From the NCBI RefSeq assembly GCF_006345805.1, contig NC_042998.1, forward strand, positions 6,696,001 through 6,760,000: a stretch of 64,000 nt of DNA. The letters run 5' to 3'. The stretch comes from Octopus sinensis. Lineage: Eukaryota. The notes beneath the pieces were generated by a model. It ran no database searches and had not been told where the DNA came from. It was given only the letters and a program-made list of their open reading frames with translations. The translations under genes were made by a program, and so were the position numbers. Of this stretch, positions 1 through 64,000 are shown one piece after another (position 1 is the stretch's first letter; each line of letters opens with the position of its first letter).

Positions 1-211
1 GAGGCTGGCAACGGCCACAATCGGATGGTGCTTTTTACGTGCCACCGGCACGGAGGTCAGTCGGGGCAGCGCTGGCAATGGTCACGTTTGGATGGTTCTC
101 TTATGTGGCACTGGTATCACAGCTACAATTTCCATTGATGTTGATCGATTTCAATTTTGATTTTCACTTGCCTCAACAGGTCTTCACAAGTAGGGTTTAT
201 GTCACAAGAAG

Positions 212-215
<4 letters not shown>
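1..215 (-). mobile_element. RTE-type LINE 3'-UTR fragment (family E) with ~60-bp internal repeats
   Basis: Reverse complement of the ggcacgtaaaaagcacc.. repeat unit seen in about 13 other copies in the window. Confidence 0.7.
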
Positions 216-243
<28 letters not shown>

Positions 244-679
244 AATTTAAAGGGTATATTTTTTATCCTCTGAAGATATTATGCTCAGGTCATAAATTTA
301 ATATTTACTAAGAATTAATTGTTCCTTCCTTTTTCATCTTCTTCATCTTTTAAATTTAATTTTCATTTTCCCCCTCATTCCTCTTACATGATTAACACTT
401 TGCATTCCAGTATATGCACACACCTCTGCCATGTCACATTCATCTTAACCCTACATGTGCCCACTAATTTTCTTCTTTCATAGAAACAAAAGGATTTTTC
501 TATTTTGCACCACTCTTGTATTGCAATTTCTTTTTCCTTCATATTTACTCCCATCTATTTCCCAATTCTCTCCCAACAGCATTTTCTACCACAGACTCCA
601 TATTCTTCTTTTCTTTCCTTTCATCTCATGTTTGCATCTGCTGCCATTTCCTTCCCTCCAAGTGACTTGACAAATGAAG

Positions 680-1306
680 TGAGTTCATGGCTTGCAGGAC
701 GGCCTGCTGTGCTAACCTTGGATCGTAGAGTGACCCGCTGTTCTTGAGGAGACCTATCGAGTCAAGTACGTCAACACCAACATCAAAAAAATATCAAATG
801 GAAATCGTAGGAAATCAGAACGTGGCAGATGCCAGCGCCGCCTGACTGGCGTCCATGTCGGTGACATGTAAAAAGCACCAACCGATTGTGGCTGTTTCCT
901 GGCCACTTCTGGCCCCTGTACCAGTGGCATGTAAAAAGCACCCACTACACTCACGGAGTTAGTTAGTTAGTTAATTTATTGGCTCAAAAAGCAAAAAGCA
1001 AGGCCATGTAGGGGGACATGGAGTTATATACAGGGTGGTGATCATGTAAAGAGTTCAGGCCACTGGAGGTCAAGGGAGACTTTGAACCGAGCGGTCGTCG
1101 GCATCTTCACCATCTCATCTGGCAGCTTATTCCATGGATCCGCGACCCGGAGTGTTTGGCATTAAGAAGGGCATCCAGCTGTAGAAACACTGCCAGATCA
1201 GATTGGAGCCTGGTGCAACCTCCTGGCTTCCCAGACCCTGGTCAAACCGTCTAACCCATGCTAGCATGGAAAACGGACGTTAAACGATGATGATGATGAT
1301 GATGAT
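680..1306 (+). mobile_element. Family E RTE-type 3' end interrupted by a CR1 3' fragment (958-1150, minus)
   Basis: Tail ...ccaacccatgctagcatggaaaacggacgttaaac(gat)n; the insert at 958-1150 matches the CR1 end at 31001-31190, including its (ttag)n tail. Confidence 0.75.
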
Positions 1307-1840
1307 GAATACGATGAAAAATCCATGCCAACCATCTGCATCCCTGTATCAAATGCCTCTACATTTATACTACACATTTGCCTTGAACCCATGACTTTGT
1401 GAATTGAACTTCTAAACTACGCAACACACTCTTACAACGACCTTTATGATTTGCTCCATTTCTGTCCCCTAAATTTCACTGACTTTATGTGATAGATGTA
1501 ACATGTATGACCATGGGGAACACTATCTCCTTTGGAAACAATTGAGAGTTGGTGACTGGAAGGGCATCCAGCCTTGGAAAATCTGCCTCACCAATTTCCA
1601 TCTGATCCATGCAAGCATGGAAAAGTAGTCGTTAAATGATGATGACGATGATGGTGATGATGGTGGTGATGAAAGTATTCTATTGGTCATTTATGAGCCC
1701 ACAGTTGTTGAAGACCCCTGCACAAGTGAGCATTATAGCACTGAAACCAGACTAAGCAATGGTTTTGGTTACAAGGCTTCACCTGGACATAACATTAAAC
1801 ATTAATATTTTTGCTGGTGTGAATTGTTGTTGCTTGTATA

Positions 1841-2254
1841 CTCTTTTTATTTGTTTCAGTCATTTGACTGTGGCCATGCTGGAGCACCGCCTTCAGTCTA
1901 GCAAATCGACCTCGGGACTTATTCTTTTGTAAGCCCAGTACTTATTCTATCGGTCTCTTTTGCCGAACCGCTAAGTGACGGGGACTTAAACACACCAGCA
2001 TCGGTTGTCAAGCAATGCTAGGGGAACAAACACAGACACACAAACACACACACAAACACACACACACACACACATATATATACATATATACGACAGGCTT
2101 CTTTCAGTTTCCGTCTACCAAATCCACTCACAAGGCATTGGTCGGCCCGAGGCTATAGCAGAAGACACTTGCTCAAGATGCCACGCAGTGGGACTGAACC
2201 CAGAACCATGTGGTTGGTTAGCAAGCTACTTACCACACAGCCACTCCTGCGCCT
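1841..2254 (-). mobile_element. tRNA-derived SINE family A (full length)
   Basis: Head with A/B-box-like tggctgtgtggtaag..gggttcagtccc, central (CA)/(TA) microsatellite, tail ..gaaacaagtaaaagag; more than 20 related copies in the window. Confidence 0.9.
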
Positions 2255-2314
2255 ATATATATGTTTCAAACTAAATATATAATTCATTGTTTTAATGTCC
2301 ATTTTCCCGTAGCT

Positions 2315-2349
<35 letters not shown>

Positions 2350-2398
2350 ATATGTCTCTTTCTCGCTCACTTGCTCTCCCCCCCTCTCTCTCTCTCTC

Positions 2399-2446
<48 letters not shown>

Positions 2447-2907
2447 CTATGTATGTATGTATGTTTATAAACATATAAATATACTTTCTGACAGAAGACT
2501 TCATGATATAATTATACATCTTACTAATGTACGTTGTATTCATCCTATAAATCTTAGTACTGTGCAACATAAATATATAATTACTTTCGAGGATTTTTTA
2601 TTATTTTTTATGCGTATATATATATATATATTCTTTTTTTGCCTTTTCACTTCCATAACAGTTCAATTAATAATTGATATACAATGAATTTGCTGATAAA
2701 AAAAAACTTATTTGTCATTGTGCCATCCTCTGTAGTAAAGAAGAAAATTACTCGGTAGAGCAACAGCTTGGGAGAGTTAGTGAAGCCTCAGAAGCTAAGT
2801 TGTACGATCAGGTTTTCCAGAGTGCACAGTCAGGTGTTTCCTCCCTCTTCTCTTCTTTATGTGGTGTTCAGGTTTGCAAAAAGCACTCAGGAATGAATGC
2901 TTGTAGT

Positions 2908-3404
2908 TTAACCCTTTCGTTACCAACCCGGCTGAAACCGACTCTGTCTCTCTGTAGTACAAATCTCTTGTTTTCATAAGTTTTGAATTAAAATCTTCCA
3001 CCAAGCCTCAGGCACAATTTATGTTCCTAATACTAGCTTAATGATAACTAAGTTGTTTTACTAAATTCTTTGTTATATTTAAAGTAACCGAAAGAAACAG
3101 AGCATCTCAAAATAAATACAGTAACGAAAGGGTTAAACAAGATATAGTGAACAACAAACTACAAGCATGTCGTTCATTAAATTAACCCTTTTGATACCAA
3201 TCTGGCTGAAACCAGCTCTGGCTCTGAGTACAAATGTCTTGTTTTCATAAGTTTTAAATTAAAATCTTCCACCTTGGTCACAATGTATGTTCCTAATACT
3301 AGCTTAATGATAACTAAGTTATTTTACTAAATTCTTTGTTATATTTAAAGTAATTGAAAGAAGCACAGAGCATCTCAAAATAAATACAGTAACGAAAGGG
3401 TTAA
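2908..3404 (+). mobile_element. Two adjacent piggyBac-like MITEs (2908-3136, 3182-3404)
   Basis: TTAA-ccctttcgttac ... gtaacgaaaggg-TTAA terminal inverted repeats with TTAA target sites; third copy at 7691-7919. Confidence 0.8.
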
Positions 3405-3875
3405 TGTCCATTGTCCATACTGGCATGGGCTGACGGTTTGACCAAGACTGATAAGATGAGGGGCTGCACCAGACTCCAGTCTGATTTGACATAATTTGGT
3501 TTCTACAGCTGGATGCCCTTCTTAATGACAATAACTCTGAGAGTATAATGGGTGCCTTTTACATGCCACTGGCACAGGTACCAGTTGCATGACACCAGTC
3601 TCTGCCACGACTATGATTTCACTTGGCTTGATAGGTCTTCTTCTCAAGCACAACACCAAAGGTCTTGGTCATTTGTCATTGCCTCCAATGCTCGAGAATT
3701 GCATTTTATGTGTGGCTGGCACACTTTCCTAAATGCTAGCAGAAATATCCCCATTACAGCGCTAGTAAGAACTATGGAAAGATGTTTGAAACTTCAGAGA
3801 CTGATTTGTATCCAGACAGCTTATGATGACGGGTTTTAGAATAAGATGGGCGTTGTAGATTTAACTACTCAATGT

Positions 3876-4103
3876 ATTGGGTTGTCCGCAAAGTTTGTGC
3901 CAATTTTTAAAGGAAAGAAAAAGGTCAATAAATACTTGCCATTACATTTTTAATCAACCAAATATGAACCATTTTGTTGCACAATGCGTCTCCATCTTTC
4001 CTTTAATTTGAAAATACCCTCTTCCCAGAATTGAGGTGCCTGGGAGGGTAAATCGAAAAGTAAGCTACTATAAATCGGCACAAACTATCCAGTCAATCCA
4101 ATA
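3876..4103. mobile_element. mariner-derived MITE
   Basis: TA-ttgggttgtccgcaaagtttgtgcc ... ggcacaaactatccagtcaatccaa-TA imperfect TIRs; interior resembles a mariner 3' end. Confidence 0.6.
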
Positions 4104-4749
4104 GATATGACTAACCAATTCTTTTCATTTCATTTCACTTTATCACAATCTTATATTGCAAATGGATAACAGTAGCAATATTGGTCACAGATTTAAGGTG
4201 GAAAGTTGGCAGAATTGTTAGCACATTGGGAAAAATACTTAGCAGCTTTTTGTCAATCTTTACATTCTGGGTTCAAATGCCATCGGGGTTGACTTTGCAT
4301 TTCATCCCTTCGGGGTTGATAAAATAAATAACAGGTGAGCACTGGGGTCGATTTAAGTGACTTAGCTCCAACCTCAAAATTTCTGGTCCTGTGCCAAAAT
4401 TTGAAATCAATATCGGTTACAGGTTTTCGTCAATAAGCCAATCACTGGTTCATTGCGTTTTTGCAGATGACATTGATGAAGGAATGGTCATAAATCATTC
4501 TAGTACAAATATCACATGAGAAATCATTTGAGAAACACTGGATTTTCTGGGGTTTTTTTTTCTTGTGGCCATTAAAATTTTTTGTCAGTAGGTGTAGGAG
4601 TGGGTGTGTGGTAAGTAGCTTGCTTACGAACTACATAGTTCCGGGTTCAGTCCCACTGCGTTGCACCTTGGCCAAGTGTCTTCTACTATAGCTTCAAGCC
4701 AACCAAAGCCTTGTGAGTAGATTTGGTAGACGGAAACTGAAAGAAGCCC

Positions 4750-4780
<31 letters not shown>

Positions 4781-4843
4781 ATATAATTTGTGAATTGAAG
4801 AAATGGAGTTGAACGAAGATTGAACAGAAATCGTTTTATTGCA

Positions 4844-4923
4844 TTCTACACGTGTTTCGAAAGGCACAATTTACCAAATTCCGATTGAATAATGAGACCA
4901 TATTGTGTCTTTCTCTTCAGGAA
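4844..4923 (-). ncRNA. Type I hammerhead ribozyme motif
   Basis: Minus strand: uuc-CUGAAGA-GAAAGACACAAU...AUUGUGCCUUUC-GAAA-CACGUG-UA-gaa; stem II 11/12 bp, palindromic stem III, GUA site, stem I only 3 bp. Confidence 0.7.
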
Positions 4924-5238
4924 GAAATAGGAAATCCGTTGGAAAAAGCAAAAACAGAACAGAGGCGGAGCAAAACAAATCGAACGAGGCTCCTAAGAGC
5001 CCATGGCCTTTCGAAACACGTGTAGAATGCAATAAAACGATTTCTGTTCAATCTTCGTTCAACTCCATTTCTTCAATTCACTAATAATATTAAAATTCAA
5101 TTATCCACACCAACGCACGGTTGCAACACCATATGGTTGTACCTCCAACCGTGCTGTCTTCTGCTGTGATTTTTGCTACCAAGGTACCGGTTAAACTTTT
5201 GATTAATCTGCAACAAGATTATTCATCTTTCTATTTCA

Positions 5239-5286
<48 letters not shown>

Positions 5287-5713
5287 CTAATGTAGGATAA
5301 AATTTTTTTTTTTTCGAGAAAAAAATTTTATCAATGGCCAGCATATCAAAAAATACCTTTAAAGGTTAAATTTATAAATAATTTACAAAATAAGGGCAAA
5401 AGAAAAATTCTAATGCCAAATATGCCGAAAAAAAGACAAAATTGTCAATAACCATTATTATTTATGCGTCTCGAAACAAACCGATAGAAATTTCTAAAAT
5501 AAAAAAAAATTTATCCTACATTAGTTATAAATTTAATAGTGTTCACTTCCAGATTCTCTCACTCTGTGAAAGTTTCTAGTTCGAATCACACATGTCTTGA
5601 GATGTACCAAAGATTTTCTATTTTGGATACATTTGGGGTACTTAGGTCTGCTCAGGACTTAGTGCTTGCTTTTTCCATGGGTATAAGTAAGTATTTCACT
5701 TATATTTCACGTA

Positions 5714-5776
5714 TTTATCGCTGAAGAGGGGAAAATTCTTATGAATTAACCCCGAAATTGGGACCTATACGGTAAA
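5714..5776 (+). ncRNA. Type I hammerhead ribozyme motif
   Basis: uuuaucg-CUGAAGA-gggg..cccc-GAAA-uugggaccua-UA-cgguaaa; 7-bp stem I with one G-U pair, stem III slightly mutated. Confidence 0.7.
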
Positions 5777-5802
5777 AACGGATGTAAATTATGTATGTGT
5801 GT

Positions 5803-5840
<38 letters not shown>

Positions 5841-6295
5841 AACATCGCTTGACAACCGATGCTGGTGTGTTTGCATCCCCGTAACTTAGTGGTTTGACAA
5901 AAGAGACCGATAGAATAAGTACTAGGCTTACAAAGAATGAGTTCTGGTGTCAATGTGCTCGAATAAAGGCGGTGCTCCAGCATGGCCACAGTCAAATGAC
6001 TGAAACACGTAAAGAGAGTATACAATAGCAAAATAATCTGCAGTTACTCTATCCAGATAAATGCTAATGGGTTAAGGTATGTATGGATTGTGTGAAGGGA
6101 ACGTGAATACCCTCTTCGTTCTCCATCCTTGATTCAAAAGAACATTGAGGATCTGACTGCTGGAGGGAAAGAAAAACCAAAATGAAATGAAGTGGGTTTG
6201 TCAGGTTGGGCACACCACCTTGTCTAAAAGTGGGATCCATTAAATTATGTGTTTTTATTAATGGTAATGAGGAAATATCACAAGACTTCCTAATA

Positions 6296-6530
6296 CCTAT
6301 TTCTTTATTACCCACAAGGGGCTAAACACAGAGGGGACAAACAAGGACAGACATAGGTACTAAGTCGATTATATCGACCCCAGTGCGTAACTGGTACTTA
6401 ATTTATCGACCCCGAAAGGATGAAAGGCAAAGTCGACCTCGGCGGAATTTAAACTCACAACGTAACAGCAGACGAAATACCGCTAAGCATTTCGCCCGGC
6501 GTGCTAACATTTCTGCCGGCGCTCCGCCTT
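6296..6530 (-). mobile_element. tRNA-derived SINE family B
   Basis: Matches the copy at 37876-38100; flanked by duplicated cttcctaatacc (TSD). Confidence 0.85.
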
Positions 6531-6755
6531 CCTAATACCAGCCACTTTACTGAGTGTCTTGGGTGTATTTTAGGAGGCACCAGCACTGATGAGGATGTAA
6601 TTACTTGGTGATTTCACTGGTGCTTATGCCATGTAAAAGCACCAAGTCCACTCTGTAAAATGGTTGGCAACAGGAACGGCATCAATACCAAAGCAGACAG
6701 TTGAACCTGGTACACTCTTCTGGATTGCCAGTTCCTATCAAACTATTCAACCCAT

Positions 6756-7464
6756 TTCGCTTTTGGATTTGGTTTGCAAGATTCTTTATATGAGTTCTTG
6801 TGTTGACGCATATTCTGTTGTGTCTGGGGAGAGTCATTTTCTTTTTGTGCCTTATAATGTAACACACTCATTGGTAAAATTTCCACTTTTTTCTTATTTT
6901 TATTTTCCTAAAATTTTCGTTGCATCTTGCAAACTTTTCAATAGTTTTGACTCTCTTAATATTTAGTACGGAAGATCTTCTCAGTAAAATCAGCATAGTC
7001 AAAACTATTGAAAATGTTACAAAAATTTTAGAAAAATAAAAATAAGAAAACAATTGCAGTGTGGAAGGTGTTTGTAAGCCATTTAAGAAACACAAAAAAC
7101 CCGTTCGATTCACTTCAACATTTAAGTTTAATTTGTCAAAATATTTTTGTCGCTAAAATCCGCGACCTGTTCACTGAGCACGGATTTTTGTCAGTGAACA
7201 GGTCGCGGATTTTAGCGACGAAAATATTTCGACAAATTAAATTTAAATGTTGAAGTGAATCGAACGGCTTTTGTGTGTTTCTTAAATGGCTTACAAACAC
7301 CTTCCACACTGCAATTGTTTTCGTTCCAGCACACGATCTCAGATCAAATCACTTGCTCTGCAAGTACATCTTCATAAAAATAAGAAAAAAGTGGAAATTT
7401 TACCGGTGAGTGTGTTACATTATAAGGCACAAAAAGAAAATTACTCTCCCCAGACACAACAGAA
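6756..7464. mobile_element. Multiply palindromic fold-back insertion
   Basis: Nested inverted arms (~6809-6905/7375-7467; ~6890-6952/6998-7050; ~7051-7176/7191-7319); flanked by duplicated tattcaacccat (6744-6755, 7465-7476). Confidence 0.7.
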
Positions 7465-7690
7465 TATTCAACCCATGTCAGTATGGAAAATGGATGTTAA
7501 ATGATGATAATGAAGATCATGGAGATGAGTTGGTATTAAACAACAACACTTCTAAGAGACAAACTCAAGCTGCAGCTATTTCAGTTTGTATCATAAAGCA
7601 AAAGAAATTTCTAATTAAATGCTGCTTACTATGAGACCACAATAATCTGGTGTAACAGAGGGCAGTTTGATACAATATGAACTTCTATAT

Positions 7691-7919
7691 TTAACCCTTT
7701 CGTTACTGTATTTATTTTCAGATGCTCTGTATTTCTTTCAATTACTTTAAATATAACAAAGAATTTAGTAAAATAACTTAGTTATCATTAAGCTAGTGTT
7801 AGGAACATAAATTGTGACTAAGGTTTGGTGGAAGATTTTAATTCAAAACATATGAAAACAAGACATTTGTATTAAAGAGCCAGAGCTGGTTTCAGCTGGG
7901 TTGGTAACGAAAAGGTTAA
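7691..7919 (-). mobile_element. piggyBac-like MITE
   Basis: Reverse complement of 2908-3136 with TTAA ends. Confidence 0.8.
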
Positions 7920-8290
7920 GAGATGAGAATTATATACATTATCTACATTATTTATAATTGATGGATATTTGTCGTCATCTTGCTTGTTGTTAACACAACA
8001 TTTCAGCTGATATACCCTCCAGCCTTCATCAGGTGTCTTGGGGAAATTTTGAACCTGAGTTTTCATTCCTAAGGTATTTGTTGTTGTTCTTGCTGTTGTT
8101 GTTGTTCAGGTCACTGCATAGAATCAAACTCAGAATAACATTGAAAAATACCTTAGGAATGAGAACCCAGGTTCGAAATTTCCCCAAGACACCTGAAGAA
8201 GGGTGGAGGGTATATCAGCTGAAACGTGTTAACAACAAACAAGATGAGGACAAATATCCATCAAATGTAAATAATGTAGATAATGTATAT
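7920..8290. mobile_element. Head-to-head inverted pair of PLE-like ends, each with a minimal hammerhead motif (7993-8036 minus; 8189-8230 plus)
   Basis: acac-CUGA(U/A)GA-aggcug..cagcu-GAAA-(c/u)guu-gugu; same architecture at 37390-37755. Confidence 0.65.
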
Positions 8291-8931
8291 GGACTTCTGT
8301 CTTATATTATGTGAAGTTTGTCAAGAATTTGTGCATCTCCTTCATTAAGAGAAAGTAAGATTATTTGATTACCAGACAAATAGGTTGCTTTGTAAATTGG
8401 TAGGTAGATTGATAGATACACAAACTCAAACACTTACACATATACATGCACAAAGAGAGTTAAATGTGTGTGTGTGTGTGTGTGTCTGTCTGGCTGTCTA
8501 TGTTGCATATGTTAATGAAATATATCTATTCTTTCAACATACATACGCTTATGTTGATTATTCCATCTTCACAGACGATTGTCATCTACTTGTGCTTCCT
8601 CATTTTCAAAGCCTCTCTACCTTTCCATCCATGACCTCCCAGATGACTATTTTGATCCAGATGTTTTGGAGCGTAAATGAGGAGATAGCTACATGTTTTG
8701 CAGCCTGTGGTTTCAGGTTCAGTACCACTATGACGTATCATGAGCAAGTGTCTTCTACTATAGCCTCGGGTCGACCCAAGCCTTTTGAGTGGAATTGGTA
8801 GACAGAAACGGAAAGAAGCCTGTTGTATATATGACGGGAAGCTTTATGAAAATAGACAAAAGACGAAGGCAGGTGGAAAACAAACGAACAATTGTATTAG
8901 TATGGCGCTCAGGAAATATAAATAAAACAAG

Positions 8932-8969
8932 TCTTTAACGTTTCGAGCCTACGCTCTTCAACAGAAAGA
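8932..8969 (-). ncRNA. Minimal type I hammerhead-like motif (variant core CUGUUGA)
   Basis: ucuuu-CUGUUGA-a-gagc-guag-gcuc-GAAA-CG-UU-aaaga; lies in an insert (~8833-9025) within a SINE A microsatellite. Confidence 0.55.
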
Positions 8970-9272
8970 TACACAGAGAGAAAAAAAACACAGAAAGAAG
9001 GAGAGAAAAAAAATGCGTGCAGTAGCTAATGTGTGTGTGTGTGTGTAAGAGTATTTTTGTGTACTTGTGTTTGTCCCCCCCCAACATCGCTTGACAACCG
9101 ATGTTGGTGTGTTTATGTCCCTGTAACTTAGCAGTTTGGCAGAAGAGACTGATAGAATAAGTACTAGGCTTACAAAGAATAATTTCTGGGGTTGATTTGT
9201 TCAAGTAAAGGCACTGCTCCAGCATGGCTGCAGTCAAATGACTGAAACATGTAAAAGAATAGAAGAATATAT

Positions 9273-9311
<39 letters not shown>

Positions 9312-9614
9312 TATGTGTGTATGATTGTGTGTGTGTGGGTGTGTGCATGTATCTTTGTGACTGTTTCTTACCTCTCCTCCAGTGCTTGTTCAACCAGCGT
9401 TGGTTTGTTTACATCCCAATAACTTTAGTGCTTCAGTAAAAATAGACTGATAAAATAAGTACTAAACTATATAAAAAAAAAAGAGACAAAAACCTTTAAT
9501 ATTGGGGTTGATTAGTTCAACTGAAGTTCTTAAGGTGTTGCCCCAGCATGGCTGTAGTCTAATGACTGGACCATGTGAAGGATAAATGATAAAAGAAACT
9601 AAAAATGAAGTTTC

Positions 9615-10058
9615 TTATTTCTTTATTACCCACAAGGGGCTAAACACAGAGAGGACAAACAAGGACAGACAAACGGATTGAATCGATTATATCGACCTCA
9701 GTGCGTAACTGGTACTTATTTAATCGACCCTGAAAGGATGAAAGGCAAAGTCAACCTTGGCGGAATTTGAACGTAGAACTTAACGACAGACAAAATACCT
9801 ATTTCTTTACTACCCACAAGGGGCTAAACATAGAGGGGATTAACAAGGACAGACGAAGGGATTAAGTCGATTATATCGACCCAGTGCATAACTGGTACTT
9901 ATTTAATCGACCCTGAAAAGATGAAAGGCAAAGTCGACCCCAAAAGGATGAAAGGCAAAGTCGACCTCGGCGGAATTTGAACTCGGAACGTAACGGCAGA
10001 CGAAGTACTGCTATGCATTTCGCCTGGTGTAGTAACATTTCTGCCAGCTCACCCCCTT
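9615..10058 (-). mobile_element. SINE B with internal tandem duplication
   Basis: Repeated ..cccacaaggggctaaacac..gaaaggatgaaaggcaaagtc units. Confidence 0.8.
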
Positions 10059-10126
10059 AGAAAATGAAGTTTCTGCAAGTGTTTATGAAATTGGCAAAAT
10101 AAATAAATAAATAGATAAATAAGATA

Positions 10127-10508
10127 GGCGCAGGAGTGGCTGTGTGGTAAGTAGCTTGCTAACCAACCACATGGTTCCGGGTTCAGTCCCACTGCGTGGC
10201 ATCTTGGGCAAGTGTCTTCTGCTATAGCCCCGGGCCGACCAATGCCTTGTGAGTGGATTTGGTAGACGGAAACTGAAAGAAGCCTGTCGTATATATGTAT
10301 GTGTTTGTACCCCTAGCATTGCTTGACAACCGATGCTGGTGTGTTTACGTCCCCGTCACTTAGTGGTTCGGCAAAAGAGACCGATAGAATAAGTACTGGG
10401 CTTACAAAGAATAAGTCCCGGGGTCGATTTGCTCGACTAAAGGCTGTGCTCCAGCATGGCCGCAATCAAATGACTGAAACAAGTAAAAGAGTAAAAGAGT
10501 AAAGAGAG
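10127..10508 (+). mobile_element. SINE A (full length, young)
   Basis: ggcgcaggagtggctgtgtggtaag head to (gtaaaaga)n tail. Confidence 0.9.
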
Positions 10509-10549
10509 ATAAATAAATAAATAAGATAAAATAAAATAGAATGCTTCAA

Positions 10550-11115
10550 AGAGTAATGTAAAACTGAATGTTAACATGATGCTGCAAAATGATACTGGCA
10601 GTCAGGAACTGGTAAGGTCTCAGAAGTTCTGGATGGATTTGATATAAACCGATGTTGAACAGCAATCGCCGACTGAAAGAATTTGAATGATCACTTGTTA
10701 AAATTTTGGTCAAGTTTGATGCCTTAATGGAAACTAATAAGAGAACAAATGTCATGAGTGTCAGTGTTACTGAATGTAGAAAAACCAAAATCACGGCTTC
10801 TTTAGAATGGATTTGATGGAAAAATTGATTGCTTAGCATTAATTCCTCAGAATTATTTTGGAGATTAAGAGCTTTTAATGCAAACATTCTTTTCAAAAGC
10901 AATAATAGGTCATGTTATTTTGAAGTAAGACCATTACTGATACGCATTAAGCCATTAGTCATAGAGAAGCTAGAGAAAATAATTAATGAGGATCTCTGAG
11001 AAATGATTCCTTCTGGAAGGAATAATTGGACTTCTCTGTTTGTGATGATGCAAAAGAGAAAAAAAAAAAAGGATGGAAATCTCAGAATACAAGAGGACCA
11101 TAAAATAGGTGTAAT
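10550..11115 (+). pseudogene. Degraded Ty3/Gypsy pol (protease-RT junction) relic
   Basis: Translates to ..IKPLVIEKLEKIINED..NWTS..KKDGNLRIQEDHKIGV, resembling Gypsy RT N-terminal W-SP..KKDG-LR-C-DY; contains stops and frameshifts. Confidence 0.6.
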
Positions 11116-11444
11116 TTATCATCATTTTAGTGTCCCCTTTTCCATATTTCTAAGGGTCAGATGGAATTTGTTGAGGTGGATTTTCTACATCTGGATGCTC
11201 TTCCTATCCCCCAACCTTCACTTGTTTCCAACCGAGGAAATAATTTCTCTTTGGACAGACAAGTTTTTCATGGAAGATTGGAAATGAAGGATGTCACTTC
11301 CATGATAGTTACACTCATTTACAAACATCATGTGGTGTCAAAACAGGGAGACAATAAGATGCACACACACATGCACAGACACACGGACACACACATGTGC
11401 ATGCATATACACATACATATACATACATATCTATTTATATATAT

Positions 11445-11985
11445 ATATAAAATCAAAATCAAACCAAATCAAATCAGATATCAGAAAGCAGAACCAAAAT
11501 CGAAGCTGATCAACATCAATGGAAATTGCAGCTGTGATACCAGTGCCGGTGACAAGTAAGTGAACCATCCAATCGTAGCTGTTGCCAGCGCCGCCTCGAC
11601 TGGCCTCTGTTCCGGTGGCAGGTAAAAAGCACCATCCGTTCGTGGCCGTTGCCAGCCTGGCCTGGGCCCCGTGCCTGTGGCACGTAAAAAGCACCATCCG
11701 ATCGTGGCCGTTGCCAGCCTCGCGTGGCCCCCATGCCAGTAGCACGTAAAAAGTACCATCCGTCCATGGCCGTCTGCCAGCTCCGTCTGGCACCTGTGCG
11801 GGTGGCACGTAAAAAGCACCCACTACACTTGCAGAGTTGTTGGCGTTAGGAAGGGCATCCAGCTGTAGAAACACTGCCAGATCAGACTGGAGCCTGGTGC
11901 AGCCTCCTGGCTTCCCAGACCCCGGTCGAACCGTCCAACCCGTGCTAGCATGGAAAACGGACGTTAAACGATGATGATGATGATA
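11445..11985 (+). mobile_element. Family E RTE-type 3' end with ~5 tandem 60-bp units
   Basis: Repeated ggcacgtaaaaagcaccatccg..gttgccagc units, (gat)n tail. Confidence 0.8.
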
Positions 11986-13049
11986 TAAAGATGGAGGTGG
12001 AAATAGCACAGAATTAAGTCATTTCAGTTTAAGAGGGAATTTAATAAAAGATTATATAAATAAAAATATGAATATTACCACTTTTGATGTATTTTATCTT
12101 ATCAAATATTAGTAAAAATTTATGAAAATTTGAAAACTTTGAAGGAAAAACAGTCTGTCTTTTGTTTGGTGGTCAAGAACATTGAAATCGGTAATATTAA
12201 TATTAATAAATGTCTTAAACTTAATTCTGTGCTATTTCCACCTCTATCTTTTTTCATATAAAATTTTATTTGTATAGATCTCTAATCTTTATTCAAATAT
12301 ACATACATACATACATGTATGCATATATATAATTGTATATATGATAGGCTACTTTAAGTTTCCATCTACCAAATCCACTCACAAGGTTTTGGTCACTCTA
12401 GGGCTACACTAGATCACCCAAAGTGACATGCAATGGGACTGAACCCCAAGCCATGTGGTTTGGAAGCTAATTTCTTACCACACAACCACACCTGTGCCTA
12501 TGAAAGGATTTATTTGATATTGAGAACAAACAAGCCATCAGCAAGAGATATTTTCTGAAATAAGAAATTTACAGCAATAAATATTTCAATAGGTCTTTTA
12601 AAATAGACATGTCTTCTAAATGGAATTAAAACAGTCAATTGTAATGCATTAGGGAGCAACGGAACATGTTGAAAATGACATTAATAATGTTTATTGATTA
12701 TAGAGATAAAAGGTGGCGAGCTGGTAGAACTGTGATCACACTAGGCAAAATGCTTAGTGGCATTCCTTCCAACTTTACCTTCTGAATTCCAATGTCACTG
12801 AGTATGACATTGCCTTTTGTTCTTTTGATATAAATAAAATAAGTATCAGTCGAGCACTGGCATTGATGTAATCAACTGGACCCTCTCCACAAAATTTCAA
12901 ACCATGTGTCTCTCATCAAAGAGATTCTTGATAAAGATGGTAAGTTAACAATTGAAGAGGATATCTTGCGTAGTGAAGAATCAATAATTAATTAATTTGA
13001 GAATGTTAAGGATGAAAGTTGTGCATGATGAGGTCCGCTATGAATTAGC

Positions 13050-13365
13050 AACAATTATGAATATTACTCTCTTTGATGAGATCAAGAATGAAGAGACCCT
13101 ACAACATGTTGGTTTGCCTTCTTTGATGGAAATCCTCACTGATAGAAATTTATGTTAGTTGGGTCAGGTACACAGGATGAACAACAGCAGATTCCCCAGA
13201 CAAATCCTATAGTCCCAATTATGCAAGGGGAATAGAAACCATGGAAAACCTAGACTGAGATTCAAAGATATTGCAAAAAGGATTATGAAGTGGCAAGGAA
13301 TCAATCATGATGAATGGCAAACTCAAGTGAAAAACTGACCAGTATGGAGAAAGCTTATCAAGTCA
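13050..13365 (+). pseudogene. Old RTE LINE C-terminal fragment
   Basis: ..IKNEETLQHVGLPSL..LGQVHRMNNSRFPRQIL*SQLCKGNRNHGKPRLRFKD..W..W, typical RTE ORF end; in-frame stops. Confidence 0.75.
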
Positions 13366-13664
13366 TGCCAAAGCCATGAACAATCATAGTCTTGATGACT
13401 GACCAAAGATGATTGGTCTCGGTTATAGGAATGGTGGTGAGGTAACTGCAAAGATGTGGAATAATAGATAAGATGTCTGACATAAACTAGAAGAAATTAA
13501 AGTTATTTCACACAGTGCATTCAAAACCAAAAGAAATTCCTTGTTGTGGTTTTGAGTACAGTTCCAGTGTGTGGTACCTTAGGCAAGGATATTCTGTTAT
13601 AGCCTTGGGCTCATTTAATGCCTTGTGCATGGCTTTGGTAAACAGAAAACTCAAAGAAGCCCAT

Positions 13665-13695
<31 letters not shown>

Positions 13696-13946
13696 GTATA
13701 TATACATATATATTTATATATATATATTTCATCATCATCGTCATCGTTTAACGTCCGTTTTCCATGCTAGCATGGGTTGGATGATTTGACTGAGGACTAG
13801 CAAACCAGATGGCTGCACCAGGCTTCACTCTTGATCTGGCAGAGTTTCTACAGCTGCATGCCCTTCCTAATGCCAACCACTCCGAGAGTGTAGTGGGTGC
13901 TTTTATATATAATATATATATATATATATATAATATATATATATAT

Positions 13947-14614
13947 ACAAAATTTAGAGGATTGACCACTAAAAGTGGACAGCGTGTATGCTAGATATAG
14001 ACGTTAAAATCGCCATTTTCCACTGAGAATGTGTTCTCAAGAAAAAATTCAGCAAAAAGCCAAAGCGTAAAAATAAGCAAGACAAATGAAAATATACGAA
14101 ATAAAACGATTACCTATGTACTAATTAGTTTCACTTGTTAATAATTTATGTATATGAATACATAAACATCTGCAAGATCATCAGCATAGTCTGTCATTTA
14201 TGAAGCACAATTTCTAGAACTAGATACAGGGCACTCGACCGAAATCCAGCACTGCATAAACTTCCACAAATTATATTTATGTGTATCTTTCAAATGCCTT
14301 CACTTTGGTGCGCTGAGATCGGAAATTACTCTGCAGTTAATAAACTACAGCAGTCAATTTCCCGGCTAGAGAACATTTTTTATTTAAAATTAAATAAGGG
14401 TAGAAATTGATATTAATCAATTAAAACCAGTGGCCTAGCATATTTAAAAAATCCGAAGATTAAAAATTTTTTTACATACTAAATTTAGAGGATTGACCAC
14501 TAAAATTTTTCTTGAGAACACATTCTCTGTGGAAAATGGTGATTGTGATTTTGACTTCTACTTTTAGTGGTCAATCCTCTAAATTTTGTATGTAAAAAAA
14601 TTTTTAATCTTCGG
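13947..14614 (-). mobile_element. Non-autonomous PLE/retrozyme-like element: 531-bp monomer plus inverted 5' segment
   Basis: aatttagaggattgaccactaaaa repeated at 13951 and 14482 (offset 531); inverted copies at 14504-14614; (TA)n on the left. Confidence 0.75.
14114..14189 (-). ncRNA. Type I hammerhead ribozyme
   Basis: cuaug-CUGAUGA-u-cuug..[uuuauguau/auacauaaa]..caag-u-GAAA-CUAAUUAG-UA-cauag; perfect 5-bp stem I, palindromic stem III, GUA site. Confidence 0.8.
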
Positions 14615-15967
14615 AGAGAAATAATGCTAAAAAAATACTTTGCGAAGACAATGTCTCAGCAATCATTGTTAAAGTTCACTGAGTTGAAATTTCTATGATA
14701 TTCGGCCATGAAGTACAAAATATCATTCACCAAAATGTCATTCGAGATGTTCATGATGGTGACACAGTCAAAGATTCTAACAATTATCTTTGCTCTCTCC
14801 TCTTTCACTTATTTTTGTCAGTGAGCAGAAGCCATCGTGGGGCATCCCCTTAAAGGGTTTAGTTGAACAAATCACCCCCCACACCCTGCCAGTACTGTTT
14901 TTGATGCCTGGTACTTATTTTGTTGGTTTCTTTTTGCTAAACCACTAAGTCACAGGGACACAAACAAATCAACGTCACTTCTCAAGAGGTGGTAGGGGAC
15001 AAACACAAAGACACACACACATTTTCACAAAGGGTTTCTCTCAGTTTCCATGTACCAAATCCACTCACAAGGCTTTGGTTGGACCTAGTTTATAATAGAG
15101 GACATTTGCCTAATGTGCCATGCTGTGAGACTGAACCTAGAACCATGTGGTTGGGAAATAAACTTCTTACCACATGACCACGCCTGCACCTGATCTTGAT
15201 TTAATTCAAATGAAGATGTGAATGGCAGAGAGAGAAAAAATGCTGAAATTCCAGTTCCTAAAGGAGACATATGGAAACCCTGACAGTGCCGTGTGCTGGA
15301 GAAGGGAAAGACTGAGAGGGGAGGAATCTATCAAAAGGGGTTACATCATATGTGACTGATTAGGATGAATCATAATGAGTTGATGCAATGATAGATATTT
15401 TAACACATAATTATTTTAGATTTCGTCCACCTTTTAATTGGTGACTTTTTTTACAGTGGTGTAGCCATCAGGGCTTCCAAGGGTAGCCCTTGAGTTGTAT
15501 ATTGACCCAACCCAATTAGGCCAATATGCAGCAGACCCAAAAGTGTTTTCCCCAAATAAAGTGTTGCTCAGGGTGTTCTGCTCCACCTTGCTCCCTCTAG
15601 TTACTCTACACATTTTCCATAGTAAAATGAGATAACTTTTTCTCTAAGTTCAACAACGTAGTATTTAATAATAGATTAAGTTTACTTCCAAAAAGAAAAA
15701 AAATTAACATTTTTTCCGATTTACACAACAGCCAAAAAATCCTTTGACATTTAAACCAGTCATATCCAGCCCAAATATTCTACATGTTCATGTGTAGGTA
15801 TGAACTTGTGCGCTTACACGAAGACTATGAACTTTTTACTCCCTTACTTTTACTCCCCCCCTCACTTAGTGGTCATTCAAATAGCTCTTTTGTCTTAATA
15901 ACGGTCAATCACACAGTAATTTCCCTTTGTTTAACGGTCATTTTTCATAGCATTTTTCCGATGGCCG

Positions 15968-16028
15968 GATAACTGAAGAGATGGCGGCATGGATTTCCAC
16001 CTCGGCATCCGAAACTCGGAGTTTTATC
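15968..16028 (+). ncRNA. Type I hammerhead ribozyme motif
   Basis: gauaa-CUGAAGA-gauggcg..cggcauc-c-GAAA-CUCGGAG-UU-uuauc; 5-bp stem I; (TA)n follows at ~16067. Confidence 0.75.
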
Positions 16029-17479
16029 ATGTCTACCGAATAATTGTCCCACATTACACTTACAGATATATATATATATATCATCAATCATCATCCTCAT
16101 CATCATTTAACGTCCGTTTTCCATGCTAGTACAGGTTGGATGGTTTGACTGGGATCTGGGAAGCCAGTAGGTTGCACCAGGCTCCAGTCTGATCTGGCAG
16201 TTTTTCTACAGCTGGATGCCCTTCCTAATGCCAACCACTCCGTGAGTGTAGTGGGTTGCTTTTTATGTGCCACTGGCAGCCTGGTCCATTTGAAAGGTAC
16301 TAATGATGTTTTAGAACAGCAGGCAACTTCCATGCCCAGTGGTGCTTGCAGTACCTAAAGGCAATCTATGAGAAACATTAAACAAACAAGAAAAAGGCCA
16401 GCAATTTTAAGGGAAGAAGGAAGTTGATTATATTGACCCAGAGTTCAACTGATACCAATTTTATTGACCCCAAATGGATAAAAGACATAGTCAGTCTTCA
16501 TAGCATTTGAACTGAGAATGTTAAGCATTTTGTCTGGTGTGGTGAAGATTCTGCCATCTTGCCAACCCTTTCTGTTATAGGCATGAGGCCTGAAGCTTTA
16601 GAGTAGGGGCTAGTTGATTACATCAACCCCAGTGCTCCACTGATACTTATTTTATTGACCCTGAAATGATGAAAGGCAAAGTTGACCTTGGCAGAATTTG
16701 AACTCAGAACATAAAGATGGACAAAATACTGCTAAGCATTTCACCTGGTGCGCTAACGATTCTGCAGTTTAGGTGCAAGTCCAGTGATTTTGAGGAGTGG
16801 AGACAAGTTGATTACATCTATTGACTCCAGTGCCCAACTGGTTCTTTGTTTTTACCAACCCTTAAAGGATGAAAGGCAAGGTTGACCTCAGCAGCATTTG
16901 AACCCACAACGTAAGGATCTGAAAGAAACACCACTCAACATTTTGTCTGATTCTCTAACAATTCTGTCAAGCATTATTTATTTGGAGAAAATATATTGGT
17001 TTTATCAACTGGAACATTACTTATATTCCAGCAAAAATTAGAATAGAAAACTGCTTTAGAAATTTGATGTAAGATTTTCCTGTAATTTGTAAATTCTAGG
17101 AAAATATATATGACATTTTCCAGATGTATATAGAGGATTTAGGTATATAATAAAATGAAAATAAAACAATCATGTATATTCTGAGTGCAGCATTATCAGG
17201 AAAATATTTATGTTTGCATGCATTGCAGCAGGTAAATGCATTATGCAACAATCAATTTTCTATACATTTAGAATATGTTGCAATACAGATATGATGTATA
17301 GCATATCTACAGTCAGAAACATAGAGATAAACATGGATTTTAGTGGTTCGGTTATTTACCGTGTGAGGAGATTCAATTTCGATACAGCAGACTAGTAAAT
17401 CACTCATCAAGTTTCAATTACGCTTGCTGTTCTATCGTTGCATCATATTCTGTCCCCTTTCTCCTTTTACCCCCTCCTC

Positions 17480-17516
<37 letters not shown>

Positions 17517-18875
17517 CCCTTGGCAAGAAAGTTGGGCAAAAAGATAAGTTTAATACTCTGTCAAGAGTACACCATTGTGCCAGCGACAAAATGCGATCTC
17601 ATAACTTTATCCAAAAGGTCAACACTGTACAGTGAGCTATCACGATTTCCCCTGATTTAGAGGTAAACTGTGTAAGAGAAACGAAGTTAGAACTACGCTG
17701 AAATTTTACAAGAATCCTATCACCGCCATTAATCATAGAAGTATGTCACGATGCATCGACTGCCTTCCTTAATGTCGTATATACACAAAAGGAAGGAAAT
17801 ACTTCTCATCTGATATATCTGTTTGCATACAACGGAAATAAGAGTTAATTTGCATCATATAATATCAGCACAATTATTAATTAGAAGATATATGCCAGCA
17901 AAGTTTTGCTTCAGTCAAAAGCAGGTGTTTTTCACTCGTAATAATTGTAAGATAATGCGTCCATAAAGGGAGCTGCTCACTAAAATTTTATTGTTCTTAT
18001 TGCCGGCATTGGGTGGCAATTATAATTCAGGAACATATTCCTCTTCCTCTCTTTGGAATCGGTAAGTTCCTTACGAGGAAGAGAGGGAGGTTTGCCTAAT
18101 GGCTACTAACAATACATGCGTTTAATGGATAAGGTAATATACGGTTCACAGTAGGCTCTTGTTTGAATTATATGGCACTACTATAACACTGGCCTCGACA
18201 AAGTTCCTGCACTATGTTTCCATATTAACCAGATGAATAATTGCTTAATGAGATGATTTATATCAGTTGCTTTTGTATAGCTTCGGGTTGCCATTAATTG
18301 GTTAAAACAAAATGTAATTAATGATGATCAAAGCAGATGTAATAATAATTTCTCACAATCGTATGAGGCCATAAATTTATTAAGAGTGGATAGGAGGTGG
18401 AGTTGGTTACTTCCCCTTCCTCCTCCTCCTCCCCCTACCCCTCACCCCCATTACTTGACTGGTACTTATGCAATTGACTCGAAGTAAAGATTTGAGACCT
18501 GGAATAAAAGGGATGCAGCTAAATACCACAAGGCATTCAGTGTGGTTCTTTGCCAATCGATTTCTCACAATGGCACCCAGCCACAAATTGATTGGAAAGT
18601 AGATTGATCAATTGAACTCTGTTTGATGGGGTAGTTAGAAGAAGCAGAGAAGCAGTATCTGTGGATTTCACACATACTCACACACTGGTGAAATTGATGT
18701 AGTTGAAGCCCAACCTGAACACCTGCATATAAATATCTGCAGGTAAACCTGAATGAGGATGGACCCTAAATACTTACAACAGTACCAACTCTGCTAAATT
18801 GACCCTGAATCAAGTCAAGTCATGCCAATAGCATTTCTGCATTTACATATATAACCCTTTAGCTTTCAGATTATT

Positions 18876-19286
18876 TACTCTTTTACTCTTTTACTTGTTT
18901 CAGTCATTTGACTGTGGCCATGCTGGAGCATCGCCTTTAGTCGAGCAAATCGACCCCAGGACTTATTCTTTGCAAGCCTAGTACTTATCTATCGGTCTCT
19001 TTTGCCGAACCGCTAGGTGACGGGGACGTAAACACACCAGCATCGGTTGTCAAGTGATGTTGCGGGGACAAACACAGACACACAAACATATACACACACA
19101 CTTACACACACATATATATATACGACGGGCTTCTTTCAGTTCCCATCTACCAGATCCACTCACAAGGCTTTGGTTGGTCCGAGGCTATAGCAGAAGACAC
19201 TTGCCTAAGGTGCCACGCAGTGGGAATGAACCCGGAACCATGTGGTTCGTAGGCAAGCTACTTACCACACAGCCACTCCTACACCT
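18876..19286 (-). mobile_element. SINE A
   Basis: Full-length match to family A. Confidence 0.9.
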
Positions 19287-19344
19287 ATTTGGTCAAATGC
19301 AATGCTTATTTATGCACACTGTTTGAAATTAATCATGCATTACC

Positions 19345-19860
19345 TCATCATCATCATCATCATCATCGTTTAGCGTCCGTTTTCCATGCTAGCATGGGTT
19401 GGACGGTTCTACTGGGGTCTGTGAAGCCAGAAGGCTTCATCAGGCCCAGTCAAATCTGGCAGTGTTTCTACGGCTGGATGCCCTTCCTAACGCCAACCAC
19501 TCCATGAGTGTAGTGGGTGCTTTTTACGTGCCACCCGCACAGGTGCCAGACAGAGCTGGCAAACAGCCAAGAACGGATGGTGCTTTTTATGTGCCACCAG
19601 TACGAGGCCAGTCGGGGCGGCGCTGGCAACGGTCGCGAAACGGAAGGTTCTCTTACATGCCACCGGCACTGGTAACACATCTGCAATTTCCATTGATCGA
19701 TTTTGATTCTGATCCTCACTTGCTTCAACAGGTCTTCACAAGTAGAGTTTTGTGTCCCAAGAAGGGAAGGTATGAATACGTAGGCTGGCTCCATCCCATG
19801 TAGAAGACCATGGGTTATGGACTCACTTGTCCTGCCGGGTCTTCTCGCGCACAGCACACT
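19345..19860 (-). mobile_element. Family E RTE-type 3' end including the ORF terminus
   Basis: 5' part gctgtgcgcgagaagacc reads AVREKT, like an RTE C-terminus; (gat)n tail. Confidence 0.7.
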
Positions 19861-21138
19861 TCCTTTGAAATTTTGATGATGTTATTGTTTAGTTTTAGCT
19901 TAACATTGTTGTGTATTTTTGTGAGGCCAGATCCTGACTGGTTTGAACAAAAAGTGGGTGGAATATTTGAGCCAGATAGCAACTGGTTTAAATGCTGATG
20001 GCTTAAGCCATTCAGTCTCTATGAAGCAAAGGCCATCAACAACTTTTCTCCTCTATTCTCAATTCTGGGTTGTCTTTTTCTGCTTCTCTCCAGTTGGATC
20101 CTTGCCTCTCTCTCAGCTGTTGGGCAAATAGCATCTGTGCTGGTGGCACATAAACAGCACCTTTCGAGCATTGGGCCTCACAGGGACAATGACAAATGAC
20201 CGAGACCTTTGGCAATATGCCATGCCTGAGAAGATGACCCATCAAGCCAAGTGAAATCATAGCCATGGCAGATACTGGTGTCACACACTTGGCGCTCAAA
20301 CTGGTGGCAAGCAAAAGCACCCATTACACTCTTGGAGGGGTTGGCATTAGGAAGGGCATCCAGCTGTAGAAACCATGACAAATCAGACTGGAGTCTGGTG
20401 CAGCTCCTCAGTTTACCAGCCCTGGTCAAACTGTCCAACCCATGCCAGCATGGACAGCAGATGCTAGATTATGATGATGATGATGAAGATGACAACAACG
20501 ACGATGACAATGATGATGATGATGTTTGTGTGAAAGAAGAGGAAGGCCTTCCTCTCCCAGGTCATGTTGGTTTTGAATTGTCTTCAATGCTTCTGTATCT
20601 TTGCGTTTTACTAAGGCTGTTGGTCTTAAGCAAACCCTTTTTACTCTTGGTTTTGTTCTGGCTCTTTGCACTCTATATTTAAATCCTGCTCTGGCCCTAC
20701 ATGGGAGGTAAATTTGACCCTGGTCCTTGGGTGCCTATTTTGCACAGTTCATTCTTTTGGAAGCTTCAAGCAAGATCATTAGTTTGAAGAAAGATTTCTC
20801 TTCTCCCCCAACACACCAAACTCAGAGGCCTCCCCAAAGATCATGGCCACTGCCTTCCCTCCTCACTAAAAGAGTAAACAAAGCAAAATTTTAAAAAAAG
20901 AAGTAGTGGTGGTGGTGGTGGTGCAGGCATGACCATGTGGTTAAGAAGCTTGCCTTGCAACCACATGGCCCTGAGTTCAGTCCTACTGCAAAGCACCTGG
21001 GTCAAGTGTCTTCTACTATCGCTCCAAATCAACCAATGCTTTGTAGATAAATTTGGCAGACAGAAACTGTGTGGAAGCCCAACATATGTGCATGAGTGTG
21101 TGTGTGTAAGTGTGAATATGTATATGTGCATGTATGGA

Positions 21139-21183
<45 letters not shown>

Positions 21184-22121
21184 CTTTGTATTTGTCCTCC
21201 ATTCATTGCTTGACAACAAATGTTGGTTTCTTTACATCTTTGTAATTCATCAATTTGGCAAAAGACATTGGGACTCGTCTGTTTGACTAAACCAGTGGTT
21301 ATCAACCAGGGTCCACATAGCCCTTGTGGGGTCCATATAAGATTTTGCTGTTTTACTTGTTTCAGTCATTAGACTACGGCCATGCTGTGGCACCTCCTTG
21401 AAGAATTTTTAGTTGAATGAACTAACCCCAGTACTTATTTTTTAAAGCCTGGTACTTATTCTATTAGTCTCTTTTACTGAACCACTAAGTTAGGGGAAAG
21501 TAAACCCACCAGCACCAGTTGTCAAGCAGTCGTGGAAGGACAAACAGTAACACACATATGATGGACTTCTTTCAGTTTCCATTTACCAAATCCACTCACA
21601 AGTCTTTGGTTGGCCCGAGGCAACAAAGTAGAAGACACTTGCCCAAGGTGCCACACACTGAAACTGAATCTGGAACCATGTGGTTGGTAAGCAAGCTACT
21701 TACCACACTGCCAAACCTGCATCTAAAACACACAAAATACCTTACCAAATTCTTTCTTATGCAATTCTTAATAATATTTACTTCTAAAGATATAAGATTT
21801 CTTAAGCATCAAGTGGCAATAGGGTCCATCTGAATAAAATAGAAATCAAAGGGGTCCATAGGTAACTAAATGGTACAGAAACACTTGATTAAACCTTTCA
21901 CAGTTGTGTCCCAGCATGGCCTGTCCCGTGACTAAATTGGAAAGGAAAAAGTAAAAATTAAAAAAAAAAATAATGAAAGTCAACTAATTCAGACTGGATT
22001 TGAACCCAGACCTAAGAGGGTATACAGTATACTAGCTGAAATATGTGTGAATCTATTGAAACATTGTACAAGGGAGTGCTAAGTTCCTAGCTTTAAGGTT
22101 ATCGTGAAAGGCCTGGTTGGA

Positions 22122-22465
22122 GGCACGTGACTTAGTGGTTAGGGTGTCAGCATCATGATCGTAAGATTGTGGTTTCGCTTCCTGGACTGGGCGACGCGTT
22201 GTGTTCTTCAGTAAAACACTTCATTTCACATTGCTCCAGTTCACTCAGCTGGCAAAAATGAGTAACGCTGCGATGGACTGGCATCCTGTCCAGCTGGAGA
22301 ACACATATGCCATAGAAACCGGGAAACCGGGCCTATGAACCTGGCTAGGCTTTAAAAGAGCACCTGCAACAGACCGGCGTCCCGTCCAGGTGGGGAGCCT
22401 ATACACCAAGGAAACTGGGAAACTGGCCCTTATGAGCCAGGCATGGCTCGAGAAGGAACAAACAA
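22122..22465 (+). mobile_element. tRNA-derived SINE family C inserted in a mariner remnant (~22067-22630)
   Basis: ggcacgtgacttagtggttagggtg head, ..gcgatggactggc..ccagct..gcctggctaggc tail; duplicated tggttggaggc flanks. Confidence 0.75.
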
Positions 22466-22688
22466 CATGGTTGGAGGCCCAACTTTCTGGATTCTTTTAT
22501 GGGGCTTCGAGAAACTGAAGAACTGCGTGCGTGACCCTGAGAGGGGAGTAGGTTGAAAAAGATCATAATTAACCGATCTTCCTGTATTTTCTTTTACCCA
22601 AAACTATGAGCTTTTCAGCATCCCCTGCTACAGTGGTTACCAGAAACAGTCATAAAAGAGAGTGGCAAGTCTTGAAGAGCTTGTGAGT

Positions 22689-23235
22689 TATAATAATAAT
22701 AATAATAATAATAATAATTGTGTACAGTGCTCAGGTGCACTACAACTCATCTAAAGTGTATGTATAATCAGGTGTAGTTTCGACGGATTTCGGAAAGCAT
22801 GAGGGCCTTAAAGGATGCAGTGTCATGGCAATCAACACCTGACGCAGGCAGTTTGTTCCATGCTTCAGCAACTCTGAGCGTGAAAAAATGTTTCCGAAAG
22901 TCATGGGAGCTGTGCTGTTTTCTGACTTTGTAGGCATGTCCACGTGTGTTAGACACATGGAGATCAAAAAGGTGTTCAGTGTTGTTGTTGGTGAGGTGGT
23001 TGATAACTTTGTGGGTGTTTACCAAGTCCGTCGCCAGACGCCGGAGCTTCAGTGAATACATGCCCAGGGAAACAAGGCGCTCAGAATATGGTAGGTGTCT
23101 GATGGAGGGTATGCGTTTAGTTGCACGTCTCTGGACAGATTCCAGGAGGTCAATGTTCTGAGCAAGATAGGGGTTCCAAACTGATGATACGAATTCCAAG
23201 TGTGGTCGTACCATAGCTGTATACAGTATCGAGAT
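22689..23235 (-). mobile_element. 5'-truncated CR1-type LINE
   Basis: LYTAMVRPHLEF..VWNP..LESVQRRATK..TRGH..FFTLRV..WNKLP; (tta)n tail; same family as 62919-63770. Confidence 0.9.
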
Positions 23236-23702
23236 GATGTAGAATGATGAACAGTAGTTATTAGAATAGAGATATGGTATGGTAAATTTTCTGTATAACG
23301 GTGTACACAAAACATATGTTGAAAGTAAGCAGTGGTGTCAGCTTAGCGAGCAGCTGTTTACTGGTGGTTACTGGTGAAATATGTATTGATTAATTTATCT
23401 GGTTGTCAATATCTGATTCTATGCAAGTATCCATGCAAGTATGTGTGTGTATACATGTTAAAGTGGATGTGTAATGCATGTGCAGGAGAGGTTAAGCACC
23501 TACTGCAGAGAGTGTGTATTGGGTGTATGTGTGCATGTGAGTGCACAAAAATGAATGAATGAATGAATAGGTTAGGAGATTACCAGACAGAATAATAGAA
23601 AGCCATAACAGTTATAGGACAATCAGATGAGGTGGGGGGGACACATACATATACATATATGTGGGTGTGTGTATATACATATATGTATAAATATATATAA
23701 TA

Positions 23703-23873
23703 GGCGCAGGAGTGGCTGTGTGGTAAGTAGCTTGCTAACCAACCACATGGGTCCGGGTTCAGTCCCACTGTGTGGCATCTTGGGCAAGTGTCTTCTGCTA
23801 TAGCCCCGGGCCGACCAATGCCTTGTGAGTAGATTTGGTAGACGGAAACTGAAAGAAGCCTGTCGTCTATATG

Positions 23874-23904
<31 letters not shown>

Positions 23905-24107
23905 TTGTGTGTCTGTGTTTGTCCCCCTAGCATTGCTTGACAACTGACGCTGGTGTGTTTACGTCCCCGTCACTTAGCGGTTCAGCAAAAAGAGACCGAT
24001 AGAATAAGTACTGGGCTTACAAAAAGAATAAGCCCTGGGGTCGAGTTGCTCGACTAAAGGTGGTGCTCCAGCATGGCCGCAGTCAACTGACTGAAACAAG
24101 TAAAAGA

Positions 24108-24110
<3 letters not shown>
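23703..24110 (+). mobile_element. SINE A
   Basis: Full-length match to family A. Confidence 0.9.
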
Positions 24111-24147
<37 letters not shown>

Positions 24148-24545
24148 ACACTCACATAAGTGTGATTATTTATACAGATATGTAATAATGCATATAGATC
24201 ATTGACACATGCACAGCTGTGTGTTTAAAAAGTTTGAATCATAACAATGTGATCTTAATTTCAGTGTGTGTGTGTGCATCTGCACATGTGTGCATCTGCA
24301 CATGTGTGCATCTGTGTGCATCTGTGTGTGTGTGTGTCAGTGTCTGTTGGAGTGTCTCCATGCCTGTCTTTACATTAATATAACTCAAAATCTCAGTCTG
24401 CTTTGTTTACTCTTTTATTCTTTTACTTGTTTCAGTCATCTGACTGCGCCCATGCTGGAGCACCGCCTTTAGTCGAGCAAATCAACCCCGGGACTTATTC
24501 TTTGTAGGCCCAGTACTTATTCTATCGGTCTAAAAAATTACCTTA

Positions 24546-24637
24546 CGCCTGCAGAGGGACTTGAACCCGCGACCCTTAGATTACTTCTAAGGTTGACCTA
24601 TAAAAGTCTGATGCTCTACCGACTGAGCCATGCAGGT
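24546..24637 (-). tRNA. tRNA-Lys-TTT: Intron-containing tRNA-Lys(UUU), possibly a pseudogene copy
   Basis: ACCTGCA-TG-GCTCAGTCGGTAGAGC-A-TCAGA-CTTTTA-[19-nt intron 24600-24582]-A-TCTAA-GGGTC-GCGGG-TTCAAGT-CCCTC-TGCAGGC-G; T6 terminator at 24537-24532; three stem mismatches. Confidence 0.8.
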
Positions 24638-25232
24638 TAGCAGTTTGTTAAATAGAAATCAAAATAGTGCTCCAGTATGGCCGCAGACCAATGTCTAAAA
24701 TAAGCAAATGTATATATTTATATAAACAGACACACACACACACATATACACACACATACATATGTTGGCATTATCATAAATTATAGGTGTATATATGTAT
24801 ATCTATATATGTGTGTGTGTGTGTGTGTGTCTATGTTTGTCTTCTGTTGCCACTTGACAACCAGTGTTGGTTTGTTTATGTCCTCATAACCTGGCAGTTC
24901 AGCAAAAAATGACAGATAGAATATGAACCAGGTTTCAAAATAAGTACTGGGGTCAATTTCTTTGACTTCATCATTTAAGGCAGAGCCCCAGCATGGCCAG
25001 GATCAAATGACTGAAACAAGTAAAAGAACAAAAAAAGAGAAAAATTATATTATTTTTTTGAATGTATAGGTGCAGGAGTGGCTGTGTGGTGAGTAGCTTG
25101 CTTACTAACCACATGGTTCCGGGTTCAGTCCCACTGCATGGCATCTTGGGCAAGCGTCTTCTACTATAGCCTCGGGCCGACCAAAGCTTATGAAAGGATT
25201 TGGTAGACAGAAACTGAAAGAAGCTCATCGTA

Positions 25233-25290
<58 letters not shown>

Positions 25291-25295
<5 letters not shown>

Positions 25296-26056
25296 TTAAT
25301 AAGGGTGAGAGAATTAGATACTAATTTAATAGCATATCTATTCAACACCAAGTGGCCTAGTGCTCCGAGAACCTGGATTATTATAATATTTTATAATATA
25401 TTATATATTTTTACAAAATAAATATAAGAGAGTGGTCACTATATGGCTCACTCTAGCACTAGTTAATCCAAAAGGTTTCAGCCACAAAAATACATGTTTC
25501 CCATGAAAGTCAGTACGATTGTTAGCTCACACGGACAGGGCAAATAAAAAATAACAAAAATACAGATTATTTTGGGACAATTGTTTCGCTATTAATGAAT
25601 TAAATGTAATTTTACTTACAAAAAAATCCACTTGTAGCTCGTCAGCCAAAACTATCTGGATGAAATCCACTCAATCACACGCCAGATTTTACCATAACGA
25701 TAAATACACGTGTGGTTCAATTGATTACATCCGACGTTATAATTCAAATGCCCCAACTAACAGCGCGCCAAACTCTCACGGAAAACAAATACTGCATTTA
25801 GAAATAAATGTAGCATAATTATAATTAATTAATAAGGGTGAGAGAATTAGATACTAATTTAATAGCATATCTATTCAACACCAAGTGGCCTAGTGCTCCG
25901 AGAAACCTGGATTATTATAATATTTTATAATATATTATAATATTTTTACAAAATAAATATAAGAGAGTGGTCACTATATGGCTCACTGTGGCTGAAACCT
26001 TTTGGATTAACTAGTGCTAGAGTGAGCCATATAGTGACCACTCTCTTATATTTATT
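25291..26056 (-). mobile_element. Non-autonomous PLE/retrozyme-like element: 533-bp monomer, ~160-bp direct repeat plus inverted segment, in a SINE A (TA)n
   Basis: 25291-25451 repeated at 25824-25986; 25987-26056 is the reverse complement of ~25417-25486; (TA)n on both sides. Confidence 0.85.
25570..25651 (-). ncRNA. Type I hammerhead ribozyme with canonical core
   Basis: uuuugg-CUGACGA-gcua...uagc-GAAA-CAAUUG-UC-ccaaaa; perfect 6-bp stem I, G-C closing stem II, palindromic stem III, GUC site. Confidence 0.88.
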
Positions 26057-27094
26057 CTATATATATATATATATATGTATATATGTGTGTGTGTGTGTGG
26101 TGTGTGTGTGTGTCTCCCCAACATCGCTTGACAACCGATGCTGGTGTGTTTATGTCCCCGTAACTTAACGGTTTGGCAAAAGAGACCGATAGAATAAGTA
26201 CTAGGCTTACAAAGAATAAGTTCTGGGGTCGATTTGTTCGACTAAAGGCGGTGCTCCAGCATGGCCACAGTCAAATGACTGAAACAAGTAAAAGAGTAAT
26301 ATAGTTCATGGACCCCTAGTACTACCATTGTGGACCCCAGGTCAGGAACCACTGACCTGGTTTCATAATAACACCAACTGGCATGTAAGGTGCCTTTTAA
26401 TAGAGTCCATTCTGCTGCAACCATTCACCCTTGTTCTCTCCTTCCTTCATTCCAGTTTCAGAGGCTCCGTGAAGGATCATGAGCACTCCCTTCTCTCCTG
26501 ACTAAAAGACAGGGGTGGGGGCGGAATGAACAGGGTCGAGTAGAGGGTTTTTTTGTAGGATGACAGAGTGGCATATTAATGATGGCATGTCATGATTTAT
26601 AGAAGAGAGGCAGATGTGTTAAGGGGTGGCCACCTTTGCTATTTGAAGGTTTGTTAGAATACTAAACACTCCACAAATATCTAAAAAGAAAAACAGAGCA
26701 ACCCTCTAACAAACATCAAACACGTAGAACTGGCTTAACTAGTGGCACGGAAATTGCTTCCATTGGATGAAAACTATGTTGTTGGGTGGCAAATTTAACA
26801 AGGGTGGGTGGATGTGAATGTGGAATAACTGCTAAATGGTGATGCGGTATATTATCTGTTATTTAAGTCAGAATGGAGTGTGTTTACTTTTTTTTTAAGT
26901 AAGTTGCATATTGTCACTAATGACTAGACAAGTGCTTTTGTTTGGTTTTAGAGTTTATTTTCATCTTTTTGGAAAGAATCTAGAAACTAATTATTGTTCC
27001 TGTGCTGAGCTTAGAGAGCAGAAAACCCTTGTAAGCAAAGGACAAAACATTTTCTGAACCTGGACGTGCAAGATATTAAGAACGTGCATGCACA

Positions 27095-27170
<76 letters not shown>

Positions 27171-27172
<2 letters not shown>

Positions 27173-27415
27173 GTCAAAGGGTAATCAGAAATATTTGAAA
27201 TTTCCATTGCCATTGGCCTAGCATATAAAAATTTAGTCAATAGACTATATATTATTCATATAAATACAGTTTACATTTAAACACATAAGAGGTAGCCATC
27301 ATAGGATTCTTTGCATTCTATCCCTAATAGTGGTTTGGAATTTAACTGTCCTCTCTGGCATGCAAAGAATCCTATGATGGCTACCTCTTATGTGTTTAAA
27401 TGTACACTGTATTTA
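27171..27415. mobile_element. Fold-back PLE-like remnant between (TA)n tracts
   Basis: ~56-bp inverted arms 27261-27316/27360-27415; carries the tggcctagcata motif shared with the 14-kb element. Confidence 0.6.
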
Positions 27416-27515
27416 TATATATATATATATACATATACATACATGTATGCATATCTGTCTATCTATATATATATATACATGTATGCATATCTATCTATCT
27501 ATCTATCTATCTATC

Positions 27516-27598
<83 letters not shown>

Positions 27599-27630
27599 CA
27601 CATACATATATACATACATGTATGCATATC

Positions 27631-27677
<47 letters not shown>

Positions 27678-27755
27678 AATAATATATAAATATATGCATA
27701 TATACTATACATAAATATATGTACATACCTACGTATATATGTATATATGCATATA
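27415..27755. repeat. (TA)n/(TCTA)n microsatellite block
   Basis: Direct inspection. Confidence 0.95.
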
Positions 27756-29009
27756 TGAGTACAGGACATCAAAAAAAATGAGACAGAATGAGAAATGAGA
27801 ATATAAAAAACAAAAACATAGAAAACGAAATTTTTTTGAACAATGAAAAAAAGCAAACAGAGAAACGGGACATGCAACATGAAGAACATTCCCTTCATCA
27901 GTTGTCCCCTGTTTTATCTACTCAGTGTTTTGAAGGTAAGGACAAGATGCAACTTCGTTAAAACTGTCCTTCCCGCAAAGGAAATTAAATAAAAGTTGGG
28001 ATTTTTTGTGGAGGGTGAAAGTGGTAACAAAAACGGGACAGTGAGAACAAAACAGTAAAAGCAAATGGTGAGGGCTGTTAAACCAAGTCGATGTGAAGTG
28101 GTGGACGCTGGAAAAATGAACTTTGAGAAATGACAGATAAAAGTACGTTTTGTCTTTAGGAAGGATGTGGAAGAAAGAAAGAATGGTCGTTGGTCACGTG
28201 TGTGCAACGAGAGAGTCAAGGAGGAAGAGTGAGAGAGAGAGAGGGAATGGTGAAGGGGAGAGGAGAAGAATAGGGAAAGGGTGGGAGAGAAAAACAGAAA
28301 AGATCAAGAGAGGGATATATCTATATATATATATATATATGGCGTTAGGAAGGGCATCCAGCTGTAGAAACACTGCCAGATCAGACTGGCCTGGTGCGGC
28401 CTTCGGGCTTGCCAGACCCCAGTTGAACCGTCCAACCCATGCTAGCATGGAAAGCGGACGTTAAACGATGATGATGATATATATGAGAGAGAGAAAGAGA
28501 GAGAGATATAGGCATATATACATATGCGTTTCCTCCTCATCATCATTATCATCGTCGTCGTCATCTTCATCCTCATCATCATCATCACCCTTTAACATCT
28601 GTTCAAATGCTGTAACTTTTGGGGTTTTTTTTTTTACCACATTCAATAAACAAATTACCTATATTATTCATAATTAGTATTATAGTATTGTAATACCTTG
28701 AAATATTTTAGCTTACTTCATTTTGAAATTATGTAGAGAAAGCATTGGTTGTGGCAATATTTGACTGAGTATTTCAGCTGCATCACTTTTCCCGTGCTCT
28801 GTGACCAATTTGGTACCAAATTGTCTAATAACAACCTGTGAATTCTTGACACCCATAACTATTGAAGCGGTGTTAGAGAACTGACAAATGTGCATTTACT
28901 CTGTAAACTGAGCGAAATTTTAATAAGCATAAATGTAATAACTGATGCTAAGAAGAAGAAGTAAGAACAATCTTCACAAGTATACTTGACATCTGAATTT
29001 CTGCCATCA

Positions 29010-29380
29010 TCTCTCTATATATAAACGGCAGTTTGTCTGTGTGTGTTTCTGTGTGTCTGTTAGGTTGTACCCTCACCCTGGCCACGGCTTTCAACCGATT
29101 CTGATGGAACTTAACACACACATAGCCCAATGTCATAATTCAAGACTAACGCACCGAAAATTTTGAAAAGTTCCCCCAGTTCTGAAAAAAATCGATAAAT
29201 TCGACATGGGGTCGAGAATCAGAAACACAAACCACAGACTGTCTAGGGGACGCAACTCGACCTTTTTAACTAAAAAAAAATTTACCATAATTTTTTTTCC
29301 ATATTTTGGCTATAACTTTCTAAAAATGCTTTATAGTTATTTCCCTTACAAACCCGAGCAACGCCGGGCGATACTGCTAG
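29010..29380 (+). mobile_element. Non-autonomous Helitron
   Basis: 5' TC after A, subterminal hairpin cccgagcaacgccggg, 3' CTAG followed by T, no TSD. Confidence 0.85.
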
Positions 29381-30530
29381 TTTGTTAATACAATAATACT
29401 TAAGTGTCTGCTATCATTTATTTTTTTGTCTTATACTTGTTTCGATCATTAGACTGCAGCCAAACTGGGGCTCTGCCTTGGAGAATGTTTAGTTGAATGT
29501 ATTGACACCCAGTATTTAATTTTTAAAGTTTGATACTTATTCTATCAGTCTCTTTTACTGAACTGCTAAGTTACAGGGACTTCAATCCACCAGCAACAGT
29601 TGTCAATTTAAACTGCAGCCAATATGGGGCTCCACCTTGGAGAATTTTTAGTTGAATGTATTGACACCCAGTATTTAATTTTTTAAAGTTTGGTACTTAT
29701 TCTATCAGGCTCTTTTACTGAACTGCTAAGTTACAGGGACCTCAACCCACCAGCAACGGTTGTCAAGTGGTAACAGAAGGTAGAACACAGACACAAGCTA
29801 CATCTGCTGGTTTTGAGTAAAAGAAAACACAGGTGGATCAGTTGATTATAATTTTATTCATTGTATTCCTCTCTGTGATTCACAATCTTATTGCAGCGAT
29901 CCTTCAGTTTTTCTAAGCTCTGTAAAAGAACTTGGAAGGTTATGCCTCCAACCAAGCCTTTCACAATACCCTAAAAGCCAGACACTTTACAGCACTCCCT
30001 CATAGGAGCAGTCAGCTTCCAGTATGGACCTCAAGATCGCTCCAGAGCCTGGTGCATCTATTCCTCACTGTGTCCCTGGGAAGATCTTCGAAAACCTCCT
30101 TAATCTTGACCACCAGCTTAGCCTTGGTGTTGCAGGCTAAGTGGTTGGTGTCTTTCTCAACCATGTGATTATAATTGCGGGAATTAGGAGGCCAGAAATT
30201 GGGGCTGATGACTATGGGACTACATCTAAAAAGTTCCTCTCCCAGGCATAAGTCCGAGCAAGGTTGCTTATGGAAGACCAGCAGTTGCCCATGCATACCA
30301 GCCTCACATCTCTATGCAACTGATGTTGTCCTAGGCAAAGGCAAAGGCTGATACAGCTTGACATGTGTGACATTGCAACTCATTTCTACAGCTGAGTAAA
30401 CTGGAGCTCAACACACAGCTTGGTCCAGGAACTGAACTCAAAACCTCAATATTATAAACCTGACTCTCTAACCACTGAGCCATGCACCTTCACCTATACA
30501 TGTGTGTGTGAAGGTACATATATGGATAAA

Positions 30531-32151
30531 CAGGGTGTCCCAAAAGTCACTGATGGGTTTCAATTTTTAATTATTTCTTTAACTTTACAAATAAATGCAT
30601 GAAATTTTGATACAATAAAAGAATATAATGGAAATTAATATGCACAAGTCAAATTTTGCAACACCCCTACATCACCTATGAAAAATTGCATTGCTTAAAT
30701 GGCAGCCATTTTCAGCTTCACACACCTGTGCTCTTTCCAAGACTTGCACCATAACACCCTCAAGAGTTTCAGACCCCACTTCTTTGATTTCTCTATTGAT
30801 GTTCTCATTCACTTCCACCAGAGAGAGTTTACGTCAACAAATGGGAGACCCTGGTGGAAGTGAATGAGAACATCAATAGAGAAATCAAAGAAGTGGGGTC
30901 TGAAACTCTTGAGGGTGTTATGGTGCAAGTTTTGGAAAGAGCACAGGTGTGCAAAGCTGAAAATGGCTGCCATTTAAGCAATGCCATTTTTCATAGGTGG
31001 TTAGTTAGTTAGTTAGTTAATTCTTTGGCTCAAAAACCAAGGCCATGTAGGGGGACATGGAGTTATGTACAGGGTGGTGTTCAGGTAAAGAGTTCAGGTC
31101 ACTTGTGGTCAAGCGAGACTTTGAACCGAGCGGTTGTCGGCATCTTCACCATCTCGTCCGGCAGCTTATTCCACGGATCCGCAACCCGGACAGAGAAAGC
31201 CCCTCTCCTTCGATTGAGATGAAATCGTCGCAGATAGAGCTTTTTGGAATGACCCCTGCAGCCGACGCTCTGGAGCAGGAGTGAAGAACAGCTCTTTTGA
31301 GAGGTTACAGTTTCTGCTTATGATGTTGTGAGCAAGAATGAGATCACTACGGCGTCGTCGTTTTTCTAGAGAATAAAGGTCGAGCGTCTTCAGCCTTTTT
31401 TCATAAGACAAATTCTTGAGACCCAGAACCATGCGGGTAGCCAGCTTCTGGACTCTTTCGAGATGCTGTATGTCTTTGAGGAGATAAGGAGAAGAGGCTT
31501 GAATCCCGTAATCCAATATGGGTCTCACCAGCGTGACATAGAGTGGTAGGCTGCTGTGAGCATTCCGAATGACCATTGAATCAAGAACAGAACTCCACGT
31601 GCTTTGTTGGCAGCATGGACGCACTGGGCCGAAGGCGAAAAGGAGGAATCCACCAAGATACCCAGTCCTTTACCTGATCGGTCCTCTCCAGCAGCAGATG
31701 ACCCGGCTCGAAATCAAGTTGAGTTGCAGGAGGAGAGGCAACAGGCAGATGACAGCACTTTGACACGTTCAGACACAGGTCCCATCCGTTAGACCATCTC
31801 CAAATTTGGTGGAGGCATCGACGAAGATCCTCTATATCACTGCGAGGAGCGACCAGTTTGACATCGTCGGCAAATAGAAGGGTGTGTTGCGTGAGGTCAT
31901 TGGGCAAGTCATTTATGAAGACTAAGAACAATAAGGGCCCAAGCATTGAACCTTGAGGCACGCCACTGCTCGCACTGGAGACGTCGGACCGCGAACCATT
32001 AATTTGGACTTGGTGGTGTTGGGGTGTTGCAAAATTTGACTTGTACCTATTAATTTCCATTATATTCTTTTATTGTATCAAAATTTCATGCATTTATTTG
32101 TAAAGTTAAGGACATTATTAAAACCCCATCAGTGACTTCTGGGACACGCTG
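30531..32151. mobile_element. Tc1/mariner fold-back MITE interrupted by CR1
   Basis: cagggtgtcccaaaagtcactgatggg ... cccatcagtgacttctgggacacgctg; arms 30531-30830 vs 30853-31000 plus 32011-32151. Confidence 0.85.
31001..32010 (-). mobile_element. 5'-truncated CR1-type LINE (frameshifted RT)
   Basis: SGVPQGSMLGPLLFLVFINDL..LLFADD..LVRPILDYG..LERVQKLATRM; (taac)n tail. Confidence 0.9.
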
Positions 32152-33098
32152 TATATACAAAAGGTTCTTACAGTTTTGGCCAATCAAATGCCAGATACAA
32201 TTACAAAGCTTTGGTCATTACAAGGCTAAAGAAAACATTTTCCCAAGGTACCACACAGTGGGACTGAACTCAAAACCATTTGCTTGGAAAGCAAACCTTT
32301 TAACTACAGAGCCATACCTATGCTTATGCGTGTGTGTGCGTCTGCGGATACATACATATATATATTTATTTGTAAGTAAATCAAAGACATTTATAAAAGA
32401 ACATAGAGAAAGCAGATGCATTTGTAGAAATTTTTTACATGTTCTTACCAACACAAAATTGTCGTTTTATATAAACACATACATTATTGAACGGGAAATG
32501 CTTACGATATGTTTCTGTCTAGACGTAGTATTGTTAATAAAAAATGAATAAAGAGGCCAATAATCTAATACACAATGACACACGCACACACACACAGTCG
32601 TACACACACACACACACACACAATCACAACATAATCGTGTATACACACCTGTACACACAATCACGACACACTTATATCTCCAAGGTATTTTCTTTGTGTT
32701 TTTGTTTTTTTGTTGTTGTTGTTGCTGTTGTTGCAGTCATTATGTAGCAATCGTTCTTTGAAAAGGAGAAAATAGTTATCATGATCTCAAAGATGATGAT
32801 GATGATGATTCTGACTATGATGTTACAGAGAGAGAGAGAGATGATGACTATGTTAATGGTGATGGTGGTAAAGAAGATGAGAGTGACGACGATGATGACG
32901 ATGACGGTGGTATGGACGATTACGTCAATGAGGATGAGAATGATAATTGTTTGTATGTATGTATGTACGTACATACCGATGATGATGACGATGATGACGA
33001 TGATGATGCCGCAGATGCTGACAAAAAAACAAATTTTTCAAAATGTTGACTTCTACTTGCTGTGAAAGCAATTCAGATTATAAGAACCAACCATTTCA

Positions 33099-33155
<57 letters not shown>

Positions 33156-33238
33156 CTCATACTGATATGCATAGTCTGCATACATGCATATAGACATAGT
33201 TCTTAGAGTAATGACCTAACATCTACATGTCATCATCT

Positions 33239-33269
<31 letters not shown>

Positions 33270-33764
33270 CATTTAACGTCCGCCTGTCATGCTGGCATGG
33301 GTTAGACTTACAGAGAAAAGACTGGCATTCTGTCAGTTACGATGACAAAGATTCCAGCTGATCCAGTCAATAGAACAACCCATTCATGAAATTAACGTGC
33401 AAGTGGCTGAGTGCTCCACAGACATGCTCCACAGACCCTGAAAGGATGAAAGGCAAAGTCAACCTTGGCGGAATCTGAACTCAGAATGTAAAGACAGATG
33501 AAATACCGCCAAGCATTTTGCCTGGCATGCTAATGTTCCTGCCTGTTTGGCCCCTTCAGCATGACACAGAATGTGAAAAATCTGGCCCTTTGAAACAGAG
33601 GTACTACTCATTTTTGTCAGCTGAGTTGACAGGAGCAACATGAAATAAAGTGTCTTGCTTAAGGAGACAACACACCACTAGGAATCAAACTCACGACCTT
33701 ATGGCCGTCAGCTGAATACCCTAACCACCAGACTACACGCCTTCACTAGTATAAAAAAAACTAT

Positions 33765-35102
33765 ACAAGGTTAGATCAATAAGTATCCGGATTGTTGCCA
33801 TAGTAACAAAGCTAAAGTACACAGAGTGAAGCCACTTGGCAAAGATTGACCTTGAATTCTGCTGGGCATGTTCACTAAGTTTTAACATTCTAGCACACTT
33901 CTACTGTTTACAGAAGTGTTTGGAAGGAAGGTGTGTAGCATGTGATCTTCACATTGACTATTACAGAGTAAGTTGTCATGGCAGTACCTGCTCAGAGGCC
34001 TACGTGAAGTTGCAGAAAGTGTGTGGAGAAGAGTGTATGAGCCGCACACAAGTGTACGAGTGGTTCATACATTTCTAAGATTGCCAAAAAAAAAAAAAAT
34101 GTAGATATTGACAAACGCTCTGGGAGACCCACAACCAGCAGAACTGAAGACAAACATTGCAGATGTGCGTGCATCTGTGAGGGAAAATTGTCAAATCACC
34201 ATCCATGAGTTATCAGATGATGTGCAGAAAGGCGGTGACCTGGCAGAAACGTTAGCACGCTGGGCGAAATGCGTAGCCATATTTCGTCGGCTGTTACGTT
34301 CTGAGTTCAATTTCCGCCGAGGTCAACTTTGCCTTACATCCTTTCGGGGTCGATAAATTAAGAACCAGTTACGCACTGAGGTCGATATAATCGACTTAAT
34401 CTGTTTGTCTGTCCTTGTTTGTTCCCTCTGTGTTTAGCCCCTTGCGGGTAGTAAAGAAATAGGTATTTCCTCTGTCTTTACGTTCTGAGTTCAAATTCCG
34501 CCGAGTTCGACTTTGCCTTACATCCTTTCGGGGTCGATAAATTAAATACCAGTCACACACTGGGGTCGATGTAATCGACTTAATCCATTTGTCTGTCTTT
34601 GTTTGTCCCCTCTGTGTTTAGCTCCTTGTGAGTAGTAAAGAAATATATCAGAGGATGTGCAGATTAGTTACGGTTCAGTTCAGTCCGTTATCACTGAAGA
34701 TTTGGGTGTCAGATGCATGTCTGCCAAGTTTGTGCCAAAACTACTTTCAGCTGACCAAAAAGACACTCAGGTTTCAGTTGTACAAGATCTTGATTGTGTT
34801 GAGAATGATGAAAACCTTTTGTAAGCTTTGCATAGGCTTCTGAGCAGGTATCGCCAAGCTTTTGGTAAAATCCGATGCAATTTCTCTGCCTAACTTTCTC
34901 TGTCATGGTCAATGCATTTATCACATGCTACACACCTTCCTTCCAAGCACTGCTGTAAACAGTGGAAATGAGTTAGAACATTAAAACTTGATGCACATGC
35001 ACAACAGAATTCAAGGTCAATCCGTACCAAGCAGCTTCACTCTGCATGCTTTAGCTTCATCACTATGACAACAGTCCAGATATTTATGGATCAGATCATG
35101 TA
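33765..35102. mobile_element. mariner element with two inverted 5' ends, interrupted by SINE B (34229-34645)
   Basis: Long imperfect TIRs; transposase relic MSRTQVYEWF..SGRP..ISYGSVQ..KFVPKLL; SINE flanked by atcaga(t/g)gatgtgcaga TSD. Confidence 0.8.
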
Positions 35103-37389
35103 CATGCATAATGTTTCAAAGTTTGGCACAAGGCCAGCAATTTTGAAGGAGAGATTAAGTTGATTATATTCACTCCAGTGTTCAACTGGTACTTATTTTA
35201 TTGACCCTGAAAGGATGAAAGGCAAAATGAACTCCAACAGAATTTGAACTCAGAATGTAAAGATGGACAAAATGCCACTATGCATTCTACAAGCTTGCAA
35301 CCCTACTATACATACATAATATACAGATTAACATTCACATGTTGTATATGCGAATTTCCTTTGTGGTTCATATATTTGTTTAGATTTTTGTTAAGAAAAT
35401 ACAGTGTTATTGATTTTTTTTTTATAGGGCCCACATAATTGGTGAGAGGAAGAGTGAATGTTATCCTTAGACCAGAAATGTCTTTCTATTTTTTTATTTC
35501 TTTATTGCTCACAAGGGGCTACACACGGAGGGGACAAACAAGGACAAAGGGATTAAGTCAATTACATCGATCACAGTGCATAACTGGTACTTAATTTATC
35601 AACCCCGAAAGGATGAAAGGCAAAGTTGACCTTGGCAGAATTTAAACTCAGAACATAATGGCATACAAAATACCTATTTCTTTACTACCCACAAGGGGCT
35701 AAGCACAGAAGGAATAAACATGGACAGACAAACAGATTAAGTCGATTATATCGACTCTAGTGCGTAACTGGTGTTTAATTTATCAACCCCAGAAGGATGA
35801 AAGGCAAAGTCGACCTCGGCAGAATTTGAACTCAGAACGTAACGGCAGACAAAATACCACTAAGCACTTCGCCTGGCATGCTAACATTTCTGCCAGCTCA
35901 CTGCAATAGAAATGTCTTTCTATTGCTTGCAAATGAATAGTCTCTCAACCATTTTGAGACCCACCCACCTGCGACAAACCCTCATTCTATGACACAAACT
36001 TTCTCTTTTAAAGTAATCTAAATAAAATCTTCCATCAAAATTCATGTCATTTTGTTTCAAACACTAACGTAACCCTCATTATGATGTTAAACTGTTTGCA
36101 GGTACTGATTTGTCATCATCATCATTTAACGTCCTCTTTCCATGCTAGCATGGGTTGGACGATTTGACTGAGGGCTGGTGAACCAGATGGCTGCACCAGG
36201 CTCCAATATGATCTGGCAGAGTTTCTACAGCTGGATGCTCTTCCTAACACCAACCACTCCATGAGTGTAGTGGGTGCTACTGACGAAGGCCAGTCAGGCG
36301 GTACTGGCAGTGGCCACTCTCAAATAGTGCTTTTTACATGCCACCTGCACAGGAGCCAGTCCAGCGGCACTGGCAACGACCTCGCTTAAATGTTTTTTTT
36401 TCACTCAAATTTTTTTCCGCTCGAATGTTTCTTTTTACTCGAATGCTTTTTTTTTTGTTTAATTTGTTAAAATTATATCATGTGTTAAAGCTACGTCATA
36501 TGAAAGAGAAAATTCAGGAACGTATTCTACTATCAAAAATGAGTTAACGTGGCTCCCATGTCTCAAGAGTGCAAAGACAGTACCAAATATAATCAGATCA
36601 TCATCATCATTTAGTAGGTTGACAGGAGTAGGCAAACCAGAAGACTGGTGCCAAGCTCTACTATCTGCTTTGCTATGGTTTGTACAGCTGGTTGCCCTCC
36701 CTAATGCCAACCACTTCTCAGAGCAGAGTGAGTATCTTTTACATGGCACCAGCACCAGTGAGGTTACCAAGCAGCTTGCAAGACATAACCCCTCAATTGA
36801 GTGGGAAGTAATTTGAGGAAGAGATGGCTTTGTGCCAGGTAATGAAAGGTTAGAGAATGATATAGGAATAGAGGTAGGTGTCTTGCTTAAGAGGAGAGGA
36901 GATACATTGCTACCCCAGTTGAAAAGAGAAGTGAGAAAGGAGAGAAAGAGAGGGGTGAGAGAGAGAGCAATTGCACGGATAAATATTTCACAATTATATC
37001 ATAAAAACATTTATGTGCAAAACATTTAGTGAGGGAGCTCAATAAAGATGCAATATATGAAATTTTAAATAAGTAAGAAAAAAAAAGGAAGGAAAAACAG
37101 GAAATTAGAAAAAAATAGTTTTTTTATTTCTTTTACGCGATTTTTCGTAGTTTACCAGAGAATTTCTCTAGTTTCTAAGACCAAAGCATATCAGGTCAAC
37201 AAGTCCATGAAATCTCCCTGAAACAGACAAACTAACCCAAATGGAAAGTGTGTGTGTGTTGGAATGACTTCCCTATAGGTACATAGAGACACTTGTACAC
37301 ACACACATATACACACACACACATACACAGAAAAGGGATATGTTAAAAAACAGTTTTGTTGTAGGATAGTGGTGATACAGTTCTATATT

Positions 37390-37755
37390 TAAGAGATGAG
37401 GAATTATGTATATTATTTACATTATTTAAATTCGATGGATATTTGTCCTCATCTTGTTTGTTGTTAACACAACATTTTGGCTGATATACCCTCCAGCCTT
37501 CATCAGGTGTCTTGGGGAAATTTCGAACCTGGGTTCTCATTCCTAAGGTATTTTTCAATGTTATTATTATTATTAATAATAATAATAATAACAATAATAA
37601 CAACATCGAAGATACCTTAGGAATGAGAATCCAGGTTCAAAATTTCCCCAAGACACCTGAAGAAGGGTGGAGGGTATATCAGCTGAAATGTTGTGTTAAT
37701 AACAAACAAGATAAGGACAAGTATCTGTCGAATATAAATAATGTAAATAATGTCG
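37390..37755. mobile_element. Inverted pair of PLE-like ends with degenerate minimal hammerheads (37467-37510 minus; 37653-37696 plus)
   Basis: Same family and orientation as 7920-8290, with a (tta)/(aat) spacer. Confidence 0.65.
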
Positions 37756-37875
37756 ATAGTGGTGATGTTCTTCAGTAATATGTTTGTGTGTGTGTGTGTG
37801 TGTGTGTTTATTTGTGTGTGGTTTTAATGTGTGTGATTGTGGGGTTGTGTTTGTTGGAGGTACTTCACGCATACC

Positions 37876-38100
37876 AAGGCGGCGAGCTGGCAGAAACGTT
37901 AGCACGCCGGACGAAATGCGTAGCCGTATATTTCGCCTGCCGTTACGTTCTGAGTTCAAATTCCGCCGAGGTCGACTTTGCCTTTCACCCTTTCGGGGTT
38001 GATAAATTAAGTACCAGTTACGCACTGGGGTCGATGTAATCGACTTAATCTCCTTGTCTGTCCTCTCTGTCTTTAGCCCCTTGTGGGTAATAAAGAAATA
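37876..38100 (+). mobile_element. SINE B (young)
   Basis: 16-bp TSD aggtacttcacgcata at 37858-37873 and 38100-38115. Confidence 0.9.
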
Positions 38101-39081
38101 GGTACTTCACGCATATGTACACACATGATAAAAGAAAAGAAAAATACAAGAAAACGAGGAAGGCTATGAGAATTCTTGCAGGGCGGTGGGGATGACCTTG
38201 TATTTTCATGAAGCACGTGGAACCTTTATCAGGAGGTGGGCCACATAGCACATGGTTCACCCTCAGCCAGGCTGCACTACTAAAAGGATTTCAAGGTAAT
38301 TTTTCCCCTTTAGGTGTGCCTTTCAGAGTATTCCATGGGCCACAGTTTGTAAGTGTGTGTGTGATTGAAGGTGTGTACATACATGTAGGTATAACAAGGT
38401 AAAGTGTTGATTTGGGGTTGGAATTGAATGTGTTATGATGGTGTGTGCAGCGTGTGCTATTTTGTGGTTGTTTTGTGGTTGTTTTGTATGATTCTGTATG
38501 ATCTTAAACAATCAACAAGAGATAGAATATTATTTTGATGTTAGCCATGAAAATGGTATCAATTAAATGAATAAATGAAAGAGAAAGGAAGGAAAGAGAG
38601 AGAGAGGAAGGAGTAAGGGAGAGAAAGAATGCGAGAGAAAGAGAAAGACAGAATTAGAGAAAGAAGGTGAGAAAGAGAAAGAAAGAGAGAAAAATACAGA
38701 GAGGGATAGACAGTAATGAGAGAAAGAAAAAGAGAAAGGAAGAAAGAAAGAAAGACAGAGAAAAAGAAAGAAAGAAAGAAATAAAGAAAGAGATGGAGAT
38801 GTAAGAAGCGAGGACAAAAAGAGATAAAAAAAAATGTCTTTGTATGAAAGAATGAAATGGATGAAAGAGAATATTGATCCTAAAACAATTTTTTTCTTTT
38901 CTTTTCTGAAAGTATTTTCTGTGAAATGAAAAGAAGAATGAAGATAACCAACAGTCTGTTCTTTTTTTTTCTTTTCTTTTCTTTTCATATCTTGCTGTTT
39001 GTTGTTACTTTTCTATTCAATGAATGTTCATAAAATGACTATGTGCAGAAAAGTATGTGTTTCTATCATTGTGTGTGTATT

Positions 39082-39124
<43 letters not shown>

Positions 39125-39699
39125 GTAAGTAGCTGAAAAACTGGTAGTAGTTAAAAAAATTTGAAACAAGGATTTTCTGAAATAACAAAGCTTACTACCC
39201 TATATAGACATAAAAGTTATCTGACATCTGATGGCATGTTTCTGCTAAATTTAAAGTCTGGAAAAATGCTATTTTATTCCCATTAATAGAAAGAGATATT
39301 CTACATACATATTTATACATATAACTCCCTCTCTCTCACTCACACACACACACACACACACTCTCTCTTTTTATATTAAACATATATATACATCATCATC
39401 ATCATTATCATCATTTAAAGTCCACTTTCTATTGGTTGGATGGTTTAACAGGAGAAAGCTGGAAGACTGCCATGCTCTCCTGAGTTCTTTGGTGTGATTT
39501 CTATGGCTGGATGCCCTTCCTAATGCCAACAGCTTCACAGAGAGTAGTGGGTGTTTTTACATAGCACCAGCACCAACACCAGTGGGGTTACCAAGACAAA
39601 AGCACCTTGCAAGACAAAAACTCTCAACTGAGTCGTGAGTAGTGTTGAAAGAGATAGCTTTGTGTCAGATGATAAGTTAGAATATGATAGAGGGATAGG

Positions 39700-40035
39700 G
39701 GGAGACCCCCTTTGGTCATAAATGACCGTGGGATTGCACATAGAAAGTTACCCTCTGAGGTACAAGTTCGGGCAAGGTTGTTTATGGAAGGCCATCAGTC
39801 ACCCATGCATACCAGCCGACCCTCTCCACACCACTGATGTTATCCAAGGGAAAAGCAAAGGGGCCAATACAGCTTGGCACCAGTGATGTCACAACTAGTT
39901 TCTACAGCTGAGTTAACTAGAGCAACGTGAAATAAAATGTCTTGCTCAAGAACACAACACACAGCCTGGTCTGGGAATCGAACTCACAACCTCACGATCG
40001 TAAGCTCGATGCTCTAACTACTGAGCCATATGCCT
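39700..40035 (-). mobile_element. tRNA-derived SINE (C-like head, different tail)
   Basis: Head ggcatatggctcagtagttagagc..gagttcgattccc; related copy at ~30205-30490. Confidence 0.7.
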
Positions 40036-40146
40036 TCACATGATAGAGGGATAGAAACATGTTTTGCAACAGGGGAGATATCTGGCTTCTCCAGACGGAA
40101 AAAGAGAGAGGAGAAAGAAAAAACTGTAAATACATATCAGGGTATA

Positions 40147-41370
40147 CCCTGGTTGAACCTTTGCTCCAAAAGAACCAAAATGGATTCAGACATGGGCGCT
40201 CAACACTGAGCCAGATACTATGCCTACGCAGACTTATTGAAGAATCAAAAGCATTTAATCGCGATCTTGCAATGGTATTTGTAGACTTTTCTAAAGCGTT
40301 CGATTCTGTAGATAGGTACAAGATGTTTGAAATCCTTAAGCTCTATAGGATACCAGACAAAATCATTTCTGCCATCAAGGTCCTCTACACAGATACGTCT
40401 TCAACCATCTTAACCCCTGACGGAGAAACATCATCTTTCTCAATCAAAGCCGGAATACTGCAGGGAGACACACTCGCCCCATATCTTTTCATCATTGTCG
40501 TTGACTATGTGCTACGTATGTCAGTTGATACCATCTCTGGCAAGGGCTTTGAAATAAAACCAAGAAGAAGTTCCAGACACCCAGCTGAATACTTGACAGA
40601 CACTGACTTTGCTGACGACATTGCTCTTATCAGTGATTCTCTCTCCAATGCCCAGTCTCTTTTACAATCTCTCAAACAAGCCTCAAATTGTGAAGGTCTT
40701 TACCTCAATGAGGCCAAGACTGAATATATAAACAAGTGCCTGTCCAACAGTGATTGCATCATCCACACTCTCAACAGTGCGCCTTTAAATATGGTTTCTG
40801 ATTATAAATATCTTGGGTCATACATATCATCATCTGGAAAAGACTTTCTAACTAGAAAGGGTATGGCCTGGTCAGCCTGTAATGACATGCATAAGATCTG
40901 GTCATCAAATCTAAGTAGAGACTTCAAACTTGAAATATTCAAAGCCACAGTCGAACCAATTCTACTATATGGCTTAGAAACCTGGACGTTATCAAAGAAG
41001 CTTGAGAGGCAGTTGGATGGAACCTACACTCGCCTCCTTATGAGAGCTCAAAATCTCTCGTGGAGGCGCCATCCAACCAAAATGCAAATATATGGAAAAT
41101 TACCACCTGTATCATCTCTTGTGAAAGGTAGGAGAGTCCAGTTTGCTGGACATTGTTGTAGAGCTGAAAAAGAAGTAATTTCTACTCTTCTCCTCTGGAA
41201 GCCATCTACGCGCAATACCAGAAGGCGCACACTCTCCTACCCTGATGTAATCTCCAGGGATACAGGCATCCAGCAACAGGACCTCCGTAATGCCATGATG
41301 GACCGTGAAGTCTGGCGTAGCATGGTAAATTCCATTGTCTCGACCACGGTTGAACAATGATGATGATGAT
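40147..41370 (+). mobile_element. 5'-truncated RTE-clade LINE with uninterrupted RT ORF (ORF 40059-41360)
   Basis: NQNGFRHGRST..FVDFSKAFDSV..GILQGDTLAPYLF..DFADDIAL..YKYLGS..PILLYG-ETWTL..FAGH; (gat)n tail; the first ~29 aa of the ORF come from flanking DNA. Confidence 0.93.
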
Positions 41371-42309
41371 ACCCTGGTTTTAATAATTGCCACTTGCTAG
41401 AAATTTTTTTTAAATAGGACAAAACATCAATAATGATTGTATCTTAATCATTACAAACAATAAATAAAATGAAATAAAATAAAATGAAAATTAGCAGTTT
41501 TATTAATTATTAGTTGGTGTTAATTATTTGGTTTACTTTTATTTTTTATGAATTCAATCAAATGATGGGATTGGAATTTAATTAGAATATTCAAGAATCT
41601 TTACCGGAATTTCTCACTGGATCTGTGAACTGGAATCCTTTGTTAATCTTTTTGAAGTTATTTACTTCTCACATAGTTCTCTCTTCCAATGTGACCATAT
41701 GTTTTCAATTTGATTGAGATCTGACAATAATTATTGAACGTCAATCCAGATCATCAAAATGTTTTAACTCAAAAGTAAATAGGTCATGCTTTCAAAAATC
41801 AAAAATCAGTGTTTTATTTAGTTTTGTTTCTCATCATCTGACACAAAGCTACCTTTTCAACACTACTCATGACTCAGTTGAGAGTTTTTGTCTTGCAAGG
41901 TGCTTGGTAACCCCACTGGTGTTGGTGCTGTGCTATGTAAAAACACCCACTACACTCTGTGAAGCTGTTGGCATTAGGAAGGGCATCCAGCCATATATCT
42001 ATTTGAATTTTTTAAATAGCGTTTATTCCAGATCAGCCTTCAATGTTCATTATATTACCATAAGGAAGCAATAAAGGATCAACCTGGTTTTCTGACCTGC
42101 TAGAAGCAGCCAAATCTCAAGTCATGCTCAGTTGTCTTAAAGATTAGAAGAATGTATTGGGTGGTGTAGTTCTGAATACACATAACGACAGGATGATCAC
42201 AGTTGGAATGTCTTTCATTATAAGTCTACTCAATCAGAGATGATTTGGGATTTGACCCTTCAGTATTCAGGATTGTTTTTCAATTAATCTCTTTTACTCT
42301 AATATTTTT

Positions 42310-42707
42310 TTAATTGTTTCAGTCATTTGACTGCAGCCATGCTGGAGCACCACCTTTAGTTGAGCAAATCGCCCCCAGGACTTATTCTTTGTAAGCCTAG
42401 TACTTATTCTATTGGTCTCTCTTGCCGAACCACTAAGTTACAGGGACGTAAAAACGCAACCATCAGTTGTCAGGTGATGTTGCGGGTACAAACACACACA
42501 TACAAACACACATACACACACATATATATATATATACATATATACGATGGACTTCTTTCAGTTTCCGTCTGCTAAATCCACTCACAAGGCTTTGGTTGGC
42601 CCTAGGCTATAGTAGAAAACACTTGCCCAAGATGCTACGTAGTGGGACTGAACCCAGAATCATGTGGTTGGTAAGCAAGCTACTTACCACACAGCCACTC
42701 CTATGCC
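42310..42707 (-). mobile_element. SINE A
   Basis: Family match. Confidence 0.85.
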
Positions 42708-42976
42708 TTGAGATTTCAATGGTGTAATTGTATATTTTTAGAATGACTTTGTAGGGTGGGTGTGAGAGGCCCAATCTGGCCAGTTTGAACATAAAACAGG
42801 TAGAATATTTGGGCTGGATATGGCTGTTCTAAATGCTAAAGGGTTCACAGCAAAATCAAAACCTAAACCAGCAAGATCTTCACTACAAAACAACCCAACA
42901 ATACTCCTTTCTCAAATGCATCATTTGTTTTGTCTTAAGACACACTAACTCTTCACATCTACCATGCCATGAACCC

Positions 42977-43641
42977 TTAATGGCAAAGTTTTGTATTAGG
43001 ACACCCTCATAAATTGAAATTGCTCCATTTTGATGGGGAATTTTGCTATATAGCCTTTAAAATGATGGGGGCATCGTTTTATGAAAAAACATTTTGGAAA
43101 AATTTTAATGTTTTTTTTTCACTTCACCTCTCTCACCATTCTACCCTGGACTGTTTGTTTACACTACACACTTAAAAAACCATGGGAGAAGCCTCTGCAG
43201 TGAAAAAAATTCTTTTCAGGCACAGGAGTGGCTGTGTGGTAAGTAGCTTGCTTACCAACCACATGGTTCTGGGTTCAGAGAGAGTATAGAGAGAGTATAT
43301 GTGAGAATGACAAAGAAATGAGGAAAGTGGTCATGGGATGTACTGGAAACAACAGCCAAATCTCCCTTAAACCACACACCTCTGCTTCTGAAAATATTTA
43401 CAGTTTAAAAAAAATTTTTTTTTACTGAAAATGCTTCTCCCATTTTTAAAAAAATGGCCCAAATCGGCGAGCAGTGGGGTAGTGAGAGAGGTGAAGTGAA
43501 ATAAAAATCAAAAATGTTTATCATATAAAGATACCAACTGCCCACCATTTTGAAGGCTGTGGTGAAAAAATGGAAAATTTCCCATCAAAACAGAGAAAAT
43601 CTGACTTATGTGGGTGTCTTGATCTGAAATCTGCCACCTTA
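42977..43641. mobile_element. Old fold-back MITE with TTAA ends (Kolobok-like)
   Basis: Diverged inverted arms ~42977-43200/43400-43641 ending ..ctgccacc-TTAA. Confidence 0.5.
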
Positions 43642-43824
43642 ACTCCCTGATGGAATTCTAAGGAATGTCATGACATACAGCGAGTCTTGGACATTCTTAG
43701 ACCTGATGAAACACATTCCTCTCCAGGTCATCATTAAAATGCTTTAACCAATTAAAAAAACAACAACTTTATTCACTGCAAAACACAAGCTGACATACGA
43801 GTTTCATGACTAATTATATGACAA

Positions 43825-44210
43825 TCTCCCTCTATATAAAGCTGTATTTGTCTGTGTATGGCAGGTTTGGTAGCCTTCAACTAACACTGTCTCCTCTGAG
43901 ACCCTGCAAGTTGACCAAAATTGAGAGTATGATAGAAGGCTTGCTCTTCATTCCGTAAAAGAAAAAATTCAAATCGGACCATGTTAAGACCAAAAATTAT
44001 TTACATCAAAAAGGTGCTTTTTTTCTATGAAAATCCCTATTTTTTTACGATTTTTTTTACTGCTGTGTCGCCATTTTTCGGTGTATTTCAACCAGAAAAA
44101 TGTTCACTTAAAGAGAATAATAAGCTACATAATGCAAAATTTTTCCTTTTCAAAAATTCCAATTCTAAAGGGTCGAAACAAAGTCAAGCAACACCAGGCG
44201 ATACAGCAAG
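43825..44210 (+). mobile_element. Non-autonomous Helitron (degenerate)
   Basis: 5' tc..tatataaag, 3' gcaacaccaggcgatacagcaag resembling the end of 29010-29380. Confidence 0.6.
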
Positions 44211-44675
44211 TTTAAAATAATTCTTAAAACAAAAGTCGGAGTTTACAACTGAAGGCGTTGAGTAGATTGCAGAAAAAATATTTTAATAGTTACAGTTTTA
44301 CCTAGCATTTAAAAGAAAAAAAAAAAGAATTTTTCTGCTTCATCTCCTGCTGCATGGTACGTTGAATAAGCGCCACCTACTTGCTATAGCCTCAGGTCAA
44401 CCACAAAGCATCTTCATGCATAAATTTGGATGATGGAAACCATTTAAAATATACACATATATATGTGTGTGTTTATGTATGTGTATCTTTTACTTGTTTC
44501 AGTCATTAGACTGTGGCCATGCTGGGGCACCGCTTCAAATGGTTTTTAGTCAATTCGACCTCATGCCTTTTTTTTTCCTTAAGCCTAGTACTTATTCTAT
44601 TGATCTCTTTTGCTGACCCACTAAGTTACAGGGGACATAAACAAGACACAAGACACATATATATATATACACATA

Positions 44676-44720
<45 letters not shown>

Positions 44721-45250
44721 CATGCTTCTTTCAGTTTCTGTGTCCCAAATCCACTCACAAGGATTTGGTTGGCCTGAGGCTATAATAAAAGACGCTTGTC
44801 CAAGATGCCCCAAGCAGTGGGACTGAACCTAGAACCATGTGGTTGGGGAGCAAGCTCCTTACCACACAGCCATGCCTGTGTCTGAAGTTCTTGTCATCAC
44901 TGGCAGCTCACCTCACCAAGGTGTCAGGTGATGCTTCTGAGAGAGTATTTGGTTTTTCCAGTGCCTTAGCCTTGCCATCACCTGCAGTAATGCTGTGAGC
45001 ATGCTGGCTTGCTTCAGTAAGTTCCATTGAATCATTGAATGGATGAATGCTGTTACCTACTAATATCGAAAGACTGCCTCTGTACATATTTAAATATGCA
45101 CATATAAAAGACACACCTCAACTTATATCATTTCGAGTTGCACCTTTCTTGACTTTATGTCAGTCCTCTGTGAACACCTTTAAAAACAGCATTAAAATAA
45201 CATAAAAACCAATAATGAAATGGCAAAATACACATGAAAATATTTACAAA

Positions 45251-45995
45251 TCTCTCTATATATAAACGGCAGTTTGTCTGTCTGTGTGTCTGTCAGGTTG
45301 TACCCTCACCCTGACCACGGCTTTCAACCGATTCTGATGAAACTTGACACACACATAGCCCAATGTCATAATTCAAAACTAACGCAGCGAAAATTTTGAG
45401 AAGTTCCCCCAGTTCTGAAAAATAAACGATAAATTCGACATGGGTCGAGAATCTAAGCTTTTTATATGCAACACATTTTCTACAGACTGTCTAGGGGACG
45501 CAACTCGACCTTTTTAACTCTCGGAACACACGAGGTAAGTATCCCAAAATGTATAAAAATGTACAAAAACGGCAAAAAAGCGGGCAGCAATGTGAATGAC
45601 AACGAAAAAGTCAAAAGTGACCAAACTGAACATACGAATGGAAAAGGTTTTTTGGTGCACACGACAAAAGTGGTTTATAATAAACCAAGAGTTTGCAAGT
45701 AGCTTCCGAGGACCCTTAGGGTACGTCAAAAATTTAAGGTAAAACGTTTGGGGTGGTAGTTATAAAGAAAGTTTAAATAAAGTATTCGAATAACTTGCGG
45801 TAAAGTCTCGAATGTAATTTCTTCCTGGTAGGAATTGGTTGGGTTGAATTATCGATAGCTGTTTGATAGTTATTTGGGAGTGAAGAGAAGACATTGCAAC
45901 CTACACATGCGCCTTCGTTCACTAGAGGGAAAGGACTAGATTGGGATTAGTCGTTGCCTACTAGGGGCTCTTACATTGCCGGGCTATGCTGCTAG
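45251..45995 (+). mobile_element. Non-autonomous Helitron with different internal cargo
   Basis: First ~270 bp match 29010-29270; ends gccgggctatgctgCTAG-t. Confidence 0.8.
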
Positions 45996-46947
45996 TTATT
46001 TATAAAAACAGATAAACGGTAATGAATTTTTTAAATGTATATAGTTACCATGTTTACATTTATTTAAAAGGCTTTTGGCAACGATAATTCCTGCATTCCA
46101 TTGTGAGATAGTGTTGCAGTTTGTATCAAGTTATTCAAACATGTGTGTGTTCACTGTGCAAAAAGTTTGCTTATTTTATTTTCATACACTATTCCTCACA
46201 TGAAAGCTCTTACTGTCAGCTCTAGTCCTGGTGGTCCTAAGCGATAAAAAAAAACATTGCTCTTTTCAAACCTACCCAGGCTTATAGGCCCGGTTTCCCA
46301 GTTTCTGTTGCGTATGTGTTCCCCCCAGCTGGACGGGACACCAGTCCATCGCAGCGTTATTCAAGAAACAAGAAGAGAGAGTGAGAGAATGTTGTGGTGA
46401 AAGAGTACAACAAGGGTCGCCACCACCCCACTGCCAGAGCCTCGTGGAGCTTTTTAGGTGTTTTCGCTCAATAAACACACACAACACCCAGTCTGGAAAT
46501 CGAAACCGAGATCCTCTACCCACAAGTCCGGTGGTCCTAAGAACCATGCTTATATTTTTTGTAAAATACATTGGCATGATGAAATATTTTGAACAAGGTG
46601 AAAAGATGATAGCACTAGCAGGCACTTATGGCTAAAGTCAGACGTCGATATTTTCGAATATTCGTAAGGGAAGATTTTCGACTTAGATCCAAGATACGGC
46701 TCCAGGAATGCAGAGCATTGTAATCACCAAGAAAAGATGCAAAACTATTGATAAAATGGGACAGCTTCTTTGCTTTTGGCTTGAATGGCTGATTCATCTG
46801 TGTATCTCTCCATAAGCTGGGTAGTAATTCAAGAGATAGTGCTTTCATTGTACAGTGACCTTAACAAGTATCCCAACGATATGACAGAGGATTTCAAGAG
46901 CAATTCAAGATGATTTATGTGTTTCATGTAGCAATACCATTTTTATA

Positions 46948-47387
46948 ACATTGCCGGTGGCACGTAAGAGAACCATCCAAACGTGGTCGTTGCCAGCACC
47001 GCCCCACTGGCCTCGTGCTGGTGGCATGTAAAAAGCACCATCCGTTCGTGGTCGTTGCCAGCCTCGCCTGGCCCCCGTGCCGGTGGCATGTAAAAAGCAC
47101 CATCTGTTCGTGGTCGTTGGCAGCCTCGCCTGGCCCTCGTGCCGGTGGCATGTAAAAAGCACCATCCGATCGTGGCCGTTTGCCAGCCTCGTCTGGCACC
47201 TGTGCCGGTGGCATGTAAAAAGCACCCACTACACTCATGGAGTGGTTGGCGTTAGGAGGGGCATCCAGCCGTAGAAACATTGCCAGATCAGACTGGGCCT
47301 GGTGCAGCCTTCTGGCTTCCCAGACCCCAGTTGAACCGTCCAACCCATGCTAGCATGGAAAGCGGACGCTAAACGATGATGATGATG
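46948..47387 (+). mobile_element. Family E RTE-type 3' end
   Basis: ~5 tandem 60-bp units, (gat)n tail. Confidence 0.8.
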
Positions 47388-47559
47388 AAGGTCTAAGGCA
47401 AAAATGCATCAGTAGCTGCACACAAATGAAGAGTTGGTGGAGTTGCAAGAACAGCAATAAGAAATGTGAAGAAGGGCAAAGGTATTCTAAACAAGTTCTT
47501 GCAGCATGTTGAAAGAACATTTGGCCGGAACTTGCTTCAGCAACGACCATGAGGCGAAA

Positions 47560-47779
47560 GATGAGGTTCAGCACTTCCTCAACGACATGGTGGTGAACTG
47601 GTGTGACATGGGCATACAAAAACTGCCCCAGCGCTTACAAAAAGGCATCAACCAAAATGGCAATTACGTAGAAAATAGATAAATGTTTAAATTTTAAAAT
47701 GATGTAACCGTCATTGACAATAAACATTTCTGTGATTTCTAAATATTTTGGAGACCTTACTTTTGGGATTACCTTCGTA
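47560..47779 (+). mobile_element. mariner 3' remnant
   Basis: GIQKLPQRLQKGINQNGNYVE resembles the mariner transposase C-terminus; ends ccttacttttgggattaccttcgTA. Confidence 0.65.
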
Positions 47780-48371
47780 CATATATTTTGTTCTATGTAT
47801 ATCATTAATTTCTTTCTTATATTCGTAGGAATTTCAAAATTTTTGGTAGCATTATGATATTAAATAGAAATAAAACTTAAGTAATTAATATTTCAATAAG
47901 TAGTCTTCTGATACTCTATATGAAAAATAAGTAAAAATTTAATTATGATGAAATCTCATTAATAAAATAGAGTTTCATATGAAATTAATGCTAGTTTATT
48001 TTTGAATAAGACTGGATGCAATTCATTATTATTGCAAATAGCGATAGACATTTCAATATTTACAAGGTATTGTAGTAACAGCATTAATCATGAGCTGAAG
48101 TGTCTACGTACATACACACAAACACACATATATACATACATATACACACACACATATATACACACACATATATATATATTCAGATATACGTTTATAAATA
48201 TGTGTATGTATATATGTGTGTGTGTGTGTGTGTGCATAGATGAATATATGTACGCATATAGATATATATGTATATATATATATGTGTAGATGTATATAGA
48301 TATATATGTATATGTATATGAATATATATGTATATGTATATAAATATTTATACATATATATAACATATCTA

Positions 48372-48445
<74 letters not shown>

Positions 48446-48489
48446 TATATATATATATACACACACACACACATATATATATACACACA

Positions 48490-48525
<36 letters not shown>

Positions 48526-48824
48526 GGTTAATGAGAGATGGACGATACACGAGTTTTTATTAATCACTGCAATTGTTTCGACTCATCTGGCATTGGTACC
48601 TCATGGGTGGGATACCCAACAACTGGTTCAGGAGCCTCTGACAGTGGAAGCGGCAGGTGATAAACAGATACAACTCATTAAAATAACAGTTCCGCAATGT
48701 ATCTTCTCACTTTGTGTAAAGAAAAGCAGCAAGTTAAAGGATATCCCTTCGTTTATATAGAAAGAAGATCAATAATATAATAAAAGATGCAAAAAACAGA
48801 AATGAATACTCAGTACAGCATATA

Positions 48825-49408
48825 CCAGTTTTGCATAACCAGCCCCAGCCCATTCAAAAGTACCTTGGATCATAGGGCGACCTGCTGTGCTTGAGGAGAC
48901 CTATTGAGTCAAGTACATGAACATCAAAATGAAAATCAAATGGAAATTGTAGTTGTGATACCCATGCCAGTGACATTTAAAAAGCACCATCTGAATGTGG
49001 CCAATGCCAGTGCTGCCTTGACTGGCTTCCGTGCTGATGGCACATAAAGAGCACCAACCAATCATGGCCTTTTCCAGCCTCCTCTGGCCCCTGTGCCGGT
49101 GGCACGTAAAAAGCACCAACCAATCATGGCCTTTGCCAGCCTCCTCTGGCCCCTGTGCTGGTAGCACATAAAAAGCACCAACCAATAATGGCCTTTGCCA
49201 GCCTCCTCTGGCCTCTGTGCTGGTGGCACGTAAAAACTACTCCCAACAATCACGGAGTGGTTGGTGTTAGGAAGGGCATCCAGTGGTAGAAACACTGCCA
49301 GATCAGACTGGAGCCTGGTGCAAGCCTCCTGGCTTCCCAGACCCCAGTTAAACCGTCCAACCCATGCTAGCATAGAAAACAGATGTTAAACGATGATGAT
49401 GATGATGT
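48825..49408 (+). mobile_element. Family E RTE-type 3' end
   Basis: gctgtgcttgaggagacc (AVLEET), tandem units, (gat)n tail. Confidence 0.75.
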
Positions 49409-49501
49409 TAACAGATATTGATGAATAAACACCCTAGTGTAGCTTGTATGGCACATGTACACTTGCTCTTACAAACATTCACAAAGATGTAAACATACAT
49501 A

Positions 49502-49899
49502 GGCGCAGGAGTGGTTGTGTGGTAAGTAGCTTGTTTACCAACCACATGGTTCCGGGTTCAGTTCCACTGCGTGGCACCGTGGGCAAGTGTCTTCTACTAT
49601 AGCCTCGGGCAGACCAAAGCCTTGTGAGTGGATTTGGTAGACGGAAACTGAAAGGAGCCCGTCGTATATATGTATATATATATGTGTGTGTGTGTTTGTG
49701 TGTGTGTGCTTGTCCCCCTAGCATTGCTTGACAACCGATGCTGGTGTGTTTATGTCCCCGTTACTTAGCGGTTCGGCAAAAGACACCGATAGAATAAGTA
49801 CTGGGCTTACAAAAAGAATAAGTCCCGGGGTCGAGTTGCTCGATTAAAGGTGGTGCTCCAGCATGGCCGCAGTCAAATGACTGAAACAAGTAAAAGAGT
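49502..49899 (+). mobile_element. SINE A
   Basis: Full-length family match. Confidence 0.9.
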
Positions 49900-50056
49900 A
49901 TACATACATGTGTGGTTTGGTACACATACATTCACAAAGTGAATTAAATAGCTATTTGGTGTTTATAAGGATGGGGTGGTTAAAGCTAAATTTAATTCAT
50001 CCATAACCTAAGGTGAATTACATTAACAGTTACTCAAATTCATTCCCACTGCATTG

Positions 50057-50350
50057 TGCAAAAGTGCATTTATATGCATGTAAGCATTTTGAGGGTCTTT
50101 CAGAAATCCTATTAATGATCTCATTGGTCCACAGAATAGATAGGGATTCCTCGGAGCAGAATTGGCATCTCCTGGAAAAGAAATTATATGATTTTGTGTG
50201 TCTTACTATGGACTAAGTTATGTTACATCCAATTTTATCTTCCTTAAGTCGCCACACAAAATCAGCCAAAGATGTATGTCTCTTATTGATTTTCTTGACA
50301 CTGGTGACAGGGCTGCAATAACAATTCTTGAATGAATCAAGGCTACCATG
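50057..50350 (-). pseudogene. Penelope-like GIY-YIG endonuclease C-terminal relic
   Basis: One frame reads SFKNCYCSPVTSV..HTSLADFVWRLKEDKIGCNIT*SIVRHTKSYNFFSRRCQFCSEESLSIL..INRISERPSKCLHAYK, matching the PLE pattern T-LS-YIW-LK..W-I..C-LC-EE..LN-R-E..KC-H. Confidence 0.75.
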
Positions 50351-50589
50351 AGAGATATAAATTATTTCTTTCAAAGAAGAGGGGATATTTTTTCGAATAT
50401 TGTATTGCCATTACAGCAGTAGGAATAATGGGTAAATTACCCTTACAAGGCAGAAAAATTTTGTCAACAACCAGCCATGGGATTTGAACTCACATCCCTA
50501 AGACTGCAGTTCAGTGCTTTACCATCTGCTGACAATCTCATCCACTGATTTAGACACTAAATAGCTTATTGAACAACCATGTACTCTCT

Positions 50590-50983
50590 CTTTTACTCTT
50601 TTACTTGTTTCAGTCATTTGACTGTGGCCATGCTGGAGCACCGCCTTTAGTGGAGCAACTCAACCCCGGGACTTATTCTTTGTAAGCCCAGTACTTATTC
50701 TATCGGTCTATTTTGCCAAACCGCTAAGTGACAGGGGACGTAAACACGCCAGCATGAAGCAATGCTAGGGGGACAAACACAGACACACAAACACACACAC
50801 ATATATATATACATATATACGATGGGCTTCTTTCAGTTTCCGTCTACCAAATCCACTCACAAGGCATTGGTCAGCCCGGGGCTATAGCAGAAGACACTTG
50901 CCCAAGATGCCACGCAGTGGGACTGAACCCGGAACCATGTGGTTGGTTAGCAAGCTACTTACCACACAGCCACTCCTGCGCCT
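50590..50983 (-). mobile_element. SINE A
   Basis: Full-length family match. Confidence 0.9.
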
Positions 50984-51409
50984 ATAAATATAAATATGTG
51001 TGTATAAATATAAACAAACTTACATTTGTTTTTATTAGACATGTTGAAATGTGTATTGTACAATACAAACAAGAGGTAAGATTGTCAGCAGGCAGTTTAG
51101 CTTAATGGTAAAACACTCAGGAGGATGTGGGTTCGAGTTCCATGGCTGTTTGTTGACAACTTTTTCCACTTTGTAAGGGTAATACTGCGATTGAAAAAAT
51201 ATCACTTCCTGTTTGTTGAGAGGAATTTGTAACGAACATGTGTGAGTGTATATCTTCTCTTGCACTTTCGGGGTGCAAGAAAGCAATCACTAGCCGTTGC
51301 TTTAATAATCCAGAATTCTACCAGTCAGAAACAACAAGACGCAGACGTAAAATATATATATACTACTTTATTCTCTTTCTTGGTAACAATAACAATAAGT
51401 GGTTATCTG

Positions 51410-51815
51410 ATGTCCTTGGTTCGGGGCGCGCAAGGCTGAAAGTTAATCGATTGTAATATTTACAATATTCAGCCGCTAAAACCAGAACGGGTTCAAGATG
51501 GCGTTGAACAGGGAAGTTGAATGTGGTCGGCAACAATTTGGTTAAAAGCTTTCGGCCGACTGCTATCAAAGCTGGACAGCGAGAATACACGTCCGTCTCC
51601 TTCGGTCGCAGCTGTCCCAAGTCGCCGCTGCTGCTGGACGCTGGTGGTCAACGTCTTACGACCCCCTTGCCTCGGCTAACTGCTACGTAGGCACAAGGGT
51701 TCTCCTTCCGGTGCTTCGCGCATGCGCGAGAGGGCTCTTCCTCTCTCTGCCTTGGTAAAGGCACCAACACGCGCGAAATACAAATGGACGGTGCGCGAGC
51801 GCGCGCCGTTGTATA
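51410..51815. promoter_or_regulatory. CpG-rich promoter-like island
   Basis: Only strongly CpG-dense non-repeat stretch in the window; NRF1-type palindrome tcgcgcatgcgcga 51716-51729, ETS cttccgg 51705-51711, YY1-like caagatggcg 51494-51503. Confidence 0.65.
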
Positions 51816-53005
51816 GGATCACTACAAATTCTTTTGGGTCTGAATAATTCACTTCTGGAAACATGGGTGTTTTGTTCAACATCCTTAAACAATCCTTATT
51901 CAGGGACCTTTTGAGCAGTATGGGTTACTCAACCAGAAGAAAATTCTAACTGGGCTCCACCTGCAAGGTCATGTGCTGTTTATCTTGATATGAGATCACC
52001 ATGTTGCGCACATATGATTGTGATGCATGTGCTTAGTGTACCCTTATCAGACGGGTAGTCATGATGGATATACTGGGCTTTGTATATTTTACCCCAGTGT
52101 CACTTTGATGGCATACATTGCTCTCTCACTTAATAATAATAATAATAAAAATGGCTTCCAATTTTGGCTCAAGGCGACCAATCTTAAGGGAAGTAAGTTG
52201 ATGACATTGACCCTAGTGTTCAGCAGGTACCTATTTTACCAACCCCAAAATAATGAGAAGCAATGTTGATTTCAACGGAATTTGAACCGAAAACATAAAG
52301 TACCAGAAGAAATGGTGCTAACAATAATGTTGATTTCTTAGACACATAAAAGATCAGAATTTGAGGGAGTTGATTGCATTTACTCCATCACATAACTGGT
52401 ATTTTATTCTGTCAGTTCCAGAAAGAAAGACAAAATCAATTCTGGCATGGTTTGAACTCAGAGCATTAAGACTCAAAACAAATACCACAAAACGTTTTGA
52501 ATGACTCTCCAATAATTCTGCAAGTTTACCATTTTACAAACTGATACCTTAATTATTTTGCTAATTTAACAACAATAAAAGTCTATAAATGTCAATTCAT
52601 TGATTAATTATGTGTGTTAAAGAATGGTCGATATTTTCCAATGAAATGCAAGCTTCATATTGATTTGCTGTTTCTACTTGTTACATTTTCTTAAAGTCAA
52701 TTCAGTTTGTTCTATATAATTCTCTGTACTTCCCAAACATCTTATGTAAATGACATTTCCTGGTGCATATTCTTTGATTCTCTTACATGTTTCAATCATT
52801 TGATTGGGGTCATGCTGGAGCACCGCCTTAAAGGGTTTTAGTTGAAGAAATCAACCCCAAGACTTATTCTTTGTAAGCCTAGTACTCTTTCTATCAGTCG
52901 CTTTTGCCAAACCATTAAGTTACGGGTATGTAAATACACCAGCATCAGTAATCAAGTGGTGGTGGATAAACACAGATACACACACATAAATATATACATA
53001 CATAC

Positions 53006-53038
<33 letters not shown>

Positions 53039-53106
53039 ACCGCATGTGTACTGTTGGCGATTTTTTTTCCTCCGTCTTCCCTTCTTTGGATCTTTCCTTT
53101 TCCTAT

Positions 53107-53141
53107 GTTTCTGACGAAGGGCTCCACTCGAAACATTACAC
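53107..53141 (+). ncRNA. Degenerate minimal hammerhead motif
   Basis: guuu-CUGACGA-agggcuccacuc-GAAA-cauu-acac, in an insert (~53038-53243) within a SINE A microsatellite. Confidence 0.45.
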
Positions 53142-53566
53142 CCTCCTTCATTCCTTCTTTCCTGAGTGTCCAATAATACTATATTTGTTCCACGTCCTCG
53201 CGTTGTTGTGTTTTCTCTTTGTGTTTTCATGTTTGGATTAACTATATATATATATATATATATTTGACAGGCTTCTTTCAGTTTCTGTCAACTAAATCCA
53301 CTCACAAGGCTTTGGTCAGCCTGAGACTATAATAGAAGACACTTGTCCAAGATGCTACATAGTGGGACTGAACCCAGAACCATTTGGTTGGGAAGTAAGC
53401 TTCTTACCTCACAGCCATGCCAGCACCAAGCCATGGTAAAAATTATTCTTTAGTTGGAAGGATAGTCCTTGATTTAAAAATGAAATACTGTTCTATCGGA
53501 TAAATTAAAATGCAGCCCACAGTCATTGTTTATAATTTGGCATTGGTTAACATTCTTTTTTGTAGA

Positions 53567-53880
53567 GGCGCAATGGCCCAGTGGTTAGGGCAGTAAACTC
53601 GCAGTCAGAAGATCGCAGTTTCGATTCGCAGACCGTGCGTTGTGTGTGTTTATCGAGCGAAAACACCTAAAAGCTCCACAAGGCTCTGGCAGGGTGTGGT
53701 GGCGACCCCTATTGTACTCTTTTGCCCCAACTTCCTCTCACTCTCTCTTCCTGTTTCTTGAGTAACGCTGCGATGGACTGGCGTCCCATCCAGCTGGGGG
53801 GAACGCATACGCCACAGAAACCGGGAAACCGGGCCCATAAGCCTGGCTAGGCTTGAAAAGGGTGCATAAATAAAAAAAAA
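53567..53880 (+). mobile_element. tRNA-derived SINE family D
   Basis: ggcgcaatggcccagtggttagggc head, tail shared with family C; related copies at 46242-46528 and 55765-56041. Confidence 0.8.
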
Positions 53881-54855
53881 ATATTCTCTTTAATATTTTT
53901 GGTTTTCTTTCACTGTTTATAATGTGTTTGTAATGCCCAGTCCATCTTGGCATCTTATTCAGCATTGGTTCATTTTGAAAATATTCATAGCTTCATTGTT
54001 TCTAGGATTGAGTATCCCATCATTTCTTAGAAATGGTAGATAATGTCTAAAGCTCTGAGGTTGCATACTAAAGGTATTTATGTAGGACACAGTTATGCAC
54101 CACTTTTTGGCTTAAATAAAATAATGTTTGAAATAAATCTCAATTTGATTGTTGCTTTTCATTACAACTATATCTAAATTCACATAGTGAGGGGTTTCCC
54201 TTTGCTGTTTCAGATTTTCTTTTCTTGATAATGCTTAACATCAAATATAAAATAATTTCAATAATAATTTTTTCCTTGGAATTTGTATTTTTGTGGTACC
54301 AGTGCCGGTGGCACATAAGAAAACCATTCGAATGTGGCTGTAGCCAGTACCGCATCGACTGGCCTCCATGCTGTGGGCACGTAACAAACACCATCCGATC
54401 GTGGCCATTCGCCAGCCTCGTCTGGCACCTGTGTCGGTGGCACATAAAAAGCACCCACTACACTCACGGAGTGGTTGGCGTTAGGAAGGGCATCCAGCTG
54501 TAGAAACACTGCCAGATCAGACTGGGCCTGGTGCAGCCTTCTGGCTTCCCAAATCCCCGGTCAAACCGTCCAACCCATGCTAGCATGGAAAGCGGATGCT
54601 AAATGATGATGATGATGATGATGATTCTGGTAATTTACTTGCAAAACTCTTGCTAAAATTGTACTGCTTCTAGTCCATAACTGTGAAGGATGTTAATATA
54701 TAAACTGACTACATCAAAAGATGTGATAAATGTTTTGCAATGAGCATTTCCAGGTAATGCACTATATCCAGGTCATCTCTGTTTTCATTGAGATGTCTAA
54801 AAAAAGACTCAAATTATGAGTTTCAGTATTGGGTCAGCTAAAAAAAAAAATAAAT

Positions 54856-55330
54856 GCACCTTTTTAAAGCCTAGCCAGGCTCATGGGCCCTGTTTCTATG
54901 GCGTATGTGTCCTCCAGCTGGACAGGATGCCAGTCCATTGCAGTGTTACTCATTTTTGCCAGCTGAGTAGACTGGAGCAATGTGAAATGAAGTGTTTTGC
55001 TCAAGAACACAACTCGTCGCCCGGTCCAGGAATCAAAACCACAATCTTACGATCATGGTGCTGACACCCTAACCACTAAGCCACGTGCGCCCTTCTTAAA
55101 GCCTAGCCAGACTCATGGGCCTGGTTTCCTGGTTTCTATGGTGTATGTGTTCCCCAGCTGGATGGGACGCCAGTCCATCGTAGCGTTACTCATTTTTGGC
55201 AGCTGAGTGGACTGAAGCAACGTGAAATGAAGTGTTTTACTCAAGAACACAACCCGTCGCCCGATCCAGGAATTGAAATCACAATCTTATGATCATGGTG
55301 CTGACACCCTAACCACTAAGCCACACGCAT
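54856..55330 (-). mobile_element. Tandem dimer of SINE C
   Basis: Two ~235-bp head-to-tail copies. Confidence 0.8.
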
Positions 55331-56206
55331 CTACTTGGGTCAGGTAAAGTTGGTCTTAATTCAAATCATTTGGCAATAAAATATTAATTTGAATACTTTT
55401 AAATTCTTTGTATTCTTCCTTTTGCTGGATTTTGTGAATTTTTAGTAGTCATTGAAAAATTTAGATTTACATTCAAAATTTATTATGTAATCATGTTTTC
55501 ACTAATTGATCCCTTTTAGTAACAGCACAAAAAGTTTCCATCACTTTCAGTTGGTTGCAGTTTTAAAATTTTCACAGTAAAAATCTTGGCAGTGTGGTAA
55601 GAAGCTTACTTCTCAACCCTATGGTTCTCGGTTCAGTCCTACTGCATGGCAACTTAGGTGAGCGTCTTCCACTATAGCCTCACACTGACCAAAGCCTTGT
55701 GAGTGGATTTGGTGGATGGAAACTGAAAGAAGCCCTCTGTGTATATGTATATATATATATATATCACGTGACCGACCAGACCATCAGATGTTGTTACACA
55801 TCGCTGGTCACAATGCATTCGCATTGTTTTAGCGTTTGAATGACGCCACCCCACTGGCTAAGCGAGCAGGCCAACAGAAGAAAGAGTGGGTGAAAGAGTA
55901 CAGCAGGGATCACCACCACCCCCTGCCGGAGCGTCGTGGAGCTTTTAGGTGTTTTCGCTCAATAAACACTCACAACGCCCGGTCTGGGAATCGAAATCGC
56001 GATCCTACAACCGCGAGTCCACTGCCCTAACCATTGGGCCATATATATGTAAAGTATGGGGGTTTATTTCATAGGTGATCTAAACGATTAGGTACGCTAG
56101 GTAAGTACTGTAACAGATTACTAGGGCTCCAAGGTTATAGCTGAGATGGTTATGGAGCCATTACAGATTTCCGATGCAATGGATAAATTTTTGTTAAAAA
56201 GAGGAC

Positions 56207-56513
56207 GTGTCGGTGGCACGTAAAAAGCACCATCCGAATCGTGGCCGAAGCCAGTGCCGCCTCGACTGGCTTCCGTGCAGGTGGCACGTAAAATGCACCA
56301 ATCCGACCGTGGCCGATGCCAGCCTCGCCTGGCACGTAAAAAGCACCCACTACACTCACGGAGTGGTTGGCGTTAGGAAGGGCATCCAGCTGTAGAAACA
56401 TTGCCAGATAAGACCGGAGCCTAGTGCAGCCTTCTGGCTTCCCAGATCCCCAGTCGAACCGTCCAACCCATGCTAGCATGGAGAACGGACGTTAAACGAT
56501 GATGATGATGATG
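56207..56513 (+). mobile_element. Family E RTE-type 3' end
   Basis: Family match. Confidence 0.8.
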
Positions 56514-56634
56514 AGGACAACAAACGTTAAAGCAAGGCAAACACCTCAAGTCATATACAATAATAATATTGTTTACAACTTGAGATGTTTGCCATGCCTT
56601 AATGTTTGTTGTCCTCTAACAATTATATATTTTT

Positions 56635-57243
56635 GTATGTGTCTTTGTGTCTGTGTTTGTTCCCCCAGCATCACTTGACAACCGATGCTGGTGTGTTTAT
56701 GTCCTTGTAAGCTAGTGGTTCAGCAAAAGAGACTGATAGAATAAGTACTAGGTTTACAAAGAATAAGTCCTGGGGGTAAATTTCTTCGACTAAAAGGTGG
56801 TGCTCCAACATGGCCACAGTCAAATGACTTAAATCTCTCTCTTTCTCTCTCTCTTTTACTTGTTTCAGTCATTTGACTGCGGCCATGCTGGAGCACTGCC
56901 TTTAATCGAGCAACTCGACCCCCGGGACTAATTCTTTGTAAGCCTAGTATTTATTCTATCGGTCTCTTTTGCCGAACCGCTAAGTAACAGGGACATAAAC
57001 ACACCAGCATCGGTTGTCAAGCGATGTTGGATGGGACAAACACAGACATACATGCACACATATATGTATACATATATACGATGGGGTTCTTTCAGTTTCC
57101 GTCTACCAAATCCACACACAAAGCTTTGGTCGGCCCAAGGCTATAGTAGAAGACACTTGCCCAAGGTGCCATCCAGTGGGACTGAACCCGGAACCATGTG
57201 GTTGGTAAACAAGCTACTTACCACATAGCCACTTCTGTGCCTA
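56635..57243. mobile_element. Tail-to-tail inverted SINE A pair
   Basis: Plus-strand tail 56635-56832 faces minus-strand copy 56853-57243. Confidence 0.85.
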
Positions 57244-58023
57244 TGGGTAAAAGAATAAAAGAAAAAGAATAAATAAAGTACTGAGGTTGATTTATTCAAC
57301 TAAAACTTCTTCAAGGCAGTGCTCCAGCATGGCCACAGTCTAATGACTGAAACAAGGAAAAGATAAAAGATTAAACAAGATATTTCTAATACTTTGTATC
57401 CATTAATACAACAGCACCCCTTTCAACAACTTCTATAATTGGTTATTTCTTATCATTTTTCAATTCAATTACGTTCTCCCATTCAGTAGCTTTGTAATTT
57501 GACTTAATTCTTTACGTAAGATATTACATGAAATTTCAAAATGTGATTACAAAAATCATCAAGTGTTTTGTTCCTGTCTTTTGGTGAAGAATTCTTGCTT
57601 TTGTTTGTATGAAGTTATTCATCATCATTATCCTTACCAAATAATTCTTCTACAAACTAATTTTCTACTAAATTCTGAAATGCTATCTTTAATTTCATTA
57701 TAATTACATCTCAAAGGAGATAGAATGAATTTTAGTCCTTTAGCTAGTATATTGATTTGTTGTATTGTTAATGTTTTCTTCAATAAATATATTTTATTAC
57801 TTTTAGTTTCTCCATTTTATTTGGCTCTACTGAGTATCTATGTTCTTCATGACAGGGCCTAAAAAATAGTTACCATTATTTTTTGGTTAGACTTTGCAAT
57901 GCAATTTTATTATCACCTAACAATATTAAATATGTTTTTGGACTCTGTGTTTATAGGATGAATTTCAAGATAGAAACACCAACTTTTCTCCAACAAAGAG
58001 AAATAATCAAAGAAATAATGTTT

Positions 58024-58442
58024 AGGAGTGGCTGTGTGGTAAGTAGCTTGCTTACCAACCACATGATTCCGGGTTCAGTCCCACTGCATGGCATCTTGGG
58101 CAAGTGTCTTCTAGTATAGCCTCGGGCCGACCAATGCCTTGTGAGTGGATTTAGTAGATGGAAACTGTAAGAAGCCTGTCGTATATATGTATATATATAT
58201 ATGTATATGTATGTGTGTGTATATGTTTGTGTGTCTGTGTTTGTCCCCCCAACATCGCTTGACAACTGATGCTGTTCTGTTTACGTCCCCGTCACTTAGT
58301 GGTTCGGCAAAAGGGTCTGATAGAATAAGTACTGGGCTTACAAAGACTTAGTCTTGGGGTCGATTTGCTCGACTAAAGGTGGTGCTCCAGCATGGCCACA
58401 GTCAAATGACTGAAACAAGTAAAAGAGTACAAGTAAAAGAGT
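58024..58442 (+). mobile_element. SINE A
   Basis: Family match. Confidence 0.9.
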
Positions 58443-58639
58443 ACTAGCAGAAGCAAAACCACTATTGAAAGTTTTATCATGTGTATTTGCACAGAATCTA
58501 GAAAACAATGAAGCTTATTATATTTTTCAAAATGTATTGCTACTGAAAAGAGTCCCTAGTCAAATTGGGTTTTACTGATGCATATCATTATAATGAATAT
58601 AAGATAGCCCAAATCATTTACAAGTATATAACAACTGTC

Positions 58640-58828
58640 AAACAGTTAAAAAATATGAATGCTCCAACTATGGAATATGACTTAAATTATCCAAAGATCG
58701 GAATTCATTTTGGAATTAAAGAATATTTTTATTGTGCCTGTGTATCCAGATATTTCATTTATGTTGTAATGTGTTCAAAATGTGGAGAAAAATATACAGA
58801 GATAAACTGGAATTAACTTTAAAAAAAC
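58640..58828 (+). pseudogene. Penelope-like GIY-YIG N-terminal relic
   Basis: FYCACVSRYFIYVVMCSKCGEKYT resembles PLE C-S-NVIY---C--C---YIG-T; interrupted by SINE A at 58831-59243. Confidence 0.6.
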
Positions 58829-58830
58829 AA

Positions 58831-59243
58831 GGCGCAGGAGTGGCTGTGTGGTAAGTAGCTTGTTTACCAACCACATGGTTCCGGGTTCAGTCCCACTGCG
58901 TGGCACCTTGGGCAAGTCTCTTCTACTATAGCCTCGGGCCGACCAAAGCCTTGTGAGTGGATTTGGTAGACGGAAACTGAAAGAATCCCGTCGTATATAT
59001 GTAAATATATGTATATGTGTGTGTGTGCATGTATGTTTGTGTTTGTCCCCCTAGCATTGCTTGACAACCGATGCTGGTGTGTTTATGTCCCCGTCACTTA
59101 GCGGTTCGGCAAAAGAGACCGATAGAATAAGTACTGGGCTTACAAAGAATAAGTCCCGGGGCTGAGTTGCTCGATTAAAGGTGGTACTCCCGCATGACCG
59201 CAGTCAAATGACTAAAACAAGTAAAAGAGTAAAGAGTAAGAGT
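58831..59243 (+). mobile_element. SINE A
   Basis: Full-length family match. Confidence 0.9.
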
Positions 59244-59985
59244 AAGTGATATCCCATAGACAGTAAATTCAATTTCTCTGCTGCAATCTTGAATCGGGAT
59301 CAGAAATCATTCAAAATATGGAACCAAAACTTAGAATTAAGTGACGGCAAAGTAAACTCATCACATTAGCTTGTAGAAAGAAAACGGGTTCCTGATAAAA
59401 CCAAGGAAATTACCATACTCGTTAGGAAGAAAAGGAGGCAGTAGAAACTCCGTATGATGTACCAAATGTAAAGTGTGAATGCACGAAAGGTTCAGTAGGA
59501 TCATGAGCAAGGTCTGCAAAGATGGTACACTTTGGAAGTTACAGATGCATGGGATAAGTAAACACTAAGAGGGCACATAAAATATATTTCTCTCAAATGC
59601 TTAGGCAGTTCCCTAGATGTAGTTGATATGTTTTATTACTTAGATGGACAGATTAGTAGTGGAGGTGGATGCTCTGAAAGCAGAGTGGCAAGACTAAAGC
59701 TGATTAGAAAATAGATCTGACAGATATATATATGTATATATATTAATAAATAAAACATATGCATATATATACATATATGTACGTACCTACCTCTACATGT
59801 ATATATACACGCATATATGAGTACAGGACACCAAAAAAACGTCGAACACAATGAGAAATGAAAACATAGACACAAAACCCAAGGAACTGGACATTTTTCT
59901 TAAACAACGAAAAAATAGAGTACAGGACAAATAACACAAGAAAAAAACCCTTTCTTCAGTCGCCATGGTTTCATCTACTCTACGT

Positions 59986-60176
59986 AATGTAGCATAAAAT
60001 TTTTTTCGAAAAAAAATTTTATCAATGGCCAGCATATTAATAAATACCTTTAAAGGTTAAAATTATAAACAATTTATAAATAAAGGCAAAGGAAAAAATT
60101 TCTAATGCCAAATATGCCGAAAATCGGCATATTTGGCATTAGAAATATTTTCGTTTGCCCTTATTTATAAGTTGTA
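59986..60176. mobile_element. Fold-back end of the 5285-type element
   Basis: Homologous to 5288-5430; hairpin centred at ~60122 (atatgccga aaa tcggcatat). Confidence 0.7.
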
Positions 60177-60266
60177 TATATATATGTATATATATAAATT
60201 TCATTTCGTAATTAGATAAAAAAAAAACCAAGGTTGCATAGATTTTAGAACATTTATAGATAGGAG

Positions 60267-60314
60267 GTCTTACAGCTGTTTCCAGGATATTTATTATATC
60301 CCTTCATCGGAGAC
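60267..60314 (-). ncRNA. Type I hammerhead motif (core CCGAUGA)
   Basis: gucu-CCGAUGA-agggauau-aauaa-auauccug-GAAA-CAGCUG-UA-agac; element ~60197-60708 bounded by (TA)n. Confidence 0.7.
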
Positions 60315-61383
60315 GGTGTGAGAGGATGGTTAAGAAATAGTTGATTTAGATAAGATATGAAATAGAGATTGAGGTGGAGGAAATAAAAGAAAATACATGT
60401 GAGATATGTAGGGATATTGCATTTGTAGATCTATTTTGTTAGGCAAAATGGTATATATATAATATTCCAATACCTTATGAGTAAAATTCAATAGAATTTA
60501 AAGTAATCATTCCAAGTATAGAGTTTATATACAACTTTATTGAATCCAAGGTTGTGTTTAAAGTGAGCTAAAAATAGGGAGTGTATTAGTAGGGTCAAAT
60601 TGAAAACAGGAAGAGAGGAATGGAGAAAGAAAAAAAGAAGAGAAAAAAGAGAGAATAAGGAGAAGAAAGTAAGAAGAAAAATAATAAGATAACATATATA
60701 ACCTCCTGTATATATATATATATTATATATATATATATATAGACACTACGTCACCATAGCTTAACGCTTCAGCATAAGAGACACTAGCATTGGTTGCCAA
60801 ACACGCACACACAAACACACACACACACACACACATATATGCAATGGGTTTCTTTCAGTTTCTGTCTACCAAATCCACTCACGAGGTTTTGGTCGACCTG
60901 AGGCTTTGGCAGATAACACTTGCCCTAAGTGCCATGCAGTGGGACTGAACCTGGAACCATGTGGTTGGTAAGCAAGCTACTCAGTCACTTCTGCGCCTAC
61001 ATATATATATATATAAATCCTTTAAAATGTTTTACTTTGGATCGTGGCCATGCTGGGGCACCACCTTGTAAAATTTTAGTTGAATGAATCAACCTCATTA
61101 CTTATTTTTCTAAGCCTGGAACATTTTCTATCAGACTCTTTTGCTGAATGACTAAGTTCCAAGGAGGTAAACAAACCAACCATGGTTTCTAACGGTAGTG
61201 GGATACAGACACAAGGACACAAATGCACACACACACACATACACACACAGACTGTGTATATATACTGTGACACACTGGGCAAGTGTCTTCTACTATAGCC
61301 TCCAGCTGATCAATGCCTTGTGAGCAGAATTAGTTGATGGAAACAGAAAGAAGCCTGTTGTATGTGTGTGTGTATGTATGTAT

Positions 61384-61757
61384 AGGTGTAGGAGTGGCTG
61401 TGTGGTAAGTAGCTTGCTACCCAACCACATGGTTCCGGGTTCAGTCCCACTGTGTGGCACCTTGAGCAAGTGTCTTCTACTATAGCCTCGGGCCAACCAA
61501 AGCCTTGTGAGTGGATATGGTAGACGGAAACTGAAAGAAGCCCGTCGTATATGTATGTGTATATATGTTTGTCCCCCCAACATCGCTTGACAACCGATGC
61601 TAGTGTGTTTACATCCCCGTAACTTAGCGGTTCGGCAAAAAGAGACCAATAGAATAAGTACTGGGCTTACAAAGAATAAGTCCTGGGGTCGATTTGCTCA
61701 ATTAAAAAGGTGGTGCTACAACATGGCCACAGTCAAATGACTGAAACAAGTAAAGAG
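61384..61757 (+). mobile_element. SINE A
   Basis: Family match. Confidence 0.9.
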
Positions 61758-62918
61758 TATGTGTGTGTGCATGTCTCCCACCATCGCTTGACAAACGGTG
61801 TTGGTGTGATTACATCCCTTAACCTTGCAGTTCGGCAAAAGCGACTAATGGAATAAGTACCAGGCTTTAAAAAAATAATAAATCCTGGGGTTGATTTGTT
61901 CAGCTAAAACGCCTCAGGGCAGTGCTCCAGCATGGTGGTAGTCGAATGACTGAAGCAACTAAAAGATAAAAGATAACTTTCTTTACGTTTGTGTTCTTAT
62001 CTAGCTAGTTATTGATGTGTGTGCTTGTGCATACTTATAAATATACATACCTACACACATACATAGATATACATCACCTATCTATCTGTCTGTCTGTCTG
62101 TCTGTCTATCTATTTATCTGTCCGTCCGTCCGTCCGTCTGTCTATCTATCTTTCTTACTGTGGTCTTTTCATAAGCTTTCCTTTCCATGGATAAACCTAA
62201 TCTGGTTTTTTTTTTACATTTTTGCTCTTTTTTATGATACATGATCTCTTTTGATCGTTTTCTTTTTTTACAAACACTTTCCATGTTGCAATTGTTTATA
62301 TACATATGTATGTATATTTATGTGTGTATGTGTTTGTCCCCCTCCACTGCCACTTGACAGCTAATGCTAGTATGTTTATATCCCTGTAACTTAGTGGTTC
62401 AGCAAAATAGTTAGACAGAATAAGTACTAAGTGAACTAACAATGTCCTGGGGTTGATTTCTTCAACTAGAATCCTTCGAGGCAGTGCTCCAGTATGGCTG
62501 CAGACTAATGACTGAAATGAGTAAAAGAAAAAAAAGAATATATGCATAGGAGTGGCTGTGTGGTAAGTAGCTTGCTAACCAACCACATGGTTTCCGGGTT
62601 CAGTCCCACTGCGTGGCATCTTGGGCAAGTGTCTTCTGCTATAGCCCCGGGCTGACCAATGCTTTGTGAGTGGATTTGGTAGACGGAAACTGAAAGAAGC
62701 CTGTCGTATATATCTATATATATATATATAATAAATATTAGGGAATAAATCCAAATTTACAAGGAAAAATCAGATTTAAGATTGAATCCAATTTTATAGT
62801 AAAATATTATATTATAATAAATTAGAGACAAAACCACTATTATGCAAATCAAATAAAGAAAGACTTAAGCCAATACATAAAATAATTTATATAAATTAAA
62901 ATTTGTTAAATTTTAATC

Positions 62919-63768
62919 ATGGACTGGCAACTCAAGCTGGCTGTGGACAAATGTACCACCATGCATTTTGGGAGGAGAAACCCAGCGTCCACCTACTCCC
63001 TCCACAACACTAGTCTCAAAAAGTCTTCAAGTGAACGTGACCTGGGTGTTATTGTCGACAGTGATTTGCGTTGGACAAAACACATCGGCAAAATTGTCAA
63101 GAAGGCTGAGGGTGTCTTGGCATCACTCACCAAATCCTTTGTGAGCCTCTCTCCGGCTATCTATCTGCAGCTTTATATAGCTATGGTAAGACCTCACCTG
63201 GAATTTGCATCACCGGTCTGGAACCCCTATCTTTCCCAGGACATCAATCGTCTGGAAGCTGTTCAGCGACGTGCAACCAAAAGAATACCCTCCATCAGGC
63301 ATTTGCCATATCCTGAACGCCTTACTTCCCTGGGCATGGACACATTGAAACTCCGACGTCTGGCAGCTGACCTGGCAGACACCCATAAAATTATCAACTA
63401 TCGCACAAACAATAACACTGAGCACCTCTTCAAACTCCACCCATCTAACACCCGTGGACATATTTACAAAGTAAGAAAACAGCACAGCTCCCATGACTTC
63501 AGGAAACATTTTTTCATGCTGAGAGTTGCTGAAGCATGGAACAAACTGCCGGCATCGGTTGTTAGTTGTCGGAGCACTGCATCCTTCAAAACTTCCATGC
63601 TTCCTGAGATTCGCCAACACTACACTTGATTTTCTCCCCTCCATACACACACAAGCATGTTCACTTTCCAGACATTTCTACATTACTGCATGTACTTTAT
63701 ATGCACTTTCTGACGAGTTGTGGTGCACCTGAGCACTGTATACAATAATTTCATTATTATTATTATTA
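62919..63768 (+). mobile_element. 5'-truncated CR1-type LINE, open 236-aa 3' ORF fragment
   Basis: WQLKLAVDKC..ERDLGVIVDSDL..MVRPHLEFASPVWNP..WNKLP; (att)n tail; nested within SINE A (head 62545-62708, tail 63840-64000). Confidence 0.92.
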
Positions 63769-63800
63769 TAATAGTGGTTTTGTCTCTAATTTATTATATT

Positions 63801-63837
<37 letters not shown>

Positions 63838-64000
63838 GTGTGTGTGTGTGTTTGTCCCCCCTAGCATTGCTTGACAACCGATGCTGGTGTGTTTATGTCC
63901 CTGTCACTTAGCAGTTCGGCAATAGAGACCGATAGAATAAGTACTGGGCTTACAAAGAATAAGTCCCGGGGTCCAATTTGCTCGACTAAAGGCGGTGCTC

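Follow-up and report, generated by a model that had tools for sequence, protein, structure and literature searches.

The insertion at positions 13946–14615 of the 64,000-nt stretch of Octopus sinensis DNA analysed here (the window) is very probably a non-autonomous derivative of a Penelope-like retroelement (PLE), of the non-LTR retrozyme type, whose cDNA would be primed internally on the RNA. Its PLE-type features are a partial-tandem pseudo-LTR, a (TA)n tract and an adjacent inverted 5'-truncated copy, the last found in all four hammerhead elements of the window. Its retrozyme features are a type I hammerhead detected by scan, the lack of an ORF, a low GC content and a unit of a few hundred nucleotides.

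Organization of the insertion

The insertion, referred to as the 14-kb element, consists of a main copy followed by a back-to-back inverted copy, with (TA)n abutting; its boundaries agree with those first proposed. The main copy (minus strand, 13946–14505) is 560 nt long and comprises 1.05 units of a non-coding 531-nt unit, and in unit coordinates that start at the hammerhead cut it begins at 145 and ends at 173. The unit has 32% GC, and its longest ATG-initiated ORF is 19 aa in the sense and 43 aa in the antisense direction. A 28-nt terminal direct repeat on the minus strand forms the pseudo-LTR, with the 5' copy at 14478–14505 and the 3' copy at 13947–13974; the copies are identical at 29 of 30 positions, and the offset of 531 is the one originally reported.

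The inverted 5'-truncated copy (plus strand, 14506–14615) covers unit positions 73–198. It overlaps the start of the main copy by 54 nt, 53 of them identical, and reaches 25 nt past the main 3' end in a tail-like manner, or 39 nt if a weak match up to 14629 is counted. A 22-nt deletion takes out the 5' strand of helix P1 (see below), and this copy also carries a 6-nt insertion and four substitutions. The weak match, at 14616–14629, is to the continuation of the unit and includes part of the P1 3' strand; judged by these letters, the inverted copy may derive from a variant template and extend to 14629.

At the 3' junction, a dispersed SINE-like repeat (plus strand, 13729–13903) is broken and followed by a (TA)n tract with a 21-nt internal repeat (13904–13945), which is not present in other copies of the flanking repeat, which continue differently. 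The right junction has no (TA)n; in the right flank, from 14616 onward, neither the remainder of the SINE-like repeat nor a target-site duplication was seen. The left-junction (TA)n and the missing remainder reflect either a deletion of the target or TA repeats added during insertion. We note that another copy of the flanking SINE likewise breaks off at a (TA)n tract (28340), and that SINE-like repeats of the flanking type contain a 62-nt internal tandem in three to four copies (11593–11820, 46952–47226 and 49031–49236). The window is AT-rich DNA dense in microsatellites and dispersed SINE-like repeats, which we take to resemble octopus repeats.

Relatives of the 14-kb element

All four hammerhead elements of the window are alike in build: each lies at (TA)n tracts and consists of two pieces that are set back to back and overlap in part. 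The homologous 25-kb element (minus strand, 25288–26056) has a main copy of 700 nt, or 1.31 units, with a hammerhead at 25645–25576, an inverted piece at 25987–26056, (TA)n on both sides and a 165-nt direct repeat. This repeat had been assigned an offset of 533; the repeat itself is confirmed, with an offset of 533–535 owing to two 1-nt indels in the 167 columns that align its two copies. The inverted piece shows 0/70 differences from the repeated part. A third relative, the 5.3-kb element (5286–5790), has a left piece on the minus strand (approximately 5482–5286), which contains the nested domain described below, and a right piece on the plus strand with a hammerhead at 5721–5769. Adjoining it, inside the microsatellite of one SINE copy and between two (TA)n tracts, is a fourth hammerhead-type element (4786–5242), with a core at 4920–4847 (minus strand), a palindromic stem III and a back-to-back piece (5006–5242) that overlaps by 85 nt; it has no evident relation to the 530-nt families. 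BLAST of the 14-kb and 25-kb elements against the window found no further copies, leaving one copy per family, and a two-unit nhmmer profile gave six matches in the window, all within these two elements, missing the 5.3-kb element. Two exact-match scans (25–26 nt) for stray host DNA in GTDB genomes returned 0 and 0 matches.

The 14-kb and 25-kb units, originally described as dissimilar in sequence, are distant homologues as judged by alignment. When both are opened at the cut, the two units (531 and 533 nt) share 54% identity over 585 columns of a global alignment (z = 6.0 against 300 shuffles), and with the hammerhead removed none of 500 block shuffles reaches the alignment score at any of three block sizes. 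Three exact words of 9–10 nt are collinear, on diagonals +4, +21 and +5. Two of four segments taken alone are not significant (37/500 shuffles after the hammerhead, 130/500 before it), and BLAST between the two elements gave no match. Sequence similarity of the 5.3-kb element to the two families is not significant (71/300 and 37/300 shuffles).

The hammerhead ribozyme

The predicted type I hammerhead of the 14-kb element (minus strand, 14113–14189; core 14184–14119) has its predicted cut between 14119 and 14118, a 5-bp stem I, a long stem II and a 10-nt stem III. Scanning both strands for the core with stems gave three matches, 14184–14119 (minus), 25645–25576 (minus) and 5721–5769 (plus); the fourth hammerhead, 4920–4847 (minus), was found by eye and has a weak stem I. 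Rfam at the gathering threshold returned one match in the whole window, a tRNA, with none of the four hammerheads scoring, and at E ≤ 10 on 13900–14700 it gave 11 hairpin-type matches, far below gathering and with no ribozyme among them; the hammerhead call therefore rests on the core-and-stem scan. The tRNA-like gene (minus strand, 24546–24637), the only Rfam match at the gathering threshold, has a Lys(UUU)-type anticodon loop and approximately 20 extra nucleotides that resemble an intron.

Stem II of the 14-kb hammerhead opens with a U–U mismatch; a G–C pair is usual at the base of this stem. Because of this mismatch and a fold z-score of only −1.78, versus −5.17 for the 25-kb hammerhead, the 14-kb copy of the ribozyme may be weak or dead. 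Its stem III is self-complementary (the dimer type), as are those of the 25-kb and 4.8-kb hammerheads, three of the four, whereas 5721–5769 lacks this feature. Hammerheads with such a stem III are described as cleaving in dimers (PMC6765202, excerpt).

After the hammerhead, a U-rich stretch of approximately 78 nt (minus strand, 14113–14036) has donor-like and acceptor-like signals at its edges. It resembles the 75-bp pseudo-LTR intron of Penelope; the signals are not kept in the 25-kb unit. An intron at this place was dropped on inspection, as it fits one family only.

A nested two-helix domain

The original prediction placed a pseudoknot about 110–120 nt after the hammerhead in both families. 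Its helices had to be inferred from the description, which P1 and a crossing helix fit best. The inner helix P1 is formed by a 5' strand at 13987–13995 and a 3' strand at 14434–14442, and an outer helix by 14020–14026 (5' strand) and 14427–14433 (3' strand), all on the minus strand. The crossing helix has its 5' strand at 14495–14503 (minus strand), repeated at 13972–13964, and pairs with 14435–14427. The outer and crossing helices exclude each other because they use a common 3' strand.

P1 is well supported. It has 8–10 bp in three elements, its four outer pairs are all compensatorily changed between the 14-kb and 25-kb elements, and shuffling the 5' region 20000 times yields an equally good partner in 111, 49 and 39 cases for the three elements. 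The outer helix has 7, 6 and 9 bp, with a G–C pair replaced by A–T in the third. Together they form a nested domain common to the three elements, approximately 95–225 nt downstream of the cut. The nested fold dominates the predictions for the 25-kb and 5.3-kb elements (probabilities of 0.78–0.99; 0.95–0.99 and 0.78–0.99 in the 5.3-kb element), whereas in the 14-kb unit it has −28.1 kcal/mol against an optimum of −29.6 kcal/mol, with pairing probabilities of 0.09 and 0.06. A descriptor of the domain, written after the 5.3-kb element had been seen, matches twice in the window (25-kb and 5.3-kb elements) and in the closed 14-kb unit, against a background of 0.075 per shuffled window (40 shuffles) and 0/3000 shuffles of the 5.3-kb element. 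The helices were compared by landmarks across the three elements because MAFFT left the three hammerheads out of register and misaligned the 25-kb domain, and RNAalifold on these alignments was uninformative.

The crossing helix fares differently: its 9 bp in the 14-kb element become 4 bp at the homologous register of the 25-kb element, and the 5.3-kb relative shows none at this register. The predicted pseudoknot is thus not conserved. Of the order first proposed (hammerhead, spacer, pseudoknot), the spacing stands, with the P1 5' strand 125 and 114 nt after the cut, whereas a pseudoknot common to the families does not. It is improbable that a conserved pseudoknot, telomerase-like or belonging to an uncharacterised ribozyme, is functional here, or that the 14-kb family alternates between a pseudoknot and the nested fold. 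The 9-bp crossing helix of that family would suit such a role (−11.1 kcal/mol, predicted probability 0.5), the comparison with the nested fold being indirect because ViennaRNA cannot score pseudoknots; against it are the reduction of this helix to 4 bp in the 25-kb element, its absence from the corresponding register of the 5.3-kb element, for which the nested fold dominates the predictions, and the lack of a pseudoknot ribozyme among the 11 Rfam matches up to E 10. Nor was the HDV-type helix order seen on inspection; an HDV-like reading, which fits one family only, was dropped by eye.

Positions of the copy ends

As proposed at the outset, both ends of the 14-kb main copy (unit positions 145 and 173) fall between the two P1 strands. 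That P1 could therefore form only in a tandem or circular RNA does not hold, since the P1 strands can pair round the whole linear 14-kb copy, with a pairing probability of 0.061 in the linear copy and 0.06 in the closed circle.

The main copies of the 14-kb and 25-kb elements begin at unit positions 145 and 124, which are 3 and 11 nt before one common landmark, so that the two starts lie within 8 nt of each other when aligned by it. The inverted copies of the three elements begin 23, 1 and approximately 27 nt before the outer helix. Six 3' ends are available from the three elements. Site A, marked by a landmark in the domain loop, has two of them no more than about 2 nt away, at 173 (14-kb main copy) and 159 (25-kb inverted copy), and the 14-kb inverted 3' end is 25 nt beyond this site. 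At site B, the 25-kb main end (288) and the left end of the 5.3-kb element are 19 and 17 nt from another common landmark. The remaining one, the 3' end of the 5.3-kb right piece, falls elsewhere, approximately 21 nt after its hammerhead cut. Sites A and B are about 115–130 nt apart, wider than the published 30–40-nt tail; the tail-like extension measures 25 nt in the 14-kb and 129 nt in the 25-kb element. The ends thus vary but cluster, which, for six ends in three elements, fits internal starts of reverse transcription. What had been called a different circular permutation more plausibly reflects two preferred sites of internal priming than a circle opened freely at any point.

Origin and template

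Insertions of PLEs have partial tandems, a 5' inverted copy, a 30–40-nt tail and a bias for (TA)n (Craig et al. 2021, PMC8557442). For Poseidon PAc of Anolis, an internal start at two stem-loop sites, nicking at AT-rich DNA and uncleaved RNA as the main substrate are reported (PMC11167929, excerpt), and retrozymes are related to PLE pseudo-LTRs (Li et al. 2026, bioRxiv 10.64898/2026.07.22.740005, excerpt). In the mechanism we favour for the 14-kb element, the RNA would be made as a more-than-unit, multimeric transcript, and a PLE reverse transcriptase (RT)/GIY-YIG endonuclease supplied in trans would bind the nested domain and nick AT-rich DNA. The cDNA would start internally, at site A in the domain loop or at site B, approximately 65 nt 3' of the domain, pass the uncut or re-ligated hammerhead site and stop slightly more than one unit later, and a second priming on the other DNA end would give the inverted piece. 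The apparent permutation would then be the choice of start site.

A search of the window for an autonomous partner found no GIY-YIG family match (Pfam) among 111 reading frames, 16 long and 95 shorter ones taken from 42 of at least 110 aa and 139 shorter, most SINE-repeat frames being left out; the unit itself has no RT/GIY-YIG ORF. Pfam matches in the window are two RVT_1 and one Mos1 HTH. The RVT_1 frames, 40047–41360 (plus, 437 aa) and 31584–32069 (minus, 162 aa), both look like fragments of non-LTR LINEs rather than of PLEs by their sequence. The Mos1-type transposase HTH fragment (plus, 33830–34075) is a mariner remnant. Recently active Penelope-like families are reported for Octopus vulgaris (PMC13282606, excerpt).

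The template must account for read-through of the ribozyme. The 14-kb main copy runs through the intact predicted cut site, with 387 nt before and 173 nt after it, and the 25-kb main copy has 412 nt before and 288 nt after the cut. A linear ribozyme-released monomer cannot template such copies, so the copying must have used an uncleaved multimer or a circle, or involved a template jump. The multimeric or circular template of the original prediction is thus upheld by the 387 + 173 nt across the cut site, although it does not follow from the pseudoknot; such a template has also already been proposed in print for the partial tandems of PLEs and for animal retrozymes (PMC7229834, PMC7761336, PMC8557442). 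A variant of the PLE derivation, differing in template form, has rolling-circle reverse transcription act on a covalently closed circle of one 531-nt monomer, a serious possibility though not the one we prefer. A circle would yield more-than-unit copies across an intact cut site, circular RNAs have been demonstrated for other animal retrozymes (coral, mussel and axolotl; PMC7229834), and the closed units are predicted to fold more stably than 30 mononucleotide-shuffled versions (−130.7 versus −100.2, sd 6.0; −146.3 versus −103.9, sd 4.5). The near-identity of the 25-kb repeated parts, with only two 1-nt indels in 167 columns and 0/70 differences in the inverted piece, agrees with a circle and fits a multimer as well. 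The 14-kb inverted piece, on the other hand, differs from the main copy by six events in 52 sites, versus one in 54 in the overlap (Fisher p 0.058) or a pooled 3/291 (p 0.0005). These differences lean towards two different template units, although a later deletion in the inverted repeat, or an assembly error, could also explain them. Purified PLE protein uses uncleaved RNA in vitro (PMC11167929, excerpt), and the clustering rather than scatter of the 3' ends also argues against a circle.

That the repeats arose at the DNA level, whether a dead PLE end was locally duplicated and inverted or there was satellite-like amplification, and without RNA-based mobility of the short unit, is very unlikely. 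Local amplification from a PLE terminus has been proposed (bioRxiv 10.64898/2026.07.22.740005, excerpt), and one copy per family in the window and the rearranged flanks would agree with it. Four separate elements in 64 kb with the same back-to-back overlapped layout at (TA)n, and ends that recur at homologous positions across different families, speak against it.

The similar lengths of the two units, 531 and 533 nt, had been taken to suggest a constraint on monomer size. As the units are distant homologues and not independent draws, sequence comparison suggests that the similar length is mainly inherited. Selection for a length near 530 nt independent of ancestry, whether for circle formation, ribozyme dimer geometry or RT loading, seems unlikely to us. 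Six homologous segments differ by −11, +15, +17, −16, −7 and +4 nt, which sum to +2, and the domain-to-hammerhead distance is 370, 373 and approximately 365 nt in the three elements. Sign flips of the segment differences, however, cancel as well in 4/64 cases (within 2 nt) or 8/64 (within 4 nt), with 0.06–0.12 in simulation. The 14-kb element's own inverted copy is a variant 16 nt shorter over the compared stretch, and published retrozyme units are widely scattered, from 51–972 bp in vertebrates (bioRxiv 10.64898/2026.07.22.740005, excerpt) to 220–245 in coral and 350–390 in mussel. The near-cancellation of segment lengths (p of approximately 0.06–0.12) is therefore a hint of a size constraint in these sequences and not a demonstration, given the homology of the units and the published range.

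Comparison with known systems

The element itself is of a known kind with a known layout; the permuted more-than-unit arrangement was already expected and adds little, and the covarying domain is a modest lead. PLEs are the closest retroelement relatives of telomerase, and how they choose their RNA, and whether animal retrozymes move via circles or uncleaved multimers, are open questions (PMC8557442; PMC7761336; PMC11167929, excerpt). The conserved domain around the start sites may be a new candidate for an RT recognition element, as suggested by the sequences of three copies. A more specific proposal, which we put forward tentatively and hold to be rather less likely than not to survive in full, is that the nested domain is a conserved cis-element recognized by Penelope-type RT. 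It would set where the cDNA starts (in or just 3' of the loop) and stops (main copies just 3' of P1, inverted copies at the 5' edge), and in this would functionally parallel the core of telomerase RNA that defines the template boundary; the 14-kb family could also change over to the pseudoknot. If true, short hammerhead families of retrozymes would for the first time be linked by a common motif to the enzyme that mobilises them, and maps of genomic ends could decide between circular and multimeric templates. Sequence differences within an insertion can likewise tell one circular template from several units. These elements belong to short, mutually divergent families of a single genome, and with their covarying RNA domain and repeatedly used end positions they offer a minimal natural substrate for tests of RT recognition. 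Full-text searches of the open literature listed no paper on these families or on a conserved helix domain at PLE or retrozyme start sites; Repbase or Dfam may annotate the families.

Like metazoan non-LTR retrozymes (Cervera and de la Pena 2020, PMC7229834; bioRxiv 10.64898/2026.07.22.740005, excerpt), the 14-kb element has an ORF-less, low-GC unit with one type I hammerhead, a weak palindromic stem III and more-than-unit genomic copies, and its size is within the 51–972 bp given in the latter source. Unlike metazoan retrozymes, which form arrays of at least two units, the elements here are dispersed insertions of 1.05–1.3 units with a single hammerhead and an inverted piece, and their units are longer than the 170–400 nt reported for invertebrate retrozymes. 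The 14-kb insertion, with 1.05 units and one hammerhead, does not contain at least two hammerhead-bearing units in tandem; by the measure of Li et al. 2026 for an active copy, at least two hammerhead units, it would be a monomer derivative (bioRxiv 10.64898/2026.07.22.740005, excerpt). The three families here have a common structured domain, whereas metazoan retrozymes are reported to lack a conserved motif pointing to their partner (PMC7761336).

The likeness to EN+ PLEs (Penelope/Poseidon, Neptune and Hydra; PMC8557442) extends to the pseudo-LTR partial tandem, the adjacent inverted 5'-truncated copy, the hammerhead, perhaps the tail-like extension at one end, the (TA)n target and the absence of a clear target-site duplication. 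Unlike EN+ PLEs, the elements here have no RT/GIY-YIG ORF, and their second start site is 115–130 nt away rather than 30–40. As in Poseidon PAc (Frangieh et al. 2024, PMC11167929, excerpt), two internal 3'-end sites follow the hammerhead and lie within or close to a stem-loop, the targets are AT-rich, and copies cross the cut site. PAc is autonomous, with start sites 111–118 nt into the ORF in an AC-rich stem-loop (PMC11167929, excerpt), whereas the putative start sites here belong to non-coding AU-rich RNA and follow the cut by 159–173 and approximately 288 nt.

Follow-up and report, generated by a model that had tools for sequence, protein, structure and literature searches.

A stretch of 64,000 nucleotides of the Octopus sinensis contig NC_042998.1 (assembly GCF_006345805.1, positions 6,696,001 to 6,760,000 of the forward strand; in the following, the window) contains dispersed hammerhead repeats of several families, named here after their approximate position. 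According to an initial annotation, these repeats share an H-type pseudoknot of two stems, P1 and P2, shortly before their 3' end, which was proposed as a cis-element for reverse transcription. This raises the question which parts of such a structure are conserved between families and what role they might play in a repeat without coding capacity.

Hammerhead retrozymes in the window

The repeat units are 467-546 bp long (25-kb family 536 bp, 14-kb 533 bp, 5-kb 471 bp and 27-kb 467 bp), encode no protein and contain one type I hammerhead motif each, which is located about 220-260 nt behind the domain motif in the three units viewed. No ORF of ≥ 150 AA overlaps the window copies. The copies are 5'-truncated, tandem or multimeric, and frequently arranged back to back. 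Based on this Penelope-type (PLE-type) insertion anatomy together with a non-coding hammerhead repeat, they are classed as non-LTR retrozymes inserted into (TA)n, a known class of element. The existence of the 5-kb, 60-kb and 27-kb copies was confirmed. In the list, A and B denote the two sites at which insertions end.

25287..26058, both strands: whole 25-kb insertion, in a (TA)n tract within a SINE-like repeat
25987-25287, minus: direct arm of the 25-kb insertion, about 1.3 units, ending at site B (from the insertion anatomy)
25987 to ~26058, plus: short inverted arm of the 25-kb insertion, back to back with the direct arm, ending at site A
25569..25652, minus: type I hammerhead motif of the 25-kb copy, with a 43-nt loop II and a short palindromic stem III
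13945..14616, minus: copy of the 14-kb family, a single unit that ends at site A (13945), with inverted pieces on its 5' side
14184, minus: hammerhead core of the 14-kb copy (motif scan)
5283..5783, both strands: 5-kb family copy, domain on the minus strand, end B near 5283
5428-5420 with 5346-5338, minus: P1 of the 5-kb copy (domain strands)
5502-5783, plus: inverted arm of the 5-kb copy, with a hammerhead at 5714-5776 (motif scan)
59985..60174, both strands: 60-kb copy of the 5-kb family, minus-strand domain plus short inverted arm, site A near 60174
27170..27415, both strands: 27-kb family copy, decayed and 5'-truncated, minus-strand domain, site B at ~27170, inverted arm ending at site A ~27415, no hammerhead left

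A type I core with three stems was found in the 25-kb, 14-kb, 5-kb, 27-kb, L120, L140, L199 and L076 families, and loop II is long across families (18-59 nt). Self-cleavage of the units is predicted from the hammerhead motif alone; in the 25-kb copy, the predicted cut is between 25576 and 25575. An Rfam scan of the window gave 91 matches at E ≤ 1, none of them to hammerhead or other ribozyme families. One tRNA-like match above the gathering score (24546-24637, minus) is probably the head of a SINE.

Several other repeats were observed. Another type I hammerhead family with a short loop and without the 3' domain is present at 60270-60320 (minus), where the hammerhead core is decayed, as well as at L214:2263 and L236:1106. 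Directly behind the 60-kb copy (59930-59984, minus), a repeat contains pieces of the hammerhead core in swapped order (GAAAC before CUGAAGA), and similar sequence is found behind PLE ends in L084 and L094. A stop-free frame of 437 AA with reverse-transcriptase motifs is located at 40047-41360 (plus), which we take to be RTE-like.

A structured domain at the 3' end

Genome searches yielded 1109 (25-kb), 3152 (14-kb), 2970 (5-kb) and 2018 (27-kb) first-look candidates, of which 40 per family were scored; hence, these totals are not copy numbers. Among the 40 scored, the best 25-kb copies of full length share 96-99% identity with the query. Further families came from 120 stretches, each 10 kb long, to which a descriptor and an iterated profile were applied; two newly found families were also searched across the genome. 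Seventeen single-copy representatives were compared, and the partial or very decayed L076, L132, L191, L227 and L264 were excluded from the counts.

The families had been described as unrelated. When the domain is set aside, the 25-kb, 14-kb and L140 units can be aligned with each other (z 3.8-7.0), and the 27-kb, L199, L216, L120 and L076 units form a second related group. The 5-kb unit is apart from all others (z ≤ 2.4); thus, the earlier description applies to the 5-kb group versus the rest only. The 5-kb family has the same 3' domain although its remaining sequence does not align. Further long-loop hammerhead repeats without the P1 domain were observed at L111:7177, L179:6842, L202:6980, L104:231 and L223:9695, which indicates that several independent retrozyme lineages coexist.

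The domain comprises about 170 nt and has natural compensatory variants in more than 12 families. Nested folds give the order P1, hairpin A, CU(U/C)A, AU-rich multiloop, P1 3' strand, linker, hairpin B and CU(U/C/A). In the 25-kb copy, the following parts were delineated:

25455..25462, minus: P1 5' strand (pairing, fold, family comparison)
25429..25454, minus: hairpin A (P1b), with stacking on P1 predicted and the proposed P2 5' arm contained in its upper part
25435..25440, minus: proposed P2 5' arm, weakly supported, with one central mismatch in the 25-kb family
25415..25428, minus: CU(U)A and the AU-rich run after it, which reaches end site A; ends of this type in the 25-kb family lie 11-14 nt behind hairpin A
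25365..25414, minus: variable AU-rich interior of the multiloop, small hairpins predicted
25357..25364, minus: P1 3' strand (pairing, fold, family comparison)
25350..25356, minus: linker, consensus (R)CYRY(Y), conserved, unpaired in nested folds; proposed P2 3' arm
25304..25349, minus: hairpin B (P4; folds, family comparison)
25287..25303, minus: CU(U)A and the AU-rich run after it, which reaches end site B at 16-17 nt from hairpin B

Hairpin A, hairpin B and the second end site had been overlooked initially.

The first stem of the proposed pseudoknot is conserved with covariation. In the 25-kb copy, the eight Watson-Crick pairs of P1 (25462-25455 with 25364-25357) were confirmed, and the P1 3' strand is indeed directly adjoined by the proposed P2 3' strand. 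For the 14-kb copy, the positions of both P1 strands (13994-13987 and 14442-14435) hold, but pairing within the same unit does not, as the 3' strand is located upstream of the 5' strand. The two strands belong to successive units and, therefore, could pair only in tandem or circular RNA.

Among the 17 representatives, 132 of 136 P1 cells are paired (119 Watson-Crick and 13 G-U). Permuting the partners gave a mean of 87 Watson-Crick cells, and the observed value was reached in 0 of 20,000 permutations; since the 17 rows are related by descent, such p-values overstate independence and the independent events are fewer. In a separate alignment-based count, 97.0% of the P1 cells are paired and six of the eight pairs show two-sided changes, which arise in different clades (positions 1, 2, 5, 6, 7 and 8). 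Sliding the partners of the whole structure lowered pairing from 82% to 20-40%. The mean pair probability of the P1 core is at least 0.99 in 13 of the 17 rows, 0.76-0.77 in two, and 0.00 and 0.21 in two decayed single copies. Within the 27-kb family, P1 covariation is imperfect (ten copies inspected by hand: five Watson-Crick, two wobble, three mismatch).

Thermodynamic folding gave a z-score of -2.28 for the 25-kb domain and values below -2 in 12 of 15 representatives. Stem bases of both hairpins vary between families in a compensatory manner, e.g. GGU/ACC, GAU/AUC or GGA/UCC at the base of hairpin B. CU follows immediately after hairpin A in 11 and after hairpin B in 13 of the 15 intact rows, the remaining rows being register shifts or decayed copies. 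As a hairpin ending in Y-C and followed by CU is predicted 3' of each P1 strand, P1 would represent a pseudo-two-fold axis.

The structured 3' end domain is well supported and apparently undescribed. In the open texts covered, no description of a pseudoknot or a shared 3' structure in PLEs or animal retrozymes was found. A review from 2020 (PMC7761336), in its accessible part, describes metazoan retrozyme repeats as lacking a conserved motif that would indicate their partner.

The proposed second stem

P2 was claimed as a second helix conserved across families. It is paired in 62.7% of its cells, with two-sided changes at two of six pairs; this percentage derives from a MAFFT alignment with a shifted register in some rows and understates the 14-kb clade. 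P2 can form 6-7 bp in that clade. The young focal 25-kb family has a central A-C mismatch, while P2 pairs fully in its relative L249. The pairing comprises 3-4 bp in the 27-kb clade and about 2 bp in L216 and L148, and a homologous arm is absent from the 5-kb, L110 and L063 families. The UGGC assigned to P2 in the 5-kb family is in another register and forms the 5' arm of a local hairpin, 1-2 nt after P1.

According to minimum-energy folds, the P2 5' arm doubles as the 3' arm in the upper stem of hairpin A. The energy gained by forming P2 instead is no more than 6.4 kcal/mol, without the loop cost of a pseudoknot, which usually is ~7-10 kcal/mol. In 9 of the 17 rows there is no gain, and the net value is -0.2 kcal/mol or higher in ten. 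The initial reading places the functional core in a conserved pseudoknot of P1 and P2, or in an exchange between P2 and hairpin A's upper stem. It would have to overcome these energies as well as the uneven distribution of P2, and appears unlikely to us. It draws its strength from the 14-kb clade, where the linker can pair over 6-7 bp with the top of hairpin A (duplex energy -6 to -10.5 kcal/mol), including loop bases which are not used locally. The linker variants of L120 and L199/L329 retain wobble or Watson-Crick pairs, and a hairpin A folded back along P1 would make the P2 contact sterically plausible.

The linker is nearly invariant and, consequently, offers little covariation for P2. In favour of P2, the L140 lineage has the linker CUA in 54 of 55 copies and A for G in the P2 arm. 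Genome counts gave 972 copies with UGG+CCA, 476 with the linker CUA (control: 1) and just 37 with YAG+CCA, 35 of which are apparently sporadic mutants. Among the first 100 linker-CUA copies listed, 51 have GUGG, 36 YAG and 13 other sequences (assigned by hand). The order linker C-to-U, local C-to-U, G-to-A breaks neither pairing and is one inherited series. This path of a single lineage keeps P2 intact, first by a wobble pair in the linker and then by G-to-A; the final step is matched by the C-to-U in the local stem and explained equally well by that stem alone.

In a classical H-type pseudoknot, 0-1 nt separate the 5' arm of stem 2 from the 3' arm of stem 1. Here, about 70 nt (25434-25365) are located between the P2 5' arm and the P1 3' arm. 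The likeness to classical H-type pseudoknots, including that of telomerase RNA, consists of two crossing pairings which can be drawn in the 14-kb clade. The differences are a loop 2 of ~70 nt, a loop 3 of 0-1 nt and a second stem which rivals a local helix and is not conserved. Penelope-type RTs are the sister group of telomerase, and a link to the telomerase pseudoknot had been considered initially; it gained no support. With P2 incompletely paired, its 5' arm contained in a local stem, a mismatch in the focal family and no counterpart in the 5-kb family, the H-type pseudoknot is weakly supported. The term would best be abandoned, or else restricted to a particular clade as an option. It is doubtful that P2 is a functional helix and, if so, it would be one of a particular clade.

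Three other structures were considered for this region and rejected. A tRNA-like 3' end or acceptor mimic does not agree with a linker reading CUA, CCG or CUG in 5 of the 17 rows and positioned ~60 nt from the end. HDV-like ribozymes are nested double pseudoknots with a P2 closing behind P4; the folds contain no helix closing behind P4, and a corresponding Rfam match is absent. A parallel triplex is at odds with the sole covarying change, which fits antiparallel pairing.

Insertion ends, reverse transcription and known systems

All six mapped families end at two sites, in AU-rich runs merging into (TA)n, and 141 of 147 insertion ends abut TA-type repeats. The sites are fixed and 90-127 nt apart (measured for five of the six mapped families and for L120), and an end is mostly positioned 10-17 nt behind one of the hairpins. 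Among 94 loci, each extending just 1.5 kb to either side, 47 have A and B on opposite strands, two A and B on the same strand and one B twice; a further 24 have B only, 15 A only, and in five no end was seen. Thus, among the 50 insertions with two ends, 47 combine an A and a B end on opposite strands, as does the focal 25-kb insertion (B end at 25287, A end near 26058). Four of the six family queries carried an inverted arm, which biases toward this arrangement; with the two queries without such an arm, 18 of 20 two-ended loci show it. A BLAST-based tally gave A+A at L031 and L034 and A+A+B at L056, which are unseen in the anchor-based tally.

The distances between ends and stems are upper bounds due to microhomology. 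Besides the 25-kb values listed above (with one A outlier at 45 nt), they are 9-13 nt (one at 21) for A and 9-17 nt for B in the 14-kb family, 10-13 and 3-14 nt in L110, 11-29 and 4-23 nt in L140, 5-22 and 14 nt (one at 3) in the 5-kb family, and ~20-28 (by eye) and 3-19 nt in the 27-kb family. In old families, the distances are scattered over 3-29 nt. Of the cis-element proposed initially, the link to reverse transcription is supported, given that P1 covaries and the domain brackets both 3' ends in all six families mapped; the H-type pseudoknot is the weakly supported part.

We consider it somewhat more probable than its negation that the domain is a pseudo-two-fold RNA element which positions a dimeric Penelope-type RT at two start sites. 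A borrowed RT, probably a dimer, would recognise the domain and start there; the RNA bound would be either a multimer or a monomer cut by the hammerhead and circularised. One subunit of the dimer would bind each hairpin-CU module, with P1 holding the modules together. The GIY-YIG domains would nick both strands of the TA tract, and each subunit would prime behind its own hairpin, one ~10-17 nt after A and the other after B, with the help of AU/TA microhomology. Joining of the two cDNAs 5' to 5' would produce the inverted structure and the 'tail' of 90-127 nt. P2 would at most be an accessory contact or switch in one clade. Against this model, the A ends of the 27-kb family are farther out (~20-28 nt), and other hammerhead families as well as the autonomous PLEs of this genome that were inspected end without the domain.

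The domain could instead serve RNA stability, compaction of a circular RNA or folding of the hammerhead, with the ends being set by AU-rich runs and TA microhomology alone. Retrozyme circles are described as highly self-paired in the accessible text of PMC7229834, and the sequence at either end site is rich in AU and grades into the TA target. Still, other AU-rich runs are rarely ends (few cases remain after the over-extended 25-kb and 27-kb A ends are set aside), sequence conservation extends to the CU behind both stems and to the unpaired linker, and a role in stability gives no reason to expect an A end together with a B end in each insertion; we regard this explanation as improbable. Even less probable is a function of the pairing at the DNA level instead of in RNA, either within single-stranded cDNA or as a site used by an endonuclease or host repair. 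The motif contains the short palindromes CTAG and GGCC, and PMC11167929, in the part available, refers to previous findings that recognition of DNA by the endonuclease required the tail. However, 13 of the 132 paired cells of P1 are G-U when read on the hammerhead strand and would turn into A-C mismatches in the cDNA; in addition, the modules are at fixed distances from the RT start points.

A more far-reaching version of the RT-dimer model is possible, if tentative. Both the Penelope 'tail' and the inverted insertions would then be encoded in RNA: the element would dock a head-to-tail RT dimer and program two simultaneous primings, one per nicked strand, autonomous PLEs such as the anole Poseidon would share this layout, and a switch between linker and hairpin A would couple the sites.

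An autonomous partner carrying the domain was searched for. The domain was present at the 3' end in none of the 66 PLE-type loci inspected, out of thousands of candidates. These loci comprise 30 loci and 20 larger stretches from a GIY-YIG family search (among 150 matches listed of 5029 candidates), a Poseidon-like family (8 loci) and a further clade (8 loci). Domain matches in L076, L243 and L249 look like separate insertions. The genome has intact PLE ORFs of the 780-AA class, whose ends differ. Two diagnostic motifs had no match in published Naiad/Chlamys/Hydra sequences, a search in which motifs across line breaks are missed, and the cephalopod Naiad ends inspected by eye are without the domain.

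Several PLE families with a C-terminal GIY-YIG (L079, L080, L237, L255 and others), some with many open frames of 781 AA, terminate in (TA)n at a distance of 60-190 nt from variant hammerhead-like motifs located upstream. The 3' end of the Poseidon-like family (L277-L284) includes a tRNA-like stretch, (AAT)n and a hammerhead-like core, and an inverted repeat in the window (37455-37708) is built of sequence related to this end.

No relatives beyond this genome were found in pattern scans of metagenome and viral collections. The single metagenome match (4 of 8 P1 pairs) was judged as chance, and so were 16 viral matches with 5-7 of 8 pairs, five of which are forced or favoured by the pattern. 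In a search of sequencing runs, no run recorded as RNA holds the unit. Contigs from four runs, assigned to RNA by guess, cover it, and circle and tandem DNA are indistinguishable in these. Over 25395-26032 of the window, the summed contig depth in run X18 (RNA by guess) is up to ~44,000, and run X12 contains one contig of 565 letters, corresponding to about one unit plus a word length.

The results bear on template choice by Penelope-type RTs and on the reason for their two internal start sites. The domain offers naturally occurring compensatory variants for mutation and rescue; it can also serve as a model in searches for the partner, and it makes a concrete prediction for the one PLE already active in vitro. 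In LINE/SINE pairs, a 3' stem-loop is read by the partner RT, and L1 twin priming yields an inverted arm from a second priming. The retrozymes would resemble both in having a 3' RNA structure for a partner RT and an inverted arm from second priming. In contrast to L1 twin priming, the second priming site is fixed and structurally mirrored instead of random, and both sites are located within the repeat unit.

With metazoan non-LTR retrozymes, as described in the accessible parts of PMC7229834, PMC7761336 and bioRxiv 10.64898/2026.07.22.740005, the repeats share tandem units without coding capacity, each of which has a single type I hammerhead, as well as low GC, a dispersed or multimeric arrangement and a proposed PLE-driven mobility. 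They differ from those reported there by a conserved structured 3' domain across families, units of 467-546 bp and a loop II of 18-59 nt.

For the anole PLE, the accessible text of PMC11167929 reports that both target strands are nicked and extended and that the RT starts at two internal sites bounding the tail; a head-to-tail dimer is predicted. An AC-rich stem-loop is the sole structure mentioned in this text, which has 0 occurrences of 'pseudoknot'. In the template given there, we noted by eye a long-range helix of 6 bp (AUGGCC/GGCCAU, ~+51-56 with +94-99) around the AC-rich loop, with the main start site ~12-19 nt behind it. By analogy, this template would have the same layout as the octopus domain if its second start site lies in the AC-rich loop. 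The anole PLE also needs RNA up to +172, downstream of the start sites (PMC11167929, same text), which the dimer model leaves unexplained. Overall, the octopus insertions agree with PLEs, as far as described in the accessible parts of PMC8557442 and PMC11167929, in 5' truncation, partial tandems, an inverted 5' copy, two 3' end sites and AT-rich or microsatellite targets. They differ from PLEs by the absence of an ORF, by a tail of 90-127 nt compared to 30-40 nt, and by two start sites which are both tied to look-alike hairpin-CU modules on a covarying helix.
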